Of a stretch of DNA of 64,000 nucleotides, positions 1 to 64,000 are shown one piece after another. The stretch is from sequence record LR535910.1. One strand, written 5' to 3'. Every line of letters starts with the position of its first letter. Position 1 is the stretch's first letter. The position numbers were made by a program, and so were the translations under genes. Under the pieces are notes generated by a model. The model had not been told where the DNA came from, did no database searches, and saw nothing but the letters and a program-made list of their open reading frames with translations.

Positions 1-1306
1 TACGTTTTGGTAGCGACGGGAAGATATCGTACATCGAGAAACCTGCCAGAATGGATATTGCCGAAGACAAGTCGTTCGTCTTCTTATCCAGCAACACGAT
101 TAACAAGTTATCCATCATGTTGTATACGGCATATTCGGCAGGGTAGTCCCGTTGTGCTTTTATGTGCCATTGCAGGTTATCTTCATACGGCAGTCCAGGA
201 ATGTCGAGTTTGTGTAAACCGAGTTCGGTGTACAGTATGGCAGATAACTTGTACGAAGGACGTTGCCCTTCGTGGACACGCAACGAACGGAATAACACCA
301 TGGCATCCACACAGTAGAAAGACGCAGTACAGTAGAGTACGTGCCACTGTTGTGACGGTGCTTTGGTGAGTGACTTGGATTCCGTCTTTTTGTTCGCCTG
401 GTCTTCTTTAAACCACAGACGACGGTATTTCTCCGGCACATCCGGATGGTTAAAGACGCCCAGTGGATCGATACCTTCTTTCTGCAAGGTTTCCAACATG
501 CGTGAAATATCGAACTGGTGGTTCCATGCGACCAGCAAATCAGGAAGACGCGGATGAATCTCTTCGAACATCCTGACGATGCACTGCCCTGCCGTAGCGC
601 AGGTATAGGTGAAGATTTTATAACCACTGATAATGTCTTTGGTCTTTGTCACCTTTTCGCCGGTCTTTTTGTCTTTCTCATCGAATTCGATTTTGCTTAA
701 GAGTTCCTGCGCTTTTTTGAGAATGACTTCTTCCGCGTTTTTACCGATGCGGTCCATGTAGTTCTTAGCACCAAAGAAATGGATTTCGTCGTCTAAGATA
801 AATGACACGATCCACGGTTCCTTCGTGCCGTCCATTTCGTTGGTCTCCACGTCGTATACGCAAAGACGGTTAGGGCTGATGTTGTTCGGCCAGCGCTTTA
901 AATATTTCTGTTTAATCCAGCTGGTAATCGGTAAGTCGGCCCAATAAACGTACGGGCTAGTACAGACACGACGCAGGTTCTTTTTCGGGTCAGGGAAACG
1001 TGCACCTAAACCCATCTGCAACGTCTTCGCCATCTGCGCATCTGTAGTCCAGAGTTCTTGACATTTTCCTTTTTCTTCGAACTCTTTTTTCTCCTGGTGG
1101 TTACGATATTCTTCACGGGTAACGTACACCGGACGCTTTAAATTCTCACGCATTACCAAGCGCGGGATAAGCCTGCCATCCTTAGTATGGATGACCTCTT
1201 TGATGAGGACAAAGTCATTTTCTTTTTCTTCGTCCGTCGCATAAGCGACGTGCTTGCACTCTTTAGCGATGACATCCTCGGGTGCGTAATAGGTATTGAT
1301 TTCCAT
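1..1306 (-). CDS. Split family-B DNA polymerase, N-terminal/3'-5' exonuclease subunit (partial, runs off the left edge; phiKZ gp82/SPN3US gp44-like)
   Basis: Translated by hand from ATG at 1306 (MEINTYYAPEDVIAK...), open for 435 codons to the edge. DnaQ-type motifs: ExoI YDVET, ExoII AWNHQFD, ExoIII YNMMD. Absent from the ORF track. Confidence 0.9.
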   Translation of the reverse strand, partial: MEINTYYAPEDVIAKECKHVAYATDEEKENDFVLIKEVIHTKDGRLIPRLVMRENLKRPVYVTREEYRNHQEKKEFEEKGKCQELWTTDAQMAKTLQMGLGARFPDPKKNLRRVCTSPYVYWADLPITSWIKQKYLKRWPNNISPNRLCVYDVETNEMDGTKEPWIVSFILDDEIHFFGAKNYMDRIGKNAEEVILKKAQELLSKIEFDEKDKKTGEKVTKTKDIISGYKIFTYTCATAGQCIVRMFEEIHPRLPDLLVAWNHQFDISRMLETLQKEGIDPLGVFNHPDVPEKYRRLWFKEDQANKKTESKSLTKAPSQQWHVLYCTASFYCVDAMVLFRSLRVHEGQRPSYKLSAILYTELGLHKLDIPGLPYEDNLQWHIKAQRDYPAEYAVYNMMDNLLIVLLDKKTNDLSSAISILAGFSMYDIFPSLPKR

Positions 1307-1376
1307 GGTCTACTCTCAAATATGGTGTCTGCTATACTGATTTGTGGGTAACGTATTTTCTAAAAGGAACGTCTAA

Positions 1377-2726
1377 ATGGGACACTGGCAAAAGCACATA
1401 ACCTCGTTGGCCGACGCGAAAGCCGTGGCCTCGGAATCCATCGGATTCCAAGATAAAAAGAAACTCGCCTCTTTGGCGGAAGTGGTACGTAAGTTCCGTG
1501 ATGCGGGCGACTTCTCGCCAGCGGGTTATCAGAGTTCTGGTATTGCTGCCTGGGTCTTTGACAACAACGGTATTACAGTCCTGCCTCGTAACGGGTCCGA
1601 CTTAGGTGTGGCGGACGTTGTGTTTGCGGGTGTGGAGCCGCCGAAGCTCGATGCGAACAACCCAATCATCGCCGACCTGCAACGCAAGATGGTGCAGGGT
1701 AACACCGACCTGGATGTCTACAGTAAGTTCTTAAAAGAGAACGAACTGAACGGCGAGTTCGACGATAAAAATGCGAAGCTTTCAGGCGAACTCAGCAAGG
1801 TGCCGTCCCCACTTTGGCTGACCCCGAAACTACTGACCAGTATCGACTTAACGGATTTAGAAGTCGCGGCGATTATTCTACATGAAGTCGGCCACGTCTA
1901 TTACTATTTCCGTACCTTGATGCGTACGGTGGTAACGAACCTGATTGCGGATGCTGCAGCGAACCGCATGATGCAAACCGAAGACCCGACAGTGCGTTTG
2001 AAAGTCGTAAAAGACGTTGAACGTATGCTGAACACCAAAGTGAATCAGCCGGAAACTATCTGCAAAGAGATGTCTAAAGAGAACATCTACATGCATCTGG
2101 TGACGGACATTCTGCTTGAGCGTCCATTTGTTACCGGTTCGGAAGGGTTCGCTAACCGTACCTGGGAACGTGCCGCAGATGACTTCGCAGCACGCTTTGG
2201 TGCAGCCCCGTACCTGGCGTCAGCCCTGTACAAAATCGAAACGTCCCAATTCTATCTCTGCCGGAACGCGTCGTACATGAACTACGGTGTGCATCTGATG
2301 CTGGAAATGCTTAACGTTTCGCTGCTGATTGTGGCTTCGACTAATCCAGTTGGCCTGTTCTTCACGACTATCTCGGTGGCGTTCGGTCTGATTGTGAACG
2401 ACCCACGCAACACCATCTACGATCCGCCGCAGGAACGTTTTGAGACGATGCGCCGTAACTTAGTGGAAGAGCTGAACACCTTAAAAGGTAGCACCACGAA
2501 AGAAGCGAACGAACATCGTAAACGTATTCTGCAGGGCATTGCGTCTATCGACGAATTACTGAAAACCGTGAAAGACAAAGACAACGTCTTTAGCTTCATC
2601 ATGAAAACGCTGACCCCTGGCGGTCGCCGTGAGCGCGCTGGTGTGGATTATCAGCGTACGATGGAGCGTTATCTTTCTAATGACCTGCGTGTGGCTTCTG
2701 CGAAGCTCGCCACGGTAAAGTCGTAG
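1377..2726 (+). CDS. Inner head/ejection protein with zinc-metallopeptidase motifs (SPN3US gp45-like)
   Basis: 449 aa; AAGGA RBS; HEVGH (HExxH) and ERAAD (ExxAD) as in M48-type zincins; hydrophobic stretch; ASE candidate cleavage site; TATG at 1321 upstream. Confidence 0.75.
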   Translation: MGHWQKHITSLADAKAVASESIGFQDKKKLASLAEVVRKFRDAGDFSPAGYQSSGIAAWVFDNNGITVLPRNGSDLGVADVVFAGVEPPKLDANNPIIADLQRKMVQGNTDLDVYSKFLKENELNGEFDDKNAKLSGELSKVPSPLWLTPKLLTSIDLTDLEVAAIILHEVGHVYYYFRTLMRTVVTNLIADAAANRMMQTEDPTVRLKVVKDVERMLNTKVNQPETICKEMSKENIYMHLVTDILLERPFVTGSEGFANRTWERAADDFAARFGAAPYLASALYKIETSQFYLCRNASYMNYGVHLMLEMLNVSLLIVASTNPVGLFFTTISVAFGLIVNDPRNTIYDPPQERFETMRRNLVEELNTLKGSTTKEANEHRKRILQGIASIDELLKTVKDKDNVFSFIMKTLTPGGRRERAGVDYQRTMERYLSNDLRVASAKLATVKS

Positions 2727-2752
2727 GGGAATCTTCGTCCACAGCACCACGC

Positions 2753-3190
2753 GTGTTGTGGGTGATGCTGCCGTACCACTGGAAGGTGCTGTCAGCCAGT
2801 CAGATTGACCGTGACTTATACGGCGACCGTATTGGAACTGACACACCGACCCTCGAAGCGTATGCGACGCGCGCAGAGGCGGTTAAAGCGGGCATCGAGT
2901 ACGCCTGTCGAACTAATCGTTCATCGGCACCGGGGCAGCCTATCGCTTCCGTACGCGTACAACAGCGCGGCAACGTGCTATTGTTGAAATCGAACGGTTA
3001 CTGGAACAATATTTCGATGCAGGACAGCTTGCATCTGTATCGGATTGATCCTAGTAAATGCTCTGAACCCTGGCAGCAAGCCTACGAAGGTTCCCCCGAA
3101 TATTACACACGTGGCGTGACAGACTACGAAGAAGTCTACTTCGACACGATTCACAACCACATCAAAGAAGCCGGTCTTACCGTTTCTTAA
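2753..3190 (+). CDS. Hypothetical protein (start uncertain, 2753 or 2765)
   Basis: 145 aa ORF filling the gap between two head genes on the same strand. Confidence 0.7.
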   Translation: MLWVMLPYHWKVLSASQIDRDLYGDRIGTDTPTLEAYATRAEAVKAGIEYACRTNRSSAPGQPIASVRVQQRGNVLLLKSNGYWNNISMQDSLHLYRIDPSKCSEPWQQAYEGSPEYYTRGVTDYEEVYFDTIHNHIKEAGLTVS

Positions 3191-3205
3191 GTAAGGGTAC
3201 TTAAC

Positions 3206-3649
3206 ATGACGCATAAAGTTTCTTTAAATAACCTGGTACTGGATTTCAAACGTACCAACGAAGGGAAAGGTGTACACGCCCAGCGTGCTTTGACCGGTCT
3301 GGTTGCTTTCTCACTGGCGTATAACGCGGTATTGGCTGACAATGGCCAATATGGCGCTGCAGAGGCCGCTGGGACGTTTTTACGTCCGGTAATGCGTAAT
3401 ATCGTCTCTGACGTTAACGAGCTGTACTGTGTTGATTTAGGCGTGATTGAGGACATGACCGTGGGTCTGTACTGCAATCGTTACTGCAACGTGTATGGCG
3501 GCGCTAAAGCTCTGGAAAGTTTCTCAGTTCGTGAGATTTTCAACCAGGCACTCGGGGAAGATATCTGGGAAACCGTCGGTCTGTGGATTAGCCGCTTTAT
3601 GGAAGTGGTTGGTTTCTACATGGCAGAACTGAAAGGGCAGATTTCATGA
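3206..3649 (+). CDS. Small head protein (SPN3US gp46-like)
   Basis: 147 aa; AAGGG RBS; ATGA overlap with next gene; synteny. Confidence 0.7.
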   Translation: MTHKVSLNNLVLDFKRTNEGKGVHAQRALTGLVAFSLAYNAVLADNGQYGAAEAAGTFLRPVMRNIVSDVNELYCVDLGVIEDMTVGLYCNRYCNVYGGAKALESFSVREIFNQALGEDIWETVGLWISRFMEVVGFYMAELKGQIS

Positions 3650-5379
3650 GCATGGAAATGACAGGTAACGCCACCCACCCCAAATGGCGTTTGGGGGAGA
3701 TCGGTGAAGTCCTGCGTTCACGTATGGCCGAGCGTATTGATTCTGTCAACCAGCTCAATCTGTACATGCAACGCAACGAAGCCGACTTAATCTACGGCTC
3801 TCGACTGATTCTGCAAATCGACGCGATTCTTGATGAGGTGCGACGCGCGGGATTGTCGAAAGATGTCGCTGTCGCTGTTGAATCTTCTCGCCCAGGCACA
3901 ATTCCCGAAGCTGTCCGCAAAATCCTGACCTCTAACTATACCCGCACGCACCAGAAAGAGACTATTGTTGCGCTCGAATCCTGGGCAAATGCAGGTAAAG
4001 TGGGATTGGTTGTGTTAATCATGACCGCGATTATCAAAATCATCGGTTGGATTATCAGCAACGGTAACGGGTTTGCTGGTAATGGCGAATTCGACGGCGA
4101 AGGTTACGCTGAGAAAGTCGGCGAAAAAGCAGAGAGTTTCTCCCAGACCGAAAACACTATCATCGGTCAGCTGAAAATCAGCGCAGTGAAAGATGCATAC
4201 ATCGAAGCCTCTAAGGGTCTGAAAGGTCGCGACCTGGAAAACCTGAACTTGGCTATCGCGATGGCCGACGAAGTGTTTACGAACATGAACGCGGAAGAGT
4301 ATCTGAACGACTTGAGCAGCGCGCTGGGTCGTTCGCCGTTCACTGAATTGTTCAAAGGTTACACTAAGAAACGCCAATCGAGCCAGCAGGTTATTCACGA
4401 CCTGTTAGATACCCTGTTACAACACAACGTAACTTACGGTATCTATCCGATTGAGGTGGGTAAGAAAGCCTGGCAGGCATTGCCGAAGTCTGCGCGTGAA
4501 GCCGGTGTGCGTATTCCGAACCTGTTGAACTTCCAACAGATGTCGAATGTTGCCAGCGAACTTATCGGCTACTTTGGCTCCCTCCAAAGTGCCTTTAAAG
4601 CAATGATCGACCCAAGCGTTGCCGAGGGTTTTAAGAATCAGCAAGGTTCAACCACTACCCATAACGGTAAGCAGGTCAATAAAGCAGCACACGACACCGC
4701 GCTTATCTTCGGCCAGGCGTTAGCGCAGCTGAACACCACGATGAACTTCATCATCAGCGACGTTTCCCGCAAAGGATTCGAATACGCTACTGCACCTTTG
4801 GTCGTTATCCCAGAAAACAAAGTTCGCGGTTTAGTGGGTCATGACGATGGTGTGGACTTCGTGCCTGGTAAAGTGTTGGTTAATGCACAAGCATCGGCGT
4901 TCTTGGGACGCGAGTGCTTAGAGCATATGCGCCAAGCGGGCACGTTATCGGTTGGTGACGAACGTGAGCTGCTGGCCGTGGTGGTAACGCTAGGTAAACA
5001 AGGTTTTACCAACGACACCGCCGCGACTAACCTGAACCGTTACAGTGCACTGGATAAGGCGGTTAATAACACGATTAAAGTGTTGGAGCAGTTCCAGAAA
5101 GCAACCAAGGATAACGCTGAATACGTTAACCTGATTAGCGAAGTCATTATGAACGAGCTTAATCAACCTTCTGGTCTGCGCACCGACGGTCGTGAACTCT
5201 CGATGGTGTTATTCTCCCCAGACGGTGATGAAGACCTCTTCGTCGGCTTGCGTCGTAACCTGTCGTTGGTGCGTCGTTGTTGCGGTGCTGCCGCTACACT
5301 GCAGACGATACTGAACCTGGCCAAACGTAACCCGTTGGTGAAAGGCAATAATCGCAAAAACATGCTTGACGGCGAATAA
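3646..5379 (+). CDS. Inner head/ejection protein (SPN3US gp47-like)
   Basis: 577 aa; AVE and ALE candidate maturation sites followed by hydrophobic helix VGLVVLIMTAIIKIIGWII; synteny. Confidence 0.75.
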   Translation: MSMEMTGNATHPKWRLGEIGEVLRSRMAERIDSVNQLNLYMQRNEADLIYGSRLILQIDAILDEVRRAGLSKDVAVAVESSRPGTIPEAVRKILTSNYTRTHQKETIVALESWANAGKVGLVVLIMTAIIKIIGWIISNGNGFAGNGEFDGEGYAEKVGEKAESFSQTENTIIGQLKISAVKDAYIEASKGLKGRDLENLNLAIAMADEVFTNMNAEEYLNDLSSALGRSPFTELFKGYTKKRQSSQQVIHDLLDTLLQHNVTYGIYPIEVGKKAWQALPKSAREAGVRIPNLLNFQQMSNVASELIGYFGSLQSAFKAMIDPSVAEGFKNQQGSTTTHNGKQVNKAAHDTALIFGQALAQLNTTMNFIISDVSRKGFEYATAPLVVIPENKVRGLVGHDDGVDFVPGKVLVNAQASAFLGRECLEHMRQAGTLSVGDERELLAVVVTLGKQGFTNDTAATNLNRYSALDKAVNNTIKVLEQFQKATKDNAEYVNLISEVIMNELNQPSGLRTDGRELSMVLFSPDGDEDLFVGLRRNLSLVRRCCGAAATLQTILNLAKRNPLVKGNNRKNMLDGE

Positions 5380-5380
5380 A

Positions 5381-5430
5381 ATAAAAGGCTACCCTCTCCT
5401 TCGGGAGAGGGTAGTGCTTTTTATTCTTTT
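5381..5430. terminator. Bidirectional intrinsic terminator between convergent genes
   Basis: Stem GCTACCCTCTCC-TTCG-GGAGAGGGTAGT (5388-5415), A-tract before and T-tract after. Confidence 0.9.
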
Positions 5431-8381
5431 TCGGTATCGTGACGGTTGTACGACAGTACGATGTCATCTTTCAAACCGATGTCGCCATTGGCTTCAATAT
5501 CGAGCTTCTTACCAATTGTAGCTCGCGCTGCTTCGGTAATGACAGTGAACAGTCGCAGGTCTTTATCTGGCCCCATGTCGTCGAGTTCAACACCGATAAT
5601 GGCATCGTTAAGCGTATTGCGTAACGCATTACCGATCTCGGTTGCTGAAACGGTCAGATGTGTTGACAGATAGTCGTTAATGACTTGCGAAGTCCGTTTC
5701 CGGATTTGTGCCAGAAGCTCGCTGTTTGCTCGGTTCGCTGCCGTGAGGTAATATTTGACAGTGAACTGGTTTTCAGCAGGCAGTGGTGACACAACCCCGT
5801 CTTCGGTACGTACGTCGATATAACCCATCGTAGTGATAGGAACAAAGAAACCTTCAGTTTGCTCCAACAGCAGCGGTTTCAGATTCGGCAGTACCACCGT
5901 AACGTAGTTGATGATATTGTCAATCACGCTATCAAGGTACGCTTTAACCGCTTTCGAGGTTGCGAACTTATAACGAGCATCGAAGACAGCCATTTCACTA
6001 CGGAACTTAATACTGCGCGGCTTCGCAATAATAGGCTGACCGTTCCCGTCGAAGATTTGTTCCCCAACGTGGTGTGCGATTTCTTGCTCACCGGTGGCCG
6101 GGTCTATTTTCGGATCGCCTTTGCGATGCAGATACGTGATTTGCAACGGTGGAACAGCATCAGGGTCGTACGTGTACTCAGGCGTTACGCCATCGTCTTT
6201 GGTTTTAATAACATCCTTTTCCCAATACGCCAGAACGTCCTCCTGGTAGTATTCGTAGTTGATGCTGTCCGTTACTGCACGTGCTTTTCGCCAGTAATAG
6301 GACATGGCTTTACCCAGCTCGATTTTGAAAATCTCATGAGTAATCCCAATACCATCGCGCGCAGGTGGTACAATCATTGTATCCATTTCAGCACGTTCGT
6401 AATTACCGGGGTAGTAACCCGTACAGCCGTAGAACACGTTATACTCGGTTAACAACGGTGCAGGTGTGTCCACATCCACTTCGGTGGTGATTCGGGTGTT
6501 GTTGATAATCAGCTCATCGTTACGGTCAACGTCGAGATTGGTTTTCAACAAGAATTCCCATACACGCTCCGAACCTTGACGACCCACTAAGGTGCCGTTG
6601 ATGTACGCCAGCTTACCGTCTGCGTTGCGTGGCGAGAAGGAAATCTGCGCAAAGACTTGGTCATCACTTAACGCCTGGTATGGCGGTTCTGATTTAGTCA
6701 CAGTGCGCAGGATATAACCTTCGGCCGTTTTCTCAATCTGATAATCTGCAGTGACAACACTCAGCTCCGTTGTCACGTTGGTGCTAACGAAACGTTTTGA
6801 GTTCAACTGCGGTTTATCGAGTTGGTAAATACGAACATCGCAAGATTTGTTGTTAATGTCCACCACGTAATGGAACGGCGTGAACAGGTAACGGTTAGTG
6901 TTACCCGCGTTAACCAAATCTTCTTTACGCATGGTCTTCGCAAGGATGGTCATCTCCGCATCGATTTGCAGACTGGTATCCGTAAAGCGATACAGTGTAT
7001 CTGGCTCAATTGTCAAACGGTTGCCGTTAATACGGACCGTCGGCAGTTTCACCAGTTCATCCCAGCTAAAGTACAGCGGGGCGGTGATGGTCCCGATAGG
7101 GGAACTCACTTTAGATAACGTGGACTCCGGCATCGGCGCAGTCAGGAAGTAAGTACGCCCAGTTACGTAGTCGTTTGGCTTAGACAAGGTCAGGCCGTAA
7201 TCCGATACCGTGGCTTCTAACTGTTTCTCTGTTACTGGCAGTTTGCGAATCCCCACTGCATTGTTTACCACACGGTCACGCAACTCATCAAACGAAAGTT
7301 GTGTACGCCCCCCGGTGGCGTAACTGCCTTCTTCCGCAACCAGCATTTTGATGGAGAATGATTTCAACGGGTTGATATATCCCGCATCGTATTCACCGTT
7401 CAAGTCGCGCAATGAGAAGGTGTACTCGTCCGCCGGAAATGCAGAAACGTCGAGGTCGAGTGGCCCGATGGTCGTATATACGTCCATGCGGATTTCACCA
7501 CTTACCAGGTTCTTCGCCATGTAGATAGACGGTATCGTACAACGAATGGACTGGTTAACGACTTGAATCAGCGCCGTAGGCGTGTTTGGATCGTAAACGT
7601 CACGACTGTGCGTGTGGTGGATTTCTGTCCAGGTGTTTGAATTGGACGGTTTATTCCACACCCGTGCGTAGAAGAACTTGTTGGTGAACGTGCGCGTCAT
7701 CACAAAAGTGTTCTGCCCCAACAACGTATCGTTCTCGTCCTTTACACTGTACTGCATCACCGGAATACGGATAGCCAGTATCTGCGACGGTGTGCTAGGA
7801 ACACTTGTCAGTTCCCAGTCCAACGCGTTAGTGGTTACGGGCGATATCGGTGACTGAGTTTCGGTAATCCACAAGACCTGGAAGGCTGGATTATCAACGG
7901 TACCATACGGCAGCACTCGAATTTCGATGGGATACTGAATGGCAAAGTTGTAACCTGAAACAGTAAAGATGGTATCCCGTGGAATCACGACTTTACGAAT
8001 ACCTGCCACGTTTAACGGCATCGCCTTCGCTAATAGAGAGTCGACATCTAGAAGCAGAAGTAAGGTCGCTTGTGATGGCTGGGCAAAAACATCGACATAA
8101 TCCACGTCAGACATGTGGCGGAACAGATCATCGTGAGTTTGTGCCATAGAGGGGAACATTTTCGGAATGGTGTCCCGATCGCCCTGGATAATAGTGTGGC
8201 CCATCGTAATTCCGACCTCGGTCATGTAGACCACCGGGTCGGTCGGGTCACGTAGCAGGATTTGCCCGTCGGCGTCCTGCACGTCTTGGAGCTGGTTCAG
8301 CATTAATGACTGCATTGCTGACGGGTTATGTGCCATCAGCAGCAAGTCTTTCGATAATGCGTCGTACGTTTTCGTAGTCAT
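5421..8381 (-). CDS. Large virion structural protein, probable baseplate wedge (SPN3US gp48/phiKZ gp87-like)
   Basis: 986 aa, beta-rich; size and position match recalled synteny. Confidence 0.7.
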   Translation of the reverse strand: MTTKTYDALSKDLLLMAHNPSAMQSLMLNQLQDVQDADGQILLRDPTDPVVYMTEVGITMGHTIIQGDRDTIPKMFPSMAQTHDDLFRHMSDVDYVDVFAQPSQATLLLLLDVDSLLAKAMPLNVAGIRKVVIPRDTIFTVSGYNFAIQYPIEIRVLPYGTVDNPAFQVLWITETQSPISPVTTNALDWELTSVPSTPSQILAIRIPVMQYSVKDENDTLLGQNTFVMTRTFTNKFFYARVWNKPSNSNTWTEIHHTHSRDVYDPNTPTALIQVVNQSIRCTIPSIYMAKNLVSGEIRMDVYTTIGPLDLDVSAFPADEYTFSLRDLNGEYDAGYINPLKSFSIKMLVAEEGSYATGGRTQLSFDELRDRVVNNAVGIRKLPVTEKQLEATVSDYGLTLSKPNDYVTGRTYFLTAPMPESTLSKVSSPIGTITAPLYFSWDELVKLPTVRINGNRLTIEPDTLYRFTDTSLQIDAEMTILAKTMRKEDLVNAGNTNRYLFTPFHYVVDINNKSCDVRIYQLDKPQLNSKRFVSTNVTTELSVVTADYQIEKTAEGYILRTVTKSEPPYQALSDDQVFAQISFSPRNADGKLAYINGTLVGRQGSERVWEFLLKTNLDVDRNDELIINNTRITTEVDVDTPAPLLTEYNVFYGCTGYYPGNYERAEMDTMIVPPARDGIGITHEIFKIELGKAMSYYWRKARAVTDSINYEYYQEDVLAYWEKDVIKTKDDGVTPEYTYDPDAVPPLQITYLHRKGDPKIDPATGEQEIAHHVGEQIFDGNGQPIIAKPRSIKFRSEMAVFDARYKFATSKAVKAYLDSVIDNIINYVTVVLPNLKPLLLEQTEGFFVPITTMGYIDVRTEDGVVSPLPAENQFTVKYYLTAANRANSELLAQIRKRTSQVINDYLSTHLTVSATEIGNALRNTLNDAIIGVELDDMGPDKDLRLFTVITEAARATIGKKLDIEANGDIGLKDDIVLSYNRHDTEKE

Positions 8382-9640
8382 TACAGTAAGCCCGCTCGTT
8401 TAAGGATGAATTGGTAATCTGCCTGATAAACATACCAGGTCAGTTTACGACGCAGGGAGTCGATGTGCGGATAGCCGTAGTAGTTGAACAGCGGTAGTAG
8501 CTGTGGTGCAATCGGCACAAGCTGGTCTTCAGCAATCGGGATAAAGTTGCCCGCTGCAACACTCCCTGGTTGCGGCATCATATCCGGGTTAAACATAGAC
8601 ACCGTCAAGTTGAACATCTCCATGTACAATGGGTCATCGAAGCGCGCCCCGATACATTGCCAGTTGAGGTTAATTGTGGTGTCGTCATTTAATTGAGGCT
8701 TGGTGTTATCGACATTCGCCATTTGACCGGCGTTATCGTTCATCGGCCAACAAACACACGCTGTCCAGAAACGAGTGATGTTTCCGAGCGCGTCGTATTT
8801 AAACCCGTACATCCTCGACTGGTAGTCAATGCGGCGTTGGATGGAGTTACGCATCTTCGGTTTGAACTTACCCATCTTAATGCCGGACATATACTCCAGC
8901 CACACGCCCATCATTCGCATGATAGGGTTGCCGTATGGGTTGTTCAGCGACATCGACATACTGTACTGGTTATTGATTTCATGTGTGGAGTCAACCATAC
9001 CCCACTGTTCGCGCATTAAACCTTCTTCAGACATCCAGTTATCGACAGACTGGTCAGGCATCCCCGAGAGGCTCAGCATCTGCGTACTCAGCAATGGTAT
9101 GAATGCCTGAAGATTGTCAAACATAATGTCCTTCATGAATGGCGTGCCCAAACGGTTCTTTCTTCGCCCATCTTCCATCGGTGAATCAGAGAACCCCAAT
9201 TCAAAATCTGGGTCTAACGCTGCCAGAATGGAATAGTCGAGTGACGATTTCGGCTGAGAAGCCATGTTCGACATCTTGCGCGAGTTGGCAATGTTGTCAA
9301 AGCACAAGTTGAAGTCAGGGCGGGTAATGAAGGTTAGGCCACCGTACTCACGGTTAACAGGCGTCGGGTTCGACGCCATCATATGGTTGAACCCCATGTA
9401 GGGGTTGGTCACACGCTGCGCAGCCAGACCCAAACCTAACGTAAGACGGATACGGTCATTCCAACCCGATAACTCATCATTAACGTTGTACGCCGTGGTG
9501 GGTTTCGCATCGGACAGTCGACGGTCAAAGTAGTCGGCGACCGATGGTACTGCATCGATATTATTCGGGTTTTGATACGAATTGTCGTAGTCGGTATTCG
9601 GGTCATACCCCGGATCGTTCTTATCGGTCTCGTTACTCAT
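8381..9640 (-). CDS. Virion structural protein, possible tail-tube-fold/tube initiator (SPN3US gp49/phiKZ gp88-like)
   Basis: 419 aa from ATG 9640 (GGAG 6 nt upstream); FITRPDFNL and LSLSGMPD segments resemble tube-like proteins; stop overlaps next start. Confidence 0.65.
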   Translation of the reverse strand: MSNETDKNDPGYDPNTDYDNSYQNPNNIDAVPSVADYFDRRLSDAKPTTAYNVNDELSGWNDRIRLTLGLGLAAQRVTNPYMGFNHMMASNPTPVNREYGGLTFITRPDFNLCFDNIANSRKMSNMASQPKSSLDYSILAALDPDFELGFSDSPMEDGRRKNRLGTPFMKDIMFDNLQAFIPLLSTQMLSLSGMPDQSVDNWMSEEGLMREQWGMVDSTHEINNQYSMSMSLNNPYGNPIMRMMGVWLEYMSGIKMGKFKPKMRNSIQRRIDYQSRMYGFKYDALGNITRFWTACVCWPMNDNAGQMANVDNTKPQLNDDTTINLNWQCIGARFDDPLYMEMFNLTVSMFNPDMMPQPGSVAAGNFIPIAEDQLVPIAPQLLPLFNYYGYPHIDSLRRKLTWYVYQADYQFILKRAGLL

Positions 9641-9665
9641 CATTAACTCCGGAGTTTAGTTAAAA

Positions 9666-10784
9666 ATGGCAGAAAAAACATTTGAGACATCGCTCGTCTC
9701 CTTTCTTTCTAAGTTTCCCATGCTGCTTCGCCAGCGGGCGGAATCGACGGAAGAATTCAACTCTGTGCTGTACAACGAGCACACCACGCTGGTTGAACAA
9801 AGTCTGTTGGGCTTAGATTACCTGCCAGGTATTCTGGAGAAAATCCAAATCCTGCTCGCGGGCAACCAACTTACCGCCATCTCAATTCTGGTAGGTGTTC
9901 CTGAGGTTGATATCCTTGGTACGCTTGACCAGGTTAGCACCCGTCGTAATGCCCTCGATGCGGCTGCACGTTCGGGTTCTCGCTTAGCGTCTTTCGCAAT
10001 CGGCGAGTCCTCCCGTCACACGCTGCCGTCATACGATAAAATCGGGCTTGCGGTCGGTGAATCCCGTCGCCAGAAATCCGATAACAAAGTAGCGACTGAA
10101 TCGTCCGCAGGTTCTGTGCTGCCGAACAACACGCTGAAGCTCCTGCATGATCAAGAAGGTCTGTCCAACGGTAAAGTGTTCTCTGTTACCTTCGAACGTG
10201 ACGGTAATAAAGTCGAGCTGCCGATGCGTCTGCGTCTTGATGTGAAGTCTCTGCCGACCGACGAAATGAAAACGCTCATTGCGTTCAGCGATCAAACCAA
10301 AACCTTCTGGGAACGTGTGCTGCGTGCGAAGGTCGGTTCTCTCAGCTACGCGAAAGATATCGCGCTGTGTAATGACCTCATTGAAGAATACCGTAAGAAC
10401 CGCTTCCGTGATAAGTCCGGTTATTACCGTAAGATGATGGAAAAGAAAAACGCCAACTGGCTGTCTGGCCTGCTGACGCTGAGCCCATCCATCAACAACG
10501 CGTCTTCGGTTATGGTGGTTTCTCAAGAAACTATCGACGATCTGACTGCTCAGCTGGGCGGTGACTTCGATGATTACAATATCCGCCAGCGTGTGTTCAA
10601 AGACACCCTGACTGTTTACTACGTGGTTGTCGACCAGACCTGGAACCGTGTAACCATTTATACGCGTGGCCAGACCGGGTCTCAAGAACTCGACAAATCA
10701 GACTTTAGCAAGGCGAAGTCCGGTAGCGGCGATGTAAACAAAATCATCGATGCCTATCGCGTCGGCGCGAATCCGGTACTGTAA
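9666..10784 (+). CDS. Head protein (SPN3US gp50/phiKZ gp89-like)
   Basis: 372 aa; VGES and ATES candidate AxE/GxE sites; synteny. Confidence 0.7.
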   Translation: MAEKTFETSLVSFLSKFPMLLRQRAESTEEFNSVLYNEHTTLVEQSLLGLDYLPGILEKIQILLAGNQLTAISILVGVPEVDILGTLDQVSTRRNALDAAARSGSRLASFAIGESSRHTLPSYDKIGLAVGESRRQKSDNKVATESSAGSVLPNNTLKLLHDQEGLSNGKVFSVTFERDGNKVELPMRLRLDVKSLPTDEMKTLIAFSDQTKTFWERVLRAKVGSLSYAKDIALCNDLIEEYRKNRFRDKSGYYRKMMEKKNANWLSGLLTLSPSINNASSVMVVSQETIDDLTAQLGGDFDDYNIRQRVFKDTLTVYYVVVDQTWNRVTIYTRGQTGSQELDKSDFSKAKSGSGDVNKIIDAYRVGANPVL

Positions 10785-10794
10785 GGGGAAAAGA

Positions 10795-11727
10795 ATGCCG
10801 ATTCCGAATATGTTGGCGATGTTGCTGCCGAGCTTCGAAGCCACGAACTTAAAAAACCAACTGTCATCTAACTGCGACTCGATTGCTGCGTTAGAGCCAC
10901 AGTTCCAGAACCTCCAGGAACTGGTGGGAAGTGTCCAGGGTAAGCCATTTAAAGCGAAGCCTGTTGCAGACCTTTCTACTGAAATCGTTAAGTACCTGCA
11001 TAGCTCCGGTTTGGAAGTTAAAGGGTTACGTAACGCAAGTATGCTGGAGTACGTCATCGCGTCTATGCAGAACGTACAGGCGCTGCGACCTTTCCTGGAG
11101 CAGTGTATCGACCGCGACATCGGGAAGACGTTGGTGACTTCATCTCTAACGTTCAACAAACAAACCGTGTTGCAGTTGCTGGATATGATCGAATTCTTCG
11201 TCGGTTACGCTAGCACCCTGATTAACTACATCACGGCCGAAGAGATTGCCGCTGTACAAGACTCGAACATTGCAGTGAAGGGAATCGGTCCGAAAGACCT
11301 TCAGTATCTGCAAACCCGTAAGACGTCTTTCTGTATTGCGGTGCGCGTCCTGGCAACCCCCATTACCAAACTGAAAGCAGACTACGCTGAGATACCTGAA
11401 GCGGTGTTTGACGAAGAGACATATAGCCAATTGGTTCAGCAGTTCGGTTCGAACACCACTGATCCACTGGGTATGTCCTCCGTTCCGTTCCCGCTGTCAA
11501 TTGTCTACCGCGTGCGTCTGAATATTGCAGAATGGCAAATGGATCGTTATGACGAGTGCGTGGAAGCCGCGAAAGCGACTGAGCTGCGTATTCTGTTGTA
11601 CAAGAAACAACAGGCTGCCGGTGAAGGGGACGTGCACATTGAGAAACTCATCGAAGCACACGAAAAGCGCTTGATGGAACTCAAGTACAAACGTGAACGT
11701 CTGGAGAAAAAATACGGTCTGGTTTAA
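10795..11727 (+). CDS. Head protein (SPN3US gp51/phiKZ gp90-like)
   Basis: 310 aa from ATG 10795 with AAGGGG RBS (track start 10750 is upstream); helical. Confidence 0.7.
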   Translation: MPIPNMLAMLLPSFEATNLKNQLSSNCDSIAALEPQFQNLQELVGSVQGKPFKAKPVADLSTEIVKYLHSSGLEVKGLRNASMLEYVIASMQNVQALRPFLEQCIDRDIGKTLVTSSLTFNKQTVLQLLDMIEFFVGYASTLINYITAEEIAAVQDSNIAVKGIGPKDLQYLQTRKTSFCIAVRVLATPITKLKADYAEIPEAVFDEETYSQLVQQFGSNTTDPLGMSSVPFPLSIVYRVRLNIAEWQMDRYDECVEAAKATELRILLYKKQQAAGEGDVHIEKLIEAHEKRLMELKYKRERLEKKYGLV

Positions 11728-11750
11728 GGCCGTATTATCAGGAGAGTCTC

Positions 11751-12308
11751 ATGTTTGACAATGACCAGAATTTTAACCTCGCCGAGAAGTTGATTAAAAA
11801 CTACATGGCGAAACTGACCCAAAACCCCGTGCTGGTTCATGATGACGAACTGATACATGAAACCCTGGAAGCTGCAGCCGTTGTGCTGCCGTATTTCCGC
11901 ATGATGGGCGCTGACTCTGTCCAACAAGTATTATATGACGAATATCCGCAGGTCGGTTTTACGTTTAATACGTTTTATAACGAATCTGCATCGTTCATAC
12001 TTGACGGTAAACGCCGTACAGTGTCAACAGGACAGTGGTCCGTTCTTCTGGTATCGTACATGAACGATATCCACTCTACTAAGCAAGTAGAGCGAACCGG
12101 TTCCCTGGGCTCACGACTTCTTGCTGCGGCTTACGGTCGTAGTGGGCAAGTTCGCCAAATGGGAACTGCGCATCAGACGTACACGCCTGACCGGCGTCTA
12201 TTATCTTATGCAGACCACGAACTGCTGGCACGTTGGTTGACACGTCCGAACGGGTTATCCGATATGATCTCGTCGTTAGCAGTGTTTTTAAAAATCGCAC
12301 GTCCCTAA
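11751..12308 (+). CDS. Head protein (SPN3US gp52-like)
   Basis: 185 aa; AGGAG RBS; within the head operon. Confidence 0.7.
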   Translation: MFDNDQNFNLAEKLIKNYMAKLTQNPVLVHDDELIHETLEAAAVVLPYFRMMGADSVQQVLYDEYPQVGFTFNTFYNESASFILDGKRRTVSTGQWSVLLVSYMNDIHSTKQVERTGSLGSRLLAAAYGRSGQVRQMGTAHQTYTPDRRLLSYADHELLARWLTRPNGLSDMISSLAVFLKIARP

Positions 12309-12364
12309 GGGGGCCCCTTATCTAGGGGCGTGTAATTGGGTTATAACCAAAGGAACCGAAACAA

Positions 12365-13642
12365 ATGGCAAACTTTGTAAAAAGTAAACTCGCCCGCGAG
12401 TCCGTTGAAGCTACCGGCGACGTAATCGACGGTCTGAGCAACGTTGAACCGGCAGAAGAGAACATCGACGTTCAGCTGGCAGAAGTTGCGTCTATCGACG
12501 GTCAGCTGGAACAGCTCGATGGTGACCAGGAAACTCTGGCTGCTGATACCGAGCGTACCGAAGCTGCTATCGACGCTGCTGACGAAAAAATCGAAAACGG
12601 TGAAGAGATGCCTGAAGAAGCCATCGCTCACACCGAAGTGGCGCAGGAATCTATCCGTAAACGTTGGGCTATCGATCGTACCAAACTGGCACGCGAATCT
12701 TATCGCCGTGGCCGTGGCATGACCAAAGCAGCTCAGGAAGGCTGGAAAGAAACCCTGAAAGATCTGTTCAAGCGCTTCGTTGAACTGTGTAAAGCAGTTA
12801 TCGCGAAAGCGAAAGAGCTGAAACTGAAATACATCAACGTTGGTAAGTCTGCACAGAAACGTGCGAAAGCTTACCAAGAGATGCTGCGTAAGCTCGGTAA
12901 GCAGAAGAAAGAAAACATCTCTGGCGGCTTTATTAGCAAACTGTCTATCGAAGGCGACTTCGATGTGGCCAACTCCATCGCTATCGCGAAAGAGCTGACC
13001 GGCGGTAAAGCGAAAGACGCTATCAACAAGCTGTCCTCTCAGGCGTCCGAATCTGCTGTAGCGATCACCAAAACCGCAGAAGGTACTGCAACGGCTGCTA
13101 AAGGCGCTGTTGATGTTGCCCTGTTCGGTACCGCTGCTAAGAAACTGCGCACCCTGCCGCAGTTCGAAGATGGCGAAGGCGGTCAGAAAGTTCTGGCACT
13201 GCCAGGCAACGCCTATGTGCAGATCGGTAGCAAAACTCTGGCCGGCGGCCAGGACTTCACTGCGGTGGCGTTCCTGTCAACTGGCGACTCTACCGACACG
13301 AAAGAGATTGCTACCCCGGCAATTACCGCACTGGCGTCTGCAGCAACCGCTCTTGATGCGATCGGTAAAGGCTTCGAGAAAGTGCTGCAGGACTTCCGCT
13401 CCTATGACGCCGATGTTGAGAAACTGGAGCAGGCTGCTAGCAAAGCTGCTGCTGCCCTGGATAAATCCAACGACGAAGGCGAGTGGGAAGCACTGCGTAA
13501 TGCACGTACTGCAGCCGACCAGGCTGTGCGTAACTACCAGACTCTGAACCGTGCCGTGGCGCATGTTGGTAACACTGTTATCAGCGGCCTGAACGGTTAC
13601 ATCGGTGCTGGTATCGGCGCGTACGAAAAGTCTAAAGCTTAA
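12365..13642 (+). CDS. Abundant inner head protein, phiKZ gp93 family (SPN3US gp53-like)
   Basis: 425 aa; acidic propeptide with ARES, AQES, ARES, AQEG sites; strong high-expression codon bias; paralog of next gene. Confidence 0.85.
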   Translation: MANFVKSKLARESVEATGDVIDGLSNVEPAEENIDVQLAEVASIDGQLEQLDGDQETLAADTERTEAAIDAADEKIENGEEMPEEAIAHTEVAQESIRKRWAIDRTKLARESYRRGRGMTKAAQEGWKETLKDLFKRFVELCKAVIAKAKELKLKYINVGKSAQKRAKAYQEMLRKLGKQKKENISGGFISKLSIEGDFDVANSIAIAKELTGGKAKDAINKLSSQASESAVAITKTAEGTATAAKGAVDVALFGTAAKKLRTLPQFEDGEGGQKVLALPGNAYVQIGSKTLAGGQDFTAVAFLSTGDSTDTKEIATPAITALASAATALDAIGKGFEKVLQDFRSYDADVEKLEQAASKAAAALDKSNDEGEWEALRNARTAADQAVRNYQTLNRAVAHVGNTVISGLNGYIGAGIGAYEKSKA

Positions 13643-13682
13643 TCCGCTTTACGTACCAAACGTCGGTTGACAAATCATTAAT

Positions 13683-13703
13683 GGCGGTACACGGCGTACC
13701 GCC
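13683..13703 (+). promoter_or_regulatory. Perfect hairpin directly 5' of the RBS of the second inner-head gene
   Basis: GGCGGTAC-ACGGC-GTACCGCC, no U-tract, followed by AGAGGA RBS. Confidence 0.5.
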
Positions 13704-13719
13704 TAGAGGATAGAAAAAG

Positions 13720-14979
13720 ATGGCTAACTTTGTAAAAAGTAAACTCGCGCGTGAATCTGTCGAAGGTACAGGTACTGTCGTTCCGGACGGTATCGAGCTG
13801 CCGGCTGAGTCCGTAGAAGGTACTCTGGCTGACATCGAGCACGACACCAAACCGATCGACCAGCTGGATGCTGAAGCAGATGTGCTGGCAGAAGACGGCG
13901 ACGAAACCGACGCGCAGCTGGAAGCAGTCGATGCTGCTGAAGCTGCTGCTGACGGTGAAGGTGAAGATGGCGAAGAGCCAATGGAAGTGGAAGAAGATAT
14001 GCCTGACGAAGCTGCTGAGCAGCTGGACGTTGCGCAGGAATCTATCCGTAAACGTTGGGCATTCGACCACCGCGTAAGCGTTGCGCAGGAATCTTACGGT
14101 GCACGTAAGCGCCGCCAGGTTGCTCGTGAAAGCCTGTGGGACGACATCAAAGCGTTCCTGCAGCGCATCTACGACTGGCTGAAAGAACAAGGCCGTAAGG
14201 TTAAAGACCGTTGGCTGAAGTTCAGCAACCAGGGTAAATCCATTCAGGCGCGTGCTAAGAAATATGACGCTGCTCTGCGTGGCCTGGGCAAGCAGAAGAA
14301 AGACACCGTTAGCGGTGGGTTCATTAAGAACCTGACCACCGGTGGTAAGTTCGTCGGTGACGACATCAACGTCCTGAAAGGCGTTCTGTCTTCTATCGGC
14401 AGCATCTACGGTGAGCAGGATGCAGTTGTTGCAGCCGCTACCACTATGGTTGGCGCAGTTGAAGGCGGCAAACTGGGCTCTGGCTTTGCAGCAGCGGTTA
14501 ACAAAGCAACTGCAGGTAAAGCGGGCGAAGTTCAGCTGCTGGGCAACCAGATCGGTAAAGCCGAAGTGAAAGTGAACGGGGATGACCTGGAAGCTTCCTT
14601 CAATGTTATCGACGCCGAAGGTAGCGTAGAGCAGTCTGTTTCTACTCCGTCTGCTCAGACTCTGTCTTCCCTGGTTGCGTTCTTCAACCAGCTGGGTAAA
14701 GCAGTCGAAGAGAACGTGAAAGCATACCACAAAAATAACCAGGCTCAAGAGCGTTACGAGCAGGCTATTGAGAAACTGCTGAAACGTATCGACGGCGTGA
14801 AGATCGACGACAACGCAGAACTGACTTCCAACGTCCGTGTTGCACGTCGTGCAATCACCGTTGCGAACCAGTACATCTCCTGGACCGAACGTTGCGTTGC
14901 AACCGGCCAGAAAAACCTGATCGCCGGCGTTAACGGCTACATCAGCGCTGGTATCGCTGCGTACGAAAAGTCTAAGTAA
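13720..14979 (+). CDS. Abundant inner head protein, phiKZ gp93 family (SPN3US gp54-like)
   Basis: 419 aa; same first 15 aa (MANFVKSKLARESVE) as the preceding gene; repeated AQES/ARES sites. Confidence 0.85.
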   Translation: MANFVKSKLARESVEGTGTVVPDGIELPAESVEGTLADIEHDTKPIDQLDAEADVLAEDGDETDAQLEAVDAAEAAADGEGEDGEEPMEVEEDMPDEAAEQLDVAQESIRKRWAFDHRVSVAQESYGARKRRQVARESLWDDIKAFLQRIYDWLKEQGRKVKDRWLKFSNQGKSIQARAKKYDAALRGLGKQKKDTVSGGFIKNLTTGGKFVGDDINVLKGVLSSIGSIYGEQDAVVAAATTMVGAVEGGKLGSGFAAAVNKATAGKAGEVQLLGNQIGKAEVKVNGDDLEASFNVIDAEGSVEQSVSTPSAQTLSSLVAFFNQLGKAVEENVKAYHKNNQAQERYEQAIEKLLKRIDGVKIDDNAELTSNVRVARRAITVANQYISWTERCVATGQKNLIAGVNGYISAGIAAYEKSK

Positions 14980-14990
14980 TTAGACTGGCG

Positions 14991-15032
14991 AATCCCCCAC
15001 TTCGGTGGGGGATTTACCTTTTCTTTTTTTTT
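14991..15032 (+). terminator. Intrinsic terminator
   Basis: AATCCCCCAC-TTCG-GTGGGGGATT plus T-tract. Confidence 0.9.
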
Positions 15033-15050
15033 GTCTCAGATTAGAAAAGA

Positions 15051-15075
15051 TTTCAGATATATATTACCTAGGTGA
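15051..15075 (+). promoter_or_regulatory. Early (virion RNAP) promoter
   Basis: TTTCAGATATATATTACCTAGGTGA, identical to 23555-23579; contains the TATATTAC core known from phiKZ early promoters. Confidence 0.85.
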
Positions 15076-15117
15076 GATTGCATTGGTAATCTTTTAACCG
15101 ACTATCACTTAAGGAAT

Positions 15118-15879
15118 ATGAAAATGAAAACTATCAATCTGCTTACTCTGGCTAATGGCTCTATCGAACGTAGCGAAGATGACGGTGCTATCCTGCAAGC
15201 AACCAACGGCTTTAAAATTATACTGTCCCCAATTCAATTCACCGGCTTACAAGTCTGGCTGCGCGAAATCAACAAACGCAAACTACCGCGCCGTATGGCG
15301 GTTGGCGACCTGCTCTTTACACTGGATAACGTTGACGGTGTTAAACCGGAACTGTACGAAGTTCAGTACAAAGCCGCAGTCGATACACTGCGCCTGAAGA
15401 AAGGGGAAGAAATCAAATTCATTCCGGTGACCTATAATGGTAACAATTACCTGCAGATGGAAGACACTCCGTTCGCTGCGCACGTCACTGACACTGCTGT
15501 TGAATTGGTCATTGCCTTTGGTCTGGTTGCGACTCCGGCGGTACTGGAAATCAGCGAAGACCCACTGCAAGATTTCGGTACGCTGTTCGATACCATGCTG
15601 GGTGGCATGAAGCTCGGGAATATCACCAAGGTCATCCGCCGTATTCCGATTCTGAATGCGCAGCCGAAAGTGATGACCCTGGCAGAAAGCATGATGGAAC
15701 ACCCGGAGCTGACTGCTGAAGAAATTCAGGCGCAAGAAGACGCAATTGAAGAAGAACGTCAGAACGCCCAGCGTGAAGCCATGAAGCCGTTCCGTGGTTT
15801 CCTGGATGCTATCTTCGACTGTGCGAACTCGCTGATGAAACCAGTTGAAGTGAAAACCGCTGAAGAACCAGCAGCGTAA
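15118..15879 (+). CDS. Hypothetical early protein
   Basis: 253 aa; AAGGA RBS; downstream of early promoter. Confidence 0.85.
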   Translation: MKMKTINLLTLANGSIERSEDDGAILQATNGFKIILSPIQFTGLQVWLREINKRKLPRRMAVGDLLFTLDNVDGVKPELYEVQYKAAVDTLRLKKGEEIKFIPVTYNGNNYLQMEDTPFAAHVTDTAVELVIAFGLVATPAVLEISEDPLQDFGTLFDTMLGGMKLGNITKVIRRIPILNAQPKVMTLAESMMEHPELTAEEIQAQEDAIEEERQNAQREAMKPFRGFLDAIFDCANSLMKPVEVKTAEEPAA

Positions 15880-15882
15880 ATA

Positions 15883-15905
15883 TTACGTTAGCCTGAAACC
15901 GTATG
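15883..15905 (+). promoter_or_regulatory. TTAC-N15-TATG putative middle promoter
   Basis: TTAC 15883-86, TATG 15902-05; same spacing at about ten intergenic sites. Confidence 0.6.
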
Positions 15906-15937
15906 TAATCGACCATTAATCTTAAGGAGTATTTATA

Positions 15938-16483
15938 ATGAAACGTGTCAATCTTAAAGATATTATTAGCGTAAGTAACGATAAATCATCGCCCCTTTGG
16001 GATGAGGTTACTACGCTGCAATTTAGTACCAGTGTCATGGCAATCCCACGTCCAGTTATGATTGGTCTGGGCGTATTCATTTTAGAATGCGACCGTCGTT
16101 CAGCAGGCACGCACATTCTAACGTACGGTGGGTACGAGTTTGTCGTCGAAAGCGAACTTAACAAACATTGCTCAGAGGGCATCATCGGTCTTTGGAAATA
16201 CTTAATCGATGCGGGATTGTCCGACATGTCTAAAGTCTGTAGTCACGATTACGGTAAGTTGGAACATTTTGTTCGTCGTAACGGTGAGCGTGTTCCGGTG
16301 ACGATTGATGGTTACCAGACCAAAATGGTCACCGCGCCTTACAGCGCTGAGGGGATACGTGCAACGCTTTACATTCGCCAGACGCTCGTACGTGATGACC
16401 TGTTAGACGAAGCAGAGCAAACTCTACATGGTCGTGTTGTGAACCTCGCACCGTCTTACGACGCGCAGCGTATGGTTCAATGA
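15938..16483 (+). CDS. Hypothetical protein
   Basis: 181 aa; TAAGGAG RBS inside the conserved leader. Confidence 0.85.
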   Translation: MKRVNLKDIISVSNDKSSPLWDEVTTLQFSTSVMAIPRPVMIGLGVFILECDRRSAGTHILTYGGYEFVVESELNKHCSEGIIGLWKYLIDAGLSDMSKVCSHDYGKLEHFVRRNGERVPVTIDGYQTKMVTAPYSAEGIRATLYIRQTLVRDDLLDEAEQTLHGRVVNLAPSYDAQRMVQ

Positions 16484-16489
16484 TTTAAT

Positions 16490-16519
16490 AAGGTGGCCTA
16501 ACAAGCCACCTTCTTTTTT
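16490..16519 (+). terminator. Intrinsic terminator
   Basis: AAGGTGGC-CTAACAA-GCCACCTT plus T-tract. Confidence 0.8.
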
Positions 16520-16527
16520 GGGATTGT

Positions 16528-16902
16528 GTGATGACTGATAAATTTAAATTTGAGATGACGCCAGAAACCGCAAACGTAGAACCGCAGATTCGCCTCCGTG
16601 TACGAGATGACGAATACTGTCTAGCGATAGTTGAAGAAGACCTGGCAGAGGCCTTGTTGTTGCTCGGCGACAGAGAATGGCTTGGCACGCTAACTATTAG
16701 GCTTAAGAGGCCATTGGTTGGTAGTGGGATGTTTGCAGGTTGCTGTACGAACAGTCTGTTGGTCGAAGTGGATGCCAGAACGGTATCACTGTCGGTGATT
16801 CTGGACTATCCGGTGACATTCTCGTATAGCCGTCTTGAATTTAGTCGTTATTTACGTCGCGCAATGAAAGAATTATCTAAAGCCCGTAGGAGCAAACCGT
16901 GA
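16528..16902 (+). CDS. Hypothetical protein
   Basis: 124 aa; GTGA overlap with DHFR start. Confidence 0.8.
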   Translation: MMTDKFKFEMTPETANVEPQIRLRVRDDEYCLAIVEEDLAEALLLLGDREWLGTLTIRLKRPLVGSGMFAGCCTNSLLVEVDARTVSLSVILDYPVTFSYSRLEFSRYLRRAMKELSKARRSKP

Positions 16903-17450
16903 AACTCTCTATTATCGTCGCGATGGACCGCAACAACGCCATCGGTAAAAACAACGAACTGCCGTGGCGTCTGCCTGCCGACCTGGCTAACTTTAAGGCA
17001 ATCACCACAGGGAAGAACGTTATCATGGGCAGTAAGACCTGGGAATCGTTAGGTTGTCGTCCTTTGCCTAACCGCGGCAACTTAATTGTTACTCGTAACC
17101 CAGAAGGGTATATCAGTGGCCGGGAAGAACACACGGACATGCGTCTGGTGACGTTTCACACGAGTATTGATTTAGCCATCAAAGCTCTGGAACGTATCGA
17201 GAAAGATACCGGGAAAGAGCAAGAGGTGATGATTATTGGCGGCGCATCAATTTATCAACAAACCCTCGCTCGTGCGGATCGTATTTATCTATCGCGTATT
17301 GACATTGCTGTTGAAGGTGCAGATGCTTTCTTCCCAGAAATCGACAGAGATGTTTTTCAAGTCGACTATACCATGACCCATTTACCCGACGGCCAGAAAC
17401 ACACGCACCGTTGGACGTATCAAATTTTAAATCGTATCGCTGGAGTTTAA
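16899..17450 (+). CDS. folA: Dihydrofolate reductase
   Basis: IVAMDRNNAIGKNNELPWRLPADLANFK, VIMGSKTWES, RPLPNRGNLIVTR, IIGGASIYQQ, DAFFP are canonical DHFR motifs. Confidence 0.97.
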   Translation: MKLSIIVAMDRNNAIGKNNELPWRLPADLANFKAITTGKNVIMGSKTWESLGCRPLPNRGNLIVTRNPEGYISGREEHTDMRLVTFHTSIDLAIKALERIEKDTGKEQEVMIIGGASIYQQTLARADRIYLSRIDIAVEGADAFFPEIDRDVFQVDYTMTHLPDGQKHTHRWTYQILNRIAGV

Positions 17451-17451
17451 A

Positions 17452-17781
17452 GTGGAAAAGAAATCTGTTAAGGGTTACGTGATGGAAGTAACCCCAAAAG
17501 CGGCTGAACTGGCGAGAGAATATACCGGATGTATCGTGCCACTGACCTCAATCGTGGTGTGTGAGGGTTCCTTCTATCTCATCTTCGGCAGTAATGAGCC
17601 GGTCTATGCGCACATCAATGACCCTGATCAGGTTACAGCCCTCTCTATCGCGATGGGTAAAACGGTATCAGACAAGATGATTGAATTCGTTGTCGGGAAA
17701 ACGATGGACATTATCCGCAATCCGGTTGGACACAGCGGAATAAAATGTAAGAAGTGGCAGCTAGCTTGGCTGGCACACTAA
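17452..17781 (+). CDS. Hypothetical protein
   Basis: 109 aa; GGAG RBS; followed by terminator. Confidence 0.8.
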   Translation: MEKKSVKGYVMEVTPKAAELAREYTGCIVPLTSIVVCEGSFYLIFGSNEPVYAHINDPDQVTALSIAMGKTVSDKMIEFVVGKTMDIIRNPVGHSGIKCKKWQLAWLAH

Positions 17782-17787
17782 AACACG

Positions 17788-17818
17788 AAGGGAGTTTCGG
17801 CTCCCTTTCTTTTTTTTT
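17788..17818 (+). terminator. Intrinsic terminator
   Basis: AAGGGAGT-TTCG-GCTCCCTT plus T-tract. Confidence 0.85.
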
Positions 17819-17839
17819 GCGTTTTAGGCCAGTGATATG
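17817..17839 (+). promoter_or_regulatory. TTGC-N15-TATG putative middle/late promoter
   Basis: TATG 17836-39 matches the phiKZ late start-site consensus; variant upstream box at the same spacing. Confidence 0.5.
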
Positions 17840-17859
17840 ACTACAACGAGGGACAGCTA

Positions 17860-19362
17860 ATGCAACAGTATTTTGAAATTCCGTCGTTGGACAAGACCAT
17901 GCGCAAAGCTGTGGTCGACGGCGTCGTAGAACGTGTGCTAAACGAATCTGGTATTGAACGTGCCAGTGTTGTTTTCACGGATAGCTTCAACACCGCCCAT
18001 CAGCCAGGCTCTACGCTCGGCGATGAGACACCGGTGGACTATTCAGCACCGAACCGTGTCTACGTCGAAGTGGAAGAAGAACGTGATGAACGCGCACGCA
18101 TTAACCGTCAAGTTGGGTTAGCGGCAGAGATTCCATTCTTCCATAACCCCGAAGACCAAGTACGCGCTGCTCCTGTCCGCGTAATGTATAACGTGACTAT
18201 CACGCTACGGCGTGTCGGCCCATCGCGTGACGAATTGTTACGTTGGGCGAACCGCCTGGATTCACTTATCGACATGGGTCGCTATTCGACCATGACGGAA
18301 TCCGAAGCGTACTACCTGATTCCAAAGCCTGCGCTTAAGCTATTGAACGAATGCTATATCGCCGCAGGGACACGTGTACCGAAGTACGACGACTTTAAAG
18401 ATTATCTAAAGGCGCACTTCACACCAGACGTTTTCACCACAGGTAATGTCGCCGGTGGTCAGAATGTCTTAGCGGTACGCTACGCACCAACCCGTATCGA
18501 GACGGTTTACGATGTTATCTCTCCTACCTGGGATAACGACGAAAACCATTACGAGACCAGCTTCGTTATACGCTTCTCATATCAGCGACCCGAAGAGGTG
18601 GTGATTACCTACCCGTACATCATCAACCAGACACCGTTGCCTGATGAATGGTGGCCTGAGATAGACCCACCGTTTGTGAGTAATGAAGAGGGCGTGCAAC
18701 GTCACCAACAGCAAAAGAACCTTGACGGCACTTGGTGGATTAATGAATCTCGCCAGTTCTTACGCCTGCCGTATCTGCTGTCACCGACAGAACAGTTTGA
18801 ACGTACACACTCGCCGCTAAAAGCAAAGCTTCTGCATGTGTTCGGCACCGATGTAGCATTCGGTGAAGAAAACATGACCGATCCTGAAGTTTGTAGCATT
18901 GACGACCTGCCGTATGTTTGGAACGCTGAGGTGGTTCCTTATATCGAACACTGCCGCACGATAGACCCGACAGGTCAGACGGGCATTATCCGTATGGAGT
19001 TGTTCGAGAACGGTCAAATCATTGAACCACGTTTCTACCATTGGGAAAACGGTGTCTTCTCGCTACGTAACCGTGAAGTTCATGTCGAGAAAGCGTACTA
19101 CTTAACAGAGTCGGCAATACACGACTGGCGTAATCTGGACTTATGGCCACTGCATCTTTATCCAAAAGCGGCAAAAGTGCTTATTGAGTGGTTATTCCCA
19201 GATTGGGATTGCCCGGATTGGTGGTGGGATAAACCTGTGTTACCACCAAGTGTGATTGATGAAATCACGAAGTTCTATCGCCGTGTCCTGTTGACGCAAT
19301 TTAATACCACGATTATAGCCATCAGAGGAGCCGATAATGCTCAAGGCGAACAAGAGGGGTGA
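17860..19362 (+). CDS. Virion structural protein, neck/tail (SPN3US gp61-like)
   Basis: 500 aa; GAGG RBS; recalled synteny. Confidence 0.65.
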   Translation: MQQYFEIPSLDKTMRKAVVDGVVERVLNESGIERASVVFTDSFNTAHQPGSTLGDETPVDYSAPNRVYVEVEEERDERARINRQVGLAAEIPFFHNPEDQVRAAPVRVMYNVTITLRRVGPSRDELLRWANRLDSLIDMGRYSTMTESEAYYLIPKPALKLLNECYIAAGTRVPKYDDFKDYLKAHFTPDVFTTGNVAGGQNVLAVRYAPTRIETVYDVISPTWDNDENHYETSFVIRFSYQRPEEVVITYPYIINQTPLPDEWWPEIDPPFVSNEEGVQRHQQQKNLDGTWWINESRQFLRLPYLLSPTEQFERTHSPLKAKLLHVFGTDVAFGEENMTDPEVCSIDDLPYVWNAEVVPYIEHCRTIDPTGQTGIIRMELFENGQIIEPRFYHWENGVFSLRNREVHVEKAYYLTESAIHDWRNLDLWPLHLYPKAAKVLIEWLFPDWDCPDWWWDKPVLPPSVIDEITKFYRRVLLTQFNTTIIAIRGADNAQGEQEG

Positions 19363-20692
19363 TACTAAATTCGTTCCTGTTGAACCTGAAATTCCGATTA
19401 TCAATAAACCGCAGGACGGGGTGAAAGAAGCCAGCAACTTGGTAACGATTCCAACCCGCACCACGGTAACGGACTTCGACAGGATTCCGAAACAGTATCT
19501 CCTGCAATACAACGAAGGTTCTGAATGGCCGGTTGATTTTTATCACGCGTTGTCGGGTCGCAACGATCCGAAGACGATGTTCGATACTCAGAATGACAGC
19601 CCTACGCAACAGCTGCTTAAGATTGTTAATCTGTCATTACGTGTTAACGCACCGCTCGACCGTACGCAGGACGAACAACGTAAGACTTTCGAACTGACCG
19701 GGACGTCGACCCTGGTAGCATCGATTACACCGAACGAGGGTGACTTCTTTGTTGCGCCGATAGGCGACCATCGCCACGGTCTGTTTAACATCACTGCCGT
19801 TACCCGAATGTCGAACAACAAAATTGCAACGTACCAGATACGTTACACGATGTTGTACGAGATTACACCGCAGATTGCAGAGACGATTCGTCTGTGCACT
19901 GTGAGAACGCTCCATTACGTCCGTGAGCGCGCGTGGACCGGTGGTGATACCTTACTGACCCCCAACGAGTATCGTACGTTCCTGGAGCTGGGAGACCGCA
20001 TTAAGGACATTGAGACGACGTTTGTTCGCCGTTTCTACGATACCAGTTTAGAAACCCTCGCCTATCCACGTGACTGGAAACTCGACGGGTTAAAGGCGGG
20101 GGGTTATTACGACGTTTTCTTGGCGATGTTTGTGAAGGCTATTGGTCTTCGAACCGTTGGTAAAGATATCCGTATTTACCCACACCCGCCGAAACCTGTG
20201 CAGGATATCGAAACACTGTTCACGGTGTTGTTAAATCAACAGCCAGAACTACTACCGTACGTCGAGAAAGAATGCAGCGCAGTTAACCCGCGCACATTCA
20301 GAACGATGCAGACCCGCAACACCATTGCATGGTCACAGTTCAGTTCGACGCGTTACTTTACATCACAGATTCGTCAGTTGGCAACGTACGATGGGGAGTG
20401 GCCAGAGTTCGAAGCATTCGAACCGGTTATGTTCCCTGAGTATCAGGGCAACGCAGGCGAGGATATGGTGGCTTTTCTGCCGTTGACGTATAAACCCTAC
20501 CTGTTAAGCGAAACGTTCTATAGCGGCTCGTACAGCTCGGTTCTGGAGCATTGTTTGTACCTGTATCTGAACAAACAACCAGTACCTAGTGAAGTGGCTG
20601 CGCGTTTAGCAGAATTGGTACTGGCTTTACCGAAGGATAGTCAGTTCTATTACGTCCCGATGGTCTACGTGATTTTGAAATACGCGAGGTAG
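19337..20692 (+). CDS. Virion structural protein, neck/tail (SPN3US gp62-like)
   Basis: 451 aa; GAGGAG RBS; 26-nt overlap with the previous gene. Confidence 0.65.
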   Translation: MLKANKRGDTKFVPVEPEIPIINKPQDGVKEASNLVTIPTRTTVTDFDRIPKQYLLQYNEGSEWPVDFYHALSGRNDPKTMFDTQNDSPTQQLLKIVNLSLRVNAPLDRTQDEQRKTFELTGTSTLVASITPNEGDFFVAPIGDHRHGLFNITAVTRMSNNKIATYQIRYTMLYEITPQIAETIRLCTVRTLHYVRERAWTGGDTLLTPNEYRTFLELGDRIKDIETTFVRRFYDTSLETLAYPRDWKLDGLKAGGYYDVFLAMFVKAIGLRTVGKDIRIYPHPPKPVQDIETLFTVLLNQQPELLPYVEKECSAVNPRTFRTMQTRNTIAWSQFSSTRYFTSQIRQLATYDGEWPEFEAFEPVMFPEYQGNAGEDMVAFLPLTYKPYLLSETFYSGSYSSVLEHCLYLYLNKQPVPSEVAARLAELVLALPKDSQFYYVPMVYVILKYAR

Positions 20693-20694
20693 TA

Positions 20695-21234
20695 ATGTCG
20701 GAGAAGAAGCGCAGTGCAGCATTTATGCTGTTTAAAGCGTGGGTGTTCTTCCGGGTACCGGAATACGCAACCATCACAACCTACGCCAGTCAGGAACACG
20801 GATTGTTCTTGCCAGAAGACCCGAAGAAACGACAAGCGTTGTTACTGAACATGAAACCTATCTATCTGCACCCCTCAGAAGCTGCTGAGTATTTAGCGAC
20901 AGGTGGTGCGTTGGATGTACACGACCCGCATGACGGGATTAAAGTGTACGGGTGGATTATGGAACACCTTGCGGACTGGCTGAACTATCTGGAGAACCCG
21001 ACGCTGATTTACCGGGAAGTCCCTATCGAAGGGTTGCGTCAGTTCAATGTGCTGGCTTCGAAACTGTTTCCTGTGGCTAACCGCTACGGGTATTTCAAGA
21101 AACCCACCGCAACGATGGCGGACTGTGTTCAGTCGTTATTTGGGCAGGTCCGCCTGGAGTCTAAACTCCACCGTTTTAATGATACGATTATGAAACGTAT
21201 TGAGTACGCTTATAGAGCCCGAGGAGGTCGCTAA
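20695..21234 (+). CDS. Conserved hypothetical protein (SPN3US gp63-like)
   Basis: 179 aa; GAGG RBS. Confidence 0.75.
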   Translation: MSEKKRSAAFMLFKAWVFFRVPEYATITTYASQEHGLFLPEDPKKRQALLLNMKPIYLHPSEAAEYLATGGALDVHDPHDGIKVYGWIMEHLADWLNYLENPTLIYREVPIEGLRQFNVLASKLFPVANRYGYFKKPTATMADCVQSLFGQVRLESKLHRFNDTIMKRIEYAYRARGGR

Positions 21235-22547
21235 TGTCGTTTGGTCGGTTACAACAGATGGCGAACGGTCACATCGCTAATGCTCGGGGGTTACCGGCTA
21301 TCGACTACGGGATATTCCTCACGGTACACGGTGCCCCAGTGACGGTGTTGAAGATGCTGTCTATCATTCACACCGGTCACTTTACGCGTGATATCTGTTT
21401 GTTGACACATCTCACCCTGGCTATACCCTACAGCCACATGCGAATGATCACATCGTCCGCAGAAGGGGATTTGAAGGTAAAGCTGTTACTGCGTCGTGGA
21501 CAGAAAATCGCGGGGGTCTTTAACTACCGCGGCATCGTGATAAATAACCGCGACCACAACGCGGAATCACCGACGATGTTCTTGAGTCAGTCTGATGAGA
21601 AATCTATCGCATTGGTAACATTGGAGCTGATGGATGAGTCGATGTGGTTCCTGCGTAATCGTCAAGTGGGCGGCATCTACCACGAAACAGATGGGTTAAC
21701 AGTGGCTCGCTCGATATTGGCGGATACGTTGCCGGAAGGGGTGGCTGCAGAGGGGCAGTTGAAAGGGATTGAATACGACGAGGAAGAACAGCAGGCATAT
21801 CGGGACATTGTCATACCCGACTCCGAAGACTTCTTAAGCGTGTTTGATTATCTGCAGAACCATTACGGTGTTTACAGCAAAGGTATTGGGGTCTTCCAAT
21901 ACCTACAACGTTGGTATCTGTATCGACCTTGGGACTCGTTGAAGTTTAATAACACAACGAAGCCTAAACTGGTCATCTATAATCTGCCTCGTGAACAGGC
22001 TGCTCACATTGACCGCACCACCGATATTGCGGGTAATGTTATCTATCTGATTTGCGGCGGCGACACCAGTAGTTTGGAATACCGTGACCAGGCCGCGCTT
22101 AACCAGGGTACGGGTTACCGGGTAGGGTCTGTACGTGTGTTGGATGGGCGTAGTAGTTCATTTACGCCTGGCGACATCAGTATGACCACACCTGATAAAT
22201 TTGTGGCACAGGCTGACCCTGCTGCGTATCCAGGTGGTGTGGTTAACGCACCAATCGATCCTGATAAGCACTTTAGCGATACCGATAAACCACAGCGGTC
22301 TAAACTGGAGATGAGCCTGGGTACGATTGTGCAAACAACATGGAACCGTTCAACGCACGGCATCCTATATCCCGGTATGCCGGTAAAATACGTTTTTGCC
22401 AACGAGTATGGGGTCTATACCCGCTACGGCACGTTGGTGGGTGAAGTGTTCCAGTCTGCTGTCGACGGTCAAACGATGGCGTCCGGGCGCTATAACACCC
22501 AATCTCAACTGAGCCTTTGGCTCAAAGATGAAAAATTTACAGCTTAG
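21234..22547 (+). CDS. Virion structural protein, neck or baseplate-hub-like (SPN3US gp64-like)
   Basis: 437 aa; GGAGG RBS; TAATG coupling; synteny. Confidence 0.65.
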   Translation: MSFGRLQQMANGHIANARGLPAIDYGIFLTVHGAPVTVLKMLSIIHTGHFTRDICLLTHLTLAIPYSHMRMITSSAEGDLKVKLLLRRGQKIAGVFNYRGIVINNRDHNAESPTMFLSQSDEKSIALVTLELMDESMWFLRNRQVGGIYHETDGLTVARSILADTLPEGVAAEGQLKGIEYDEEEQQAYRDIVIPDSEDFLSVFDYLQNHYGVYSKGIGVFQYLQRWYLYRPWDSLKFNNTTKPKLVIYNLPREQAAHIDRTTDIAGNVIYLICGGDTSSLEYRDQAALNQGTGYRVGSVRVLDGRSSSFTPGDISMTTPDKFVAQADPAAYPGGVVNAPIDPDKHFSDTDKPQRSKLEMSLGTIVQTTWNRSTHGILYPGMPVKYVFANEYGVYTRYGTLVGEVFQSAVDGQTMASGRYNTQSQLSLWLKDEKFTA

Positions 22548-22559
22548 TCATCTAGTATG
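22537..22559 (+). promoter_or_regulatory. TTAC-N15-TATG putative middle promoter
   Basis: TTAC 22537-40, TATG 22556-59. Confidence 0.6.
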
Positions 22560-22590
22560 ACCCGTAAGTAACCTTAAGGAAAATATTGCA

Positions 22591-23388
22591 ATGAAAGCGA
22601 TTCACACCTTTCGCATGACCGGCCAAACTGTTCTCGACATTGATGCGTATGAAGCCGCTAACTTCACCAAACCGACCAAGCTCTGGGATCGCCTGGTTAA
22701 GGTACTGCCGCAAAGCGGTGAGGTGCAGTTGGATTTTGTCATGGCATCGACGTTGGATAAAACAGTGGCAGTTATTTATACTGCTGACGGTGTGCAGAGT
22801 AAGAAGGACCTGGCAATCGAAGATAAAGGCGGGCTGGGTTATCACTTGTTCCTGCACTGCGTAACCACTGCACCGATTTCAGCTGCGCTGGCGGGACAGT
22901 ACGGTTTCGCGAATGCGTATTTCCTGGCACAGAAACTCGCCGTGAATGTTATTCCGGGTGACGTGACCACTTACCCTGAATACGTACAGCGTATCCTGCC
23001 AGAGCACTTCGCTGCAGACGACTACGATTTCAACGTGTTCCGTTTCGCATTGATCGGCGAATCGCGCGATCCAGAATACACCGTTGGCTTGCGTGCCTGT
23101 CTGCGTCACTCCGTTATCTCTTCGGATGAAGGGATGTCGAATAACGTGAACGAAGTGTTCCCGATGATGCAAGTCGGTCCGTATATCACTTTCAACTCGT
23201 ACATTCCGTTCCCGGCACAGATTCTGCCGCCGCAGAACGATAACAGTGTACTGCCAATCGCCGACAAGTATTCACTGCGTGCGAGCGAAGCAGTTGAAGT
23301 GATTAACGATCGTCGCTTTACATTGTCAGTGACCAGCGGCATCAGTGAACCGGAAGTTGCGGTCTCTCAGAGCCTGGATTTGATGTAA
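22591..23388 (+). CDS. Hypothetical protein
   Basis: 265 aa; TAAGGA RBS. Confidence 0.85.
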   Translation: MKAIHTFRMTGQTVLDIDAYEAANFTKPTKLWDRLVKVLPQSGEVQLDFVMASTLDKTVAVIYTADGVQSKKDLAIEDKGGLGYHLFLHCVTTAPISAALAGQYGFANAYFLAQKLAVNVIPGDVTTYPEYVQRILPEHFAADDYDFNVFRFALIGESRDPEYTVGLRACLRHSVISSDEGMSNNVNEVFPMMQVGPYITFNSYIPFPAQILPPQNDNSVLPIADKYSLRASEAVEVINDRRFTLSVTSGISEPEVAVSQSLDLM

Positions 23389-23395
23389 AAGTGTG

Positions 23396-23430
23396 CCTGG
23401 TCTCCTTGTGAGACCAGGTCTCTTTATTTT
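23396..23430 (+). terminator. Intrinsic terminator
   Basis: CCTGGTCTC-CTTGT-GAGACCAGG plus T-rich tail. Confidence 0.8.
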
Positions 23431-23537
23431 AGCCCTCTAAACGCACTCACAACCTTCTAAAGCCTCTCTAACGGTAGAACGACCCTCTAAAGTGATAAAA
23501 GCTCTCAAAACGCGTTTGAGGGCGTTATAGAGGGTGT
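23431..23537. repeat. Array of CCCTCTAAA-like 9-mers (5 direct, 2 inverted)
   Basis: Direct copies start at 23433, 23453, 23464, 23483, 23502; inverted copies at 23514-22 and 23526-34; non-coding. Confidence 0.7.
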
Positions 23538-23554
23538 ACTCTGAATAAAAATAA

Positions 23555-23579
23555 TTTCAGATATATATTACCTAGGTGA
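23555..23579 (+). promoter_or_regulatory. Early promoter
   Basis: TTTCAGATATATATTACCTAGGTGA, identical to 15051-15075. Confidence 0.85.
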
Positions 23580-23600
23580 TAGAAGACAATCTATCAACTC

Positions 23601-23627
23601 AATCGACTATTAATCTAAAGGAGTATT
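23601..23627 (+). repeat. Conserved 27-nt leader/RBS
   Basis: AATCGACTATTAATCTAAAGGAGTATT, identical at 51853-51879; 2 mismatches at 15907-15933. Confidence 0.85.
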
Positions 23628-23630
23628 ACC

Positions 23631-23774
23631 ATGTTAACTCGTAACCATAAACGTGCCATCTTCGCCATCGTTGCTGTTGTTGCTTTCGCGGTACTGTCTA
23701 TCACTGTAACTCAAGATTACAACAAGTGCATCGATAACGGTAACTCTGTTGCCATGTGTACAGGTCGCGGCTAA
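23631..23774 (+). CDS. 47-aa single-pass membrane peptide (not in track)
   Basis: MLTRNHKRAIFAIVAVVAFAVLSITVTQDYNKCIDNGNSVAMCTGRG; AAGGAG RBS; first gene after the early promoter; TAATG coupling to next gene. Confidence 0.85.
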   Translation: MLTRNHKRAIFAIVAVVAFAVLSITVTQDYNKCIDNGNSVAMCTGRG

Positions 23775-23956
23775 TGGACTTTTCTGATACGCAGTTTGCC
23801 GAGTTCTTATCTCACCCGCGTGTTAAACGTGAGTGGGATAATCTCACTAACGGTGTTCGTCATCAGGACGAAGAAGAAATTGTTCACGTTACCGCGCAAG
23901 TCTTACTCGTCTCACCGACAGGTAATGTGTTTCCAATGCAGCAGGAGATTTACTAA
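23774..23956 (+). CDS. Hypothetical 60-aa protein
   Basis: MDFSDTQFAEF...; start overlaps upstream stop (TAATG). Confidence 0.75.
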   Translation: MDFSDTQFAEFLSHPRVKREWDNLTNGVRHQDEEEIVHVTAQVLLVSPTGNVFPMQQEIY

Positions 23957-24144
23957 TGGGCGTTTTAGTTAATTACGATGGTAAAAACGGAATCGTGCTT
24001 CGCGAAGTGGAAGATAACGAAACAGTAGAGGTGAATCCACAAACCTCAGAACGTACGTTTATCGTGGGGCCGAAAAGCGCACTACCGAAGCCGGACTGGA
24101 AAGAAGAGCTGGCGAAGTTCCGTGGGGAACTCGGGAAGAAGTAG
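23956..24144 (+). CDS. Hypothetical 62-aa protein
   Basis: AGGAG RBS; TAATG coupling. Confidence 0.8.
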   Translation: MGVLVNYDGKNGIVLREVEDNETVEVNPQTSERTFIVGPKSALPKPDWKEELAKFRGELGKK

Positions 24145-24196
24145 TATAGATAATTTAATACCACCTACGGGTGGTATTATTTTTTGCCTAAGGAAC

Positions 24197-24619
24197 ATGA
24201 AAATGATTAATGAGAAGCTCCAAAAGTATTTAAAGAATGACACCGACTGGATGGTTCTTGACCAGTACGGACGATTTGTTCCGCTATCCATGGATTCCCC
24301 TATACCCCGTGACAAGGCGATCTATATTCCTGACGGTAAGGGCGGTTATCGTTTCTGGGAAGGCCAGGAAGTAAAAGAGGAAATGTTCTACATGGAGCCG
24401 AAGTTCCGTGCAGCGTTCCCATCGAAAAATATCAACGGCTATGTTTACAACGCAATTCCGCCGATTACGCATCCTAACTTTGAGGTTGTGAACTACCCCG
24501 CAACTGTTCTGGATTGGCAACGTGCCATTAGTGAACACTACACGATTCCGCTTGAAGGTGTTTACTTCCCATTCCGTGATATTAGTTTAGACGACTTTAT
24601 TAACTCTCTTAAGGACTAA
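24197..24619 (+). CDS. Hypothetical protein
   Basis: 140 aa from ATG 24197 with TAAGGA RBS (track start 24122 overlaps the previous gene and a hairpin). Confidence 0.8.
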   Translation: MKMINEKLQKYLKNDTDWMVLDQYGRFVPLSMDSPIPRDKAIYIPDGKGGYRFWEGQEVKEEMFYMEPKFRAAFPSKNINGYVYNAIPPITHPNFEVVNYPATVLDWQRAISEHYTIPLEGVYFPFRDISLDDFINSLKD

Positions 24620-24621
24620 AA

Positions 24622-25482
24622 ATGTACAGCATTACTGATTTTATCAAAAGTTCGGATTTCCCCCTACCTTTCGACCACGAAGTATTGGCTAGCGATCCGT
24701 TAACCGATGCAGCCATTGTCCAGCTGGACCGTGACAAACGTCGCACCTACGTCGTGTTGGTCGAAGGGCAGAGCTACGGCCTGTCTTCTTACGACCTGGA
24801 GCAGCAAGAGCGTTTCCTCGATGAAAACCGCAAAACGTCAATGTATAGCGCTATCTCTCGTGCGCTGTGCAAGGTAATGGCAACCATTACAGACAGCAAA
24901 AAGCGTATCGCTGTGCTGCAGGGTATCAATGCGCTAACGACCAAAATCCAACAACTTGAAGGTTTCCACTGCCCACGATTGGAAGCCGCACAGAAGGATG
25001 CTAAGGGCGATGAGGCCATGGCACTGTTTGAAGGCAATACTGTCTTTGCAACAGCTGAAGCTTGTTATCTCACCTATCCAACTTTTAACTATACGCCAAT
25101 CAGCGACACCGTAGACGGGATTAAAGTAGAGAACGTTGTGCAATGGGGTCGTGCAAATCTTAAGTTTGTGATGTCTCATGAAGAAGAAAATCAAGACGGC
25201 CTTGGCCAGAAGATTCAACGTTGGTTCACGGCGCGTTTGGACGCCGACTGGGAGGCGCACGTTAACGCAGAGCTTCGTAAATTTCACGCGGTGGTCGCAC
25301 TGTTAAAAGAAGACACTCCTGCCCCGAAACAATCGAAGGCACCAGTGGTTGGCTGGACGTGTTCTGGCTGTAACCGCAACCATGTCGCTACAGTACCGAG
25401 AACCCATCGCTACACTTCGCAGACGATGAACATTGCTTGTCCGGCTTGCGGTAAGATCAACGAAGTTGATTATAAACCGTAG
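24622..25482 (+). CDS. Hypothetical protein with C-terminal zinc ribbon
   Basis: 286 aa; CSGC...CPAC near the C-terminus; TAAGGA RBS. Confidence 0.85.
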   Translation: MYSITDFIKSSDFPLPFDHEVLASDPLTDAAIVQLDRDKRRTYVVLVEGQSYGLSSYDLEQQERFLDENRKTSMYSAISRALCKVMATITDSKKRIAVLQGINALTTKIQQLEGFHCPRLEAAQKDAKGDEAMALFEGNTVFATAEACYLTYPTFNYTPISDTVDGIKVENVVQWGRANLKFVMSHEEENQDGLGQKIQRWFTARLDADWEAHVNAELRKFHAVVALLKEDTPAPKQSKAPVVGWTCSGCNRNHVATVPRTHRYTSQTMNIACPACGKINEVDYKP

Positions 25483-25484
25483 TA

Positions 25485-25527
25485 GTACCCCTCTTACCTT
25501 CGGGTAAGAGGGTTTTATATTTATTTT
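25485..25527 (+). terminator. Intrinsic terminator, 28-bp exact duplicate of 51723-51750
   Basis: GTACCCCTCTTACC-TTCG-GGTAAGAGGG plus T-rich tail. Confidence 0.9.
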
Positions 25528-25530
25528 CCG

Positions 25531-25570
25531 AAAAGAAAATAAAAGGCGCTCTCTCCCGAAGGAGAGAGCT
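25531..25570 (-). terminator. Minus-strand intrinsic terminator
   Basis: Minus strand reads GCTCTCTCC-TTCG-GGAGAGAGC then CCTTTTATTTTCTTTT. Confidence 0.85.
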
Positions 25571-25595
25571 TATTCACATCCACTTAGAGGTTAAC

Positions 25596-25742
25596 ATGAA
25601 TACCTTTATGCAACAACTGCGTCAGCAACAGCTGAAACAAGTCGCTTTTCAACAACGTCTGCAAGAGGTTACCCGCCAACCGCAGACTTCCACCCGTACC
25701 ATTAAAGGACTAGGAGGTGAGATAATACTCAACAAGAGATAA
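25596..25742 (+). CDS. Possible 48-aa Gln-rich small protein (not in track)
   Basis: MNTFMQQLRQQQLKQVAFQQRLQEVTRQPQTSTRTIKGLGGEIILNKR; AGAGG 5 nt upstream; no recognised promoter. Confidence 0.4.
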   Translation: MNTFMQQLRQQQLKQVAFQQRLQEVTRQPQTSTRTIKGLGGEIILNKR

Positions 25743-25767
25743 CAGGAATATTTGCCTGGAATAATTA

Positions 25768-25793
25768 TACCCGAGTGCTAGAACACTCGGGTA
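25768..25793. other. Perfect 10-bp hairpin in intergenic DNA
   Basis: TACCCGAGTG-CTAGAA-CACTCGGGTA; no adjacent U-tract. Confidence 0.7.
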
Positions 25794-25886
25794 ATTCCAC
25801 GCATATAAATAGTTCGTCGTATTTTTTTTTGATCTCGGCAAGACGCATAAACTGCCCGTAGGGGAGCCTAAGCTCCCCAGTGCTCG

Positions 25887-27449
25887 TTAGAACAAATCAT
25901 CACCCATTCCACCGGTGAAGAAGTTGATAGACGACGCTGTTACGGTTTCTTCTTTATCACAATCCCAAGGCAGGATGCCTACATCCTGGAAAGGTATCAC
26001 TGTGTAGTGATAAGATTCTTTAGTATCGATAATGGTGCGGTGTTTACCGCGTTGAACTTCTAAGAAGCTATGGCCGTTGACCACACGCTTGTTAAAATAC
26101 ATTTCACCATCGGCCTCGTTGTCAAGGCTCGAACAACTATCGTAAAGACCACGACCAGGTAAGTTCTTACAGAAGCCTACCGGGTCTAACGCTTTTAAGC
26201 GCTTACCTTCTGGGGAAATCTGGTGTGGGGCAATTAAGAACCCACGGTTGCGTACCACTTGAATGTTACGAGCAATACGATAAATTTCTTTGATATCACT
26301 CCCGGCAATACCGTTGCCGTGTCCTGCTTTGCTGATTGTGCCTAAGTAGTCTGCGCGAATGCCAACAACATGATAACCGCGACGACGTAAGTCGAGAATA
26401 AGGTCGTTGATGTAGTGCACTTTAAAATCGGAGTTGGTGTGCTTTTGGAAAACGTAGTCCCAACCGTTTGCGCGAATCTTACCACAGAGGTAATCAGACA
26501 TTGCTGTTGTGTGTGCTAACTTCTCTTCAGCGGTTGCATCCTGTGCAATGGTCATCTGTGGAACTTGTCCTTCAAAATGACCGTACAGTGCTTGATAGCC
26601 GTAAGCTAAGTTAACGTCGAGTTCGTTTTCTAAACTCAAGTCGAGAATAATTGGTTGCAGTGTGCCCTTCACATCCGCCATTACTTTCTCAGGCGTGTTG
26701 AAGATAGGAATCGACAAGCTCAGTAAGAGACTGAACAAAGACTTACAGTTAAAAGGTAACGCCGGCATTAGCCACAGTTCTTCGGTAATCCCTTTGTTAC
26801 AACCGAGCATTTGGTTAATGGCTTTCCAGCCCGTCTGCAAACCATTACCTGCTGCTTTCTTGTTAATCGAGTCGAACACTTTAACAAACGGAGCCCGATT
26901 ATCTGTAACCAGCTCACCGACCAGTGATGGAATCTTATTATGAGAGCGTTCACCGAACGTAGATAGCGCCTCTTTGAGTTCGAGCACTGCGGTGTTCAGA
27001 TCAACACGTGTCTCAGTTCCATTCAATGCTCCGAACGCTCGACCCATTTTTGTTTTGAGTTCGACGCTCTGTAAACATTGACGTAATTGGAAATAATATT
27101 GAGACAGTTGTCGATTAAGATGCTCGGTACGTTTGTCTTCTTCCTCGGGCAAATCGTCTTCGAGGAATTTGGTAATCGTATCGTATAGAGGACGTACTTG
27201 AGTGGTGGCCAGCTTCAAGCGCTTCATAACGCTCGCGTGGTCGTATTCCATGCCGCCGTCTATGATAGATGTGATAATGTCCTTGATCTCGATGAGTGCA
27301 AAGCGCTCTTCGCCATCTTCCGCATATTCCGGAAGCTTGATCTGCATCAGAACTTTTCTTATGACATCATGATCCTTGCTAGGGTCCGTCAGCATAGATT
27401 CTGTATACAGTGCGGCTAAGGCGGTTATCAACATCATTTTACTATTCAT
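25887..27449 (-). CDS. dnaB: DnaB-like replicative helicase (phiKZ gp118/SPN3US gp73-like)
   Basis: 520 aa; variant Walker A ALPFNCKS, LSLENE, Walker B ADYL, PHQIS, GKHR; position upstream of the capsid cluster. Confidence 0.85.
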   Translation of the reverse strand: MNSKMMLITALAALYTESMLTDPSKDHDVIRKVLMQIKLPEYAEDGEERFALIEIKDIITSIIDGGMEYDHASVMKRLKLATTQVRPLYDTITKFLEDDLPEEEDKRTEHLNRQLSQYYFQLRQCLQSVELKTKMGRAFGALNGTETRVDLNTAVLELKEALSTFGERSHNKIPSLVGELVTDNRAPFVKVFDSINKKAAGNGLQTGWKAINQMLGCNKGITEELWLMPALPFNCKSLFSLLLSLSIPIFNTPEKVMADVKGTLQPIILDLSLENELDVNLAYGYQALYGHFEGQVPQMTIAQDATAEEKLAHTTAMSDYLCGKIRANGWDYVFQKHTNSDFKVHYINDLILDLRRRGYHVVGIRADYLGTISKAGHGNGIAGSDIKEIYRIARNIQVVRNRGFLIAPHQISPEGKRLKALDPVGFCKNLPGRGLYDSCSSLDNEADGEMYFNKRVVNGHSFLEVQRGKHRTIIDTKESYHYTVIPFQDVGILPWDCDKEETVTASSINFFTGGMGDDLF

Positions 27450-27463
27450 GGAGCATCCTTAAA

Positions 27464-27988
27464 ATGCAAATTCGTTTTAGTCCACCGTGGGAAGTTCAAT
27501 CTAACATAGATAAAGGGGCTGGCGTTAAAAAGTTGGAGGAACTCCAAGCAAGCTTCTTTAACTGGTTATATGACTGCTCGTCGGGCTTTAGTTCCATCAT
27601 ACTGCCAGTGAGTGACCCTATTTCGATTTATAAATCGATTATGGCACCACCTGCACTTCCGACTCTTTATTATGACCAGGTCTTAAACCTGGTTGAGAAA
27701 GGTACGAATGAAACCCTTGCTGATTTATATGGGGAATCATTCGACGGTCGTTTACGTTGGGTGTTCTCACAACGTGGCGATGTTGTTGTGGCGTCTTTTG
27801 CAGAAGCTAAATCCGGACCGGGTTTTTCTTTAAGTGAAGACCACGCTGCGAAAAAGATGTTCTGCGCAGAACTTTTTAAATATATGCGTCCCAAGACTCG
27901 TGTCGTGGATGATACGTTCAGTACGTCGACGCAGTTTGCTGCGCACGAAGTGCTGACGCAGTTGTACGCATGTCATTTATCTAAATAA
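27464..27988 (+). CDS. Conserved virion/head protein (SPN3US gp74-like)
   Basis: 174 aa from ATG 27464 with GGAG RBS; directly before the capsid gene. Confidence 0.7.
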   Translation: MQIRFSPPWEVQSNIDKGAGVKKLEELQASFFNWLYDCSSGFSSIILPVSDPISIYKSIMAPPALPTLYYDQVLNLVEKGTNETLADLYGESFDGRLRWVFSQRGDVVVASFAEAKSGPGFSLSEDHAAKKMFCAELFKYMRPKTRVVDDTFSTSTQFAAHEVLTQLYACHLSK

Positions 27989-28000
27989 GGTAAACTTGAA

Positions 28001-30298
28001 ATGAAAGATACCCGTATCGCTAGTCTGGACCAGCTGGTTCAGCAGGGCAATGCTCTGGTCGCTGCTGCCAAGGCAGGCTCTTCCGCTAATGACGTATGGC
28101 AAACCGTAGCCGTTGGCGAATCTGTACGTAAAAATGCTGCCGGCTTCACCAACCTGCGTGACACTGCTCAGCAGCACTACGAAGCTGTAAACCCTGGCAA
28201 AACCATGAGCCACGCTGCTCAGGTTGCTTCTGCGATGATTCTGGCTGCTGCCGGTCACGAAGATGACTTCATGACCCGTGTTGCTGCTGAGAGCGCGAAG
28301 CCGGAATATGCCAGCTACATGCCGATCGCTATTTCTGGTGCAGCATCTCTGGCTGCTGACTACGGTAAAACTCCGCTGGTCGCAACCGAATACTACACCA
28401 ACAAAGACCTGGACAAAAACCTGGGTCTGACCTGGACGCTGAACGTGCGTGCTCTGGAAACTCAATCCAAGTTTGCAGAAACCCTGTTCCCGACCATCAC
28501 TGTGGACACCAACGACGTCGGCATCACCGTTCGTACCAAAGTTACTACTGTAACTCGCGGTATCCTGAACGCCCTGCTGACCAAAGACGTGGTTGAAGAC
28601 AACCGTCAGCCGCTGCATAACGCGCTGTCTAACCACAAAGTCCTGCAGGACGATGCTATCCGTATCGTACCTTACGTGATGGAAACCGGTGAGAACGCGA
28701 AGTTCTTCGTATCCGAAGACATCATCGAAAACGAAAACGTTCAGCTGGGTCGTGTGCCGGCGTATCCGACCAACTACCTGAGCTTCTCTGAACGTCGTCT
28801 GAACCTGTTCCAGCTGTCTGCCCATCCGGGTATCGTGCAGGAAGGTTACGATGAAACCGACGAAATCGCACCGGGTGCGGCGCTGGGTAGCCTGCTGCTG
28901 TCTGTGCGTAAGCCGACTGAAGAAGCGAAAGATGGCGCGCTGATCAAACTGAACGTACGCGACATGCAGTTCGCTACCTTCCAGCGTCCTCCTGAAGGTG
29001 ATGGCCGTGAGCTGGTCCTGCAGTTCCGTCGCACTGTGTTCTCCCTGAACGCCAAGTCTCTGGACTGGAAAGGTGCTGAAATCCCGGCACTGGCCGCTCT
29101 GGCACAGAACGATTACACCATTCGTTATTCCATGAACATCAGCATGTCTCTGTTCACCAACGGTCAGTTCTCTGGTCGTGTTGACGTGACTGCACCGTCT
29201 CTGGAAATCGAAGGTCTGTACGACGCAACTGGTACTGCTGTTGATATCGAAAGCGGCACCGGCAAAGTCATCATCGACAACCTGAAACTGGAGCTGCTGG
29301 GCTGGCGCTTCGACGGTACTCGTACCAACGAGAACCGGAGAACCCAGGGCCTTCTGCTCGACCCGATTTGGGAACAAGAGAACTACAAACTGCAGTACGG
29401 TTCTCCGATCATGACCAAATCTCCGGTTGGCGTTGAATACGACGACACCGAACGTCTGGACGACCTCGTTTCTGCGGTTAACATCCGTAACGAAATGCTG
29501 GCTATCACTCAGACTCTGTCTTACACCGAAGCGGTTAAGAACGCAGCTGCGTCCATGATCACTCCGTGGGACAAACCTGCTATCCGCGGCCTGGGCCGTC
29601 ACTGGGTTGCTCCGTGGTACAGCGAAAGCGACTACGAAGTGGACAAAGTGATCCAGTCTCTGGATACCAAAGATGCGCTCATCAACGCCCGTCAGGGTCT
29701 GGTACAGCGTATCGGTGACCAGGTAACTCGTGCCATTCAGGACTCTCGCTTCATGCCGGCTCTGCGCCTGCTGACCGCGGACCCGAACGCACTGCCGAAA
29801 GTTGTTATCGCAACTGACGAACCGACTGCTGCAATGCTGCTGCTGGTTCAGGGTGACCAGCGTCTGCTGGGCGATCGCTACGAGTACGAAGTTATCACCA
29901 CCAACGATGACCGCTGGCGTGTGAAGAACGAAGCTGACGGCAGCTGGACTCGCCGCCTGCAGTGGGTTCTGAAAGTTCCAACCGCTGATGATGGTTCTTA
30001 CTGTGTTCTGAACTGGGGTAACCACTTCTGGTCTCCGATCATGGTAACCAACATCAACATCCAGCGTAACGGCGCTACCAGCAAAGAGCTGGCAGTACAG
30101 CCTCGTAACGCGCACATCTGCCACTGCCCGATCACTGGTCTGATCTGGATTAAAGGTATCACCAAGTTCGTGGAAGAGAAACTGGCGTTCAACGTCACTA
30201 CTACTTCCAACGGTACCGGCGGTACTGACGGCGGTAATGCTGGTGATGTTGGCGGCGGTACCCAGCCAGGTACTGGCGGTGAAGGCGCTGGCGGCTAA
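28001..30298 (+). CDS. Major capsid protein (phiKZ gp120/SPN3US gp75-like)
   Basis: 765 aa; extreme high-expression codon bias; TAAGG RBS; candidate maturation site VATE near residue 130; position between helicase and RNAP subunit. Confidence 0.9.
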   Translation: MKDTRIASLDQLVQQGNALVAAAKAGSSANDVWQTVAVGESVRKNAAGFTNLRDTAQQHYEAVNPGKTMSHAAQVASAMILAAAGHEDDFMTRVAAESAKPEYASYMPIAISGAASLAADYGKTPLVATEYYTNKDLDKNLGLTWTLNVRALETQSKFAETLFPTITVDTNDVGITVRTKVTTVTRGILNALLTKDVVEDNRQPLHNALSNHKVLQDDAIRIVPYVMETGENAKFFVSEDIIENENVQLGRVPAYPTNYLSFSERRLNLFQLSAHPGIVQEGYDETDEIAPGAALGSLLLSVRKPTEEAKDGALIKLNVRDMQFATFQRPPEGDGRELVLQFRRTVFSLNAKSLDWKGAEIPALAALAQNDYTIRYSMNISMSLFTNGQFSGRVDVTAPSLEIEGLYDATGTAVDIESGTGKVIIDNLKLELLGWRFDGTRTNENRRTQGLLLDPIWEQENYKLQYGSPIMTKSPVGVEYDDTERLDDLVSAVNIRNEMLAITQTLSYTEAVKNAAASMITPWDKPAIRGLGRHWVAPWYSESDYEVDKVIQSLDTKDALINARQGLVQRIGDQVTRAIQDSRFMPALRLLTADPNALPKVVIATDEPTAAMLLLVQGDQRLLGDRYEYEVITTNDDRWRVKNEADGSWTRRLQWVLKVPTADDGSYCVLNWGNHFWSPIMVTNINIQRNGATSKELAVQPRNAHICHCPITGLIWIKGITKFVEEKLAFNVTTTSNGTGGTDGGNAGDVGGGTQPGTGGEGAGG

Positions 30299-30328
30299 TA
30301 ATCCGTAAGGATTACGTTGCCTAAGATT

Positions 30329-30367
30329 AGCTTACTCCCTTCGGGGAGTAAGCTTTTTCTTTTTTTC
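30329..30367 (+). terminator. Intrinsic terminator after capsid gene
   Basis: AGCTTACTCCC-TTCG-GGGAGTAAGCT plus long T-tract. Confidence 0.9.
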
Positions 30368-30374
30368 TAAAAAT

Positions 30375-30399
30375 TTATAGATAGATATTATCTTAGGGA
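30375..30399 (+). promoter_or_regulatory. Early promoter variant
   Basis: TTATAGATAGATATTATCTTAGGGA aligns to the 25-bp consensus. Confidence 0.7.
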
Positions 30400-30433
30400 G
30401 AGAGTCGTTCGGTTTTAACTTAAGGAGACAGTA

Positions 30434-31132
30434 ATGGTAATCAATTTAGAAAAATCAAGATTAGTTGCGCCTATGTTCGACGGCAGAGGATTTATGGCAG
30501 CCGGCTTTTTTGTATCGGAATGTTCTGTTCCCTTCCGTGAAAATTCTGAAGAACCTACTAATTTTTATCTCAGTCACGATGCGGTAAGTGCGATATTGCA
30601 GTGGGTGAGGATGTGGGAACTTCATTTACAAGGTGATGACAGTCTGCGGATGGATTATCCGCAGTTAAATATAAACGGTGTTGTGTTCACTCTATATTCC
30701 ATCGCCGACTACGACTACAATGAGCTGAAAAATATACACCCTAGCCAGGCAACGCAAATATTCGACACCATACGTCAGAACTTCGCGACTGGGTTTACTG
30801 AACGGAAAGATTTGTGGGAAAAAGCCAATCACCCATTTGGTAGTTATTCTGCGGAGTCGTTTAACGTTCTCGGCAGAAGGATGGAGTTTGACTACGATAA
30901 CGCCGCAGTGCGTTATAATTACCAAATCGTGAATCAGCCGATCCCCGCCCCGTATGCGTCTCTCGAGTTAACGATGGTAAAGATAGCCGATGCACTCCTC
31001 TCAGTAGCAAACACGAACACGTATCCGCAAGCTGGATACGAGCTGGGTCTGAAGTTGGGCTTCGGCGACCAGAAGTTGGCTGATTTAACCCGCGACCAAC
31101 TCCGCGAAATAGCCCAACGCCTAATACCCTAA
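30434..31132 (+). CDS. Hypothetical early protein inserted after the capsid gene
   Basis: 232 aa; TAAGGAG RBS; own early promoter; codon usage unlike neighbours. Confidence 0.85.
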   Translation: MVINLEKSRLVAPMFDGRGFMAAGFFVSECSVPFRENSEEPTNFYLSHDAVSAILQWVRMWELHLQGDDSLRMDYPQLNINGVVFTLYSIADYDYNELKNIHPSQATQIFDTIRQNFATGFTERKDLWEKANHPFGSYSAESFNVLGRRMEFDYDNAAVRYNYQIVNQPIPAPYASLELTMVKIADALLSVANTNTYPQAGYELGLKLGFGDQKLADLTRDQLREIAQRLIP

Positions 31133-31138
31133 AGTTTT

Positions 31139-31161
31139 TTACGTTACGGGCACTGGGTATG
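31139..31161 (+). promoter_or_regulatory. TTAC-N15-TATG putative middle promoter
   Basis: TTAC 31139-42, TATG 31158-61; TATG lies inside hairpin GGGCAC-TGGGT-ATGA-ACCC-GTGCCC. Confidence 0.6.
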
Positions 31162-31179
31162 AACCCGTGCCCAAAGTAA

Positions 31180-31204
31180 TCTGAGATAGATATTATCTAC
31201 GTGA
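31180..31204 (+). promoter_or_regulatory. Early promoter variant
   Basis: TCTGAGATAGATATTATCTACGTGA aligns to consensus. Confidence 0.7.
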
Positions 31205-31237
31205 ATAATTCTTTTGGTATTATTACTGGGATGCTCA

Positions 31238-32242
31238 ATGAACCGTTATGATTTAGACGTTCAGCCAACGCTAACCCAGCGGCCCATGCACCGTGGTGCC
31301 GTGTCGAAGACTATCACGTACGAAAATAATACCGGGTTTCCCATTTACGTCACTGAACTCAGTGGCGGGCATTTTGTTTTAGCCCCGTCGTCCACCACAG
31401 CGGCGGAATTTGGGATTGTTATTTACGTGACCTATACGGTGTTTGCGAACGGTGCTAACCTATCTGGTTTGCGCGACGCACATTCGCCAAAGCAGTATGC
31501 GCAGATATGTAAGGAATTAACTACGAACGGCGAAACAACGCTGATGTATGTAGTTGATGATATCGGTGCGTTAATGCGAGGCGACTTGGTGGTGTTGAAG
31601 AAGCTAGGAATGGCTTTCTCTACCCAACCAGTAAAACTCGATTCTGAGGTTATTGGTAAGCCAGGAGGGGATCGTAAAGAATTTGCCTTGGGCGTGGTAG
31701 TTGTGCAGAAGTACGAAGACCCAGCACCTTTAAAATGGCTGAGGTTCTATACAACGATGTTGGAAGTCGAACCGATTCGATCGAAGTATTACGACGAGGG
31801 TATTTACATGGTAATCGGTGGTGCGGAGTGCGTCGAAGGGGGTAAGATGATAATGTACTCTTTCGATGACCCGATGTCCCCGTTCCGGGCGTTTGCATCT
31901 GAAGATGAAGCGAGGCGTTATCGGTGGCTCGATAACATTCCAGAGTTGCGAGATGTTCGTGCGAAGCTGGAAGCCACGTATCAGGCCAAGTTGCAAGATC
32001 TCGATGAGAAAAAGAATCGGCAAGACCTCGATTATCGTACACAACTTAATAATCTGGCGCTAGAGAAGGAGAGGATTAACACCCTTAACACAATCCAGAC
32101 GAATGAGCTTAAGTTGCGTTCCGATGTTCGTAAAGACCAATACGAGTCCCGAGCTTATCAGCGAAAAGATAGCTCGGAGTTCTTGAAATCCATTCCCGCG
32201 TATTTGGCTGCAGGGGTAGCACTCGTTGGGATGATTCTCTGA
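31238..32242 (+). CDS. Conserved hypothetical protein with C-terminal coiled coil (phiKZ gp122/SPN3US gp76-like)
   Basis: 334 aa from ATG 31238; coiled-coil and hydrophobic C-terminus. Confidence 0.75.
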   Translation: MNRYDLDVQPTLTQRPMHRGAVSKTITYENNTGFPIYVTELSGGHFVLAPSSTTAAEFGIVIYVTYTVFANGANLSGLRDAHSPKQYAQICKELTTNGETTLMYVVDDIGALMRGDLVVLKKLGMAFSTQPVKLDSEVIGKPGGDRKEFALGVVVVQKYEDPAPLKWLRFYTTMLEVEPIRSKYYDEGIYMVIGGAECVEGGKMIMYSFDDPMSPFRAFASEDEARRYRWLDNIPELRDVRAKLEATYQAKLQDLDEKKNRQDLDYRTQLNNLALEKERINTLNTIQTNELKLRSDVRKDQYESRAYQRKDSSEFLKSIPAYLAAGVALVGMIL

Positions 32243-32253
32243 GGGAGGCCGGT

Positions 32254-34032
32254 GTGTTTAAAGATGCGATTAGGAAGATTAAAGAGGCAGGCGAAATAGT
32301 GCCTTTTAATCGTGCAATTGCAGAAGGAGTTGGGTACACACAAGCTAAAGATGGGATACATGATCGTGTGGCAACCATTCTACGTCGTGAGTTGACGTAT
32401 GATGAAATCGATAATCCGAAATTACCAGAAGGGTTAACGGTATTAGGTTGTCGCCAAATGTCGCCGTTTGAAGCTTTTATCTTTAAGTTATCGAAGTCGG
32501 ATAACAATTCACGAAATAATCGTGGCCGGTCAATTATTAACATCTCATCCACTGACACGTATATGGTAATGGCCTCGTTCCGAGTTCCAGGTGATCCTCG
32601 CCCGGTACAACGACCAATGAGCCTGCCGTTTATTCGTCGTGGCGGCTTAATGAACTACTATGGTACAACGTACCACGTAGCACCTGTAATCCATCAACCT
32701 GGTATATGTCGTGAGCACGGTGGTATCTTTATTAACTTTGACTTCACACGCAAGGTGTCTATCAAGTTCTGTAAGAAACCAACGAAGATTCTGGTGAATG
32801 GTCGCCCTGAGCAGCTGTTCTTGCCAGGTACATCGAATCTGTTTGTCTCAACTGGACAGATTGGACACGACACCGATGAGAAGCCACTGATGTATTGGCT
32901 CTTTGGGCGTTATGGCTTTAAACAAGCCGTGAAGCGTTATGCGGGCGTTGATGTGACGATTTGGCCAGCGATTAAAGTACGTGATGTGGACTTAACGAAG
33001 TATGTGGTGATTCAATCTGGTGAGCCACAACTCGCGAAGACCATCCAGTACGTACTGTTGGTTAAACGTGAAGATATGCCTAACACCGATGCAGGGCGTT
33101 GGGATCAAAACGAACATCTGTTGCTGGTAGCGACTGCCGCATTCTTCAAAGCGGCGCACTATTACGCAGGTAAACAGAACAGTAAGAACGGTCGTGCACC
33201 AACACTGCCGGGGCTGTTTACACAGATTAATGAAATGGCAATGGACGAAGATATTGCAAACCTCAACTCTGCAGCGTCTTGGCGTGAAGTGTTGGGCCGC
33301 AGTATTCGCGGACTGAAGCCTTCGGATATCGAACTGAGTCGCAGTATGGACAGCCACTTCCAGGAATGTGAACGCTATGTCAACAGCACCTTCCGTGGTG
33401 AGCTGATGGCAAACGATCCGTCCATCCCTGATGATTTGGATATGTTTGATTTCCTCTGGTATACCACGCAGCTGATGGTACGCACTCGACTTACCAAGCA
33501 AGATGATATTCCGTCTATGTACGGAAAACGTCTCACGGTAACCGATTACTTACTGTTGGGCCAACGTGGCTTTACCACAACGATCTCGAAAATACGTTGG
33601 AAGCTGGGGCAGTTGGAACATCGGACTCCAGAGACAGCGGCGAAGTCTATTCGAGACGCACTGAACAAACAGATCGTGCTCAATCTGGTGATGCGCACCA
33701 TTACGAGCAACGGCGGTATCAGTTTCTTCAATGCCTCTACAGAATCAATGGTATTGGCAGTGTCTACGCACGCCATCGGTCAAACCGAAACCGATGCTAA
33801 GCGTTCGAAGAAAGGAGGCAAGACCGTTAACTTGAACGACCGTACTAAGCACGCATCCGCGTCGCATCTGGAATGTGGTAACGTCTATTATATTCCTAAG
33901 TCGGCACCGTTTAAGGCGAACATCCTCAACCCGTACATGAAGACCAACCCAAGTTTGGTAATGATGCGGAATCCTAAACTGGACCCGTACATCAGACCGA
34001 CCGAAGAAGACATTGCTAAAATCGGCCGCTAA
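32254..34032 (+). CDS. Non-virion RNA polymerase beta subunit, N-terminal part (phiKZ gp123/SPN3US gp77-like)
   Basis: 592 aa; GGGAGG RBS, GTG start; LPFIRRGGLMNYYGTTYHVAPVI and HASHLECG resemble split RpoB segments; two genes after capsid as in phiKZ. Confidence 0.8.
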   Translation: MFKDAIRKIKEAGEIVPFNRAIAEGVGYTQAKDGIHDRVATILRRELTYDEIDNPKLPEGLTVLGCRQMSPFEAFIFKLSKSDNNSRNNRGRSIINISSTDTYMVMASFRVPGDPRPVQRPMSLPFIRRGGLMNYYGTTYHVAPVIHQPGICREHGGIFINFDFTRKVSIKFCKKPTKILVNGRPEQLFLPGTSNLFVSTGQIGHDTDEKPLMYWLFGRYGFKQAVKRYAGVDVTIWPAIKVRDVDLTKYVVIQSGEPQLAKTIQYVLLVKREDMPNTDAGRWDQNEHLLLVATAAFFKAAHYYAGKQNSKNGRAPTLPGLFTQINEMAMDEDIANLNSAASWREVLGRSIRGLKPSDIELSRSMDSHFQECERYVNSTFRGELMANDPSIPDDLDMFDFLWYTTQLMVRTRLTKQDDIPSMYGKRLTVTDYLLLGQRGFTTTISKIRWKLGQLEHRTPETAAKSIRDALNKQIVLNLVMRTITSNGGISFFNASTESMVLAVSTHAIGQTETDAKRSKKGGKTVNLNDRTKHASASHLECGNVYYIPKSAPFKANILNPYMKTNPSLVMMRNPKLDPYIRPTEEDIAKIGR

Positions 34033-34063
34033 TTATTACATCTCTTAAGGAGTATTATTTACA

Positions 34064-35734
34064 ATGAGCATTACTGTTGAACAAATCAAAAACGTCATCG
34101 TTAAACACCTCGATCAGGACGCGGTACTGTCGCAGTTGAATAACGTGATGCGTAGTCGTAGCATTCCGCCAGATCAGGCGTTAAAGATTGCGACGTATGT
34201 TGCGGCATGGGCAGCATCCAAAGGGGGTAGTGAAGCACAGGTTATCGCATATGCAGTCGATGCGTATAAAGCAGCTGCCTATCAGCAGGTGCATAACGCA
34301 GGCGACGCGTATAACGACGATCGTCACACCAAACTGGTTAATGCTTGGGAACAAGTCGGTAAGATTCTTGCCGAAATTCGTTCTCAGCAGTCCGGCGGTT
34401 TGGGTGGCAGTGGTGGTTTAGGTGGTGGTAGCAACGCAGGCGGGTTACTGGGCGGTAACAGTTCTGGCGGTGTGCGTGTTACTGATGGCTTGACCATGTC
34501 TTCTGCGCCATCCGGTGGTGTTAAGATTGGTAACACGGATGCGGCACTAACCGTGATTGCTGGCGGCGCAGGTCTTAACCTGGTCAGTGATCCTATTCTG
34601 AACCCACAACCGGCGCAAGTAGCCCCAGCACAACAGCCCCAGCCTGAACCAGCACCGGTGCCTGTACAACCAATGCCGGTGTCTAATGCTACAGTTAATA
34701 ACCCAGTGCTTTCCCCACTCGGCGCAACAGAAGAAACCGAGAAGGACACTACCAATGGCCCAATTAACAACATTCTGCAGGAGATTGATTTGATGGAAGA
34801 CTACGCACTTCACGAGCTGAAAACCCCCGAGCTTAAAATGTCGATTCCAGCGAAGGAAGCTAACAGTCGCATTAAGCAATCTGTTTACGCGGAAACGCGT
34901 GATTGGGCTACACCGTTGCAAGATATCTTTAACGGTAATGAAGAGGTTGTTTTCTACGACGGGGCTGACCTGATTGTGCGTGCACGGGATAGTTATCGCG
35001 CGTATCTGGTCGGTGTTAACACTGATATGTGCGAACGCATGAAGCAATTTGTTGCTAAGCACGACGCACTGAAATCCGATCTCGACAGCCTGGCGTTGGT
35101 AGAAGATGTTGAAACTATCATGGCTAAGGTGAAGCGTACGATCGATGAACTGCGTAAGAACACGAAAGAACTGCACGAATATGCGATTGCGAACAGCAGC
35201 GAAGCAGAAGTGGTTATCAGTGAAATTTCTCGCTTTGCTAATGCGTACCTGGCGAATATCACTTTCCTGGTACACAACGCGCTGTCGCTGGGCACTAAGC
35301 GCGGTAAAGATGTGCCGAAGTTCAAAGCTATCGATTTCGAACGGAAAATCAGCGATATTGATTTCTTCGTAAAAGATCTGTTCACAGCAACCGCTGGCGA
35401 CAACGGTGTAAGTGAATATGAAGACTGGTTCCGTGACCTGTTCTTGATGGTAGCGAACTCTCTGCGCAAGCTGACTATCAAGCTGAGCGATTCTGGCAAG
35501 GTGGTTAATCTGATTCAGAGCCAGTTCACCATCGTGATTCCAGGCATGTACCATTCTGTTGATAAACACGACGTAGTTACGGTAGCGTCTCTAGGCAATA
35601 CCGCAGACCCAGTTGTGTCTATCTACGAGGCTGTGCAGGAAAACGTGCCACATGCAATCGTATTGATGCAGCTGCCGCAGCACACTTACCTGCTTCTGAG
35701 CAATGGTGAGAAAACTGCACCAGTGTTGTACTAA
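34064..35734 (+). CDS. Conserved hypothetical protein with Gly- and Pro/Gln-rich linker (SPN3US gp78-like)
   Basis: 556 aa; TAAGGAG RBS; low-complexity region at about residues 105-230. Confidence 0.85.
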   Translation: MSITVEQIKNVIVKHLDQDAVLSQLNNVMRSRSIPPDQALKIATYVAAWAASKGGSEAQVIAYAVDAYKAAAYQQVHNAGDAYNDDRHTKLVNAWEQVGKILAEIRSQQSGGLGGSGGLGGGSNAGGLLGGNSSGGVRVTDGLTMSSAPSGGVKIGNTDAALTVIAGGAGLNLVSDPILNPQPAQVAPAQQPQPEPAPVPVQPMPVSNATVNNPVLSPLGATEETEKDTTNGPINNILQEIDLMEDYALHELKTPELKMSIPAKEANSRIKQSVYAETRDWATPLQDIFNGNEEVVFYDGADLIVRARDSYRAYLVGVNTDMCERMKQFVAKHDALKSDLDSLALVEDVETIMAKVKRTIDELRKNTKELHEYAIANSSEAEVVISEISRFANAYLANITFLVHNALSLGTKRGKDVPKFKAIDFERKISDIDFFVKDLFTATAGDNGVSEYEDWFRDLFLMVANSLRKLTIKLSDSGKVVNLIQSQFTIVIPGMYHSVDKHDVVTVASLGNTADPVVSIYEAVQENVPHAIVLMQLPQHTYLLLSNGEKTAPVLY

Positions 35735-35741
35735 GTAATAC

Positions 35742-35775
35742 GGAGACCTTCGGGTCTCCTATTATTATTTTTTTA
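35742..35775 (+). terminator. Intrinsic terminator
   Basis: GGAGACC-TTCG-GGTCTCC plus AT/T tail. Confidence 0.85.
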
Positions 35776-35800
35776 TTCTATCGTGAAAAGGAGTATTAAA

Positions 35801-36067
35801 ATGTCTAGTGTTGAAGCAGTAATCTATTTTGAAAACGATGGGGTCGCGGGGTGCGGCTTCCCGAAGACAGCTGGGGTTAAATCTCTGTTGGCAAAGTATA
35901 AAGAGGAGCTTAAGAAAACGGCAGGGCAGAACCCTGGCGTGCCGCTGCGTAGTATTTTTCCTGAGATGGAGAAGGCTGCAAAAGTTGATCCGGTGTTGGG
36001 TATGTTCTGCGGGATGATCAAAGAGCGATTCCCTGACATTGATAAGTACCACATTACGCTGGCGTAA
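35801..36067 (+). CDS. Hypothetical protein
   Basis: 88 aa from ATG 35801 with AAGGAG RBS. Confidence 0.8.
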   Translation: MSSVEAVIYFENDGVAGCGFPKTAGVKSLLAKYKEELKKTAGQNPGVPLRSIFPEMEKAAKVDPVLGMFCGMIKERFPDIDKYHITLA

Positions 36068-36101
36068 TTATTATAGAGTAGCTCTATAATGAGGTTCGAG
36101 C

Positions 36102-36404
36102 ATGGTAAAGTTCATTGTTGTCAATATGGATTTTGAGCGTAGTGTGCGTTTTCGCTTTGAGTTACCTGAAAACAAAGCGACTGAAGCTTTCTTAGCCGAC
36201 TTCCACAAAGCCAAAACAGCGATCAGTCATGGACGTCGCTGGCAAATCTTCTATAACGCCCGTAAAGGCCTCCTGAAGGCGTTAAAAGCAGCAAAGGATA
36301 CAAAGGTATTGGAAAAGCTAGAACCTTTCCAGAACGACCCTCTGGCGATTGGTATCATGCTCGACGAACTGGTTAATAAACCCAAAGCTGCTGCAGAAGA
36401 TTAA
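36102..36404 (+). CDS. Hypothetical protein
   Basis: 100 aa; GAGG RBS. Confidence 0.8.
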   Translation: MVKFIVVNMDFERSVRFRFELPENKATEAFLADFHKAKTAISHGRRWQIFYNARKGLLKALKAAKDTKVLEKLEPFQNDPLAIGIMLDELVNKPKAAAED

Positions 36405-36465
36405 AAAAGAAAAGGTACCTCTCCCCGAAGGGAGAGGTAAACCTTATTTCTTTTTCTTTTTTTGT
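36403..36465. terminator. Bidirectional terminator between convergent genes
   Basis: TACCTCTCCC-CGAA-GGGAGAGGTA (TTCG loop on minus strand), A-tract left, T-tract right. Confidence 0.85.
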
Positions 36466-39210
36466 TTAGAGGACGTTGTCTGGGTTGTCGTCGGTAGTTC
36501 CTTCACCGCCTTCTGTGCCTTCCGTTCCCTCGGTAGTTGTTTCCGTGGTTTCGGTCGACTCAGTAGTTTCCTCTGTACTATCACCACCGGTGCCGTTATC
36601 CGTATCGAGATCGAGGTCTAAATCATCGTCACCCCCACCGCCGAGATCCCCATCACCACCACCAGTGTCACCGCCCGCATCAAAACCACCACCGAATCCG
36701 CCGGAAGCATCATTAGGATCAAGGTCGGCATTCTTCGCTAACGTTTCCAGTCGCCCGGTGAAACGTTTCGCCAATTGAATCAGCGTTTTCGAAGCAGCCA
36801 TCGCTTCATCAGCCATCATGGTGATGTTGTCCTGACGAGAATCATCGTCGTAAACCAGATCGAAGAAGTCAGTTTCAATGCCTTGTTTACGCAGCCAGTT
36901 GCGCGTATAGAAGGACTTGATCATCGTCTTCAGATCGTTCGGGTCCATCGAGATGCCTTCTTGCTGGAGTTGCGCAGCAATGTCATCCGTTACAACCAGA
37001 TCAGCCAGCTTCTCAAAGAACTCCGTACGTTTATCGAACAGCTCCATCTGCGAAGCTGCTGCAGAGGTGTCTGGCGGTGGTAAGGTTACTTTCATACCGT
37101 TGATAAACGCAGCCAGGTACTCAGAGACCTTTTTCGTAATCTGGTCAGTAGTCATCCCATTACCGTTAGCGTTGATGTACTCTGCAATGATTTTAATCAT
37201 CGCTGATTGCAACGACGGAGAGGCCAACATCCCATTAACTACGTAACGTGTCAGTGGCTTAGAGAGAATCTCTTGCTTCTTAACAACCTGCTGGGTGACC
37301 AGTAACGATTTAGAGAAGATCTGTGAAGCAAACTCGATGTTCTCGGGGGTCATTACCAGGTCAGGGTCAACACCTGCGATGTGGCAAGTACGACGTAACA
37401 GACCTTCGTCGAAATCCTTATCCGGGTATTTATAATCCGGCGTAGTATCCGACACAGACACTTTGGTACTACCGTAGTAGTCGTTACCAATAACGTTAAA
37501 CGCAATACCTGCGTTTGTCGTCATTGCCCAGGTGTCGTTCATGTCCCCCCACATCGGTTGACGACGGTTATAGGAGTTCATGATGTCTGTTTTCAGCTGG
37601 TCAATTGTTTTCTGACCGTTCATGTCGTCTGGTGCCAACTCAATGTCGTACTGCATGTGACGTGCAGAGTTCAGCACCGCAGAGTTCATGGTAGCGAACA
37701 ACAGCGCCATACGGACAGTAGAGATAACGAACGAGCGTTCGGTAATAGATACACCGATACCATCTTCATCAAAGTCCGTGGCAAAATAGCAAAGGTTTTC
37801 CGCAGGAATATAAATAACCTGCGTATGGCGTTTTGCCAGATGGCGCGCCAGCATGATACGGCTGAACGTTTCGGTTACTGTCATGCTAATCTCAGCACCA
37901 CCCAACGCCTCACCCAACGCTTTTGTCAGCTGGTCTTCAGCAATCTCACCATAACGCGCTGTTAAGCGGTTAGCAATGTCTGGTGTGATTCGGGTTGTGT
38001 TGCCCATCCCCAGATTCGCGCGGTTGATTGTCGAATCTACCATACCGTCGTTGTTCAGGTAGTTCATGAAGTTCGCATCCCCGTAAAGTGTGGAACGCGA
38101 GTTAATGAAGTTACCCATTTCGTCAACGATGGCCAGATAACCTATGGGGTTACGAACATCGTCACCGATAACGAGTGGGAGTGTGGACTCTGCTGGCAGT
38201 AATCGTTCCGTGTATTCGATTTTGTTGGCATCGGAGAAACTCATCTTCGGTACTTCGCCGTAAAGCTTTTGCTCAGGCGTTTTCTGGTACGCTTCGTTGA
38301 GGTCGCCGATGTTGATTAAACCGAGTTTTGCCTTCTCTTGTTCACTGTCTGTGAACTGGTCAGCGTTATACTCTGACGCACCTGTCGGCGTAGAAGGTTG
38401 TTCATATGCGTACTGCTCTAACTGACCGAACAGGCCGGTGCGAGCATTCTCCTGTGCCACACGGCGATAAGCCTCTGGTAGCAGGGTAATACGCGGGTTG
38501 TCGGTGATAACGATATCCAGGGAAGCTAACATACCGTCTGCTTTAAACGGACTGTTAGGGGCTGCTGCAAAGTTAAGTTTAATGGTTTGTGGCTTGGTGG
38601 GCTTGTCAGCGCCACGTGCACGACCCAGAATACTTTCTACACCAACCTTCGGTTTGTTTTCACCGCCAATCTTGCCCAGGATACCCAACTGACGTTCAAA
38701 GAAGTCAGATTGGCTACGGCGCAACGATTCGGTTGCAACAGACGGCTTTAAGCCGAAGAGTTCATCGAATCCGGTATCTGAAATCAGCAACACCGGGCTC
38801 GCGCCTTTGGATTTCAGTGCATCGTAAATCCACTGATACAGTTTGTTGGGTAACTGGCGCGTGTGGTCATGGAATTCACGCACGGGTTCTAACAACTGTT
38901 GACGCAGGTCGATCGGGATATCAGCCACGTTGTCGTAAATCAGCGTGGTGTTAATCAAATCTTTTGTGGACAGGAGCGAGGAGGTCGCGATGGTAACAAT
39001 GACCTCTAACTCAGGGAGCGCATCAAAGATACGTTCGGCATTTTTAACGGTGCGAATGCGGCTACTCGCAATGCCCGTGAGTTCTGTACGGGTTGGTGTA
39101 ACGCCGCCATCTTCACGCTTACCGCGTTGCTGCTGAGCCGACGGGCTCGTGGACTTACGCAGTATGGCAGCTACCGCGGGGTCGCCCGTTAATTTACTAA
39201 TATCTTCCAT
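36466..39210 (-). CDS. Portal protein (phiKZ gp129/SPN3US gp81-like)
   Basis: 914 aa; VATES candidate cleavage site; acidic Gly/Thr/Glu/Asp tail; divergent from a baseplate gene as in recalled synteny. Confidence 0.75.
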   Translation of the reverse strand: MEDISKLTGDPAVAAILRKSTSPSAQQQRGKREDGGVTPTRTELTGIASSRIRTVKNAERIFDALPELEVIVTIATSSLLSTKDLINTTLIYDNVADIPIDLRQQLLEPVREFHDHTRQLPNKLYQWIYDALKSKGASPVLLISDTGFDELFGLKPSVATESLRRSQSDFFERQLGILGKIGGENKPKVGVESILGRARGADKPTKPQTIKLNFAAAPNSPFKADGMLASLDIVITDNPRITLLPEAYRRVAQENARTGLFGQLEQYAYEQPSTPTGASEYNADQFTDSEQEKAKLGLINIGDLNEAYQKTPEQKLYGEVPKMSFSDANKIEYTERLLPAESTLPLVIGDDVRNPIGYLAIVDEMGNFINSRSTLYGDANFMNYLNNDGMVDSTINRANLGMGNTTRITPDIANRLTARYGEIAEDQLTKALGEALGGAEISMTVTETFSRIMLARHLAKRHTQVIYIPAENLCYFATDFDEDGIGVSITERSFVISTVRMALLFATMNSAVLNSARHMQYDIELAPDDMNGQKTIDQLKTDIMNSYNRRQPMWGDMNDTWAMTTNAGIAFNVIGNDYYGSTKVSVSDTTPDYKYPDKDFDEGLLRRTCHIAGVDPDLVMTPENIEFASQIFSKSLLVTQQVVKKQEILSKPLTRYVVNGMLASPSLQSAMIKIIAEYINANGNGMTTDQITKKVSEYLAAFINGMKVTLPPPDTSAAASQMELFDKRTEFFEKLADLVVTDDIAAQLQQEGISMDPNDLKTMIKSFYTRNWLRKQGIETDFFDLVYDDDSRQDNITMMADEAMAASKTLIQLAKRFTGRLETLAKNADLDPNDASGGFGGGFDAGGDTGGGDGDLGGGGDDDLDLDLDTDNGTGGDSTEETTESTETTETTTEGTEGTEGGEGTTDDNPDNVL

Positions 39211-39221
39211 TGGGGTCTCCG

Positions 39222-41405
39222 ATGCAGAGATTTAACATTTTTCGTGACCAGGCTATCCAGTTAGCGAAATCCCTGATTGTCAAATCAGAGAGCATCGCAC
39301 AACAGATGAACCTGGCAATAACCAAAAACGGCGGTTTCGTTTCCGAGAACCGTGAGACGTGGCGGTATTACCTACACTTAGCAGGTAAACGACATGCAAT
39401 CGACAAGCCGATATACATTACGTCACTCGACACGCAAGAGCAGATAGAGTTAACGACGCAGAACCTCTCCCGTCATAAAAAGACCTCAAACGTATATCGT
39501 TCTAACCCGGAGTATATCGACGACTTAATCGCCGAGTATCCGGACTACGCAGTATACATTCGCGGTACTTTCAATCCGATTGATATTGCATACGCGATAC
39601 GTGTCGATGACTGCTCAATTTTGTATTACGATCCTGCTTTAGTTGAACCGCAGGAGACGTCGTTAATTACACATATTGAGAACTTTATTCGTGCAGCACA
39701 TGTGCGTTTCATGGCCGATGGCTGGAAAGTTCACAACGACTGTTTCGTACTGGCCTTTTACATGCAACAGTACCCGGTGTGGCCGGGGCTTATCATGTAC
39801 ATCCGCAAACGGTTACAGTTTACGACCGAAACGCACTCCTACTACGTGACCGAGTTCTTGGCTTCGCACCAAGAACTGCACGAGTTCATGCCGTACCTGA
39901 CCCTCAAGCAGAAATTCACACTGTATCGCAACATCCGTTACTGGGAACGTAACTCTGGTAAGGAAGAAATCTTTACCTGGATGATTGACACCCTGCTGAC
40001 GGGTTGGGGTATGCCTGCTGTTGGATATAAGGTCGCCCAGCAGATTCACGACCCGACGACGGGCAGTGATGATGACCTGACACCACTCCCGATCGGCTAC
40101 CAGTCATCGCTTAACTATACTGAACGTGACTCGGGCCGTGACCTGGACATTGTTAGCACAACTGACATCATCCAGAAAGAAATCAATCTGGCGTACAATA
40201 ACCCAGTGCACGAACCTGACTATCAGGAAGACCTCGATCGGCGTTTGAGCTTGACGCAGTATCCGAACCTGCCAACGAAGTTAGTTGAGGTAACGGCGAT
40301 TGACCCAGAGGCCATCGAACGTTGGGAATTTATGCATGGCTTGTTCAACGAGTGGATGCATATCGTGGCACGTGGACAGTACAACATTTACCACGAAATT
40401 CTTAACCCAACGAACGGAGATACGCTAAAGCTCACTTCAAAAGAGCTGCTGGCACTGTTCTTGTATGCGAGCTTCAAAGGTTATTCTGGCGTAGCACTGG
40501 ATAAGATCCCGGTGTGGAACGTGTTTGGTGTGCTAATCAAACGCTGGGTTGGTTTTGATGAGATGGAGCAGCATCTGCCAAGCTCATGGCCCGGCCGTTT
40601 TAATGCGTTGATTAACTATTACACGGACACGCATCATGAAGTTATCGGTAATTTGATGTCTGCAGATGAGTTGTACGATGAAATCAGCGAAATCATGGTG
40701 CAGAAGCGTCGTCGTTACCGTTACTCGTATAATCGACACAAGCTAGCCGACCGTGCTGCAGGCACAATGCTGTTTACCTACCACTACCGTGACTATAAGT
40801 GCGATCTTGACCTACCTTACCGCGATTACGACGAGTTCTTCAAAACGTTTGGTTTTGATTACGAGTTAGTCTCCGCGGAAACCTGGCAGGACATCGCCAC
40901 CGACGCTTTAAACGTGGCCACTAATCTGGAAACACGTGCGTCTGTCTCACAAGCTGAAATACAACGCGCGATGGTGCGGTTAATGACGAAACTCTCGTCG
41001 TATACTGTCCATTTTGCCGCACGTATGGGTTCTGACACCTACGATGTCACCGACCCAGTCATCCCGATTCTGGATGATATTCTCGCAGAGGCTGCCGATA
41101 CAACAAATATCATTTACCCTCTGACAGACGTGCAGCGTGTGAGCCGTAGTTCATTCATGACGACGGATAAGCCCATCCCTGTCGCTCCCGTGATAAAGGA
41201 AATGGCAATCCCGCAACGTATTAAGTTGCGGATGAATGTCTACCCTGGTATCCGCGTGAAGGTCGAGCAGGATGTTGTGATCGATATGGTACAGCCACCT
41301 ATTGATGTTATCCGTGTGCGGACGTCATTTGAGGAGTGGACGCTTGCCGAGCGCGTGGCCGACCGTGACATGGATGGCTTCCGGCTAGACCAATTACCAA
41401 AGTGA
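39222..41405 (+). CDS. Virion structural protein, probable baseplate wedge (SPN3US gp82-like)
   Basis: 727 aa from ATG 39222; synteny. Confidence 0.7.
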   Translation: MQRFNIFRDQAIQLAKSLIVKSESIAQQMNLAITKNGGFVSENRETWRYYLHLAGKRHAIDKPIYITSLDTQEQIELTTQNLSRHKKTSNVYRSNPEYIDDLIAEYPDYAVYIRGTFNPIDIAYAIRVDDCSILYYDPALVEPQETSLITHIENFIRAAHVRFMADGWKVHNDCFVLAFYMQQYPVWPGLIMYIRKRLQFTTETHSYYVTEFLASHQELHEFMPYLTLKQKFTLYRNIRYWERNSGKEEIFTWMIDTLLTGWGMPAVGYKVAQQIHDPTTGSDDDLTPLPIGYQSSLNYTERDSGRDLDIVSTTDIIQKEINLAYNNPVHEPDYQEDLDRRLSLTQYPNLPTKLVEVTAIDPEAIERWEFMHGLFNEWMHIVARGQYNIYHEILNPTNGDTLKLTSKELLALFLYASFKGYSGVALDKIPVWNVFGVLIKRWVGFDEMEQHLPSSWPGRFNALINYYTDTHHEVIGNLMSADELYDEISEIMVQKRRRYRYSYNRHKLADRAAGTMLFTYHYRDYKCDLDLPYRDYDEFFKTFGFDYELVSAETWQDIATDALNVATNLETRASVSQAEIQRAMVRLMTKLSSYTVHFAARMGSDTYDVTDPVIPILDDILAEAADTTNIIYPLTDVQRVSRSSFMTTDKPIPVAPVIKEMAIPQRIKLRMNVYPGIRVKVEQDVVIDMVQPPIDVIRVRTSFEEWTLAERVADRDMDGFRLDQLPK

Positions 41406-41412
41406 GAGACTT

Positions 41413-41940
41413 ATGGGATACCGTATAGATTTATCAAAAACCCCGAAACAGATTCTGGTTGAGAGAATCAATTACGTTTTTAAGTTATCGTATAGTGAAA
41501 ATAACTACGAGTTTAACCCACGTGGGGTGTGGCCGCTAACCCAAGCAGAGCGACGCGCTAAAGGTGTGGAGTCTAAAGTTGCGGCGCGCTTTGTAAATGG
41601 GGTACACGGCACTCAAGAGTTTTACCTGACTCGCGCGGACTTAAACAAGTTACTTAAAGACGTAACGGTTGAAGTCCCGAAGGGTGCGGCAGAATGGAGC
41701 CATGAATTAGTTCCGTATATTGTCGATGAGCTGGGTCTCCAGCTTGACACCTACGATATCATGGTTGAACCGATTACCCCAGAAATGGAATCGTATGAGG
41801 CGCGTTTAATCCCGCACCATCTATCTTTCAAAGGCACGATTGCGATTACTTTTGTTGACCCAACTCCCCGTAAGCTGGCGCAGCTGGTAACTAAACGGGC
41901 ACTCGACGGGTTTCGCCCAGGAGAATTTTTAAATGGCTAA
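41413..41940 (+). CDS. Virion structural protein, baseplate/tail-fibre attachment-type domain (SPN3US gp83-like)
   Basis: 175 aa; motifs shared with 46241 and 63335 proteins. Confidence 0.7.
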   Translation: MGYRIDLSKTPKQILVERINYVFKLSYSENNYEFNPRGVWPLTQAERRAKGVESKVAARFVNGVHGTQEFYLTRADLNKLLKDVTVEVPKGAAEWSHELVPYIVDELGLQLDTYDIMVEPITPEMESYEARLIPHHLSFKGTIAITFVDPTPRKLAQLVTKRALDGFRPGEFLNG

Positions 41941-42820
41941 CACCAAAGTTTACGATGGTAAACTGTCAACAGTGACTCTTAACGCGATGCGACTTACGAC
42001 CGCGTTATTGACAGGTGCTGACGTGCAGTACCCACAGAAATCCACGATGAACGAGTTTTATAAACTCATGACCTCGAAAGTTCCCGATGGCGCTACACGT
42101 CCGCATTTAGGATACATGTGCGTGGGTAACCGTGGTCACATCGTTGATCAGTCTGATGTTGTGGCAGACGTTGTTCCCGTCGCGAAATCCCCGATTGCGT
42201 CAGGGATGTTCTCGCGCGTTCCATTGGTACTGCGTACGTTGGATAATGACTTGTCTGATGAGCAACGTAAACAGTACGCTTTCCGTACTCGTGAAACTAT
42301 CGGCGCGCGGGATTACTGGGCGTATTATCTGAAACGTATCGACATGCGCGCAGTGAAGACCACTGACCTGGATATCACTCGCGAAAACGGTGTTGAAACC
42401 GTCAAAGATTTCGTCTATACCGATGCGGAACTGAACCCGGTACCGAAAGAACTCCCAGACTACGATTACGACGATGACGGCACTGTAGAGATCCCCGACG
42501 GTCGTTATGTTGAATCGGGCGCAGACCTGGTGATTCCATGGACTGAGTTTGATGTTCAGGAATACATGAACGTGACGGCGATTCTACGTGGTACGCCACG
42601 CAGTTCGATTATCTCTGAAATTGCGCTGTGCTCTGGCGTTGATACCCCTGAAACGGGTGAGTCGGCCACCGGTTCACAGTTCAGCTACGACGAAGCTATC
42701 GGTGTGCAGGCGTTGTACTACATCTCCCTGTTCACTAACCTGGCACAGACCAACGATCGTCTGTCACTGACCATCCGTATCGGCCAGCCGGCACCGTGGT
42801 TCTTAGGGACAGCTAACTGA
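41933..42820 (+). CDS. Virion structural protein, baseplate (SPN3US gp84-like)
   Basis: 295 aa; AGGAG RBS; YMCVGNRGH and IISEIALCSG segments. Confidence 0.7.
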   Translation: MANTKVYDGKLSTVTLNAMRLTTALLTGADVQYPQKSTMNEFYKLMTSKVPDGATRPHLGYMCVGNRGHIVDQSDVVADVVPVAKSPIASGMFSRVPLVLRTLDNDLSDEQRKQYAFRTRETIGARDYWAYYLKRIDMRAVKTTDLDITRENGVETVKDFVYTDAELNPVPKELPDYDYDDDGTVEIPDGRYVESGADLVIPWTEFDVQEYMNVTAILRGTPRSSIISEIALCSGVDTPETGESATGSQFSYDEAIGVQALYYISLFTNLAQTNDRLSLTIRIGQPAPWFLGTAN

Positions 42821-43470
42821 TGCTGATTCCTGAGCCGAGGTTACCCGACAGTATGGTGAGGATTGCGGCTGTTGACCCCGGTACTGCCCATCTTGGGATG
42901 GCGGTTATCGACTGGGAATTTGGCCAACCTCAAGGTGAAGTTGTCTGGGCGGGCACGGCTCATGTTGCGGACCCTACGCACAATGGCTCTTTTGGTGAGT
43001 GCGTAGGGAAACGCGATGCGCGTTTGGTAGAATTAGAAGAACGCTTTCGTGAGTTTTTAAAACTGGCAAGGCCGACTTTTGTCGCTACCGAAACTCCGTT
43101 CATGCGAAGAGCTAAGCTCTCAGCGTACGAATCTGGGGTGGAATTGCAACTGATGTTGCGGCGAACGCTTTGGGACGTGTTTCCCGAAAAATATCTCCAT
43201 GGGTTTAATCCTATTATTGTGAAGTCGTACGTTGGTGTGGAAGCAAAGGGTACAGATAAATCGCATATGCAACAAGCGGTGACCAAACTCTACGCGAACC
43301 ATACCCGGTGCGACTTATCGGTATTGGATGAACACAGTATCGATGCCGTGGCGGTGGGTAATATCTTCGTCAGGGTCAACTTATTAAACCTAAATAGTCT
43401 TCTTCCGCCCAAGGTTAAAGTTCCTAAAGCTAAGGCCGGTAAGCAGAAAGGAAGACGCCGGAGGAAATAG
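42820..43470 (+). CDS. ruvC: RuvC-like Holliday junction resolvase
   Basis: IAAVDPGTAHLGMAVI, VATETPF, DEHSIDAVAVG supply the RuvC acidic catalytic set; basic C-terminus. Confidence 0.85.
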   Translation: MLIPEPRLPDSMVRIAAVDPGTAHLGMAVIDWEFGQPQGEVVWAGTAHVADPTHNGSFGECVGKRDARLVELEERFREFLKLARPTFVATETPFMRRAKLSAYESGVELQLMLRRTLWDVFPEKYLHGFNPIIVKSYVGVEAKGTDKSHMQQAVTKLYANHTRCDLSVLDEHSIDAVAVGNIFVRVNLLNLNSLLPPKVKVPKAKAGKQKGRRRRK

Positions 43471-43472
43471 CG

Positions 43473-44045
43473 ATGTCGCAGTCTTTGCAAGAAGCCTCGA
43501 CGGATGTGTTGGATGTTCTTATCCAGGCGGGCACCAATAAATTAAGCCTGGAAGAGAGTAACCGACTAAAAACAGCCGCCCAGACCGCTTTGGGAAGTGA
43601 TGTTGAAATTGATGTCACTAAACCTGCTAACGTGATTCTTACTTCTTTACGCCCCCTCATCCTTGAGCAGGTGGGGAACATGGCGAAAACGTTTGAATCG
43701 CAAGCAAAAGCCGCCGTAGAAAGCATGGATGAAAAGCTCGCCAAAGAAACGTTATTGACCCTGTGGCCAAATTTGAAAGGTCCGCAGAAAGTCCTTATCG
43801 TTTTGTTGGTGCTGACCACTGTGGTGATTACTGGCGCGATGGCCTGGGACACGCACCTGCATTATCCACAGGAGTTAACGGATGTGCTGATTGTGGCGCT
43901 CTTACCTTTGTTTGCTCAGGCCGTGTTCTTTACATGGCCGATTAAGACGCTTGCTTACAATTCGATGGCCATTGGTGCCAAGGTTGTTGAATACAAGCTG
44001 AATAAGAGCAACGCGAAGCAACAGACTACCGCACCTAAAGAGTAA
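43473..44045 (+). CDS. Membrane protein with two C-terminal transmembrane helices
   Basis: 190 aa; VLIVLLVLTTVVITGAMAW and VLIVALLPLFAQAVFFTWPI. Confidence 0.8.
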   Translation: MSQSLQEASTDVLDVLIQAGTNKLSLEESNRLKTAAQTALGSDVEIDVTKPANVILTSLRPLILEQVGNMAKTFESQAKAAVESMDEKLAKETLLTLWPNLKGPQKVLIVLLVLTTVVITGAMAWDTHLHYPQELTDVLIVALLPLFAQAVFFTWPIKTLAYNSMAIGAKVVEYKLNKSNAKQQTTAPKE

Positions 44046-44050
44046 TTAAG

Positions 44051-44092
44051 CCCTCTTCTCCTCCTGGAGAAGAGGCTTCTTATTTTTTTTTA
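44051..44092 (+). terminator. Intrinsic terminator
   Basis: CTCTTCTCC-TCCT-GGAGAAGAG plus T-tract. Confidence 0.8.
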
Positions 44093-44115
44093 TTACGTCT
44101 ACGTAAATTACTGTG
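44093..44115 (+). promoter_or_regulatory. TTAC-N15-TGTG putative middle promoter
   Basis: TTAC 44093-96, TGTG 44112-15. Confidence 0.55.
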
Positions 44116-44143
44116 TAAGCACGGCCCAAAAAGGAATATAAAA

Positions 44144-44782
44144 ATGCAATTACAATTTCGTCAACGGTCTGTACTACTACCGTTTAGCGCTATATTAGGT
44201 TCGTTTACCAAAATGCTGTCTGTGGATTTTATTGCAGCTGAGAAAGAAGCGCTGTTATTGGCGGCAGTCGAAGAAGTATTGTGGGAGGCGTTTTACGTAG
44301 TGCCGTTTCGTAGCTGCTTAAACGCCCCGTATGTTGAAGGGCAGTTTGTCAGCGCGCTTTCCGCTGCAATTACCAAACGTAAACTAAATGCCATGGCACA
44401 CGTCAAAGAGATCACCGCGCAACGAGGACGGATATTCGCTACCGTCAGAAATGTGTTAATTAAAGAAGGGTTTCTTGCAGATGCGTTAGGTCCCGAAGTT
44501 CCTTGGGAACCGGGTCATCCGCCGCGTCAGTTTGACCACGGGTACAAGTTAAGTATAATTATGCCACGCGGTAAGCGTGACGTCTCATTGGGGAAATGGT
44601 TACAGATAAGTTGGGTTCGTCCTACTATCGATTGGCAAGAAATGTCGGTCAATCGCTATCTGGAACACCTGGCAAAAACACCGGCACAGTTTCACCGTTC
44701 AACAATCCTGCCGCTACACATGCTGTTAAAACCGTCCCTGTCATTGGCAGAAGCCAGATACCTGCTTAGTGGAGAGAAGTGA
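44144..44782 (+). CDS. Hypothetical protein
   Basis: 212 aa; AAGGA RBS; overlaps GNAT start. Confidence 0.85.
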   Translation: MQLQFRQRSVLLPFSAILGSFTKMLSVDFIAAEKEALLLAAVEEVLWEAFYVVPFRSCLNAPYVEGQFVSALSAAITKRKLNAMAHVKEITAQRGRIFATVRNVLIKEGFLADALGPEVPWEPGHPPRQFDHGYKLSIIMPRGKRDVSLGKWLQISWVRPTIDWQEMSVNRYLEHLAKTPAQFHRSTILPLHMLLKPSLSLAEARYLLSGEK

Positions 44783-45264
44783 TGCTTGTTATTAATGTGG
44801 TCGAGGATAAGATTCCCGCGAATGTTTATCCTGAACTGGTTGAATGGGTACGCGACTTAAACAGTATCCGCGAGGAGCCTATTAAACTCACGATGTTTGT
44901 TGAGGATGATATCGTGCGGGGAATCATGGCATGGGAACCTGGCCATTTGGTCTATATGGTTGTGCCCGAAGAATCGCGGCGGGGCGGTGTCGGCAGATTT
45001 ATGCTTAAGTATCTTCAGCAGAACTCCGATCGTAAACACATCAGCTGTCGTGTTCACCCGACCAACATTCCCGCGCTAGGATTCTTTCACCAACAAGGCT
45101 TCCAGATTGACCGATGGTATATTGCTGCTGACGGCCAACGGTATTTTCGTATGACGAACTACAATGTTATTTCGTCACACACGCCGCCGGAGGAAAAGCT
45201 TTTAACTCATTACGCTGAAAGCGTTCCCATTTTTCTTTCGATGGCAGAAGGTCATTTCGTCTAA
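44779..45264 (+). CDS. GNAT-family acetyltransferase
   Basis: YMVVPEESRRGGVGRFML (motif A RxxGxG) and VHPTNIPALGFFHQQGF (motif B). Confidence 0.88.
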   Translation: MMLVINVVEDKIPANVYPELVEWVRDLNSIREEPIKLTMFVEDDIVRGIMAWEPGHLVYMVVPEESRRGGVGRFMLKYLQQNSDRKHISCRVHPTNIPALGFFHQQGFQIDRWYIAADGQRYFRMTNYNVISSHTPPEEKLLTHYAESVPIFLSMAEGHFV

Positions 45265-45281
45265 ACGAGCGAGAGTGTATA

Positions 45282-45758
45282 ATGATACGTGTTGCTTACG
45301 AAACACGAGATACGGATGGAACCCGTATAAACGTCATCCGCCGTGTGGAGCTTGTTCCTCAGCATGAACTGAATATTGCAGACAGTTCGCTTAGGGGCAC
45401 TCCTGTTAAGATTCTGAATCTTACGAGATGTTCTTTTCATCACAGTAAGACATCACCAGCAATACGGTCCAGTAAAAGAAAAAGTTATGCCGATTTAAAA
45501 CGTCGGTTGTCCCGGCATTTTCGTCGGAGTGCCTGGAAGGCTTTAGTTGAGGTTTTGGTCGACGAGCACCTTATCCAGAGGTTGGAGTGGGAAGAAGTTC
45601 TCAAGGAAGCGGGCTATCCAACAAAACCTTTCTCTTATCACTGGCATCACTTCAAAAAACAGTTCCATGATGCCTTACAGGTATCGCCAAACACTCGCAA
45701 CATGATTCACCGTTTGGAGAAAATGGACTGGCTTCTACCCTATCTGGAAGAGGACTAG
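45282..45758 (+). CDS. Hypothetical basic protein
   Basis: 158 aa, Arg/His/Lys rich. Confidence 0.75.
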   Translation: MIRVAYETRDTDGTRINVIRRVELVPQHELNIADSSLRGTPVKILNLTRCSFHHSKTSPAIRSSKRKSYADLKRRLSRHFRRSAWKALVEVLVDEHLIQRLEWEEVLKEAGYPTKPFSYHWHHFKKQFHDALQVSPNTRNMIHRLEKMDWLLPYLEED

Positions 45759-45760
45759 AT

Positions 45761-46150
45761 ATGATGCGTGCTGTATTAGCTGTGTTTATAGTCTGCGTTA
45801 CTGCGCCAGTAAACGCCTTTACCATTCAGGACTTCCCGCAGTATAAACCGATGTGGGAAACCGACGCACCTGTAAAATTTAGCGACAAAGATGAACCAGT
45901 CGTGACGGTGGAAAATGGTGAGTTTGCCGTGGTTAACTACGGACGTTCTGAACTGTGTCCAGGCGGTGGCTTTTATCTCGTTAACACAAAGCGCAAGACG
46001 TACCAGCCAATAGATGCGGGTACGTGTTCGTCGAAAGTTAAAGCGACAATTGCCCCGTCAGTACGAACACACTGCAGAGTTAATAACCTACGGTTAACTT
46101 TTTGGGTAGGTAAAGAAATTTCCGCACGGTATCCTTTGTACGATTATTAA
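45761..46150 (+). CDS. Predicted exported protein
   Basis: 129 aa; signal peptide MRAVLAVFIVCVTAPVNA; three Cys in mature part; GAGGA RBS. Confidence 0.8.
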   Translation: MMRAVLAVFIVCVTAPVNAFTIQDFPQYKPMWETDAPVKFSDKDEPVVTVENGEFAVVNYGRSELCPGGGFYLVNTKRKTYQPIDAGTCSSKVKATIAPSVRTHCRVNNLRLTFWVGKEISARYPLYDY

Positions 46151-46158
46151 ACACAGCG

Positions 46159-46195
46159 TATAGGGGCTTCGGCCCCTATACTGTTTATTATTTTC
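46159..46195 (+). terminator. Intrinsic terminator
   Basis: TATAGGGGC-TTCG-GCCCCTATA plus T-rich tail. Confidence 0.85.
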
Positions 46196-46240
46196 CTGTG
46201 AAGTATTATGACCCCCTTAATCAAATACCAGGAGCGAGGC

Positions 46241-46858
46241 ATGTCTTTTGTTATTGACTTTAACCACCATCATAGTCAAACCTTGCTCGATTTAGTCAAT
46301 GCTTTTAATGCTGAAACCGTTTATACGCCCCTGACCACAGAACGTATCCGTGTGGAGAGTTATGGTCCACCGGAACCGGACGGTCGTGTAAGTGCTTTGC
46401 TGACTAATAAGAGTAAGCCAGATGACTATGTGGTTGTGCGTTACCGCAAATTGAGCTTAAATGATATAATCACATTGGGACCTGAACATCTCACGTGGTT
46501 TGATTTGTCGAAAGGTAAACCGGCCGATTTGCGCGTATGGTCTGAACCTGCAATGGCCAGTTTTGAATCGGCGTGTGCAGAACGCGGCATCGTTGTAAGT
46601 AAGGCGTGGGAAAACCCCGCGCAATGCCACGTAGAGTACGACATCCTGACCGATCGATACATCCTCGTCTATGAATGTGAATCGTTTGTTTACGAATCAC
46701 GCACACGTATTACGCTACCGTACCATATCGGCCAAGACTTAACCAAGACAACGCTGCCTGGTCTGGAATACGACTTGGCTGGTTTCTGGGGGCGTAAGCT
46801 GTTAGAAGAAGTGACTATCACGAAGCTTAACGGTTTTCGTTATCGTGTGTTTGTTTAA
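46241..46858 (+). CDS. Virion structural protein, paralog of 41413 and 63335 (SPN3US gp91-like)
   Basis: 205 aa from ATG 46241 (GGAG/GAGG RBS); TATG at 46207 is more likely a late start site than a start codon; ends RKLLEEVTITKLNGFRY. Confidence 0.7.
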   Translation: MSFVIDFNHHHSQTLLDLVNAFNAETVYTPLTTERIRVESYGPPEPDGRVSALLTNKSKPDDYVVVRYRKLSLNDIITLGPEHLTWFDLSKGKPADLRVWSEPAMASFESACAERGIVVSKAWENPAQCHVEYDILTDRYILVYECESFVYESRTRITLPYHIGQDLTKTTLPGLEYDLAGFWGRKLLEEVTITKLNGFRYRVFV

Positions 46859-46863
46859 GACAC

Positions 46864-46904
46864 TACCCTCGCCCGTTTAGCGAGGGTAGGTATTTATTTT
46901 TTTC
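46864..46904 (+). terminator. Intrinsic terminator
   Basis: TACCCTCGC-CCGTTTA-GCGAGGGTA plus T-tract. Confidence 0.8.
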
Positions 46905-46939
46905 TTACGAATCGTCCACTCCGTATAGGAGGTAAGTCC

Positions 46940-47539
46940 ATGAAAAAGATTTATAAAATTGCGGTAATCGGTTCTCGGAAGACTGATGAAGATACCATGT
47001 CTGAAATGTACATGCGATTGTTACGTGGGTTTAATGCGCTGCACGCCAAAGATTACACGATTCATTTTTCTTCTGGCGGCTGCTGGTGTGGTCCAGACCA
47101 ATTGCAATTCCGATTTGCCCGACAGTGGGCGAATACAATCGACCAGAACACTGGCAAGAAAGTGGTGTGGGATGATGAGTTCATTTGTTACCTACCCGAT
47201 GAGAAAAAGCTCTGGCTCAAGAAACAGAATCCCAACGTAGAGTTCCGTGTAATCCCTCAGGATGACCGCTATCGTGAGATAGTAGGTAAGCTTCATCCCG
47301 CGCCAGAAAAGCTCCAGGAGTTCGCCTGGGCGCTTCATGGCCGTAATCTGAATATAATTATGGGCGATGATTTAGCAACGCCTGTAGACGCAGTTTATTA
47401 CTCTGCGCCTTTAGATAAACAAGGTAATCCGACCGGCGGTACTGCCATGGGCGTGAAATACGCTAAGCAGTGTGGTATTCCTTGTTACCACCATGCGCTT
47501 GAAGGACATCTGTGGCTTGAGAGCTTGTGCTTATTATGA
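46940..47539 (+). CDS. SLOG-superfamily (DprA/Smf-like) nucleotide-binding protein
   Basis: KIAVIGSR, FSSGGCWCGPD, RN at GRNLNII, GGTAMGVKYAKQCGIP; GGAGG RBS. Confidence 0.75.
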   Translation: MKKIYKIAVIGSRKTDEDTMSEMYMRLLRGFNALHAKDYTIHFSSGGCWCGPDQLQFRFARQWANTIDQNTGKKVVWDDEFICYLPDEKKLWLKKQNPNVEFRVIPQDDRYREIVGKLHPAPEKLQEFAWALHGRNLNIIMGDDLATPVDAVYYSAPLDKQGNPTGGTAMGVKYAKQCGIPCYHHALEGHLWLESLCLL

Positions 47540-47569
47540 CCACGTTGCCTTTAATCAGAGGTCGCTATT

Positions 47570-47842
47570 ATGCAAACTACCAGTTTAGCTCGTCGTTTGT
47601 GGGAAGCATTCTTCCCTACGCCGTCAAAACCGATTAAGAAGGTGACTAGCCTTCGCTTGTTCCCAGGCTCCGAGGATGAGTTCTTCGATTACCTGGAACG
47701 CCACGGTTTTGATTCGAAAGTCGCACCACAAGAAAATGACCCAATTCAGACAGTTTACACCACGCCGGATACGGGAGAGATATTTGCCTTGTGTGTTCGA
47801 TGGCCACATCGCAACTACTACTATACTTTGACGCAGATGTAA
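47570..47842 (+). CDS. Hypothetical protein
   Basis: 90 aa; GAGG RBS; TATG at 47535 upstream. Confidence 0.8.
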   Translation: MQTTSLARRLWEAFFPTPSKPIKKVTSLRLFPGSEDEFFDYLERHGFDSKVAPQENDPIQTVYTTPDTGEIFALCVRWPHRNYYYTLTQM

Positions 47843-47852
47843 GGAGCAGGGG

Positions 47853-48986
47853 ATGTCGACGCTCGATTTAGATTTAGAAGTCCTGACTGACGACCACGAT
47901 CGCCTGGTCGCACTCGAAGGTCTGGGAGTTAAGCCCGACTTCCCTGCGGTTTGCGCGATCCGTCAGCGTTGGTGCTTAACCGACGACGGTGAAGATATGT
48001 TGGTTGCTCGTGAATCGCGCGAAGCGATGGAGCGTGCTCAGTTTATGACTGATACTGACCCGCGGGCTGGCATCCATCGCGCAGCAGGGCGCATTACTGC
48101 GAAAGCTGTTAAAGGTACTGGAAAGTTAGTGGGTGCTGGACTAGGTGCAACCGCAAAGGGCGCGGGTAAACTTTCGAAAAAGCTCGCATTACGCTTTTAC
48201 GATTTCGCGGAAGCGCTAGCGAAAGAACAAGCCGACCGTTTGAAAGAAATAACTTCGAAAGCTGCTTTCATGGAACGTAAGCTCAATAAGCTTAAAACGC
48301 GAATGTCGCTGCTAGATAACCACAAAACACTCGCTGCGGTCGACGTTCACACGAGTAGCTGGACGTCTAAAATTTGCTTTGAAGATCGACCCGATTTTGA
48401 AGCGTGTGTTAAGTTTTCTAAACAAACAAATGCGTACGAAGGCGTCGTGCAAAAGTACACGGTTTACACACGCACCGCTCTGAAGAAAAGCAAAGCATTC
48501 GAAGGGCCGGGCTTAAAACAAATCAGCAAGTCCACGAACTGGGCAGTTAAGCGTGCTGCTGGGTTGCTTGGCATCATCGATCCCTTTAAAAAGGTGGAAG
48601 CTTTTCCTGTCCCTGGAAATATCGTTGTGGTTGAGCACTATAGTGGTAAGGTCAGTTGGGCAATTGCGCGTGACGGTGAGTATGGTGAAACCATTAAATC
48701 GCTGGATATGCATCAGTGTGGGAAAGCAATAGAGGCTGTGGAAGCACTTATCAAATCTATTGCTGCACGTGGAACAAAGAACCGTGTTGTGGGCTACACC
48801 GGCATTTACGAAGAAGTGGAAGCGATGAAGTCCGAGCTTAAGAACCTAGAAGGGGATGAGCTGAAGGAGGCCACGTTACGTTACCGTAATGCAATGGCGA
48901 TGGAAGACGCTTTCACCACGGCGTTGGTACGTGTGGCGGAGGGTCTAATGGAGTGGACGAAGCAATCGTTGGCTGAGGTGAAATGA
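47853..48986 (+). CDS. Divergent third paralog of the inner head protein family
   Basis: 377 aa; ALEG and ARES sites; TSSWTSKICFEDRPD, FPVPGNIVV and ALVRVAEGLMEW align in order with SGGFISKLSIEGDFD, ALPGNAYV and VGNTVISGLNGY of the 12365 protein. Confidence 0.7.
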   Translation: MSTLDLDLEVLTDDHDRLVALEGLGVKPDFPAVCAIRQRWCLTDDGEDMLVARESREAMERAQFMTDTDPRAGIHRAAGRITAKAVKGTGKLVGAGLGATAKGAGKLSKKLALRFYDFAEALAKEQADRLKEITSKAAFMERKLNKLKTRMSLLDNHKTLAAVDVHTSSWTSKICFEDRPDFEACVKFSKQTNAYEGVVQKYTVYTRTALKKSKAFEGPGLKQISKSTNWAVKRAAGLLGIIDPFKKVEAFPVPGNIVVVEHYSGKVSWAIARDGEYGETIKSLDMHQCGKAIEAVEALIKSIAARGTKNRVVGYTGIYEEVEAMKSELKNLEGDELKEATLRYRNAMAMEDAFTTALVRVAEGLMEWTKQSLAEVK

Positions 48987-49450
48987 TGAAAATTGTTTTT
49001 GTCACCAAGCCCAACTCTCCGTATGGAAAGAAATACTACGCGGACTTGTTAGGACTACACAACAAGTTATACGACGATCAGAAAATAAAACTTGCCGACT
49101 TAAACGGTCGTGAAGGGTTTAATCAAATCTCAAAACTGGAGGAGGTTTGGGGTGAAGGTACGCTGTGCGCTTGCGCCGTTGATGACCGTGGTGTGGCTGT
49201 TGGCTTCATCACCTTTGGCTACACCAAAAAGGGACAACGTTTCCTCTGGGTATATAACTTTTTTGTAGATGAATCGGTTCGTTCACAAGGCGTTGGTCAT
49301 GAACTGATCGAAGCCGTAGAGAACTATGGCAAATCAAAAGGTTGCGCGTGGATGCAGCTTAACGTGCTCGGTAATAACGACCGTGCTATTGCGTTTTATG
49401 AACGTTTCGGATTCCGAACTGAATACCAGGATATGGTAAAGGAGCTTTAA
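48983..49450 (+). CDS. GNAT-family acetyltransferase
   Basis: NFFVDESVRSQGVGHELI and QLNVLGNNDRAIAFYERFGF are canonical motifs A and B; ATGA coupling. Confidence 0.93.
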   Translation: MMKIVFVTKPNSPYGKKYYADLLGLHNKLYDDQKIKLADLNGREGFNQISKLEEVWGEGTLCACAVDDRGVAVGFITFGYTKKGQRFLWVYNFFVDESVRSQGVGHELIEAVENYGKSKGCAWMQLNVLGNNDRAIAFYERFGFRTEYQDMVKEL

Positions 49451-49451
49451 C

Positions 49452-50060
49452 ATGGTAGCTGTCCGCAGCGTGCCACATCAGACTGGCTCGCGATATACTT
49501 TTTGTGTAAAGCGTTTTGGGGCAAGAAATCGCCCTGGTTGGAAGGTGGTACGTGCGATGGGACAGTTCTGGCAATTACCGCCCGGCACGTTAAAATATTT
49601 TTCAGTAGACAGAATAGCCCAGTTCTTAAATGCGGCTGACCCAAGTCAACGGTCCAGTTTTATAGCAGGGGTTGTTTGTCGTCCCGATGGGAAAACACGC
49701 GATGCAACCACACGTGGAATTTACTGGACAGGACAGAACGCGTTTCAGGTTGGCTTACCTTGCCTGAAGTGTGAAGTGACGCCGTTTAATGGCCCCTATG
49801 CCGATGCGTACTTCACCGGTATCTTTGTGTCGTTCCCAGACGACCCGTCTTTAAACTACTTTCTATCGGTAGACAAAGACGTCAGTATTGATACCTTCTA
49901 CAAATACTTGTTGTTTTACAGCCGGTATATCCGCGTGACTCCTGTGCATGAAGATTGGTATTATAAAAATCCCTTGAACTATGGGAGGGACAGGAGACTA
50001 GAAGGATGTTCTATCGAGAGCTTCAACTCTGTACCGCAGCGCTCCATGGCGCTAATGTGA
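49452..50060 (+). CDS. Hypothetical protein
   Basis: 202 aa; AAGGAG RBS. Confidence 0.8.
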   Translation: MVAVRSVPHQTGSRYTFCVKRFGARNRPGWKVVRAMGQFWQLPPGTLKYFSVDRIAQFLNAADPSQRSSFIAGVVCRPDGKTRDATTRGIYWTGQNAFQVGLPCLKCEVTPFNGPYADAYFTGIFVSFPDDPSLNYFLSVDKDVSIDTFYKYLLFYSRYIRVTPVHEDWYYKNPLNYGRDRRLEGCSIESFNSVPQRSMALM

Positions 50061-50377
50061 GCAAGAACGGGGACCTGGAAGACGTCGCGCAAGCCTTACG
50101 GGCTGTGTCGGAGGTTGACCAGGTCGACATCGACGCTAAGTATTTAGGCGGCGGTGTAAAGCGTATTCAGTTGACCGTGCGAGCCAAACATGGCAGCTGC
50201 TCGTTACATTTTCGAGTCAGTGCGGATTATTTCCTGGTACTGCGCTCCACATTCAGTCACGATGGTCGGACTCACCGGGTTCGGTGGATGCACGACATTA
50301 CTAAATTTGGCTACCCGCTTGCAGAACAACGTAAAGTCGTGCATGACTTTATGGCTGCAGTCGTTGCGGGGTTTTAA
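50057..50377 (+). CDS. Hypothetical protein
   Basis: 106 aa from GTG 50057 overlapping the upstream stop (GTGA). Confidence 0.7.
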   Translation: MSKNGDLEDVAQALRAVSEVDQVDIDAKYLGGGVKRIQLTVRAKHGSCSLHFRVSADYFLVLRSTFSHDGRTHRVRWMHDITKFGYPLAEQRKVVHDFMAAVVAGF

Positions 50378-50386
50378 GGGGAGACT

Positions 50387-50986
50387 GTGATGTCTGAGAT
50401 GATTCTCGATTCACTGTTTTTGATTACGGTTGCAAACATCAATAAAAACGGCAATCTTCCAGAATACGTAGACATAAGTCGTCATGGCTTTAAGCGTCGT
50501 TATCAAATCGGTAAGGTACTAGAGATTGCCTGTTTAGTAACGAACATGCGTAGACCGGTGGAAGGCTGTAGCGTTAAACATGCACAGATGATACTCGGGC
50601 GTGCTATTTCAGAAGTACGTCGTAAGCGTCGTCGTGCACCATATCGCTTTTATCCTAACTCCACCAAACAGGTGGTCGGTGAGGGGGAAGGTGTGGTTGA
50701 TTTGCGCGAGGCCAGTTGCAATGTAGGTGGTATTGCACGTGACTGGTTAATGAGCATTATCAGTAAGCATCCACGTACGCCTACACCGCAAGAAGGACAG
50801 GCGGTACTCGCACTTATGCGTAAGACCCATTTGGTGATTACTGACACACCAAACCAGGCAGCACGAATGCAGCACTATTTAGCATGTCGTGGATTTACCA
50901 CACTTGCAGTACCTTCAGAATACGCAGCTGATATTAAACTTCCGACAGTTCCCGAGTGGTCTGAACCGAAAGTTGATCATCAGTGA
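50387..50986 (+). CDS. Hypothetical basic protein
   Basis: 199 aa; GGGAG RBS; RRKRRR patch. Confidence 0.8.
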   Translation: MMSEMILDSLFLITVANINKNGNLPEYVDISRHGFKRRYQIGKVLEIACLVTNMRRPVEGCSVKHAQMILGRAISEVRRKRRRAPYRFYPNSTKQVVGEGEGVVDLREASCNVGGIARDWLMSIISKHPRTPTPQEGQAVLALMRKTHLVITDTPNQAARMQHYLACRGFTTLAVPSEYAADIKLPTVPEWSEPKVDHQ

Positions 50987-50991
50987 GTTAT

Positions 50992-51032
50992 ACCCACTCC
51001 TTCGGGAGTGGGTCGACTCTATTCTTTTTTTT
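50992..51032 (+). terminator. Intrinsic terminator
   Basis: ACCCACTCC-TTCG-GGAGTGGGT plus T-tract. Confidence 0.85.
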
Positions 51033-51034
51033 CT

Positions 51035-51057
51035 TTACGTCTGGTCGCTATATTGTG
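51035..51057 (+). promoter_or_regulatory. TTAC-N15-TGTG putative middle promoter
   Basis: TTAC 51035-38, TGTG 51054-57. Confidence 0.55.
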
Positions 51058-51096
51058 ACACCACTACAATTAATTAAACTTTTGGGGAAGAATAAA

Positions 51097-51720
51097 ATGT
51101 TAAACTCAGTGGCGCTGGATGGTCCAGATTTTTCTGGCAAATCAACACTCGCTAAAACGATTCAAGCGATGTTGCGCTCCGCTGGCGTTAATGCCATCAT
51201 CGTCAATCACCCGACGAATACCACTGAAGCCGGTATTAGTGCACGCTCTCTGGTTATCCAGCACGCCTCTAATGAACGTATTGCTAAAGCGATGTGTCTG
51301 GATTTCCAATACACGATGGATTTCGTTGTACCAGAGCACGATGTCGTTATTTTTGACCGTTTTTGTCAATCGACTATTGTCTACCAGGGCGTAGATGGTA
51401 AAGGGGAAGTTTTCCGTTCGCGGGTATTAGACCACATTAACGCACCAAAGCTTTACGTGGCAACCGATGTATCTTACGAAACCGCCACAGAACGCTTTAA
51501 GAAGCGCGTAGAAGCACAAGGTAAGCACTGGGATGATGAGGTACTGACAGCGAAGTATCTGCGCTCACAGACCGATTGGGACGCCTTACGCGACCATTAC
51601 CGTTTTGCGTTCCACATCACTACAGACGGTGGTGATAAGTTTCCACTGATGCGAATTACAGCAGACGACGATATGGCGTTACAGGCCGCCCGTATCGTTG
51701 AACGTATTCTGGCAGGTTAG
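51097..51720 (+). CDS. tmk: Thymidylate (dTMP) kinase
   Basis: 207 aa from ATG 51097; P-loop LDGPDFSGKST, VNHPT, VVIFDRFCQSTIVYQG, LDVS-like TDVSYETATERF. Confidence 0.92.
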   Translation: MLNSVALDGPDFSGKSTLAKTIQAMLRSAGVNAIIVNHPTNTTEAGISARSLVIQHASNERIAKAMCLDFQYTMDFVVPEHDVVIFDRFCQSTIVYQGVDGKGEVFRSRVLDHINAPKLYVATDVSYETATERFKKRVEAQGKHWDDEVLTAKYLRSQTDWDALRDHYRFAFHITTDGGDKFPLMRITADDDMALQAARIVERILAG

Positions 51721-51722
51721 TT

Positions 51723-51763
51723 GTACCCCTCTTACCTTCGGGTAAGAGGGCATTGTCTTTTTT
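51723..51763 (+). terminator. Intrinsic terminator, duplicate of 25485-25512
   Basis: GTACCCCTCTTACC-TTCG-GGTAAGAGGG. Confidence 0.88.
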
Positions 51764-51784
51764 ACAGATCAGAACAGTCCTATG
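51762..51784 (+). promoter_or_regulatory. TTAC-N15-TATG putative middle promoter
   Basis: TTAC 51762-65, TATG 51781-84. Confidence 0.55.
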
Positions 51785-51807
51785 CTTTTTGCTTCCAGTC
51801 CACTAAA

Positions 51808-51832
51808 TTTCAGATATATATTACCTTAGTGA
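51808..51832 (+). promoter_or_regulatory. Early promoter
   Basis: TTTCAGATATATATTACCTTAGTGA, 2 mismatches from 15051/23555 copies. Confidence 0.85.
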
Positions 51833-51882
51833 GAGTTGTCGTTAAACTCTCTAATCGACTATTAATCTAAAGGAGTATTCTA

Positions 51883-52248
51883 ATGCGTTTTAAACATCAA
51901 ACCGTTGTGTTGGCAAAGAAAGCATTTCTGGTTCGTCTCTCTTACATTATTACCCGTGTCACTGCGAAGGATGTTACGCAGAAAGACATTGCATTGTTGG
52001 TAGGCTGCTCACCGTCACAAATCTCTGCGATTAAAAATGAACGCGAGAAAGCTGTGACTATCGAAACTCTGATGCGTGTTGCCGATACACTGCGCCTGAA
52101 TTACGAAATCGTTTACCGTTCCATCAACGGCAAATGCCGCCATAGCTTCAAAATTGAATCCTGCATCGACTACATGAATAACTGTCCTATCCGGGTACGA
52201 GAAACAGGACTTAAAGTCATGGCACGTAAACCTTCTGCAGTGATGTAA
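51883..52248 (+). CDS. XRE/Cro-like helix-turn-helix protein
   Basis: VTQKDIALLVGCSPSQISAIKNERE...VTIETLMRVADTL. Confidence 0.88.
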   Translation: MRFKHQTVVLAKKAFLVRLSYIITRVTAKDVTQKDIALLVGCSPSQISAIKNEREKAVTIETLMRVADTLRLNYEIVYRSINGKCRHSFKIESCIDYMNNCPIRVRETGLKVMARKPSAVM

Positions 52249-52285
52249 ATTAAGGAGCATTTATGAACATAGATGAGGGCTTCGA

Positions 52286-52675
52286 ATGAACTGGTATGTG
52301 AGCGGTATCACCCGTCGTGTAATGACGGAAGAGGATGATCGATGTAAACATCTTAAAGTGGGGTCTATAGCTCCACGTTATACGGCAGAGTGCGACCCAT
52401 GGGGCCGCGAAACGTATTACATGTGCGAGAACTGCTGGGAAAAACTGCAGGCTGAAATTGCAGCTGAAGAAGTGGTCTGCGACGATTGCAAAGGTACCTT
52501 CCCGAAACGGGATACTGTTGAGTGGAAATGGCACGACTTTGACCCCAGTCAAGGGGATAAAGAACTTTGTATCTGTAATAACTGCGTGTCTTTACCGACA
52601 CATTTAAACCGTGTAGAGAATGACCGTCGGGCATTTGAACACGACTTTCCAGAAGCAGCTTTCTGGGATAACTAG
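52286..52675 (+). CDS. Cys-rich zinc-finger-like protein
   Basis: 129 aa; CENC, CDDC, CNNC pairs. Confidence 0.8.
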   Translation: MNWYVSGITRRVMTEEDDRCKHLKVGSIAPRYTAECDPWGRETYYMCENCWEKLQAEIAAEEVVCDDCKGTFPKRDTVEWKWHDFDPSQGDKELCICNNCVSLPTHLNRVENDRRAFEHDFPEAAFWDN

Positions 52676-52697
52676 TATAACCCTTAAGGAGTATATC

Positions 52698-53354
52698 ATG
52701 GCGAAGGCCCCTAAAACTGTAGCAAAAGATTCAATGGCAAGCAACGCGATTAAAGCCACAAAAACGCGTACTACCGAATCTCCACGCTCACCTACCATTC
52801 CTAAACCGGATGTAATTGTACCGATCAGCGAGCGTCTGAAAACAATTCACATCGAGCGCGAATATCCGATTGACCTTGGTCAGGAAATCGTTGCGGTTAA
52901 CCTTGGTAGCGACGTACGCTTTACCATCTATAAAGGCGCGCATCTGAACAACATGGTGCTAACCCGTGGTGATGAAGTTATCGGTCTGTCTCGTTACGAC
53001 ACGCAAATCGAAAACATCTATCCGGTGTTTGCAGTAGCGATGTTGCGTTTGTTCATGCAGGATAAAGCCGACCTTTGTGGTCAGCTTGCGGGTATGGCGG
53101 ATCGTGTTGGTCATATTCTGCCGACGCTGGTGAAACTGTACCCAGTTACGATTGACGTGGCGTTTACTACTGTAGACAACAACCACGGTTATATCGTGCT
53201 GACCAAAGACGGTAAAGTTATCGCTGGTAATCTGACTGATAACGAAGTGCAGAAGCATATGGACAAATTTGCGTTCATGGTGAATCGCTTGGCGCACGTC
53301 AGTGTCAAACATTCTGAAACTTGGACGACGCTTGTCTCCAAACCTGAACTGTAA
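52698..53354 (+). CDS. Hypothetical protein with disordered basic N-terminus
   Basis: 218 aa from ATG 52698 with TAAGGAG RBS. Confidence 0.85.
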   Translation: MAKAPKTVAKDSMASNAIKATKTRTTESPRSPTIPKPDVIVPISERLKTIHIEREYPIDLGQEIVAVNLGSDVRFTIYKGAHLNNMVLTRGDEVIGLSRYDTQIENIYPVFAVAMLRLFMQDKADLCGQLAGMADRVGHILPTLVKLYPVTIDVAFTTVDNNHGYIVLTKDGKVIAGNLTDNEVQKHMDKFAFMVNRLAHVSVKHSETWTTLVSKPEL

Positions 53355-53358
53355 TCAT

Positions 53359-53395
53359 TAAGGGGTCTTCGGACCCCTTAATTTTTTGTCTTTTT
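53359..53395 (+). terminator. Intrinsic terminator
   Basis: TAAGGGGTC-TTCG-GACCCCTTA plus T-tract. Confidence 0.9.
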
Positions 53396-53416
53396 ACGCG
53401 TTATCCTCATGTTGTG
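53394..53416 (+). promoter_or_regulatory. TTAC-N15-TGTG putative middle promoter
   Basis: TTAC 53394-97, TGTG 53413-16. Confidence 0.55.
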
Positions 53417-53443
53417 ACAGCATTACCTTTTGAGGGCATTACA

Positions 53444-54445
53444 ATGAAAACTGTGGCTAAATTGTTCCGCAGCAGCATTCGCTCTGCCGAGTTCCAAAAT
53501 AACGTCGGTACCGATACTGTACGAGCACGCCGCCTAAAAGAGTTTCTAAAGGACGAGACTTATTCTGTTTACGTGGTACGGAATAAAGAAACCTGGGAGG
53601 GTTATTTAGTGGCCACCTATCGACACGGTGACCCTACACTAACCTGTCACTATTTTGAGGAGTTTGTACCTGGGGCATTCGATAAAGTTGGTTTAGCCCT
53701 TGTGCTCGACCACACAGGCTTCGAATATATGTCGTGCCCGGCACCTACTGGCGATGTTGAACAAAAACTGGTCGAAAAAGGGTTTGTTCTTTCAGATATC
53801 GTCTGGGCATGTCATTCTAAACTGTTTGATAAAGTAATAACTGCATCGGAAATCAAGATTATTTCTGGTGACGCATACGCAGAACTTTCCAAGGACGACA
53901 AAGACGTTATCCTGAATCTGGTCAGTGGTGCAATTTGCGAAGAGCTAGAGTACGATGTGCGCGGCCACTATACGCACATTGGTCCGTTAGCAGAAACAGT
54001 AATAGCAAGAATTCAGCACGCTAATGTGGAAACCGCGATTTGGCGAGACGGGCGTGATATCGTCGGCATTGCCCAAATGCGTTTGGTCGCGCCAGGCGTC
54101 GTTGAACTTTCTGGCTTGACGGTTGCACCTACGCATCGTAAACGTGGCATTGGTCGCCGGCTAATGGGTGCGCTATTCGATTTCGCACAACGTCATTCCG
54201 ACCAAGTCTATATTGAAACAGCTGCTGATAATAATCCAGCAAATCACCTGTATGGTAACATCCTACGTTGCAAACAGGTACTGCGTACACTAACGTTGAA
54301 ACGCGACCCTGAGCTTATTAGCTGGAAACGCGTAAAAGGGAACCGCGCCGACCGAGTGCTGAAAGAAGAACCTAGCCTCCCGGTGGAGACCAACCCCAGA
54401 CCAACGATTAATGACATGTTTCAATCTGGCATGAGAGGATGCTAA
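53444..54445 (+). CDS. Tandem-GNAT acetyltransferase (degenerate N-domain, canonical C-domain)
   Basis: 333 aa from ATG 53444; LSGLTVAPTHRKRGIGRRLM and IETAADNNPANHLY; N-half ends QKLVEKGF. Confidence 0.85.
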   Translation: MKTVAKLFRSSIRSAEFQNNVGTDTVRARRLKEFLKDETYSVYVVRNKETWEGYLVATYRHGDPTLTCHYFEEFVPGAFDKVGLALVLDHTGFEYMSCPAPTGDVEQKLVEKGFVLSDIVWACHSKLFDKVITASEIKIISGDAYAELSKDDKDVILNLVSGAICEELEYDVRGHYTHIGPLAETVIARIQHANVETAIWRDGRDIVGIAQMRLVAPGVVELSGLTVAPTHRKRGIGRRLMGALFDFAQRHSDQVYIETAADNNPANHLYGNILRCKQVLRTLTLKRDPELISWKRVKGNRADRVLKEEPSLPVETNPRPTINDMFQSGMRGC

Positions 54446-54448
54446 CGG

Positions 54449-55267
54449 GTGATAAGACCAATTTTAAAATGGATGGGCGGTAAGAGTCGTGTACTGCCCG
54501 AGCTTCTACAGGTGCTTCCGGATGCTGAGTATTTCGTTGAACCGTTTGTGGGTGCAGGGTCAGTGTTTTTAAACACTAAATACCCGAACTATATTCTCGG
54601 CGACACGAACCCGGACTTAATCGAGTTACTAACCATGGCGCGCGATCGTCCGGAAGCGTTGATACTGGAAGCAAAGGCGCTCTTTGCAAATGGGCTGGAC
54701 CGCGGTCTGTACATGAAACGGCGTGAGGAATTTAACAGCGAGACAACCACGGGGAAACCTAATCTCCAGCGCGCTGCGATGTTCCTGTATCTTACACGTC
54801 ATGGTTACAACGGCTTGTGCAGATACAATCAGTCGGGTGGGTTTAACGTGCCCTATGGTCAACATCCGAACGGTGTCTATTTCCCTGAAGAGGAAATTCT
54901 GGCGTGGGCAAAACGTTGTTCGGAAACCAACGTCGAGCTGCTCTGCGCCGACTTCCGCGACATCCTAAATAAGTGCCCATCTAACGCAGTGATATACGCT
55001 GACCCGCCATACATCCCACTTTCGGATACGGCTAAACATGCGCAGTATCACAGCAAGGAATTTTCACAAGCTGACCACCGCGAGTTAGCGAAACTTTTAA
55101 AACAACAAGCTGCCGATGGCAATAAGGTCGTTCTGTCAAACGCAGATACGTTACTCACACGTGACATCTACTACGGTTTTACCTGGCGTGAAGTTCAGGT
55201 GGGTCGATATATGTCCGCCGATGCGAATAAACGTAAAGCGGTGACAGAGCTAATCGGCACCTTATAA
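54449..55267 (+). CDS. dam: DNA adenine methyltransferase, Dam family
   Basis: LKWMGGKSR, EPFVGAGSVFL, GYNGLCRYN..GGFNVPYG, YADPPY. Confidence 0.95.
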   Translation: MIRPILKWMGGKSRVLPELLQVLPDAEYFVEPFVGAGSVFLNTKYPNYILGDTNPDLIELLTMARDRPEALILEAKALFANGLDRGLYMKRREEFNSETTTGKPNLQRAAMFLYLTRHGYNGLCRYNQSGGFNVPYGQHPNGVYFPEEEILAWAKRCSETNVELLCADFRDILNKCPSNAVIYADPPYIPLSDTAKHAQYHSKEFSQADHRELAKLLKQQAADGNKVVLSNADTLLTRDIYYGFTWREVQVGRYMSADANKRKAVTELIGTL

Positions 55268-55276
55268 GGTACCAAC

Positions 55277-56080
55277 ATGCAACTATTTAATCTATACGGT
55301 ATGGACAAAAATGACCTGACCGTAGAGTTTAGTGGTCGATTGACCACCTTGGGGCAACTCCGTGAACGGATTCAAGATTTGCGACCCGTCGCAGACCAAG
55401 AAGACGATCATTGGTTAGTGTTGAGCAATAGCGGTCGTGCGCAAATGTATTTTCGTGGATGTCGTTCAGGTATTGTTTACTACATCTACGAGTTGCACGT
55501 GCTTTCCGAGCCCCTGTTCCACGAGTGGAAGCGTTTAACGCGACTCCTGGAAGTGCAGATGCTTGATATCACCTGTTTTCCGCATGACACCGAACATGCG
55601 GCATTGTACCAACGACTGGGGTTCGAAGCTGTAACGAAGCGCGTGGAGATTACTGTCAGTCCGAAATACGGTTTTACGTCAGACCCATCGGTTGTCCCGT
55701 TGGAGACATTGTCATTAGAACAAACCCAGGATGTTTGCTATCTAATGCGACCTACGCTAAAAGACGCAGGAACGCGTGAGATGCTGGGTGAATTAGCAAA
55801 TGGTTTTGTCTCTGCGTTCGTGGGGTTGCACGGTCAGAAACCGTTTTCATTAATGCTTTATAAGGAGTTCCCGAAGAGCATCATTACTGAGCAATTCTGC
55901 TGCCAAACTTTTGACCCGATTGCCTACTCGGTAGAGTTTCTAAAACACTACCACGCCATTTTGCATTTGGCGGGACAGAAAGGTAAGAAGGTCAACATGG
56001 GTGTTGCGATAGAGCACGAGTTTCCTTCTATCGAAGGGTTAGAGTATCGTGTAATCACGCATCACTACACCCTTGCGTAA
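55277..56080 (+). CDS. Degenerate tandem-GNAT-fold protein
   Basis: 267 aa; LDITCFPHDTEHAALYQRLGF is a GNAT motif-B-like segment; no RxxGxG motif A. Confidence 0.6.
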   Translation: MQLFNLYGMDKNDLTVEFSGRLTTLGQLRERIQDLRPVADQEDDHWLVLSNSGRAQMYFRGCRSGIVYYIYELHVLSEPLFHEWKRLTRLLEVQMLDITCFPHDTEHAALYQRLGFEAVTKRVEITVSPKYGFTSDPSVVPLETLSLEQTQDVCYLMRPTLKDAGTREMLGELANGFVSAFVGLHGQKPFSLMLYKEFPKSIITEQFCCQTFDPIAYSVEFLKHYHAILHLAGQKGKKVNMGVAIEHEFPSIEGLEYRVITHHYTLA

Positions 56081-56089
56081 GGAGAGAAT

Positions 56090-56902
56090 ATGCTGAGAGT
56101 TATTGAACGCACGGAGAGGATTCTGGACCGAACGTGGTTGGAAGACCGTAAAGCGTTATCGTTGTTAAATGACATCGATCCTTCCACGTTACAAGATGAA
56201 CGTCGTCTTTACTACCGAATCTTTGAAGTTTTCAGTCGGGACACAGTTGCGCCCGACGCGATTGTACTCTGTCTGGACCACGGATACATGTTAGAAGTTA
56301 TCAACATGGTTCGTGCTTTAGACGCCCAGTTAACCTCGCTTGCGGATGCTTTACTCCGCTCAGCGGGGTGTAACTACGCGATGCATTTTACTCGTTCGGA
56401 AGGGGACGAATATGCTCGCATGGGCTTTTGTTGTGAAACGATAAACTACCGCAAAATTAATACATCGGTGCCTAGCCACGATGAGGATTTCTGCGGGGAT
56501 GTCAGTTCGTTGTTCGATAGTAAGAAAGCGTTCTTGGATTGGGTTAGGATGCTTTACGGTACAAGCTCTATCTACTCAACGCTCGTTATGGGCGGGAGGC
56601 TGATGTCATGGCGGAGCAGCGATAGTTACAAACTGACAGTGCTCTCACATCGTGGACAACGCTGGGTTATTGGTGGATGGTTTACCGCAGAAGGGGTGGT
56701 TACCCTAAGCCGTGAGGAGTTCGGACTGTTGATGCATTGTATCCAATCCGAATTACCGGTGGGGGATGAATTAGTTTACACTTACCACCAATATACTGGG
56801 GGACCAGCCGCAATGTGGTTATTAGAAAACGGTTGGCTACCCGAAAGTTATGTGTACGGACGTGCCCTGAAAACTACTAATGGAGAAAATAATGCAAATT
56901 AA
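56090..56902 (+). CDS. Degenerate tandem-GNAT-fold protein
   Basis: 270 aa; EYARMGF mid-protein and PAAMWLLENGW near the end both resemble GNAT C-terminal motifs; AAGGAG RBS. Confidence 0.5.
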   Translation: MLRVIERTERILDRTWLEDRKALSLLNDIDPSTLQDERRLYYRIFEVFSRDTVAPDAIVLCLDHGYMLEVINMVRALDAQLTSLADALLRSAGCNYAMHFTRSEGDEYARMGFCCETINYRKINTSVPSHDEDFCGDVSSLFDSKKAFLDWVRMLYGTSSIYSTLVMGGRLMSWRSSDSYKLTVLSHRGQRWVIGGWFTAEGVVTLSREEFGLLMHCIQSELPVGDELVYTYHQYTGGPAAMWLLENGWLPESYVYGRALKTTNGENNAN

Positions 56903-57170
56903 TCGTACAGTGTCGAAGTCTAAAGAAGTCGTTTACAACGTTGAAGACGGTGATGTAATGCAGTTCCGTGCCGTTATTGACGAACAGCACGTACTCCAAG
57001 TTGTTTATTCGAAAGAAGAGATGACTCGTGCACATAGTCGCGTGTTGGAAAAGCTCGTCGCGAAAGCCAAACAACGCGACGGCATTAAATCCTACAACGT
57101 TATGTACGGTTATCAGTTACGTGAGGTGGAAGGGGAGCTGTTAATCACCCCTGTTCCGGTAACGGCGTAA
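56892..57170 (+). CDS. Hypothetical protein
   Basis: 92 aa from ATG 56892 with GGAG RBS. Confidence 0.8.
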   Translation: MQINRTVSKSKEVVYNVEDGDVMQFRAVIDEQHVLQVVYSKEEMTRAHSRVLEKLVAKAKQRDGIKSYNVMYGYQLREVEGELLITPVPVTA

Positions 57171-57210
57171 TTCGCCATTGTATGACCCTTAAACACCGTT
57201 GAGGTTAACT

Positions 57211-57693
57211 ATGGATATGATCGAATTAGGTCAGCTCCCTCAGCACGATTTCGATTTAGGCGTGCGCCATGAGGAAGGGGCCGACGCGAACACACTAATG
57301 GCCCGCTACTACGAGCTACTGACCGGTCAACCGTTGGACGATGAACACATCAACCGTTTTGAAAAACTGTTGGCACAACTCATCACCTCTAACGCAGAAC
57401 GCATTGGCATGTTGAACGAAATGAACTTTGCCGATGTAGAGCCGTCTGACGCTCAGAAGATTCTTATCGATGGTCCTGTGCCAAGCGATGAAGTACAAGA
57501 CCTTCTGGCAGGTATCCGTGCAGGCTTCGATGAAGCTGCTGAGAAATACGCGGAAGAGCTGGCAGATGTCGATTTGGCTGCGCCGGTTGACCCGAATCCG
57601 TCTGCAGAGGAGACGGCGGCTGCGAAATTGAAACTCGCGCGCTTTATCTGCGCAGCCGTCCTGACAGACGACCGCGAAGAAAACCAACTGTAA
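57211..57693 (+). CDS. Acidic helical hypothetical protein, possibly virion
   Basis: 160 aa from ATG 57211 with GAGG RBS; TATG at 57181 upstream. Confidence 0.8.
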   Translation: MDMIELGQLPQHDFDLGVRHEEGADANTLMARYYELLTGQPLDDEHINRFEKLLAQLITSNAERIGMLNEMNFADVEPSDAQKILIDGPVPSDEVQDLLAGIRAGFDEAAEKYAEELADVDLAAPVDPNPSAEETAAAKLKLARFICAAVLTDDREENQL

Positions 57694-57699
57694 GGTTTG

Positions 57700-57736
57700 C
57701 CTCCTTGCCCACGGGTAAGGAGGTCCCTTTTTATTT
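57700..57736 (+). terminator. Intrinsic terminator
   Basis: CCTCCTTGCC-CACG-GGTAAGGAGG plus T-tract. Confidence 0.75.
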
Positions 57737-57757
57737 ACATCAGTCCACTAACTTATG
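57735..57757 (+). promoter_or_regulatory. TTAC-N15-TATG putative middle promoter
   Basis: TTAC 57735-38, TATG 57754-57. Confidence 0.55.
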
Positions 57758-57789
57758 TGAAACAACCCACGTAAAGAGGAATTAAGAGA

Positions 57790-58107
57790 ATGTGGTTAAG
57801 TGCTATTCATCGTGACCTGCCGAAACGTGAAGTAACTCTTTCTGTCGATGCGGAACCGATTACTGTCGGCGTCGCTAACTTCGACCGCATGGAAGAAGGG
57901 CAGTATGTCGTGGTGGACAACGATGAAAACGAATTCATGTTATTCCATCCCGAAGTCGATGCGTCTGAAATCCGCGAGGGTTCTATCTTATTTTCTTGGC
58001 AAGACAAAGAAACTAAACAGTGGATGTGGTGTGTTGCTAACACAACCAATGAAAAAGGTACCGCGTATACCCCAGGACAGCTTCATGTCGAGCCTAAACC
58101 ACACTGA
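57790..58107 (+). CDS. Hypothetical protein
   Basis: 105 aa; GAGGA RBS. Confidence 0.8.
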   Translation: MWLSAIHRDLPKREVTLSVDAEPITVGVANFDRMEEGQYVVVDNDENEFMLFHPEVDASEIREGSILFSWQDKETKQWMWCVANTTNEKGTAYTPGQLHVEPKPH

Positions 58108-58146
58108 TAGTGTGTGCGCTTAGAGATGATGGTCTAACGCACGACT

Positions 58147-58171
58147 TTTCAGATAGATGTTATTTTACTGA
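58147..58171 (+). promoter_or_regulatory. Early promoter variant
   Basis: TTTCAGATAGATGTTATTTTACTGA aligns to consensus; follows a hairpin at 58114-58142. Confidence 0.6.
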
Positions 58172-58199
58172 ACCTAACTGTAAAGAAAGGAAAAAGTAG

Positions 58200-58505
58200 A
58201 TGGCTAAACAATACACAATTGTCAAACGTGCAGGTACGACTCTGCTGTACGTGGAGAAAGGTTGTGAGAACACTGCAACCGCCAAGAAACTGAATCTGCA
58301 AGGGTTTCTGTATCAAGGTCTCCGCGCGGGTTTGACCATCACTTTTAAAGGCTTACCACAGGCGAAGAATCTGCGCGTCGTACGTGCAGACGGTGTAGAG
58401 CGTGCCTTGGTAGCCGACACCCCGGTTGATACTATCCCTGCCACTAAGAAGGCAGCGAAAGCAACCAAGAAAGTCGTCGATAAACGCAAACGCGTTGTCG
58501 CTTAA
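58200..58505 (+). CDS. Small basic protein with Lys/Ala-rich tail
   Basis: 101 aa; ends ATKKAAKATKKVVDKRKRVVA; AAGGA RBS. Confidence 0.85.
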   Translation: MAKQYTIVKRAGTTLLYVEKGCENTATAKKLNLQGFLYQGLRAGLTITFKGLPQAKNLRVVRADGVERALVADTPVDTIPATKKAAKATKKVVDKRKRVVA

Positions 58506-58511
58506 GTAGTC

Positions 58512-58551
58512 CCCTACCTAACTTCGGTTAGGTAGGGTTCTTTTTATTTTT
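58512..58551 (+). terminator. Intrinsic terminator
   Basis: CCCTACCTAAC-TTCG-GTTAGGTAGGG plus T-tract. Confidence 0.9.
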
Positions 58552-58571
58552 AACCCTCTGGGGGATATACC

Positions 58572-59024
58572 ATGTTTCAATGTTCAGTCGTCAATGATGC
58601 GGAATTGGCCGTGTACAAGCAGCGCACAATCCGGGCGCTGGATGCTGAAAAACCAGTCGATCTTAAAACGCGTGCAATCATTAGGGCATTTAGCGAATGG
58701 CCGAACATCGCAACCGTTTGGGCATTCACGGGAGAAGTTCGCAAAGACGGAGACAAGCTTCGTACACGTAGACACCACAGCTTAACATTTGTGGCAACCG
58801 TGGCGGGTCTTAAAGACATTAACCATTTATTAGAAGGATGGCAGCCGCACGAGTACGGGAAACGTTTTCAGTTAAACTTTACTTGGCTGCGTCAAGAAGG
58901 CAATGCGAATCTCTGTTATCCAAGCTGGACGTTTAGACTCAACTATCGACCCGACCCAGATGTGATGGAAAGTGTGATGGAGCACTGGCTCGCACTCGCA
59001 ATTTTTACAGAACACAACCATTAA
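58572..59024 (+). CDS. Hypothetical protein
   Basis: 150 aa; GGGGGA RBS. Confidence 0.8.
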   Translation: MFQCSVVNDAELAVYKQRTIRALDAEKPVDLKTRAIIRAFSEWPNIATVWAFTGEVRKDGDKLRTRRHHSLTFVATVAGLKDINHLLEGWQPHEYGKRFQLNFTWLRQEGNANLCYPSWTFRLNYRPDPDVMESVMEHWLALAIFTEHNH

Positions 59025-59052
59025 ATGAAGACACCCTTAAGGAGAATTAAAG

Positions 59053-59523
59053 ATGCCAGTTTTATACGGCGGCGTGGACCTGGATGTTCTGGGTCGGTTT
59101 AAACTACGAACGTCTAAGGCGCTCGTAAACGGTTGGGTTGAGAAAGGCGTACGGGATGCGTGTGAGGTCATTTGTAGTTATCCTGGTGACACGACAATGT
59201 GGTCGTGTCACGGACACGGACCGTATTCTAAAAAGAACACACCGGGGGAATTTCATGTGGTGTTCGTTCTTGGCATCGGCTTTGAACACAAAGCACATGA
59301 GCTTGTCGCTGAGTTAATGAAAGCGGATATTCCGCCACTGTGGGATTTGTGCATGGCGAGACTCTTGTACCCTGATGAGGATTTCGTCTACGACCTCAGC
59401 GAGATCACCCTGAAGAACACGTATAACGCATGGAAAATAACGTATCGGCATCTGCATACCGAACAAACTCTTCGCGAAATTCGTAAAGTATTCCACACTG
59501 TCTGTAAAAAGGTTTTTAAGTAA
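59053..59523 (+). CDS. Hypothetical protein with TYW3-like TxxSCxGH motif
   Basis: 156 aa; EKGVRDACEVICSYPGDTTMWSCHGHG; TAAGGAG RBS. Confidence 0.6.
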   Translation: MPVLYGGVDLDVLGRFKLRTSKALVNGWVEKGVRDACEVICSYPGDTTMWSCHGHGPYSKKNTPGEFHVVFVLGIGFEHKAHELVAELMKADIPPLWDLCMARLLYPDEDFVYDLSEITLKNTYNAWKITYRHLHTEQTLREIRKVFHTVCKKVFK

Positions 59524-60221
59524 TGGCTAAGCAAAAGAAACCCCGTAACAAAAAGTATAACCCAAAAGCTGCTACAGAGCGTACAGCGCACACCATCGCT
59601 GAAAACGCACTGAACCGCATCACCTTTATTGGCAGCTCCATTCGCCGCCTCGGCCCGTACGCGGGCCGCGGTTTTCACTTTACAGCAAGTCCACGTATTC
59701 GTGCTATCGCTACAGACATGTTAGTCGGCGGATTGTTCGACCAACCGCGCCCATGGCACCTGTGGGTGATGCACCTCACCGAACTCGACAGCGGTGAGGT
59801 TGTGACTGAATCTGCTGTCGCCACGCTTGACGATTATACACTGGCTGATTTCTGCGAACATGCCGAAGAGCTGGTTAAATCGCTACGTCCTGAACAGGAA
59901 GAAGGGAAATATTTCGGTTATGCGTTTGTGGCCGCCCCGAACGAGCGGTACGACTTCAAAGCGGAAGAAGACCAACTCATTGAAAACTTCATGCATTCTG
60001 GACTACTTGATACGTCGTTACATCTGTCGGAAGAACAGCAGTTCGTTAGTCGTGCAGATATGGCAAAGTTACTTGTTGGTTATACTCGGAAGTTTGACGT
60101 GACCGTTGAACATGTCAAAGAAGTACCAGAGATTGTGAGCAAGAAAGACGAGGTGGTGCTTCCGGTTGACGAGGTTGCCAGTAAAGTAGCGACTGCGATA
60201 GGGGCAACGGGGGATTACTGA
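59523..60221 (+). CDS. Hypothetical protein with basic N-terminus
   Basis: 232 aa; MAKQKKPRNKKYNPK; TAATG coupling. Confidence 0.85.
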   Translation: MAKQKKPRNKKYNPKAATERTAHTIAENALNRITFIGSSIRRLGPYAGRGFHFTASPRIRAIATDMLVGGLFDQPRPWHLWVMHLTELDSGEVVTESAVATLDDYTLADFCEHAEELVKSLRPEQEEGKYFGYAFVAAPNERYDFKAEEDQLIENFMHSGLLDTSLHLSEEQQFVSRADMAKLLVGYTRKFDVTVEHVKEVPEIVSKKDEVVLPVDEVASKVATAIGATGDY

Positions 60222-60430
60222 TGAACTTACGTTGGCCTATCGCCGCGGCGGTGCTGTTTTGTATTTATATCGCAATCAGTACCAGCACTCGTACTGCGGA
60301 ACGTCGAGAGACCGCAACCAGCACGTTTAGGATGTGCATTGACCGTGTGGACCCGAACAGTGACACTTATCCTGATGCGGTGGATGCGTGTCGTAAAGCG
60401 GTTGCCATGATACTCAAAGAAGAAAATTAA
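60221..60430 (+). CDS. Small membrane-anchored protein with Cys pair
   Basis: 69 aa; N-terminal hydrophobic helix; FRMC...DAVDAC. Confidence 0.8.
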   Translation: MNLRWPIAAAVLFCIYIAISTSTRTAERRETATSTFRMCIDRVDPNSDTYPDAVDACRKAVAMILKEEN

Positions 60431-60516
60431 TGGAGAATTTAACGCCGATTGAGATAGTGGCGCTATTGACCCTAGGTTACATGGATTTGATTTTAACCCC
60501 ATTAATTATCGAGTGA
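60430..60516 (+). CDS. 28-aa hydrophobic peptide (not in track)
   Basis: MENLTPIEIVALLTLGYMDLILTPLIIE; start overlaps upstream stop (TAATG) and fills the gap to the next gene. Confidence 0.55.
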   Translation: MENLTPIEIVALLTLGYMDLILTPLIIE

Positions 60517-60520
60517 ATAA

Positions 60521-61006
60521 ATGAAACTACAAACCGAGGTTAAGGAAATACCCGCACAAACCGTGGCATCCGCGAGTGGACTGATACTGTCTATACCGTG
60601 CGACGAATTTAAAGACTCGGCCCGTCCCGACGAAACGATATCGTTAGCATTACGTCGCGGACACGTTTTCTGTGAATTCGACGCGCCTGTGATTAAACCG
60701 TGTCAATCGTTCGGGGAAGTAAAGGCCGCCATTGATCGGATACGTTGTATTGAACTCGTACGCGTTTGCGGTTATGTATCGAACGTCTGCTATGGCGTTG
60801 TCGATGGTTACTTTCAACTCCGCGGTGAATTCACACCACACGGCCCACTCAAAGCGTTAGCGATTGAAGTGATGCGTGCAGGCACCATCATGATTTCTCC
60901 ACGTATAGAACTCGATGGATATGGGAAGATTGTTTGCATCCCATCTTTCGATGTTGTGGCAGAAGAAACCCCACGTTATCAATTTCTACGTACGGTGAAA
61001 CAATGA
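60521..61006 (+). CDS. Truncated, probably inactive paralog of the phiKZ-type prohead serine protease
   Basis: 161 aa; LRRGHVFCEFDAP, RIRCIE..V, LRGEFTPHGP, ISPR, PSFDVV follow the gp175-type motif order, but the ExxHP His is Ala. Confidence 0.6.
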   Translation: MKLQTEVKEIPAQTVASASGLILSIPCDEFKDSARPDETISLALRRGHVFCEFDAPVIKPCQSFGEVKAAIDRIRCIELVRVCGYVSNVCYGVVDGYFQLRGEFTPHGPLKALAIEVMRAGTIMISPRIELDGYGKIVCIPSFDVVAEETPRYQFLRTVKQ

Positions 61007-61335
61007 AGAAAGTTTTAGTTCTGTTAGGCGCACTCGTTGCGCCTATGGTTGCCCACGCTGCGGACAAACCACTCTTACTCGACCAGGATGTTTACGAACG
61101 TGTATTCCTGGAATGCGCTAAAACCTTTAACGGACCACAGAAGACAACCTTTAACGATTTGGACGAAGCGTTAGAGGTCTGCCGTGACACTGCAAAAGAA
61201 ATCGCGGTACGTCAAGGAACCCTCAAAATGGCAGTGGGAAGCAACTGGGAAGAAGTGCAGGTGATGGAAAAACCGGGTTACATGGTCGACCTGAACGCTA
61301 AGTTGATGCGTGAAGAAAAACAGAAACAAAAGTGA
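61003..61335 (+). CDS. Predicted exported protein with Cys pair
   Basis: 110 aa from ATG 61003; signal peptide MKKVLVLLGALVAPMVAHA; VFLEC...FNDLDEALEVC. Confidence 0.8.
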   Translation: MKKVLVLLGALVAPMVAHAADKPLLLDQDVYERVFLECAKTFNGPQKTTFNDLDEALEVCRDTAKEIAVRQGTLKMAVGSNWEEVQVMEKPGYMVDLNAKLMREEKQKQK

Positions 61336-61343
61336 GGTAAAGG

Positions 61344-62351
61344 ATGACGAAGCTCGTTTCGTTTTCAGCAGGGTTGGATTCCACCTGGATAATGTATCAG
61401 CTGTTATGCAAAGCACCGGCCAATGAAGCACGACATGTCCGTCCTGCGTATTTCTCCATGTGGAATGGAGGTAACGCGAACTTCATGGAAATTCTTTGTA
61501 GTGTGGCCATTGTTGAACGGTTGATGGATAGACACCATGCACAAACCGATCATGTTACATGGGCGGTGCTCGGGGAAGAGAACTTCCCGCCTGTCGTTAC
61601 CGCTGGATACGCTAACGGCTGGTCGCCTCTGGTTCAGCAAGGCAATGTTGTTAACGGACTCGCTAAACTGATGTGCGACATTACACGCAAACAGCACCAC
61701 GCCTATGCAGTTGTTGGTTGGAATAAGCTAGATGCGTTGGAGAATAGTCTAGAGCTGGGAGATTGGACATTAGACGAGTACGCTCGCTTAAAGAACCTCT
61801 ATAGCGAATTGATGTATTTCCAAGATCATGCCGGTCGCGTTCCACCGCTTCTAACACCTGCGTGGGATAAAGAGAAACTGGAAATGTGGCAGGAGTTGCC
61901 GGAAGACATTCGTAGATTGGTGCAGGTCAGTAACTACAACAACTACGAATTCGCGATAGACCGTGAGAATAACGTGCTCGTCGTTTATGCCCATCCGTCG
62001 GCAAAGTCGCAGAATTATCGTAGTCTTGGTATTACACCGTCTGTGGGATGGGAGATTAAAATTAACGATGCTTACAGACGGGTATGGTGTTCTGCTCTCG
62101 GTAGTGCTATTTCTGCTATGGGTTTGGACGTACCGACTTTTGCTAACTTTAAGGACCCGAAAAGAAATCACACGACCTTTACGGTAAGTGAAGATACTGA
62201 CCGGTTATGTATCACATCGTTTACCGCGGAAGAGTGGTGCGCGTATGCGCCACATTTTAAAGCGCTTCAGGAGAAAGAAAAAGAGATAGCGAAAAATGCC
62301 AAAGCAAGTAAAGCTGTGGACGCTCCAACTGGCGAAGTGGCGGATAGCTGA
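61344..62351 (+). CDS. QueC-like PP-loop (adenine nucleotide alpha hydrolase) protein, divergent
   Basis: LVSFSAGLDST (SGGxDS variant), VVGWNKLD, LLTPAWDKEKLEM in QueC order; no Cys zinc cluster; GAGG RBS. Confidence 0.7.
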   Translation: MTKLVSFSAGLDSTWIMYQLLCKAPANEARHVRPAYFSMWNGGNANFMEILCSVAIVERLMDRHHAQTDHVTWAVLGEENFPPVVTAGYANGWSPLVQQGNVVNGLAKLMCDITRKQHHAYAVVGWNKLDALENSLELGDWTLDEYARLKNLYSELMYFQDHAGRVPPLLTPAWDKEKLEMWQELPEDIRRLVQVSNYNNYEFAIDRENNVLVVYAHPSAKSQNYRSLGITPSVGWEIKINDAYRRVWCSALGSAISAMGLDVPTFANFKDPKRNHTTFTVSEDTDRLCITSFTAEEWCAYAPHFKALQEKEKEIAKNAKASKAVDAPTGEVADS

Positions 62352-62679
62352 AAAACGGAATTTGCCAAAGCTGGATATAACGGTTAAGTCGGGGCTGAAA
62401 TATTTGGCACCCGACTGGGACTTTCTGATGGACTACAAGAAGTCTGACAAAGGCCCCGACGCAGAAGCTGCGTATACCAAACGCTACCTGCAGAAGCTTA
62501 GTCGGTTGTTTGATGAAGACACTGATAAGTTGATAGAGATTCTCCGCCAGGGCGAGGTCGTACTAATGTGCTATTGCCCACCGGGGAAATTCTGTCATCG
62601 CCACTTGCTAGTTTCTTACCTTATTGAAATCGGTGAGTGGTTCGGTTATGAAGTAATTTACATGGGCGAGTTATCGTAA
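62296..62679 (+). CDS. DUF488-like protein
   Basis: 127 aa; YLAPDWDFL, YTKRYLQKL, VVLMCYCPPGKFCHRHLL; overlaps previous gene by 56 nt. Confidence 0.72.
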   Translation: MPKQVKLWTLQLAKWRIAEKRNLPKLDITVKSGLKYLAPDWDFLMDYKKSDKGPDAEAAYTKRYLQKLSRLFDEDTDKLIEILRQGEVVLMCYCPPGKFCHRHLLVSYLIEIGEWFGYEVIYMGELS

Positions 62680-62691
62680 GGAGTATTGAAA

Positions 62692-62831
62692 ATGTATTTA
62701 ATTGCTACTGGCCATCACCCACGAACGTTTAGCAGTTTCAGATTACACCGTGAAGCAGGACGGGAACACTTTCACTCTCGAGTTTACAGGGAATAAAGAA
62801 ATGGCAGCTGGATTATTAGAATAACCGTGAA
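62692..62831 (+). pseudogene. Possible frameshifted small gene or 34-aa peptide
   Basis: TAAGGAG RBS and ATG 62692 give 34 aa (stop 62796); the +1 frame reads LLAITHERLAVSDYTVKQDGNTFTLEFTGNKEMAAGLLE, which looks more protein-like. Confidence 0.3.
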
Positions 62832-62870
62832 TTTCCTTTGCACCGCACCCTAACTTTTTAAGGAGTCCTC

Positions 62871-63266
62871 GTGAAATTGATTATGCCTAAAACCGTTCCT
62901 AATCAGGATATGGTTACGACTACACTGTTTTCTGAATCATTACGTAACTCTGTACGTCAGACCGCTTCACGTCTAGACGTAGCGGTTGAAGAACTCGACC
63001 CAGGGGTTTTCATGAAGTATGCGTTTATTGCAGAAGGTTACGCGATCGCCCTGAGTTATGCGCGGTATGTCGATGACGTGACAGAAGCTAAACGTTATTT
63101 AGAAGGCTGTTGTCAAGTTTTCCGTGAAGAAATCACCGAGATGGAGATGGTTGACCGCGGCTTACCTGAATTTGTAAAGGTGGGTTACGATAAGCTGTTG
63201 CAATCCATCGCGGATGAAATCGGACGTCGCGGGTTAACTGTAGTGCACAGCGCTACACTGCACTAA
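62871..63266 (+). CDS. Hypothetical protein
   Basis: 131 aa; TAAGGAG RBS, GTG start. Confidence 0.8.
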   Translation: MKLIMPKTVPNQDMVTTTLFSESLRNSVRQTASRLDVAVEELDPGVFMKYAFIAEGYAIALSYARYVDDVTEAKRYLEGCCQVFREEITEMEMVDRGLPEFVKVGYDKLLQSIADEIGRRGLTVVHSATLH

Positions 63267-63280
63267 CACCGTACGAGTAG

Positions 63281-63320
63281 GCTACCACACGATCATATGT
63301 GTGGTAGCTTATTTTTTTGT
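63281..63320 (+). terminator. Intrinsic terminator whose loop overlaps a TATG
   Basis: GCTACCACAC-GATCATAT-GTGTGGTAGC plus T-tract; TATG 63296-99. Confidence 0.75.
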
Positions 63321-63334
63321 TTCTGGAGGCGTTA

Positions 63335-63868
63335 ATGGCAGACCGCTATCAGCCCGACCTAACACTCTCGTCGAAAGCGCTTGTCGTGGCGTTGATTAAT
63401 CACGATAACGGCTTGTCATTATCGCCTGACGAGATTGTGATAAGCGGGGTAGGGCCTATCGACTTAGGTGTTGAAAGTGCCCGTACCACGCAAGCGTACA
63501 TTGCAAAAGCACGTAAACCTAACGGTAAGAAGATTACCGTCTATTACGACCGTCTAGCTGCTAATAAGATTATCGACCCGCAAGGACCGATACTGGTTAC
63601 TGTAGCTCCCGGCGACACCTATGCTGATTTAGCGACAGTTGTAAACCAGTTGTGCGGTTTAAACTTGTCACGTGAGGACATCTCGACAGGGGTTATTACA
63701 CCAACAAACGAGCCGTTGATTGCACCGATGAGTGACGATTCACCGGCTTGGACGGCTACCTTTACATTCACGGCGTTTAATGAAAAAGAAGCTGTGGCAA
63801 GTCTGGATGAAGAAACTGTTTTATGCATCGGTGATGATGCAGTGTTAACCTACGGAGACGATGCATAA
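63335..63868 (+). CDS. Virion structural protein, baseplate/tail-fibre attachment-type domain
   Basis: 177 aa from ATG 63335 with GGAGG RBS; DLTLSSKALVVALINHDN, ITVYYDRL and GLNLSREDI are shared with 41413 and 46241 proteins. Confidence 0.7.
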   Translation: MADRYQPDLTLSSKALVVALINHDNGLSLSPDEIVISGVGPIDLGVESARTTQAYIAKARKPNGKKITVYYDRLAANKIIDPQGPILVTVAPGDTYADLATVVNQLCGLNLSREDISTGVITPTNEPLIAPMSDDSPAWTATFTFTAFNEKEAVASLDEETVLCIGDDAVLTYGDDA

Positions 63869-64000
63869 TGGCAACTGTAGTCAAAAAGAAACGTTTGCAT
63901 GAACTCGATTCTTACAACGGTGATAAGTCGAGCGCGGTAGCGCTTATCAGCGTTGATGAAAAGGAGTACAAACTTCCTCTCAGTGAAATCGGCGGTGGTG
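63868..64000 (+). CDS. Partial CDS, probably tail-fibre related (runs off the right edge)
   Basis: MATVVKKKRLHELDSYNGDKSSAVALISVDEKEYKLPLSEIGGG; TAATG coupling. Confidence 0.65.
   Translation, partial: MATVVKKKRLHELDSYNGDKSSAVALISVDEKEYKLPLSEIGGG

Follow-up and report, generated by a model that had tools for sequence, protein, structure and literature searches.

The capsids of giant phiKZ-like phages contain, besides the DNA, tens of megadaltons of protein, most of it without known function, and how proteins that lack a targeting peptide enter these heads is a question on which one small locus bears: why does a member of an internal head protein family lie directly before an acetyltransferase gene, some 33 kb away from the genes for the main members of that family? 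The locus is part of a 64,000-nucleotide window (record LR535910.1) from Salmonella phage SPFM13, a giant Salmonella phage of the SPN3US type (Seoulvirus), and we refer to its genes by their SPN3US homologues, gp94 and gp95.

The two abundant internal head (ejection) proteins of the family, gp53 and gp54, are encoded on the + strand at 12365..13642 and 13720..14979, match PF12699 with 259 and 193 bits and belong to PHROG 2497 (PMC5694885). The gene for gp94, a third family member of 377 aa, lies on the + strand at 47853-48986 (stop codon 48984-48986), about 33 kb downstream of the gene at 13720, with a second acetyltransferase, a DprA-like gene and a thymidylate kinase as neighbours, so that the gene map agrees with the first-pass annotation, made from the sequence alone, in placing it far from its relatives and amid accessory genes. 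It is preceded by gp93 (47570..47842, + strand; 90 aa, PHROG 8146), the first gene past a candidate promoter; a small ORF occupies this place in Seoul-, Erskine-, Wellington- and Machinavirus relatives, a correspondence in position. On the same strand follow gp95 (48986..49450), a GNAT acetyltransferase of 154 aa whose acetyl-CoA motif is intact, gp96 (49452..50060; 202 aa, PHROG 9255), which belongs to the same unit, and gp97 (50006..50377; PHROG 8535), which overlaps gp96 by 55 nt or, if read from an alternative GTG at 50057, overlaps its stop codon as GTGA. The nearby second small GNAT, gp88, is encoded at 44782-45264.

We find that gp94 is a true but diverged paralog of gp53 and gp54, as had been proposed on first pass. 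PHROG 2497, 'internal head protein', is matched by gp94 (8.5e-87) as it is by the 12365 and 13720 proteins (2.3e-151 and 7e-138), and an hhalign comparison of a 9-sequence gp94-family alignment with a 12-sequence gp53/54-family alignment is significant, with 97.05% probability and an E value of 7.7e-11 over 320 columns. When gp94 is compared with the 12365 and 13720 proteins in pairwise BLASTP, no match is significant (E 0.03 and 0.19), and Pfam PF12699 scores 19.8 bits on the window's gp94, under its 27-bit cut-off; the homology thus rests on profile and structure methods. Derbicusvirus orthologues of gp94 do pass the PF12699 cut-off, with 44.4 bits in EarlPhillipIV and 34.7 bits in CR5. An AlphaFold2 (AF2) model of gp94, of moderate quality (pLDDT 71.8, pTM 0.70, with pLDDT <50 across residues 45-103), has 79 Foldseek matches at E<=1e-3 among viral structures (BFVD); those that are named are virion, internal head or uncharacterised proteins of phiKZ-like jumbo phages, including 201phi2-1, PhiPA3, Psa21, RSF1 and Ea35-70. 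The same model has no match in the PDB at E<=1e-3, which leaves the gp94 family without a solved relative.

To call this paralog 'hidden', as was done at first, is an overstatement, because RefSeq NC_027402 labels the SPN3US pair 'internal head protein' and 'acetyltransferase', and PHROG-based annotations likewise say 'internal head protein'. What does hold is that the SPN3US papers we searched recognise no third member of paralog family A and do not discuss a virion acetyltransferase. The 2017 SPN3US paper counted two family-A paralogs, and Table S6 of the 2023 paper leaves gp94 unassigned and gp95 without a predicted function (PMC10052503). In the main texts of PMC5105663, PMC7411985, PMC5694885 and PMC10052503, neither 'acetyltransferase' nor gp95 appears and gp94 is mentioned once, in PMC10052503; 'GNAT' is absent from the SPN3US main texts wherever it was looked for, and 'acetyl' from that of PMC10052503. 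A literature search for an ejected virion acetyltransferase of jumbo phages returned no match.

The N terminus of gp94 has the features of a head-targeting propeptide. Residues 1-54 (47853..48014, + strand) form an acidic, propeptide-like region of pI 4.2, which hhalign aligns to the distal gp53 propeptide, including the IR(K/Q)RW and (L/V)ARES motifs. The remainder (48015..48986, + strand), the predicted mature, head-resident part, comprises a Gly/Ala/Lys-rich disordered linker followed by a basic alpha/beta domain, and has a pI of 9.5 (residues 55-377). This layout, an acidic propeptide before a basic body, matches that of gp53 and gp54 (4.4 and 9.3 in gp53). The ALE and ARE sites reported on first pass are indeed kept: AXE motifs occur as ALE (20-22), ARE (52-54) and AME (58-60), and A20, L21, E22, V51 and E54 are invariant among orthologues. 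The protein is probably cut by the prohead protease at these motifs, in keeping with the entry 'gp245? possible cleavage' for gp94 in SPN3US Table S6 (PMC10052503).

Judged by its motifs and its modelled fold, gp95 is an intact GNAT with predicted enzyme activity, and its earlier description as a canonical member of the superfamily is well founded. It scores 65 bits against PF00583 (Acetyltransf_1; cut-off 20.7 bits) and matches PHROG 3810 at 2.3e-59; 12 orthologues all share its motif A (R99-S-Q-G102-V-G104), N131 and Y138, and its AF2 model is confident (pLDDT 94.3). The best Foldseek match in the PDB is BH1408 (4f6a; E 3.3e-11, TM 0.81). Its nearest structures are enzymes that acetylate polyamines or aminoglycosides, together with a Bacillus GNAT that is uncharacterised, and spermidine/spermine N1-acetyltransferases and the polyamine acetyltransferase DpA are among the structural neighbours; among the sequence matches, diamine acetyltransferases stand alongside RimI, Ard1 and YpeA. 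With such neighbours, a small molecule and a protein are equally open as substrates, and no curated NCBIfam equivalog was reached, the best score being 45 bits where 124 are needed. AcrVA5 was found neither among the 39 PDB sequences that match gp95 at E<=0.01 nor among the Foldseek matches listed, and chains of TacT, AtaT and ItaT were likewise absent from the PDB sequence matches. We rejected a GNAT toxin–antitoxin module of the TacT/AtaT/ItaT type, in which the upstream gene would be a small antitoxin rather than a 377-aa internal head protein. The only AXE in gp95 is AVE at 110-112, inside the fold, and no targeting motif is found at its N terminus.

Are the two proteins in the virion? Published mass spectrometry (MS) of SPN3US, not of SPFM13, provides the answer, with SPN3US gp94 and gp95, which are 98% identical to the window's proteins, serving as proxies. 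In Table S2, both are assigned to the class Head by that paper's own criteria, gp94 with 144 peptide-spectrum matches (PSMs) in wild-type virions and 101 in heads (head/WT ratio 0.98) and gp95 with 123 and 97 (ratio 1.11), with coefficients of variation of about 10-18% (PMC10052503). The expectation that both would be found in virions holds, then, and at similar low levels (PMC10052503 Tables S2/S6). Gp95 is present in 3/3 replicates, both of virions doubly purified on CsCl and of tailless heads; it was detected in the gel-slice experiment too, and Table S6 describes it as 'N-terminus intact, lacks motif', with K at P1' (PMC10052503). The PSMs of gp94 lie roughly 70-fold below those of gp53, and published PSM per kDa would put gp95 at a rough ~5-35 copies per head, PSM-based stoichiometry being crude. 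Table S2 also classes gp97 as Head, and no entry was found in the parts of it that were covered for gp93, gp96 or the nearby GNAT gp88 (PMC10052503); to that extent, the packaging of a GNAT looks selective. The presence of both proteins in heads makes it probable that an enzyme travels in the capsid as part of the pair.

At the junction, the genes are tightly coupled whichever start codon is used. The ATGA overlap read on first pass exists at 48983-48986, and an alternative gp95 start at 48983 would yield it; the annotated start is the next ATG, at 48986, which is backed by the published MS and makes a 1-nt overlap (TGATG) instead. A GAGGT Shine-Dalgarno sequence (48975..48979, + strand) lies within the 3' end of gp94, and the spacing from GAGG to ATG, 7 nt for 48986 and 4 nt for 48983, suits the annotated start better.

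The arrangement extends to all related loci that we examined, in five named genera and unclassified IMG/VR contigs, with six annotated genomes included: an acetyltransferase gene lies 3' of the internal head protein gene in every one. By direct tblastn, a gp95-type GNAT adjoins the internal head protein in 14/17 IMG/VR loci; the other three are Derbicusvirus genomes, and the Derbicusvirus RefSeq records (CR5, EarlPhillipIV) hold a diverged acetyltransferase, also of PHROG 3810, at the gp95 position. In three clades gp94 and gp95 overlap, by 1, 4 or 29 nt; in Machinavirus a gap of 2-12 nt lies between them. In Derbicusvirus, 52-54 nt and a terminator-like hairpin separate the two genes, so translational coupling is not universal, and some Seoulviruses (Lh1B) have an additional GNAT paralog inserted between them, which loosens a strict one-to-one picture. 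The pair is still adjacent in phiEaH2 and Wellington, where the internal head protein gene is tandemly duplicated, and in Derbicusvirus, which has lost the upstream DprA gene and small ORF. Relatives keep a whole block together, from the DprA-like gene and small ORF through internal head protein, GNAT and gp96-98 to the thymidylate kinase. The GNAT is strictly conserved in phages whose hosts are Salmonella, Erwinia, Cronobacter, Escherichia and Proteus. In Serratia phage Moabite, a weak homologue (30% identity) adjoins no internal head protein gene, and the pairing is thus specific to the SPN3US/Erwinia/Cronobacter clade. Together, the conserved adjacency and the overlaps in three clades support a functional pair.

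Expression of the pair may start at a candidate late promoter of the type used by the non-virion RNA polymerase (nvRNAP), whose motif and start site, TTATTATGACC (47531..47541, + strand), overlap the final codons and stop of the DprA-like gene. The unit had been said to follow a bare late-type TATG; the TATG is present at 47535-47538, but it is not bare, being embedded in this string, which is conserved in four named genera plus the window. The form TTATTATGA(C/T) recurs in phiEaH2, Wellington, ChrisDB and Huxley, and Derbicusvirus has GATATGTAT after a terminator. In phiKZ, late promoters consist of TATG, the G being position +1 (PMC4666361). TATGAC is found 15-60 nt upstream of 4/14 + strand starts against 0.63 expected, in a post hoc test; across the window, WTATGACY is not enriched (7 found, 6.15 expected). 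Downstream of the candidate promoter, the first strong terminator-like hairpin (51727..51750, + strand; 10-bp stem) is the likely end of the transcription unit, and an early-type promoter-like motif follows at 51817-51832. Four transcriptomic runs contain a ~96%-identical phage spanning all of 46000-51000, as contigs that hence convey no start site, strand or level.

How might these elements work together? In the reading we favour, to which we give an even chance, gp94 is an adaptor that loads the GNAT gp95 as cargo, and the pair is then delivered to the next cell. We infer that gp94 and gp95 are made together late in infection from the TATG-type promoter, that they bind one another and that the packaging of gp95 depends on gp94. 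Gp94, a low-copy and diverged phiKZ-type internal head protein, would be brought into the prohead by its acidic propeptide, which the prohead protease (SPN3US gp245) would trim at the AXE sites E22, E54 and/or E60, so that a basic ~35-kDa body would stay in the capsid. The 17.6-kDa gp95, with neither propeptide nor N-terminal protease site, would ride into the prohead bound to this adaptor. By analogy with PF12699 proteins of phiKZ, most of which enter the cell together with the DNA, both may be delivered in the same way, and gp95 would acetylate a substrate in the next cell. Injection along with the genome is seen for phiKZ gp93, gp95 and gp97, and phiKZ gp162 remains in the head (bioRxiv 10.1101/2024.03.24.586471), so ejection cannot be assumed for gp94. 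The fuller version, a two-part delivery device in which gp94 carries gp95 and the injected enzyme modifies a host or early-infection target, be it a protein or a polyamine, before any phage gene expression, is tentative, and we hold it possible but doubtful.

The adaptor reading competes with a simpler account, somewhat unlikely in our estimate, in which packaging is independent: gp94 would be a minor structural variant, gp95 would enter otherwise, for example with the gp53/gp54 mass or with paralog-B proteins, and the adjacency would reflect only inherited gene order and shared late expression. Because the whole neighbourhood is syntenic as a block, adjacency alone is weak evidence against this account. 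It also draws support from the Derbicusvirus hairpin and from the 42 SPN3US head proteins reported as uncleaved by gp245, which indicate that proteins without a protease-cleaved targeting peptide can be packaged without a dedicated neighbour. It explains less readily why adjacency survives the phiEaH2/Wellington duplication, the Lh1B insertion and the Derbicusvirus losses, why stop and start codons overlap in three clades, why gp94 and gp95 have similar PSM levels and, within the parts of Table S2 that were covered, why the neighbouring GNAT gp88 has no entry. That gp95 is in head preparations by accident, as a contaminant or as a late protein trapped at random, we regard as extremely improbable: its low PSM counts speak for this, but gp95 occurs in every replicate of doubly purified virions and of tailless heads, with a head/WT ratio of 1.1, gel-slice detection and the Head class by the paper's criteria.

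What gp95 acts on is a separate matter. It is unlikely, though well within reason, that it modifies a small molecule or phage components rather than host proteins, perhaps within the head itself, the candidate substrates being polyamines (spermidine/putrescine of capsid or host) or, during or after maturation, the lysines and newly formed N termini of internal head proteins. The SSAT-type, DpA and aminoglycoside enzymes among its nearest structures, the diamine acetyltransferases that stand beside RimI, Ard1 and YpeA among its sequence matches, and the basic, lysine-rich bodies of internal head proteins all fit this proposal; yet GNAT fold neighbours predict substrates poorly, no NCBIfam equivalog cut-off was reached, a sealed, DNA-filled capsid has no obvious supply of acetyl-CoA, and the main text of the SPN3US MS paper does not contain 'acetyl' (PMC10052503). 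On first pass, the GNAT had been proposed to be injected and to acetylate host targets before phage transcription, with AcrVA5 cited as a known case of acetylation in anti-CRISPR. An AcrVA5-like anti-CRISPR or other anti-defence acetyltransferase, delivered before phage transcription, we consider very unlikely; only the GNAT superfamily and a head location that permits action before gene expression speak for it. Neither the PDB sequence search nor the fold matches listed yielded a specific likeness to AcrVA5, whose target, Cas12a, is not typical of Salmonella or Erwinia; jumbo phages that form a nucleus already have a shield against DNA-targeting CRISPR, and strict conservation of the GNAT across five host genera fits a core infection function better.

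Whichever substrate applies, gp94/gp95 ties a recognisable head enzyme to a dedicated paralog among the internal head proteins, and amber-mutant genetics combined with virion MS in SPN3US makes both cargo loading and the role of the enzyme at the start of infection directly testable. If the two-part delivery device is real and generalises, the many internal head protein paralogs of phiKZ-like phages that lack an explanation could each serve as the adaptor for a particular enzyme cargo.

Among known systems, the small bacterial GNATs (BH1408 4e0a/4f6a, YpeA, RimI/Ard1, the SSAT/SpeG type, AAC(3)-I and AAC(6')-Iy) share with gp95 the fold (TM 0.7-0.8), the acetyl-CoA motif A and a size of ~150-170 aa; gp95 differs in being phage-encoded and virion-resident, and its identity to them is only 15-24%. 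AcrVA5 resembles gp95 as a phage-encoded GNAT but is not known to be virion-packaged, and its Cas12a target is not expected in the hosts of gp95-bearing phages. The closest parallel to gp94 is found in the phiKZ-like internal head proteins of PF12699 and PHROG 2497 (SPN3US gp53/gp54, 'paralog family A'; phiKZ gp93, gp94, gp95, gp97, gp162 and gp163), to which it is homologous over nearly its full length (hhalign 97%), with a head location established by MS and with low-copy paralogs there too (phiKZ gp94 and gp163). Unlike them, the SPN3US-type gp94 is ~45 residues shorter at the N terminus, is always followed by a GNAT gene and lies 33 kb from the main genes. The internal proteins and Alt of phage T4 are packaged in the head and injected, after a capsid targeting sequence has been cut off by the prohead protease. 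Common to both systems are the concept of an enzyme or effector stored in the head with the DNA, and a short motif with Glu as its last residue at which the prohead protease acts. We rejected gp95 itself as cargo of this Alt- or IP-like type, given its intact N terminus in virions and the absence of the motif (Table S6, PMC10052503). The T4 cargo bears its own targeting peptide, whereas here the propeptide is on the neighbour, gp94, alone, which, if the two proteins are linked, points to a piggy-back loading of gp95.

By megablast, 46900-50100 matches Salmonella phage SPFM13 (LR535910.1) with 100% identity at the same coordinates, and Salmonella phage SPN3US, of the genus Seoulvirus, with 96%; the genes are numbered here after their SPN3US homologues. 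These comprise gp93 (47570-47842), gp94 (47853-48986), gp95 (48986-49450), gp96 (49452-50060) and gp97 (50006-50377); the gp53 (12365-13642) and gp54 (13720-14979) homologues encode the ejection proteins of 'paralog family A', which are abundant (PMC5694885). The gp96 and gp97 homologues (49452-50377) share 55 nt, read in different frames, an overlap kept in relatives; a GTG at 50057 that runs into the gp96 stop (GTGA) is an alternative gp97 start and may be the true one. In the SPN3US mass spectrometry (MS), gp97 is a head protein, and no entry for gp96 was seen in the parts of Table S2 covered (PMC10052503). Sister records LR535903, LR535911-LR535913 and others (SPFM5, 12, 14, 15, 1, 6, 7, 8) match the locus only as numerous short fragments, as many as 40, of 99% identity, which suggests indel-ridden assemblies rather than true gene disruption.

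Pairwise BLASTP of gp94 against gp53 and gp54 (E 0.03 and 0.19) did not show paralogy, and against Pfam PF12699 gp94 scores 19.8 bits, under the 27-bit cut-off. All three proteins belong to PHROG 2497, 'internal head protein' (gp94 E 8.5e-87), and an alignment of 9 gp94 orthologues from five genera matches one of 12 gp53/gp54 orthologues almost end to end by hhalign (97.05% probability, E 7.7e-11, 320 aligned columns). When five related genomes were scanned, the PF12699 cut-off was exceeded by the gp94 orthologues of EarlPhillipIV (44.4 bits) and CR5 (34.7), those of Wellington and phiEaH2 falling slightly under it. A structure search with the AF2 model of gp94 (pLDDT 71.8, pTM 0.70) found no PDB neighbour and 79 BFVD neighbours at E<=1e-3, the named ones being virion, internal head or uncharacterised proteins of phiKZ-like phages. 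On these four independent lines (PHROG, hhalign, PF12699 orthologues and model neighbours), gp94 is a diverged paralog of gp53/gp54, which bears out the first-pass annotation; it had placed the 377-aa protein in the family encoded from 12365 and 13720 and had named profile comparison as the check. The build is also common to both: pI 4.2 for gp94 residues 1-54 and 9.5 for residues 55-377, against 4.4 for the gp53 propeptide and 9.3 for its mature part.

The ALE and ARE sites previously noted in gp94 are indeed kept: its AXE motifs are ALE (20-22), ARE (52-54) and AME (58-60), with A20, L21, E22, V51 and E54 invariant across 14 orthologues, and hhalign sets gp94 IRQRW...VARES onto gp53 SIRKRW...LARES. 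The SPN3US prohead protease gp245 cleaves after AXE, MS coverage of gp94 is reported as C-terminal to motif-conforming residues, and its row in Table S6 reads 'gp245?' with the site given as 'ARE-51' (PMC10052503). As the motif ends at residue 54 (A52-R53-E54) in SPFM13 and SPN3US-type sequence alike, this is probably a numbering slip.

Virion MS, proposed as a check on a hidden inner-head paralog that co-packages an injected GNAT, is already published for SPN3US. Replicate analyses of doubly CsCl-purified virions and tailless heads gave gp94 counts (PSM) of 53/49/42 in wild type and 35/36/30 in heads (normalised head/wild-type ratio 0.98), and gp95 counts of 39/38/46 and 29/29/39 (ratio 1.11), and both proteins were classed as 'Head' (PMC10052503 Table S2); of gp95 it is further stated that the 'N-terminus is intact (P1' is K). 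Unlikely cleaved' (Table S6). That study gives a predicted function to neither protein and does not place gp94 in paralog family A, which the 2017 paper describes as having two members (PMC5694885). Gel-slice PSM per kDa, scaled to either 12 copies of the portal or 1615 of the capsid protein, yield a crude estimate of ~4-24 copies of gp94 and ~5-34 of gp95 per head.

The description of gp95 as a canonical, intact GNAT agrees with its matches to PF00583 (65 bits) and PHROG 3810, with motif A (R99-x-x-G102-x-G104), N131 and Y138 kept in 12/12 orthologues, and with a predicted GNAT fold (pLDDT 94.3). The ATGA overlap ascribed to its start exists, but is only one of two in-frame ATGs, at 48983 (ATGA) and 48986 (TGATG), that the gp94 stop TGA (48984-48986) overlaps; the second is the GenBank and RefSeq start, is better spaced from GAGGT at 48975-48979 and, beginning MK..., is consistent with the published N-terminus. 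The closest solved structures are B. halodurans BH1408 (function unknown), AAC(3)-I, AAC(6')-Iy, spermidine/spermine acetyltransferases and the polyamine acetyltransferase DpA, with further sequence matches to Ard1, RimI and YpeA. gp95 reaches none of the curated family cut-offs; its substrate may be a protein, a polyamine or a phage component. The AcrVA5-like anti-CRISPR role suggested earlier finds no specific support, AcrVA5 being absent from the sequence matches and from the top structure matches listed. The gp88 homologue (44782-45264, PHROG 7861), located 3.7 kb upstream of gp95, is a second small GNAT; unlike gp95, it has no entry in the parts of Table S2 covered (PMC10052503).

An acetyltransferase gene lies directly 3' of the internal head protein gene in all six annotated genomes (phiEaH2, Wellington, ChrisDB, Huxley, EarlPhillipIV and CR5), from four genera besides Seoulvirus. 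Searching IMG/VR with the gp94 alignment brought up 17 loci, and tblastn places the GNAT immediately downstream in 14 of these; the remaining 3 are Derbicusvirus genomes, and for that genus the CR5 and EarlPhillipIV RefSeq records annotate a more diverged acetyltransferase there, still of PHROG 3810. Seoul-, Wellington- and Erskinevirus-type loci show overlaps of 1, 4 or 29 nt between the two genes; Machinavirus has a gap of 2-12 nt, and in Derbicusvirus 52-54 nt, including a terminator-like hairpin, lie between them. This hairpin is GC-rich with a T-run (3470-3550 of the EarlPhillipIV locus L006, 3272-3350 of the CR5 locus L007); elsewhere, the Machinavirus gap apart, the junction overlaps. 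phiEaH2 and Wellington have two internal head protein genes in tandem; the extra copy, upstream of the GNAT-abutting one (L003:1451-2440 and L004:1442-2440, respectively), is without the Gly/Ala/Lys-rich linker and keeps ALE and ARE/AGE motifs. Escherichia phage vB_EcoM_Lh1B has an additional GNAT paralog of 164 aa, with 34% identity to gp95, between gp94 and gp95 (1507-2001 of its locus, L041), a layout common to the Seoulviruses Lh1B, EC001, JN03 and Salmonella phage 1252; this insertion explains a ~461-bp length difference among megablast matches, so the locus can expand at its cargo position. Upstream genes in Derbicusvirus differ from those of other relatives. The pairing survives such duplication, insertion and upstream change; Serratia phage Moabite has a weak GNAT homologue without an adjoining internal head protein.

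The unit had also been placed behind a late-type TATG. This is present at 47535-47538 within TTATTATGACC, overlapping the Leu-Leu-stop end of a DprA-like gene, and the string recurs in phiEaH2, Wellington, ChrisDB and Huxley, both Leu codons always being TTA; Derbicusvirus has GATATGTAT after a terminator, at a similar distance to the internal head protein start. Late promoters of phiKZ are TATG with +1 at G (PMC4666361). Candidates of the same type, TATGAC(C) on the + strand, precede the start of the gp91 homologue, a tail protein gene (46207-46212), and the 22591 start (22556-22561) by 31-32 nt, and the 17860 start (17836-17841) by 21 nt; two of these three sites are just after terminator-like hairpins. 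Among + strand TATGAC sites, 4/14 are 15-60 nt from a start versus 0.63 expected (P ~0.003, post hoc). The next strong + strand terminator-like hairpin (51727-51750) lies ahead of an early-type motif at 51817, so the unit would extend from gp93 to ~gp99. The whole region is represented in RNA-seq contigs from a 96%-identical phage, though contigs cannot place start sites; late expression of this unit is plausible. Resembling phiKZ-type early promoters, TATATTACCTAGGTGA occurs in intergenic positions upstream of + strand genes at 15060-15075, 23564-23579 and 51817-51832 (exact at two of the three sites and with 2 mismatches at the other, versus 0.01 expected by chance), and a related motif, GATAGATATTATCT, precedes the 30434 and 31238 starts.

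Together, the evidence supports gp94 and gp95 as a head-resident pair, a propeptide-bearing internal head protein paralog with a propeptide-less enzyme. From their shared head location, constant adjacency and usual overlap, we give roughly even chances to gp94 loading gp95. Ejection of the two would follow by analogy with the phiKZ PF12699 proteins, of which gp93, gp95 and gp97 are injected and gp162 is not (bioRxiv 10.1101/2024.03.24.586471). A term search of the main texts of the SPN3US papers (PMC5105663, PMC7411985, PMC5694885, PMC10052503) found no mention of acetyltransferase, and in the SPN3US literature searched we did not find stated that gp94 is a third family-A paralog, that the head genuinely contains a GNAT enzyme or that gp94 and gp95 make up a coupled unit that is conserved; in RefSeq the SPN3US genes already bear the labels 'internal head protein' and 'acetyltransferase'. 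The amber-mutant system of SPN3US offers a ready means of testing this. Head-packaged, injected enzymes are already known, as in T4 Alt and the internal proteins, and so is the PF12699 internal head protein family, of which gp94 is a further member; in the gp94/gp95 unit, the targeting and cleavage region is on the non-enzymatic partner only.

Follow-up and report, generated by a model that had tools for sequence, protein, structure and literature searches.

A Dam methylase gene embedded among tandem-GNAT paralogs in a conserved gene unit of a nucleus-forming Salmonella phage

Introduction

The GNAT fold is of a mixed alpha/beta type (beta1-alpha1-alpha2-beta2-4-alpha3-beta5-alpha4-beta6), and the acetyl-CoA-dependent enzymes of the superfamily transfer the acetyl group to an amine. 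MshD, Eis, MAB_4324, clavulanate ORF14, VipF and GlmA are acetyltransferases that carry two GNAT domains in a single chain of ~270-340 residues, and usually one of the two domains has motif A and the other is degenerate. FemABX, MprF and L/F-transferase also have double GNAT-like folds; these lack the P-loop for acetyl-CoA and use other donors. Among phage proteins, AcrVA5 and Rac are GNATs that acetylate host proteins, leading to evasion of defence or takeover of the host. The GNAT fold of phage Mu Mom is able to modify adenine. In Mu, the link between Mom and Dam is regulatory, not enzymatic: the host-encoded Dam acts on the mom promoter. Orphan Dam methylases, with no cognate endonuclease, are found in E. 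coli and in T4, P1 and other phages. SPN3US is the genetic model for the enterobacterial nucleus-forming jumbo phages, and to our knowledge a fold has been assigned to only a minority of its genes.

Here we describe a unit in which a dam gene is surrounded by tandem-GNAT genes. The DNA analysed (the window; 64,000 nucleotides of record LR535910.1) belongs to Salmonella phage SPFM13 (Seoulvirus), a jumbo phage that resembles SPN3US and forms a phage nucleus.

Results and Discussion

Architecture of the unit

The unit consists of six genes, gp104-gp109 in SPN3US numbering, at 53444-57693, with one strong terminator hairpin at each end. Its features are as follows.

53356-53383, + strand: intrinsic-terminator-like hairpin with an 11-bp stem and a T-run, ending the upstream unit; at the same position in all related loci
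53384-53400, + strand: T-run-GTCTTTTTAC element right after the terminator, a candidate promoter for a phage RNA polymerase
53444-54445, + strand: gp104, predicted tandem-GNAT acetyltransferase with a degenerate N-domain (PF00583, hhalign, BFVD model)
54449-55267, + strand: gp105 (dam), EcoDam-like orphan N6-adenine DNA methyltransferase (PF02086)
55277-56080, + strand: gp106, paralog of gp104 with a predicted tandem-GNAT fold and motif A in neither domain
56090-56902, + strand: gp107, second predicted tandem-GNAT fold without motif A, fast-evolving paralog
56892-57170, + strand: gp108, conserved 92-residue protein whose gene overlaps the end of gp107 (phrog_7896)
57211-57693, + strand: gp109, conserved and very acidic 160-residue protein, last gene of the unit (phrog_8221)
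57700-57723, + strand: intrinsic-terminator-like hairpin that ends the unit

All six genes are on one strand with short or overlapping junctions (3, 9, 9 and -11 nt along gp104, dam, gp106, gp107 and gp108), and terminators are present at both flanks and none internally. The transcription unit, predicted from these terminators, extends to 57693 and takes in gp109, beyond the limits of 53394-57170 given in a preliminary description of this DNA. The gaps are as short as that description had claimed, but short intergenic gaps are usual throughout the surrounding region, so the tight packing alone is unremarkable. Its single upstream promoter motif requires a similar correction: a sigma-70 promoter scan found no site 5' of the unit, but there is a conserved T-run-GTCTTTTTAC element after the terminator. 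In 10 loci this element (T-run-TTTTTAC) is located 5' of the gp104 orthologue; Asesino has no gp104, and there the element is 5' of dam. Terminator and element precede the unit in all lineages compared. The exact 12-mer of the element occurs once in the window, and the 11-mer CAGTCCACTAA, found after two other terminators, is absent 5' of the unit.

All genes of the unit are under purifying selection, as judged from dN/dS. The last two are also well conserved in sequence: gp108 matches its Wellingtonvirus orthologue with a phmmer E-value of 3e-18 and shows dN=0, and gp109 (pI 4.1) gives a phmmer E-value of 2.5e-35 and a dN/dS of 0.014. PADLOC and NCBIfam returned no match for gp106, gp107, gp108 or gp109.

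Two further GNAT genes are located upstream in the window, in separate units.

44779-45264, + strand: single-domain GNAT, motif A RRGGVG (PF00583, 26.2 bits; phrog_7861)
48983-49450, + strand: single-domain GNAT, motif A RSQGVG (PF00583, E 9e-18)

Both have an intact motif A, and with them the earlier count of five GNAT-fold genes in 12 kb is correct (12.1 kb). Several terminators lie between these two genes and the gp104-gp109 unit. The gene at 48983 overlaps the upstream internal-head-protein gene by 4 nt, and L022, a metagenomic relative, likewise pairs a GNAT gene with a phiKZ_IP gene. Profiles of the gp104, gp106 and gp107 families detected no further paralogs among all ORFs of the window (hmmsearch). 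The product of gp103 (52698-53354) was suspected to be GNAT-like, as ~215-residue proteins of Kwan and Huxley match the gp106 model in BFVD. However, alignment of gp103 with its positional counterparts was poor, and the Kwan proteins of 215, 253, 224 and 259 residues gave no phmmer match in the window.

The Dam methylase

The presence of a dam gene within the GNAT array, as first described, is borne out. gp105 belongs to the D12-class Dam family, with domain scores above the curated cut-offs (PF02086, E 1e-53, 183 bits, cut-off 22; TIGR00571, 258 bits, cut-off 115) and a DPPY catalytic motif. Its alignment with E. coli Dam (2g1p; E 6e-58) spans the full length; YADPPYIP is aligned to the EcoDam motif, and the target-recognition segments GYNGLCRYN and FNVP are conserved. 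Its score of 247 against NF008152 is below the equivalog cut-off of 441. PADLOC classes it as an orphan MTase, and its dN/dS is 0.04. gp105 is probably GATC-specific. Like E. coli Dam and the phage orphan Dams, it has no cognate endonuclease; unlike them, it is inside an array of GNAT paralogs and belongs to a nucleus-forming phage whose genome is strongly depleted in GATC (observed/expected 0.38, or 2.6-fold).

The adjacency of a DNA methylase to GNAT-fold genes recalls Mom, likewise a GNAT-fold protein from a phage for whose genome Dam methylation is important, and the GATC depletion implies that GATC-directed pressure exists. One of the two earlier proposals was a methyl-plus-acyl adenine pathway in which phage DNA is modified by Dam together with the GNAT-fold proteins. 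The tests gave this proposal no support. Comparison of the gp104, gp106 and gp107 profiles with Mu Mom by hhalign revealed no similarity (E 0.39, 0.65 and 0.1, respectively). Mom is a single-domain protein accompanied by com, whereas here dam is phage-encoded, no small overlapping com-like ORF is found 5' of gp104, and no GATC is present in 53355-53443. Furthermore, gp104, the sole protein of the unit with motif A, is dispensable in one lineage, and our literature search found no report of DNA modification or unusual DNA in SPN3US-like phages. A Mom-like pathway therefore seems very improbable.

gp104, a tandem GNAT with one motif A

The start of gp104 was placed at the ATG at 53444, with GAGG 8 nt upstream; the GTG at 53414 is a possible alternative. 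Pfam GNAT matches are confined to residues ~206-280 (PF00583, E 6e-14) and PDB profile matches to residues ~180-280. The tandem architecture is indicated by the collinear alignment of the gp104 and gp106 family profiles (hhalign 86%, E 4.6e-6, 205 columns) and by the Foldseek match of the gp106 model with the BFVD model of the gp104 orthologue from Kwan, which covers both domains (TM 0.68, E 1e-14). RKRGIG (residues 232-237) in the C-domain is the only [QR]xxGx[GA] match, in agreement with the original reading of a tandem GNAT whose RxxGxG is intact only in this domain. The dN/dS of gp104 is 0.09. Among the orthologues, those of L022 and the Seoulvirus-like phages have an intact motif A in the C-domain, and those of the Erwinia lineages have a relaxed form, xxxRxG; the activity of gp104 is itself, therefore, a prediction.

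gp106 and gp107, GNAT folds without motif A

The two proteins of ~270 residues had been described as GNAT-like and devoid of motif A, and modelling was proposed as a check. AlphaFold2 models of gp106 (pLDDT 87) and gp107 (pLDDT 82, pTM 0.56) were compared with the PDB by Foldseek. The top matches of both were the tandem-GNAT acetyltransferases named in the Introduction, the same set in each case (E 4e-10 for gp106 and 2e-6 for gp107; probability 1.0 for both), so that both are assigned the GNAT fold from their models, as gp104 is from PF00583 and the BFVD orthologue model. The TM-scores against solved tandem GNATs are just 0.3-0.5, because the orientation of the domains differs. Motif A (Q/R-x-x-G-x-G/A), which binds pyrophosphate and belongs to the beta4-alpha3 loop, is absent at the equivalent sites from all 17 members of the gp106 family and all 11 of the gp107 family. 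Both proteins differ in this from the described tandem GNATs, as they lack motif A in both domains, and also in having no sequence-level family match (no Pfam match at E<=1) and in belonging to families confined to one phage clade.

Pairwise BLASTP among gp104, gp106 and gp107 gave nothing; their kinship is visible only in profile-profile and structural comparisons. Profile comparison identifies gp104 and gp106 as paralogs. The link of gp107 to them is weaker and comes from its modelled fold; the hhalign E-value of gp107 against the gp106 family is 1.7e-3, and that of the Wellington/Huxley-type Y against gp106 is 4e-5 (70%). This small local family arose from one tandem-GNAT gene. The dN/dS of gp107 is 0.11, and gp106 shows dN=0 at dS=0.24, a stronger constraint than that on Dam. 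W84, R122 and H263 of gp106 are near-invariant.

Loss of motif A together with strong purifying selection would suit an enzyme that uses another donor, such as aminoacyl-tRNA, acyl-ACP or similar. FemX, MprF, Sbb17 and L/F-transferase structures are in fact among the Foldseek matches of gp106 and gp107, and the FemABX proteins, the MprF C-domain and L/F-transferase share with them the double GNAT-like fold without an acetyl-CoA P-loop. However, the acetyl-CoA tandem GNATs (E 1e-10) rank well above the FemX-type matches (E 1e-3 to 1e-7), no Pfam FemAB (PF02388) or related family matches either protein, and no conserved catalytic constellation is identifiable. In addition, the coiled-coil or tRNA-binding insertion of the FemABX group is not evident in gp106 or gp107. 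Active transfer from such a donor is accordingly regarded as improbable.

Conservation of the unit

At least five lineages, all within one syntenic phage clade, share the gene order of the unit. dam, gp106, gp108 and gp109 are present in every relative examined. In every lineage dam adjoins gp106 with a gap of -4 to 12 nt, and it is located between gp104 and gp106 wherever gp104 is kept. The GNAT members are more variable. Erskinevirus (Asesino) has lost gp104 and keeps dam-gp106-gp107, L022 lacks gp107 and keeps gp104 and gp106, and Caitlin/ChrisDB have an extra copy. The members are thus individually dispensable, which fits accessory paralogs rather than steps of one pathway.

This distribution bears on the second earlier proposal, a hetero-oligomeric acetyltransferase that modifies host proteins to evade defence or to take over the host, with gp104 as the catalytic subunit and gp106 and gp107 as substrate adaptors. 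One active-looking protein is co-transcribed with two degenerate paralogs, the tandem GNATs matched in the PDB usually combine an active and an inactive domain, and some phage GNATs are known to act on host proteins, among them Rac of phage LUZ19, which is cited in PMC13282480. LUZ19 Rac and AcrVA5, phage-encoded GNATs in takeover or anti-defence, are plausible functional analogues of gp104, although they are single-domain enzymes and gp104 is a tandem one. On the other hand, gp106 and gp107 occur without gp104 in Erskinevirus, and gp104 and gp106 without gp107 in L022; the parts therefore function separately. The lack of the only motif-A protein in Erskinevirus counts against any obligate complex or pathway centred on gp104. 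Nothing tested supported this proposal, and we consider it unlikely.

Linkage to dam, a point of the preliminary description, is indeed conserved in every relative examined, all of one clade. The gp106 family has just 11 cluster representatives among 1.84e9 proteins, and neither word-indexed searches nor a full HMMER search found the gp104 or gp106 family outside this clade. The GNAT families consequently provide no independent test of the linkage, and conservation within one clade, where the whole neighbourhood is syntenic, does not demonstrate functional coupling.

A partnership of Dam with gp106, possibly including gp108 and gp109, should nevertheless be considered. Here a tandem-GNAT pseudoenzyme would serve as the partner of the methylase and could, for example, alter its specificity, processivity or stability, bring it into the phage nucleus, or read or extend the m6A mark. 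The dam-gp106-gp108-gp109 core is invariant in all lineages, with conserved tight or overlapping junctions; gp106 shows no amino-acid change at the dS given above; and in Asesino the terminator and promoter element stand directly 5' of dam. Against this, every case is within the one clade, with no independent co-occurrence, and gp105 is a complete EcoDam-like enzyme of a kind that in E. coli works without a partner. Such a module is a minority possibility, though a somewhat better one than the acetyltransferase complex. Its boldest form, a new methylase module in which a catalytically re-purposed tandem GNAT works with Dam in the phage nucleus, is improbable; a second group could be added or read at or near m6A, or Dam could be redirected, with gp104 and gp107 as optional accessory paralogs.

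Proposed function of the unit

The explanation we favour, with a probability of roughly 45%, is a co-transcribed accessory operon of an orphan Dam, one active acetyltransferase, and GNAT paralogs that are non-catalytic or re-purposed. Dam would methylate the phage DNA at GATC. A Dam of its own is plausibly needed by the phage, since the phage nucleus keeps host enzymes out, and the methylation might shield incoming DNA against restriction aimed at unmethylated GATC. gp104 would be an acetyl-CoA-dependent N-acetyltransferase with a protein or small molecule as acceptor. gp106 and gp107 might be binding or scaffold proteins, non-catalytic for acetyl-CoA, or transferases with another donor. The genes of the unit would share promoter and temporal class and would not be steps of a single methyl-plus-acyl DNA pathway. 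The constraint on gp106, stronger than that on Dam, is odd for a mere scaffold and counts against this explanation. The invariant adjacency of dam and gp106, with gp108 and gp109, is also compatible with a real Dam-gp106 partnership.

Our literature search turned up nothing on gp104-gp109 of SPN3US and nothing on phage-encoded tandem GNATs. The layout of dam among tandem-GNAT paralogs is real and undescribed; a joint Dam-GNAT function is speculative.

Implications

A tandem-GNAT fold and paralogy are now assigned to gp106 and gp107, conserved genes previously hypothetical, whose products have lost the acetyl-CoA signature and yet are very strongly constrained, and the operon they share with a phage Dam is defined. 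The depletion of GATC in a phage with its own Dam raises the question of GATC-directed pressure before the phage nucleus is formed. If the linkage between Dam and gp106 is functional, it would represent a novel means by which a phage modifies or manages its own DNA, and the new-module form would amount to a system of DNA modification or epigenetic counter-defence without a described relative. If it is not, gp106 and gp107 would still illustrate clearly how a virus can retain GNAT pseudoenzymes.

Organization of the Predicted Operon

At unchanged coordinates, a 4.7-kb region of the window agrees fully (100% identity) with Salmonella phage SPFM13 (LR535910.1). Its identity to Salmonella phage SPN3US, a phiKZ-related, nucleus-forming jumbo phage of the genus Seoulvirus, is approximately 95%, and the SPN3US gene numbers are used here.

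Features of the operon, with SPN3US annotation and dN/dS (SPFM13 versus SPN3US)
53356-53383, +, terminator (strong hairpin and T-run), upstream edge
53444-54445, +, gp104, GNAT, dN/dS 0.09
54449-55267, +, gp105, Dam, dN/dS 0.04
55277-56080, +, gp106, hypothetical, dN/dS 0 (dN = 0 over 267 codons)
56090-56902, +, gp107, hypothetical, dN/dS 0.11
56892-57170, +, gp108, hypothetical, dN/dS 0
57211-57693, +, gp109, hypothetical, dN/dS 0.014
57700-57723, +, terminator (strong hairpin and T-run), downstream edge

The preliminary description had placed a tightly packed unit at 53394-57170. Its open reading frames and junctions stand: the gaps from gp104 to gp107 measure 3, 9, and 9 nt, gp107 and gp108 overlap by 11 nt, and the ATG at 53444, with GAGG 8 nt upstream, is the preferred start of gp104. 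Genes throughout 42-60 kb of the window are, as a rule, closely spaced, and therefore the packing by itself is uninformative. The edges of the unit are instead set by the two terminators, between which no further terminator was found; gp109 thus belongs to the unit, and the former end coordinate was too short. This last protein is very acidic (35 D/E against 12 K/R, pI 4.1), and different genera have kept it well (phmmer 2.5e-35); it may act as a DNA mimic or an anti-restriction-type protein.

A promoter motif had been assigned upstream; no sigma-70-like site was found there. Directly after the terminator comes a T-run-GTCTTTTTAC element, which ten related loci retain ahead of their gp104 orthologue. 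Where gp104 is missing, in Erwinia phage Asesino, the element immediately precedes dam. We infer that the terminator and this element form a terminator-promoter module for a phage RNA polymerase.

On the + strand of the window, a long GC-rich hairpin with a TTCG-type loop and a T-run occurs once per 1-6 kb (at 5388, 14990, 25487, 30328, 44051, 46157, 46863, 51726, 53356, 57700, 58511, and others). A T-rich stretch that ends in TTAC comes after many of them. This pattern suggests a regular terminator-promoter architecture. An exact 11-mer, CAGTCCACTAA, is present at 51796-51806 and 57741-57751, about 45-70 nt past two terminators; the gene downstream is an HTH gene in the first case and the one at 57790 in the second. 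No other copy was found in the window. The HTH gene is also preceded by a TATATATTAC motif, and both sequences may be promoter elements.

Folds and Paralogy of gp104, gp106, and gp107

The GNAT matches of gp104 are confined to residues ~180-280, where motif A, the acetyl-CoA-binding signature, reads RKRGIG; it is relaxed to xxxRIG in the orthologues from Erwinia lineages. No Pfam, NCBIfam, or PADLOC family matched gp106 or gp107. AlphaFold2 models built from alignments of orthologues (pLDDT 87 and pTM 0.71 for gp106; 82 and 0.56 for gp107) each contain two GNAT-like beta-alpha units in succession. In Foldseek searches of the PDB, the top ranks for both were almost all tandem-GNAT structures, such as VipF, MAB_4324, clavulanate ORF14, Eis, and GlmA (E 4e-10 for gp106 and 2e-6 for gp107; probability 1.0). 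Neither domain of either family has [QR]xxGx[GA] at the beta4-alpha3 positions. The earlier proposal of GNAT folds lacking motif A is thus borne out. FemX, MprF, and Sbb17-type aminoacyl-tRNA transferases ranked lower, and it is improbable that gp106 and gp107 are Fem-like transferases with another donor.

Pairwise BLAST among gp104, gp106, and gp107 detected nothing. Collinear alignment of the gp104-family and gp106-family profiles extends through 205 columns (hhalign 86%, E 4.6e-6), and superposition of the gp106 model onto the BFVD model for the Kwan orthologue of gp104 gives a TM of 0.68 (E 1e-14). This means that gp104 is a tandem GNAT, alike to gp106 in both domains, with motif A in the C-domain only, as previously suggested. 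Compared with the gp106 family, the genes at the gp107 position of Wellingtonvirus and Huxley reach 70% (E 4e-5); gp107 itself matches weakly (E 1.7e-3) and has the fold in common. The most reasonable view of gp104, gp106, and gp107 is that of a local family of diverged paralogs, which explains their adjacency without chance.

The further GNATs, reported at 44779 and 48983, are of an ordinary kind: each is a single-domain enzyme that retains motif A intact, and they lie in other terminator-bounded units. The latter begins with a 4-nt overlap onto the stop of a gene for an internal head protein of phiKZ_IP type (the two genes together span 47853-49450); the same pair is adjacent in a distant metagenomic relative (L022, 1-978).

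Dam and GATC Sites

The dam gene was correctly recognized: gp105 is a complete EcoDam-type enzyme (PF02086, E 1e-53; TIGR00571, 258 bits), matches E. coli Dam (2g1p) over its full length (E 6e-58), and has the DPPY and YNGLCRYN/FNVP segments. It should be mentioned that no other 4-bp palindrome in the window is as depleted as GATC, although the phage carries its own EcoDam-like methylase: 118 sites were seen against 309 expected from trinucleotide frequencies over 1-64000 (O/E 0.38). CTAG is next (O/E 0.58).

Conservation and Linkage to dam

By tblastn, 64 phage records have gp106, 59 have gp104, and 49 have gp107; the hosts of all matched jumbo phages are Salmonella, Escherichia, Proteus, and Erwinia. 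Among 1.84 billion representatives, a full HMMER search with the profile gave only 11 gp106 clusters, and word-indexed profile searches found nothing for gp106 or gp104 outside the clade.

Gene order in the lineages (X, gp106 orthologue; Y, gene at the gp107 position; small, gene resembling gp108)
Seoulvirus, Machinavirus (Huxley), Wellingtonvirus, several metagenomic relatives: GNAT-Dam-X-Y-small-gp109
Caitlin/ChrisDB: GNAT-Dam-X-Y-small-gp109, with an extra Y copy
Erskinevirus (Asesino, phiEaH2, Stratton): Dam-X-Y-small, without gp104
L022 (metagenomic contig): GNAT-Dam-X-small, without Y

The linkage to dam was conserved, within one clade: dam-gp106-gp108-gp109 forms an invariant core in every lineage examined, with junctions of -4 to 12 nt. 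The whole neighbourhood (Tmk-HTH-...) is common to all compared genomes, so that this linkage is not independent evidence of functional coupling; a true Dam-gp106 module seems unlikely.

Between SPFM13 and SPN3US, dS was 0.16-0.32 across the operon. The constraint on gp106 exceeds that on the methylase, and the low dN/dS throughout indicates that gp106 and gp107 are not decaying genes.

The extra Y-type gene of Caitlin and ChrisDB follows gp107 (7610-8374 in their loci, L019/L020). Ahead of the GNAT, Wellingtonvirus-like phages have four additional genes, for proteins of 215, 253, 224, and 259 aa (L010, 1975-5042); in BFVD, the 215-aa protein is a structural match to the gp106 model (E 1.5e-7). 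Some lineages may have a larger set of paralogs. The sister records LR535901, LR535903-08, LR535911-13, and LR535917 (SPFM1, 5-10, 12, 14, 15, and 20) gave about 40 short matching pieces covering ~50% of the region, with frameshifted-looking proteins such as SPFM7_00174; this looks like error-rich assembly, not biology.

Possible Function

The preliminary description had offered two readings, a methyl-plus-acyl adenine modification resembling that of phage Mu Mom and a hetero-oligomeric acetyltransferase. Mom (NC_000929) showed no relation to the gp104, gp106, and gp107 profiles (E 0.1-0.65), a com-like gene is absent, and the upstream region has no GATC. In Mu, the link between Mom and Dam is transcriptional, and it is therefore no precedent for a pathway in which enzymes add both methyl and acyl groups. 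Furthermore, loss of gp104, the sole member with motif A, in Erskinevirus argues against any obligate gp104-centred pathway or complex. Mom-like hypermodification is thus very improbable, and a protein acetyltransferase assembled from gp104, gp106, and gp107 is decidedly unlikely. That Dam and a repurposed GNAT constitute a DNA-modification module is also improbable, and a joint function of the methylase and the GNAT proteins is speculative.

We favor, as a whole and with a probability of roughly 0.45, a co-transcribed accessory operon. The genes gp104-gp109 would be transcribed together, and Dam would methylate the GATC sites of the phage. gp104 would transfer acetyl from acetyl-CoA onto a protein or small-molecule acceptor, whereas gp106 and gp107 would be acetyl-CoA-independent paralogs, acting as binding or scaffold proteins or using another donor. 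Their co-location would result from shared timing and origin by duplication. A literature search found nothing on gp104-gp109, on DNA modification in SPN3US-like phages, or on tandem GNATs in phages. The components come from known superfamilies; the layout of the operon appears to be undescribed, as do the fold of gp106 and gp107 and their paralogy.

Follow-up and report, generated by a model that had tools for sequence, protein, structure and literature searches.

A zinc-less QueC-like PP-loop protein and an overlapping DUF488 gene in the Salmonella jumbo phage SPFM13

What would a phage do with a QueC-like enzyme if its genome holds no other step of 7-deazaguanine synthesis, and is the small gene that overlaps it a partner or a separate neighbor? 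These questions were raised by a window of 64,000 nucleotides (the whole stretch of DNA analyzed, from sequence record LR535910.1), which belongs to Salmonella phage SPFM13, an SPN3US-like, nucleus-forming jumbo phage of the Chimalliviridae. An earlier sequence-only reading had described an orphan QueC-like adenylating enzyme overlapping a DUF488-like gene and had proposed that the two form a module, possibly a decoy of QueC-based defence. We examined these proposals using structure prediction, profile comparisons, genomic context and the literature.

Two genes sharing 56 nucleotides

The first gene, ORF A (61344-62351, plus strand), encodes 335 amino acids from an ATG start and corresponds to SPN3US_0119 (gp119). 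A Shine-Dalgarno-like GAGG, as read from the sequence, stands 7-10 nt 5' of this ATG (61334-61337, plus strand). The second gene, ORF B (62296-62679, plus strand), encodes 127 amino acids, corresponds to SPN3US_0120 (gp120) and belongs to the 'active' DUF488-N3a subclade. ORF B is read in the +1 frame relative to ORF A, and both the coordinates and the 56-nt overlap (62296-62351, plus strand) noticed in the earlier reading were confirmed. The shared segment encodes the disordered tail of ORF A and the conserved first beta strand of ORF B. Both are genuine genes rather than chance open reading frames: a set of 1.8 billion proteins yields 46 representative clusters for ORF A, and homologues of ORF B turn up in 290 phage records. 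Both genes were also found in public 'RNA' runs; these consist of contigs from related strains, of wastewater or cDNA type, and indicate presence only. Literature searches on SPN3US gp119/gp120 or phiKZ gp151 returned nothing relevant, and a search combining SPN3US with QueC returned no papers. The SPN3US-like and Erwinia jumbo phages in which ORF A is conserved are under study for therapy or biocontrol.

Fold and active site of the QueC-like protein

The AF2 model of ORF A (pLDDT 84, pTM 0.87) adopts the Rossmann-like alpha/beta fold of solved PP-loop ATP pyrophosphatases. QueC (3bl5) ranked first against this model with VIA-align (Z 12.2, 180 of 195 residues), the likeness comprising the N-terminal PP-loop and the strand order of the Rossmann-like core over about 180 residues, and was followed by YcfA, NcsA, TilS and LarE. 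A Z of at least 8 was reached by 64 PDB chains, and the top-ranked ones listed were all PP-loop enzymes. Foldseek, which had been suggested as a check, returned mostly QueC or QueC-like proteins as best matches in Swiss-Prot, the ESM Atlas and BFVD, many of them viral. At the profile level, E. coli QueC matched a 49-member ORF A family with an hhalign probability of 96.7% (E 4e-10; ORF A residues 1-184 against QueC residues 1-171), and the family profile searched against the PDB recovered Cap9 as its best match (9nto, E 3.6e-5) as well as QueC (2pg3, E 1.4e-3). The PP-loop ATPase fold is also shared with YcfA of Erwinia amylovora (PDB 9kq7), LarE, NcsA, TilS, NadE and GMP synthase (Z 8-11.7). 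However, profile alignments to these thiolases and amidotransferases are limited to the PP-loop and its surroundings, roughly the first 20-50 residues, and ORF A possesses neither conserved Cys or Fe-S ligands nor their family-specific motifs. These results place ORF A among the PP-loop ATP pyrophosphatases, closest to QueC and Cap9. ORF A also matched phrog_8825 (E 3.5e-138), and a 12-member alignment used to look for related loci identified four in IMG/VR, all of them known phages. The ORF A clade is a small one on the QueC branch and occurs in jumbo phages wherever its context is known.

We then compared the residues kept and lost relative to QueC, counting conservation over the 49 family members. 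The SAGLDS motif noticed in the sequence was confirmed as a pyrophosphate-binding PP-loop (61365-61382, plus strand; residues 8-13) and aligns to the SGGxDS loops of QueC, Cap9, TilS and LarE. Within it, G10 and S13 are invariant in 49/49 members, position 8 is occupied by S or T and position 12 by D or E (Glu in 19/49), and the SPFM13 phage has Ala in place of the second Gly. Family members share about 15-20% identity, and seven residues are strictly invariant at this divergence: G10, S13, Q98, G125, P172, K178 and K221. The wider family motifs are Q98-Q99, G125-W126-x-K-x-D130, D140-W141-T142, P172-x-W174-x-x-x-K178 and K221-x-x-x-Y225. As in QueC, ORF A presents a 'TPxxxxxKxExW' segment, whose lysine K178 (49/49) aligns to K165 in the PLxxxxKxE segment of QueC, and a conserved Glu (E49, corresponding to QueC E42).

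The remaining QueC motifs are absent. In the hhalign alignment, the YxQxHxxE motif has lost Y35, Q37 and H39 (M39, N41 and G43 in ORF A), and only its Glu is retained (E49). The VPxRN motif aligns to V97-Q98-Q99-G100-N101, with R99 replaced by G100, and this Arg position is variable across the ORF A family (G/F/W/I/L). The YPDC motif, which serves base recognition in QueC (Tyr stacks on the base and Asp reads the Watson-Crick edge), aligns to G139-D140-W141-T142; an acidic-aromatic pair (D140, W/F/Y141) is kept at this position, in permuted order and in a low-confidence loop of the model. The alignment ends at QueC residue 171, before the zinc motif, and no conserved Cys and no CxxCxxC was found in any of the 49 members, in agreement with the missing zinc Cys cluster described from the sequence. 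The definitions of YxQxHxxE, VPxRN, YPDC and the zinc motif C(x)8CxxCxxC follow PMC13329287, where Y35, R99 and Y131 of QueC were found to be essential by mutagenesis.

By these sequence comparisons, ORF A is not a canonical QueC. A Pfam scan returned no family at E<=1 and the gathering score of PF06508 was not reached; weak Pfam QueC matches were obtained for 9/49 family members, and one JGI homologue was auto-named 7-cyano-7-deazaguanine synthase. It is very unlikely that gp119 is an ordinary QueC turning host-made CDG into preQ0 for the modification of phage DNA or tRNA: QueC is the nearest fold, the JGI annotation points in this direction and some jumbo phages have partial deazaguanine systems (PMC7824862), but gp119 fails the Pfam QueC model, Y35, R99, YPDC and the zinc motif are missing, and annotation, BLAST and phmmer revealed no dpdA/TGT to insert the base. 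A 2026 survey of PF06508 was defined by this Pfam family (PMC13329287) and, since ORF A has no score against PF06508, the zinc-less clade with its own invariant motifs presumably lies outside the map of that survey.

ORF A further differs from QueC by an insertion around residues 60-95 and by about 100 extra C-terminal residues. The QueC-homologous catalytic domain (61344-62036, plus strand; residues 1-231, the VIA-align range against 3bl5) stops near residue 231, and the family-variable C-terminal extension (62037-62348, plus strand; residues 232-335) stands where QueC has its zinc subdomain. An extra region of about 120 aa had been proposed at this end; the region is present, with a length of about 104 residues. 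For residues 232-325 a folded structure is predicted that includes small beta elements and a helix of 30 residues (295-325), and the last 10 residues are disordered. Homologues match ORF A over about residues 1-240 only, and an atlas search with the extension yielded sub-threshold matches only. We also considered the C-terminal 'GEVA' tail as a docking motif but rejected this reading: the tail seems conserved because the same DNA also encodes QLAKWR in the conserved N-terminus of ORF B, an effect of dual coding.

With the ATP/pyrophosphate-binding loop and the 'TPxxxxxKxExW' lysine both kept, ATP binding and adenylation of a substrate by ORF A would be very probable; given the Glu at position 12 in 19/49 members and the Ala in the loop of the SPFM13 protein, activity is plausible. 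Alternatively, the PP-loop fold could be non-catalytic and serve as a pseudoenzyme, nucleotide sensor or scaffold. The variant loop (SAGLDS, with frequent Glu in place of D12) and the long, variable C-terminal parts are compatible with this, but strict invariance of seven residues at such low identity is typical of an active site, which makes a non-catalytic role highly improbable.

Our preferred interpretation, to which we assign a probability of about 0.55, is that of a zinc-less QueC-superfamily clade in which gp119 adenylates a nucleobase-like acid or carbonyl group, gp120 being a separate enzyme and the two forming no obligate pair. Under this interpretation gp119 would not be a preQ0 synthase. 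Its substrate would be planar and nucleobase-like, with a carboxyl or ring carbonyl that gp119 activates by forming an acyl- or enol-adenylate; ammonia, an amino acid or a protein amine may then resolve this adenylate as the nitrogen nucleophile, in the manner of QueC, Cap9, NadE, GMP synthase and TilS. PP-loop thiolases and amidotransferases follow such an adenylate-then-substitute mechanism. Sulfur chemistry within gp119 is argued against by the lack of any conserved Cys in the family. That ORF A is an adenylating PP-loop enzyme of QueC type whose active site departs from the canonical one, as the sequence-only reading proposed, is therefore supported by fold, profile and motif comparisons alike. 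ORF A is a well-defined but uncharacterised predicted enzyme and no surprise on present evidence; its substrate could reveal a new modification of nucleobase, protein or nucleic acid, or a form of counter-defence.

Pathway genes and defence context

Unlike QueC, ORF A comes without partner pathway genes. No folE, queD, queE or dpdA is present in the window, as the earlier reading had stated, and extending the search to the whole 240-kb SPN3US genome (annotation, and tblastn and phmmer with the DpdA, FolE and QueD enzymes of phage 9g) revealed none either. This absence holds at annotation, BLAST and phmmer sensitivity, and ORF A is an orphan as regards the preQ0/dpd pathway. The radical-SAM genes of SPN3US were considered as QueE candidates and were rejected as SPASM/RiPP-type.

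The QueC fold family is used away from preQ0 synthesis in bacterial defence as well: Cap9 of type IV CBASS conjugates deazaguanine to protein, and QatC of QatABCD is proposed to do likewise. Like ORF A, QatC has replaced its CDG-recognition residues. In contrast to ORF A, both Cap9 and QatC retain the zinc motif, and they adjoin CD-NTase/Cap10 or QatA/B/D in bacterial defence islands, whereas ORF A is encoded by a phage without such neighbors. We searched the locus with PADLOC and obtained no match for ORF A, its neighbors being phage genes.

It is conceivable, although distinctly unlikely, that gp119 acts in counter-defence by consuming, sequestering or mimicking what type IV CBASS (Cap9) and QatABCD (QatC) depend on, be it the 7-deazaguanine precursor or their QueC-like enzyme, such that protein deazaguanylation would be blocked. 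Cap9 is the best PDB profile match of the family, Cap9 and QatC need CDG-type chemistry for defence, CDG is supplied by the host, and the gene is not explained by any phage pathway. However, the CDG-recognising residues and the zinc site kept in QueC and Cap9 are absent from ORF A, the gene family is located among DNA-metabolism genes with no PADLOC match, and no phage inhibitor of this kind was reported in the literature on Cap9 and QatC that we examined. The decoy suggested in the sequence-only reading is unsupported, given the lack of a PADLOC match and the lost CDG-recognising residues. A broader version is likewise unlikely: gp119 might be a viral QueC-superfamily ligase that, while a nucleus-forming phage infects its host, joins a nucleobase-like acid to proteins or to nucleic-acid ends, or else a drain or mimic of type IV CBASS/Qat deazaguanine chemistry, with gp120 processing the same adduct. 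If true, bacterial deazaguanylation systems would thereby gain their first viral counterpart.

The DUF488 protein and its pairing with ORF A

ORF B scored 46.1 bits against PF22751 (DUF488-N3a; gathering cut-off 27, E 7.3e-12) and also passed the threshold of PF04343 (DUF488), whereas the inactive subclade PF22752 yielded 14.9 bits, under its cut-off. The DUF488 subclades were reportedly defined in 2023 by Burroughs and Aravind, who are said to have placed them in the rhodanese-phosphatase superfamily. ORF B also weakly matched the model of DUF4326, a family placed in the same superfamily (PMC9503650). The putative active-site loop C92-Y-C94-PPGKF-C100-H101-R102 (62569-62601, plus strand) contains CYC at 92-94 and CHR at 100-102, and C92, Y93, C94, F99, C100, H101 and R102 show no variation across 18 homologous sequences including phiKZ gp151. 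In the AF2 model (pLDDT 96), this loop lies between a strand (87-92) and a helix (101-115). The description of a small DUF488-like protein with CYC...CHR thus holds. Foldseek against the PDB and Swiss-Prot found nothing at E<=0.001, and the best wide structural match, RapZ-C (Z 6.4), like the DUSPs (Z about 4), is within the noise of the method. DUF488-N3a, DUF4326 and the RapZ C-terminal domain were the closest known groups to which ORF B was compared. In phage clusters, NADAR is found fused to DUF488-N3a. ORF B is a separate, broadly conserved predicted enzyme of chimalliviruses, most likely a phosphoesterase or phosphotransferase targeting ribose-phosphate, ADP-ribose-derived groups or nucleic-acid ends.

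Pairing of ORF A with ORF B was then surveyed across genomes. Among phages it is limited to the SPN3US/Erwinia clade, with an overlap of 53-56 nt in Seoulvirus and in several Erwinia phages, and the ORF A/ORF B overlap follows a conserved gene order. In one distant metagenomic contig (L010), ORF A and a DUF488 gene are adjacent. DUF488 homologues, including phiKZ gp151, occur mostly without ORF A (290 phage records versus 68 for ORF A). In phiKZ and Noxifer, the DUF488 gene occupies the same syntenic slot behind UvsX and not behind a PP-loop gene, and in Wellingtonvirus (Kwan) three genes stand between the two homologues. The gene downstream of ORF A bears no relation to DUF488 at eight more distant loci. 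The possibility that these eight genes are hidden DUF488 proteins was rejected: none presents CxC...CHR, the four compared with hhalign gave no match and the three scanned with Pfam gave nothing. We similarly asked whether phiKZ gp152, upstream of the phiKZ DUF488 gene, is a PP-loop protein that had escaped recognition, and rejected this. The co-occurrence expected of a module is observed in the SPN3US/Erwinia clade, and not in most other DUF488 records or at the eight distant loci. The two-gene module put forward in the sequence-only reading is, in an obligate form, weakly supported because the pairing is confined to one clade, interrupted in Wellingtonvirus and absent from the eight distant loci; gp119 and gp120 are no obligate pair.

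A true two-enzyme module would have gp119 adenylate a substrate on which gp120 then acts through its Cys/His/Arg loop, either as a persulfide carrier (a split ThiI-like thiolation) or as a phosphoesterase that could finish or reverse the modification. ThiI is a precedent for pairing a PP-loop with a rhodanese, the fold matches of ORF A include the thiolases YcfA, NcsA, MnmA and LarE, and the position of the ORF B loop between strand and helix recalls rhodanese and phosphatase active sites; the recurrent overlap and the adjacency in the distant contig point the same way. Yet the ORF A family has no conserved Cys, most chimalliviruses carry DUF488 without ORF A, as in the UvsX slot of phiKZ and Noxifer, and the unrelated downstream genes and the three-gene gap in Kwan likewise speak against it. 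We consider such a two-enzyme module unlikely. A complex prediction for ORF A and ORF B gave a score of 0.07, which we counted neither for nor against it. Recurring overlap or adjacency with DUF488 across several genera and a distant contig would also fit a functional link and, within the SPN3US/Erwinia lineage, the 56-nt overlap probably leads to co-transcription and perhaps to translational coupling.

ORF A and the QueC superfamily

The region at 60500-63300 is 100% identical, with equal coordinates, to Salmonella phage SPFM13 (LR535910.1) and 97.5% identical to SPN3US, which belongs to the genus Seoulvirus of the family Chimalliviridae (nucleus-forming jumbo phages). The sequence-only reading had described two genes here that overlap by 56 nt, and both were found as described. 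ORF A (61344-62351, + strand, 335 aa) corresponds to SPN3US_0119 (gp119), is annotated as 'hypothetical' in GenBank and is preceded by GAGG 7-10 nt upstream of its ATG. ORF B (62296-62679, + strand, 127 aa) lies in the +1 frame relative to ORF A and corresponds to SPN3US_0120 (gp120), named 'hypothetical' in GenBank and 'DUF488 family protein' in RefSeq. Support for this ORF B start comes from its homologues, phiKZ gp151 among them, whose alignments run from residue 3-5 onward, and from the model, whose first strand begins at residue 3.

ORF A presented no Pfam match and no meaningful NCBIfam match. Its clade is already catalogued, without function, as phrog_8825 (E = 3.5e-138), and a weak match to the QueC-like phrog_1550 was also detected. 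An exhaustive HMMER profile search found relatives in only 46 clusters among 1.84 billion representatives, conserved from residue 1 to ~240 and variable beyond. Using the confident AlphaFold model (pLDDT 84, pTM 0.87), the best VIA-align match was B. subtilis QueC (Z = 12.2, 180 of 195 residues, model residues 1-231), followed by YcfA of Erwinia amylovora (Z = 11.7) and then by NcsA, TilS, LarE and MnmA. Foldseek against Swiss-Prot returned QueC and argininosuccinate synthases, and ten ESM Atlas matches were all QueC clusters, several of them viral, except for one without a name. BFVD yielded the family itself, followed by QueC-like proteins from further jumbo phages, among them Miami, RSF1, YC and Noxifer. 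Weak Pfam QueC matches were present in 9 of the 49 aligned relatives and matches to the generic PP-loop family in 4. The profile of these 49 members matched Cap9 (9nto, E = 3.6e-5), QueC (2pg3, E = 1.4e-3), TilS and LarE, and hhalign paired E. coli QueC 1-171 with ORF A 1-184 (probability 96.7%, E = 4e-10). Because fold and sequence-profile matches converge, ORF A is a QueC homologue within the PP-loop superfamily, as had been proposed, and it is predicted to work like the enzymes of this family.

Canonical QueC is defined by SGGxDS, YxQxHxxE, VPxRN, YPDC, K165 and C(x)8CxxCxxC; Y35, R99 and Y131 are essential and, according to the authors, a protein with an altered signature is expected not to make preQ0 (Libby et al. 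2026, PMC13329287). Within YPDC, the Tyr stacks on the deazaguanine and the Asp reads it (Gao et al., PMC13279940). In the hhalign mapping, ORF A retains the PP-loop (SAGLDS), a Glu (E49) and a Lys (K178), but the position of Y35 is M39, V-P-x-R-N is V-Q-Q-G-N, Y-P-D-C is G-D-W-T, and the alignment ends upstream of the zinc motif. Neither a CxxCxxC motif nor a conserved cysteine was found in the 49 members, and the missing zinc cluster of the sequence-only reading holds across this alignment. The invariant or near-invariant residues are G10, S13, E49, Q98-Q99, G125-W126-x-K-x-D130, E133, D140-[FWY]-[ST], Y146, P172-x-W174-x-x-x-K178 and K221-x-x-E-Y225-x-x-x-G-I. Of eight tests for belonging to canonical QueC, ORF A failed five, and it also failed the genomic-context test for Cap9 and QatC, the defence-type homologues. 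The extra C-terminal region, previously put at ~120 aa, is present and spans about 104 aa, since the QueC part ends at residue 231 in VIA-align. This region takes the place of the QueC zinc subdomain and gave no informative match in the atlas search; its predicted content is small beta elements, a helix (295-325) and a tail that is disordered. Within the QueC superfamily, these proteins form a small clade that lacks the zinc site and comes mainly from jumbo phages.

Pathway genes and predicted chemistry

The RefSeq annotation of the whole 240-kb SPN3US genome contains no GTP cyclohydrolase I, QueD, QueE or TGT/DpdA. We searched the rebuilt genome with DpdA, FolE, QueD, Gat-QueC and QueE of phage 9g (tblastn and phmmer) and recovered nothing beyond the generic radical-SAM core (E = 0.002-0.004) and gp119's own PP-loop (E = 0.47). 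As neither source gave a pathway enzyme, a complete dpd pathway is not found in SPN3US at this sensitivity, and the proposed orphan status of ORF A stands. Two radical-SAM genes that lie next to each other (NC_027402.1, 140024-142139, outside the window) were ruled out as QueE: they are SPASM/RiPP-maturase-like. The larger of them is similar to SPASM-domain peptide (RiPP) maturases, an unusual cargo for a jumbo phage.

In ORF A the ATP/PPi site looks intact and sits on a QueC-type fold, with a remodelled pocket, no zinc site, no conserved cysteine and no pathway partners. We propose that gp119 would adenylate a carboxyl or ring carbonyl of a planar nucleobase-like molecule and that the adenylated group would then be handed to a nitrogen nucleophile, a chemistry common to QueC, Cap9, NadE, GMP synthase, TilS and argininosuccinate synthase. 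That no cysteine is conserved argues against a self-contained thiolase of the LarE, MnmA, ThiI or NcsA type. In SPN3US, gp119 is surrounded by a DNA/nucleotide-metabolism block with thymidylate kinase, a Dam-type methylase and GNATs; in relatives this block includes DNA ligase and RNase H. A viral enzyme that conjugates nucleobases or counters deazaguanylation is an improbable reading of gp119, at roughly one chance in eight. It is possible that ORF A acts as a decoy or counter-defence protein against QueC-based defence, as had been suggested, but we found no positive evidence for this role. Overall, the observation behind the sequence-only reading was confirmed and its interpretation supported in part only.

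ORF B and its pairing with ORF A

ORF B scored above the Pfam thresholds for DUF488-N3a (the 'active' subclade) and DUF488, and below threshold for the inactive DUF488 subclade and DUF4326. The CYC...CHR signature recognized earlier is invariant among 18 homologues including phiKZ gp151, together with further residues (T29, S32, A38-P39, Y60, C92-Y-C94, F99-C-H-R102 and G124-E125). In the model, which is of very high confidence (pLDDT 96), the Cys/His/Arg loop follows strand 87-92 and precedes helix 101-115. Foldseek gave no significant match to solved structures. In a wide VIA-align comparison the top match was the C-terminal domain of RapZ (Z = 6.4), and many dual-specificity phosphatases were also listed (Z about 4), all within the method's stated noise. 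DUF4326 and its kin have been assigned to the rhodanese-phosphatase superfamily (Aravind group, PMC9503650). The modelled ranking agrees with this assignment without proving it. A RapZ-C/DUF488/DUF4326 clade was reportedly defined in a 2023 paper. Atlas neighbours of ORF B were mostly viral DUF488-N3a clusters, and in one ESM Atlas cluster of 272-aa phage proteins the domain is fused to NADAR, which is proposed to process N-glycosidic linkages in ADP-ribose derivatives (Aravind group, PMC9503650). This fusion hints at a role of DUF488-N3a in processing ADP-ribose-type adducts. Given the family assignment and NADAR fusions, the most likely role of gp120 is a separate one, with ribose-phosphate, ADP-ribose-type groups or nucleic-acid ends as its targets. 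PADLOC gave weak matches of ORF B to two candidate defence components.

The sequence-only reading had also proposed a two-gene module. Overlap or tight adjacency of ORF A and DUF488 does recur in Seoulvirus, STsAS/SPAsTU and several Erwinia phages, and a distant ORF A homologue (24% identity) on a metagenomic contig has a DUF488-N3a gene directly downstream. However, 290 phage records (Pseudomonas, Vibrio, Serratia, Klebsiella and others) contain a DUF488 homologue, against 68 with a homologue of ORF A. phiKZ (150331-160675), Noxifer and SPN3US (window 60500-63900) share the gene order 'X - DUF488 - small gene - virion protein', and ORF A therefore fills a slot in a conserved syntenic block: X is a PP-loop gene in SPN3US-like phages and a UvsX-like gene in phiKZ and Noxifer, unrelated to ORF A in phiKZ, the one tested. 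Three genes separate ORF A from DUF488 in Wellingtonvirus (Erwinia phage Kwan, 112443-121811), and the downstream gene is unrelated to DUF488 in Aeromonas phage AhC3_1, Salmonella phage SA002 and six metagenomic loci. In one of these eight loci it overlaps the ORF A relative by 53 nt. Since unrelated genes overlap it too, the 3' overlap seems to be a tendency of the disordered tail in this family and not a sign that the two genes are partners. The record counts, phiKZ, Noxifer, Kwan and the eight loci speak against an obligate link, and the obligate module is weakly supported. The complex prediction for ORF A and ORF B returned no answer. The seemingly conserved C-terminal 'GEVA' of ORF A was rejected as a docking motif: it is a +1-frame shadow of the conserved QLAKWR of ORF B. 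The genes inserted in Kwan encode a 166-aa protein overlapping the 3' end of the PP-loop gene, a 580-aa AAA+/HslU-like ATPase and a small ORF; the Kwan DUF488 gene is annotated 'GIY-YIG catalytic domain protein', which looks wrong.

Variation around the two genes

Between gp117 and ORF A lies a 110-aa ORF (61003-61343; phrog_10627) with a signal-peptide-like N-terminus (MKKVLVLLGALVAPMVAHA). This ORF is inserted or deleted as an exact cassette, flanked by two ATGA stop/start junctions, and 61002 is joined directly to 61344 in contigs of a ~95%-identical relative (four public runs). The same strains lack the 180 nt downstream of ORF B (62683-62862, containing only a 40-aa ORF), with 62682 joined to 62863. 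Further upstream, a 161-aa ORF (60521-61006) matches phrog_7478 'head maturation protease' and bears this name in RefSeq SPN3US, where a second gene so named (267 aa) is annotated at 220808-221611. As two genes carry it, one of the names is probably wrong. Finally, many SPFM assemblies (LR535903-LR535917, SPFM5-SPFM20) match the region only as ~40 short pieces with fragmented ORF A and ORF B homologues, which points to assemblies of low quality with many indels and not to genuine pseudogenes.
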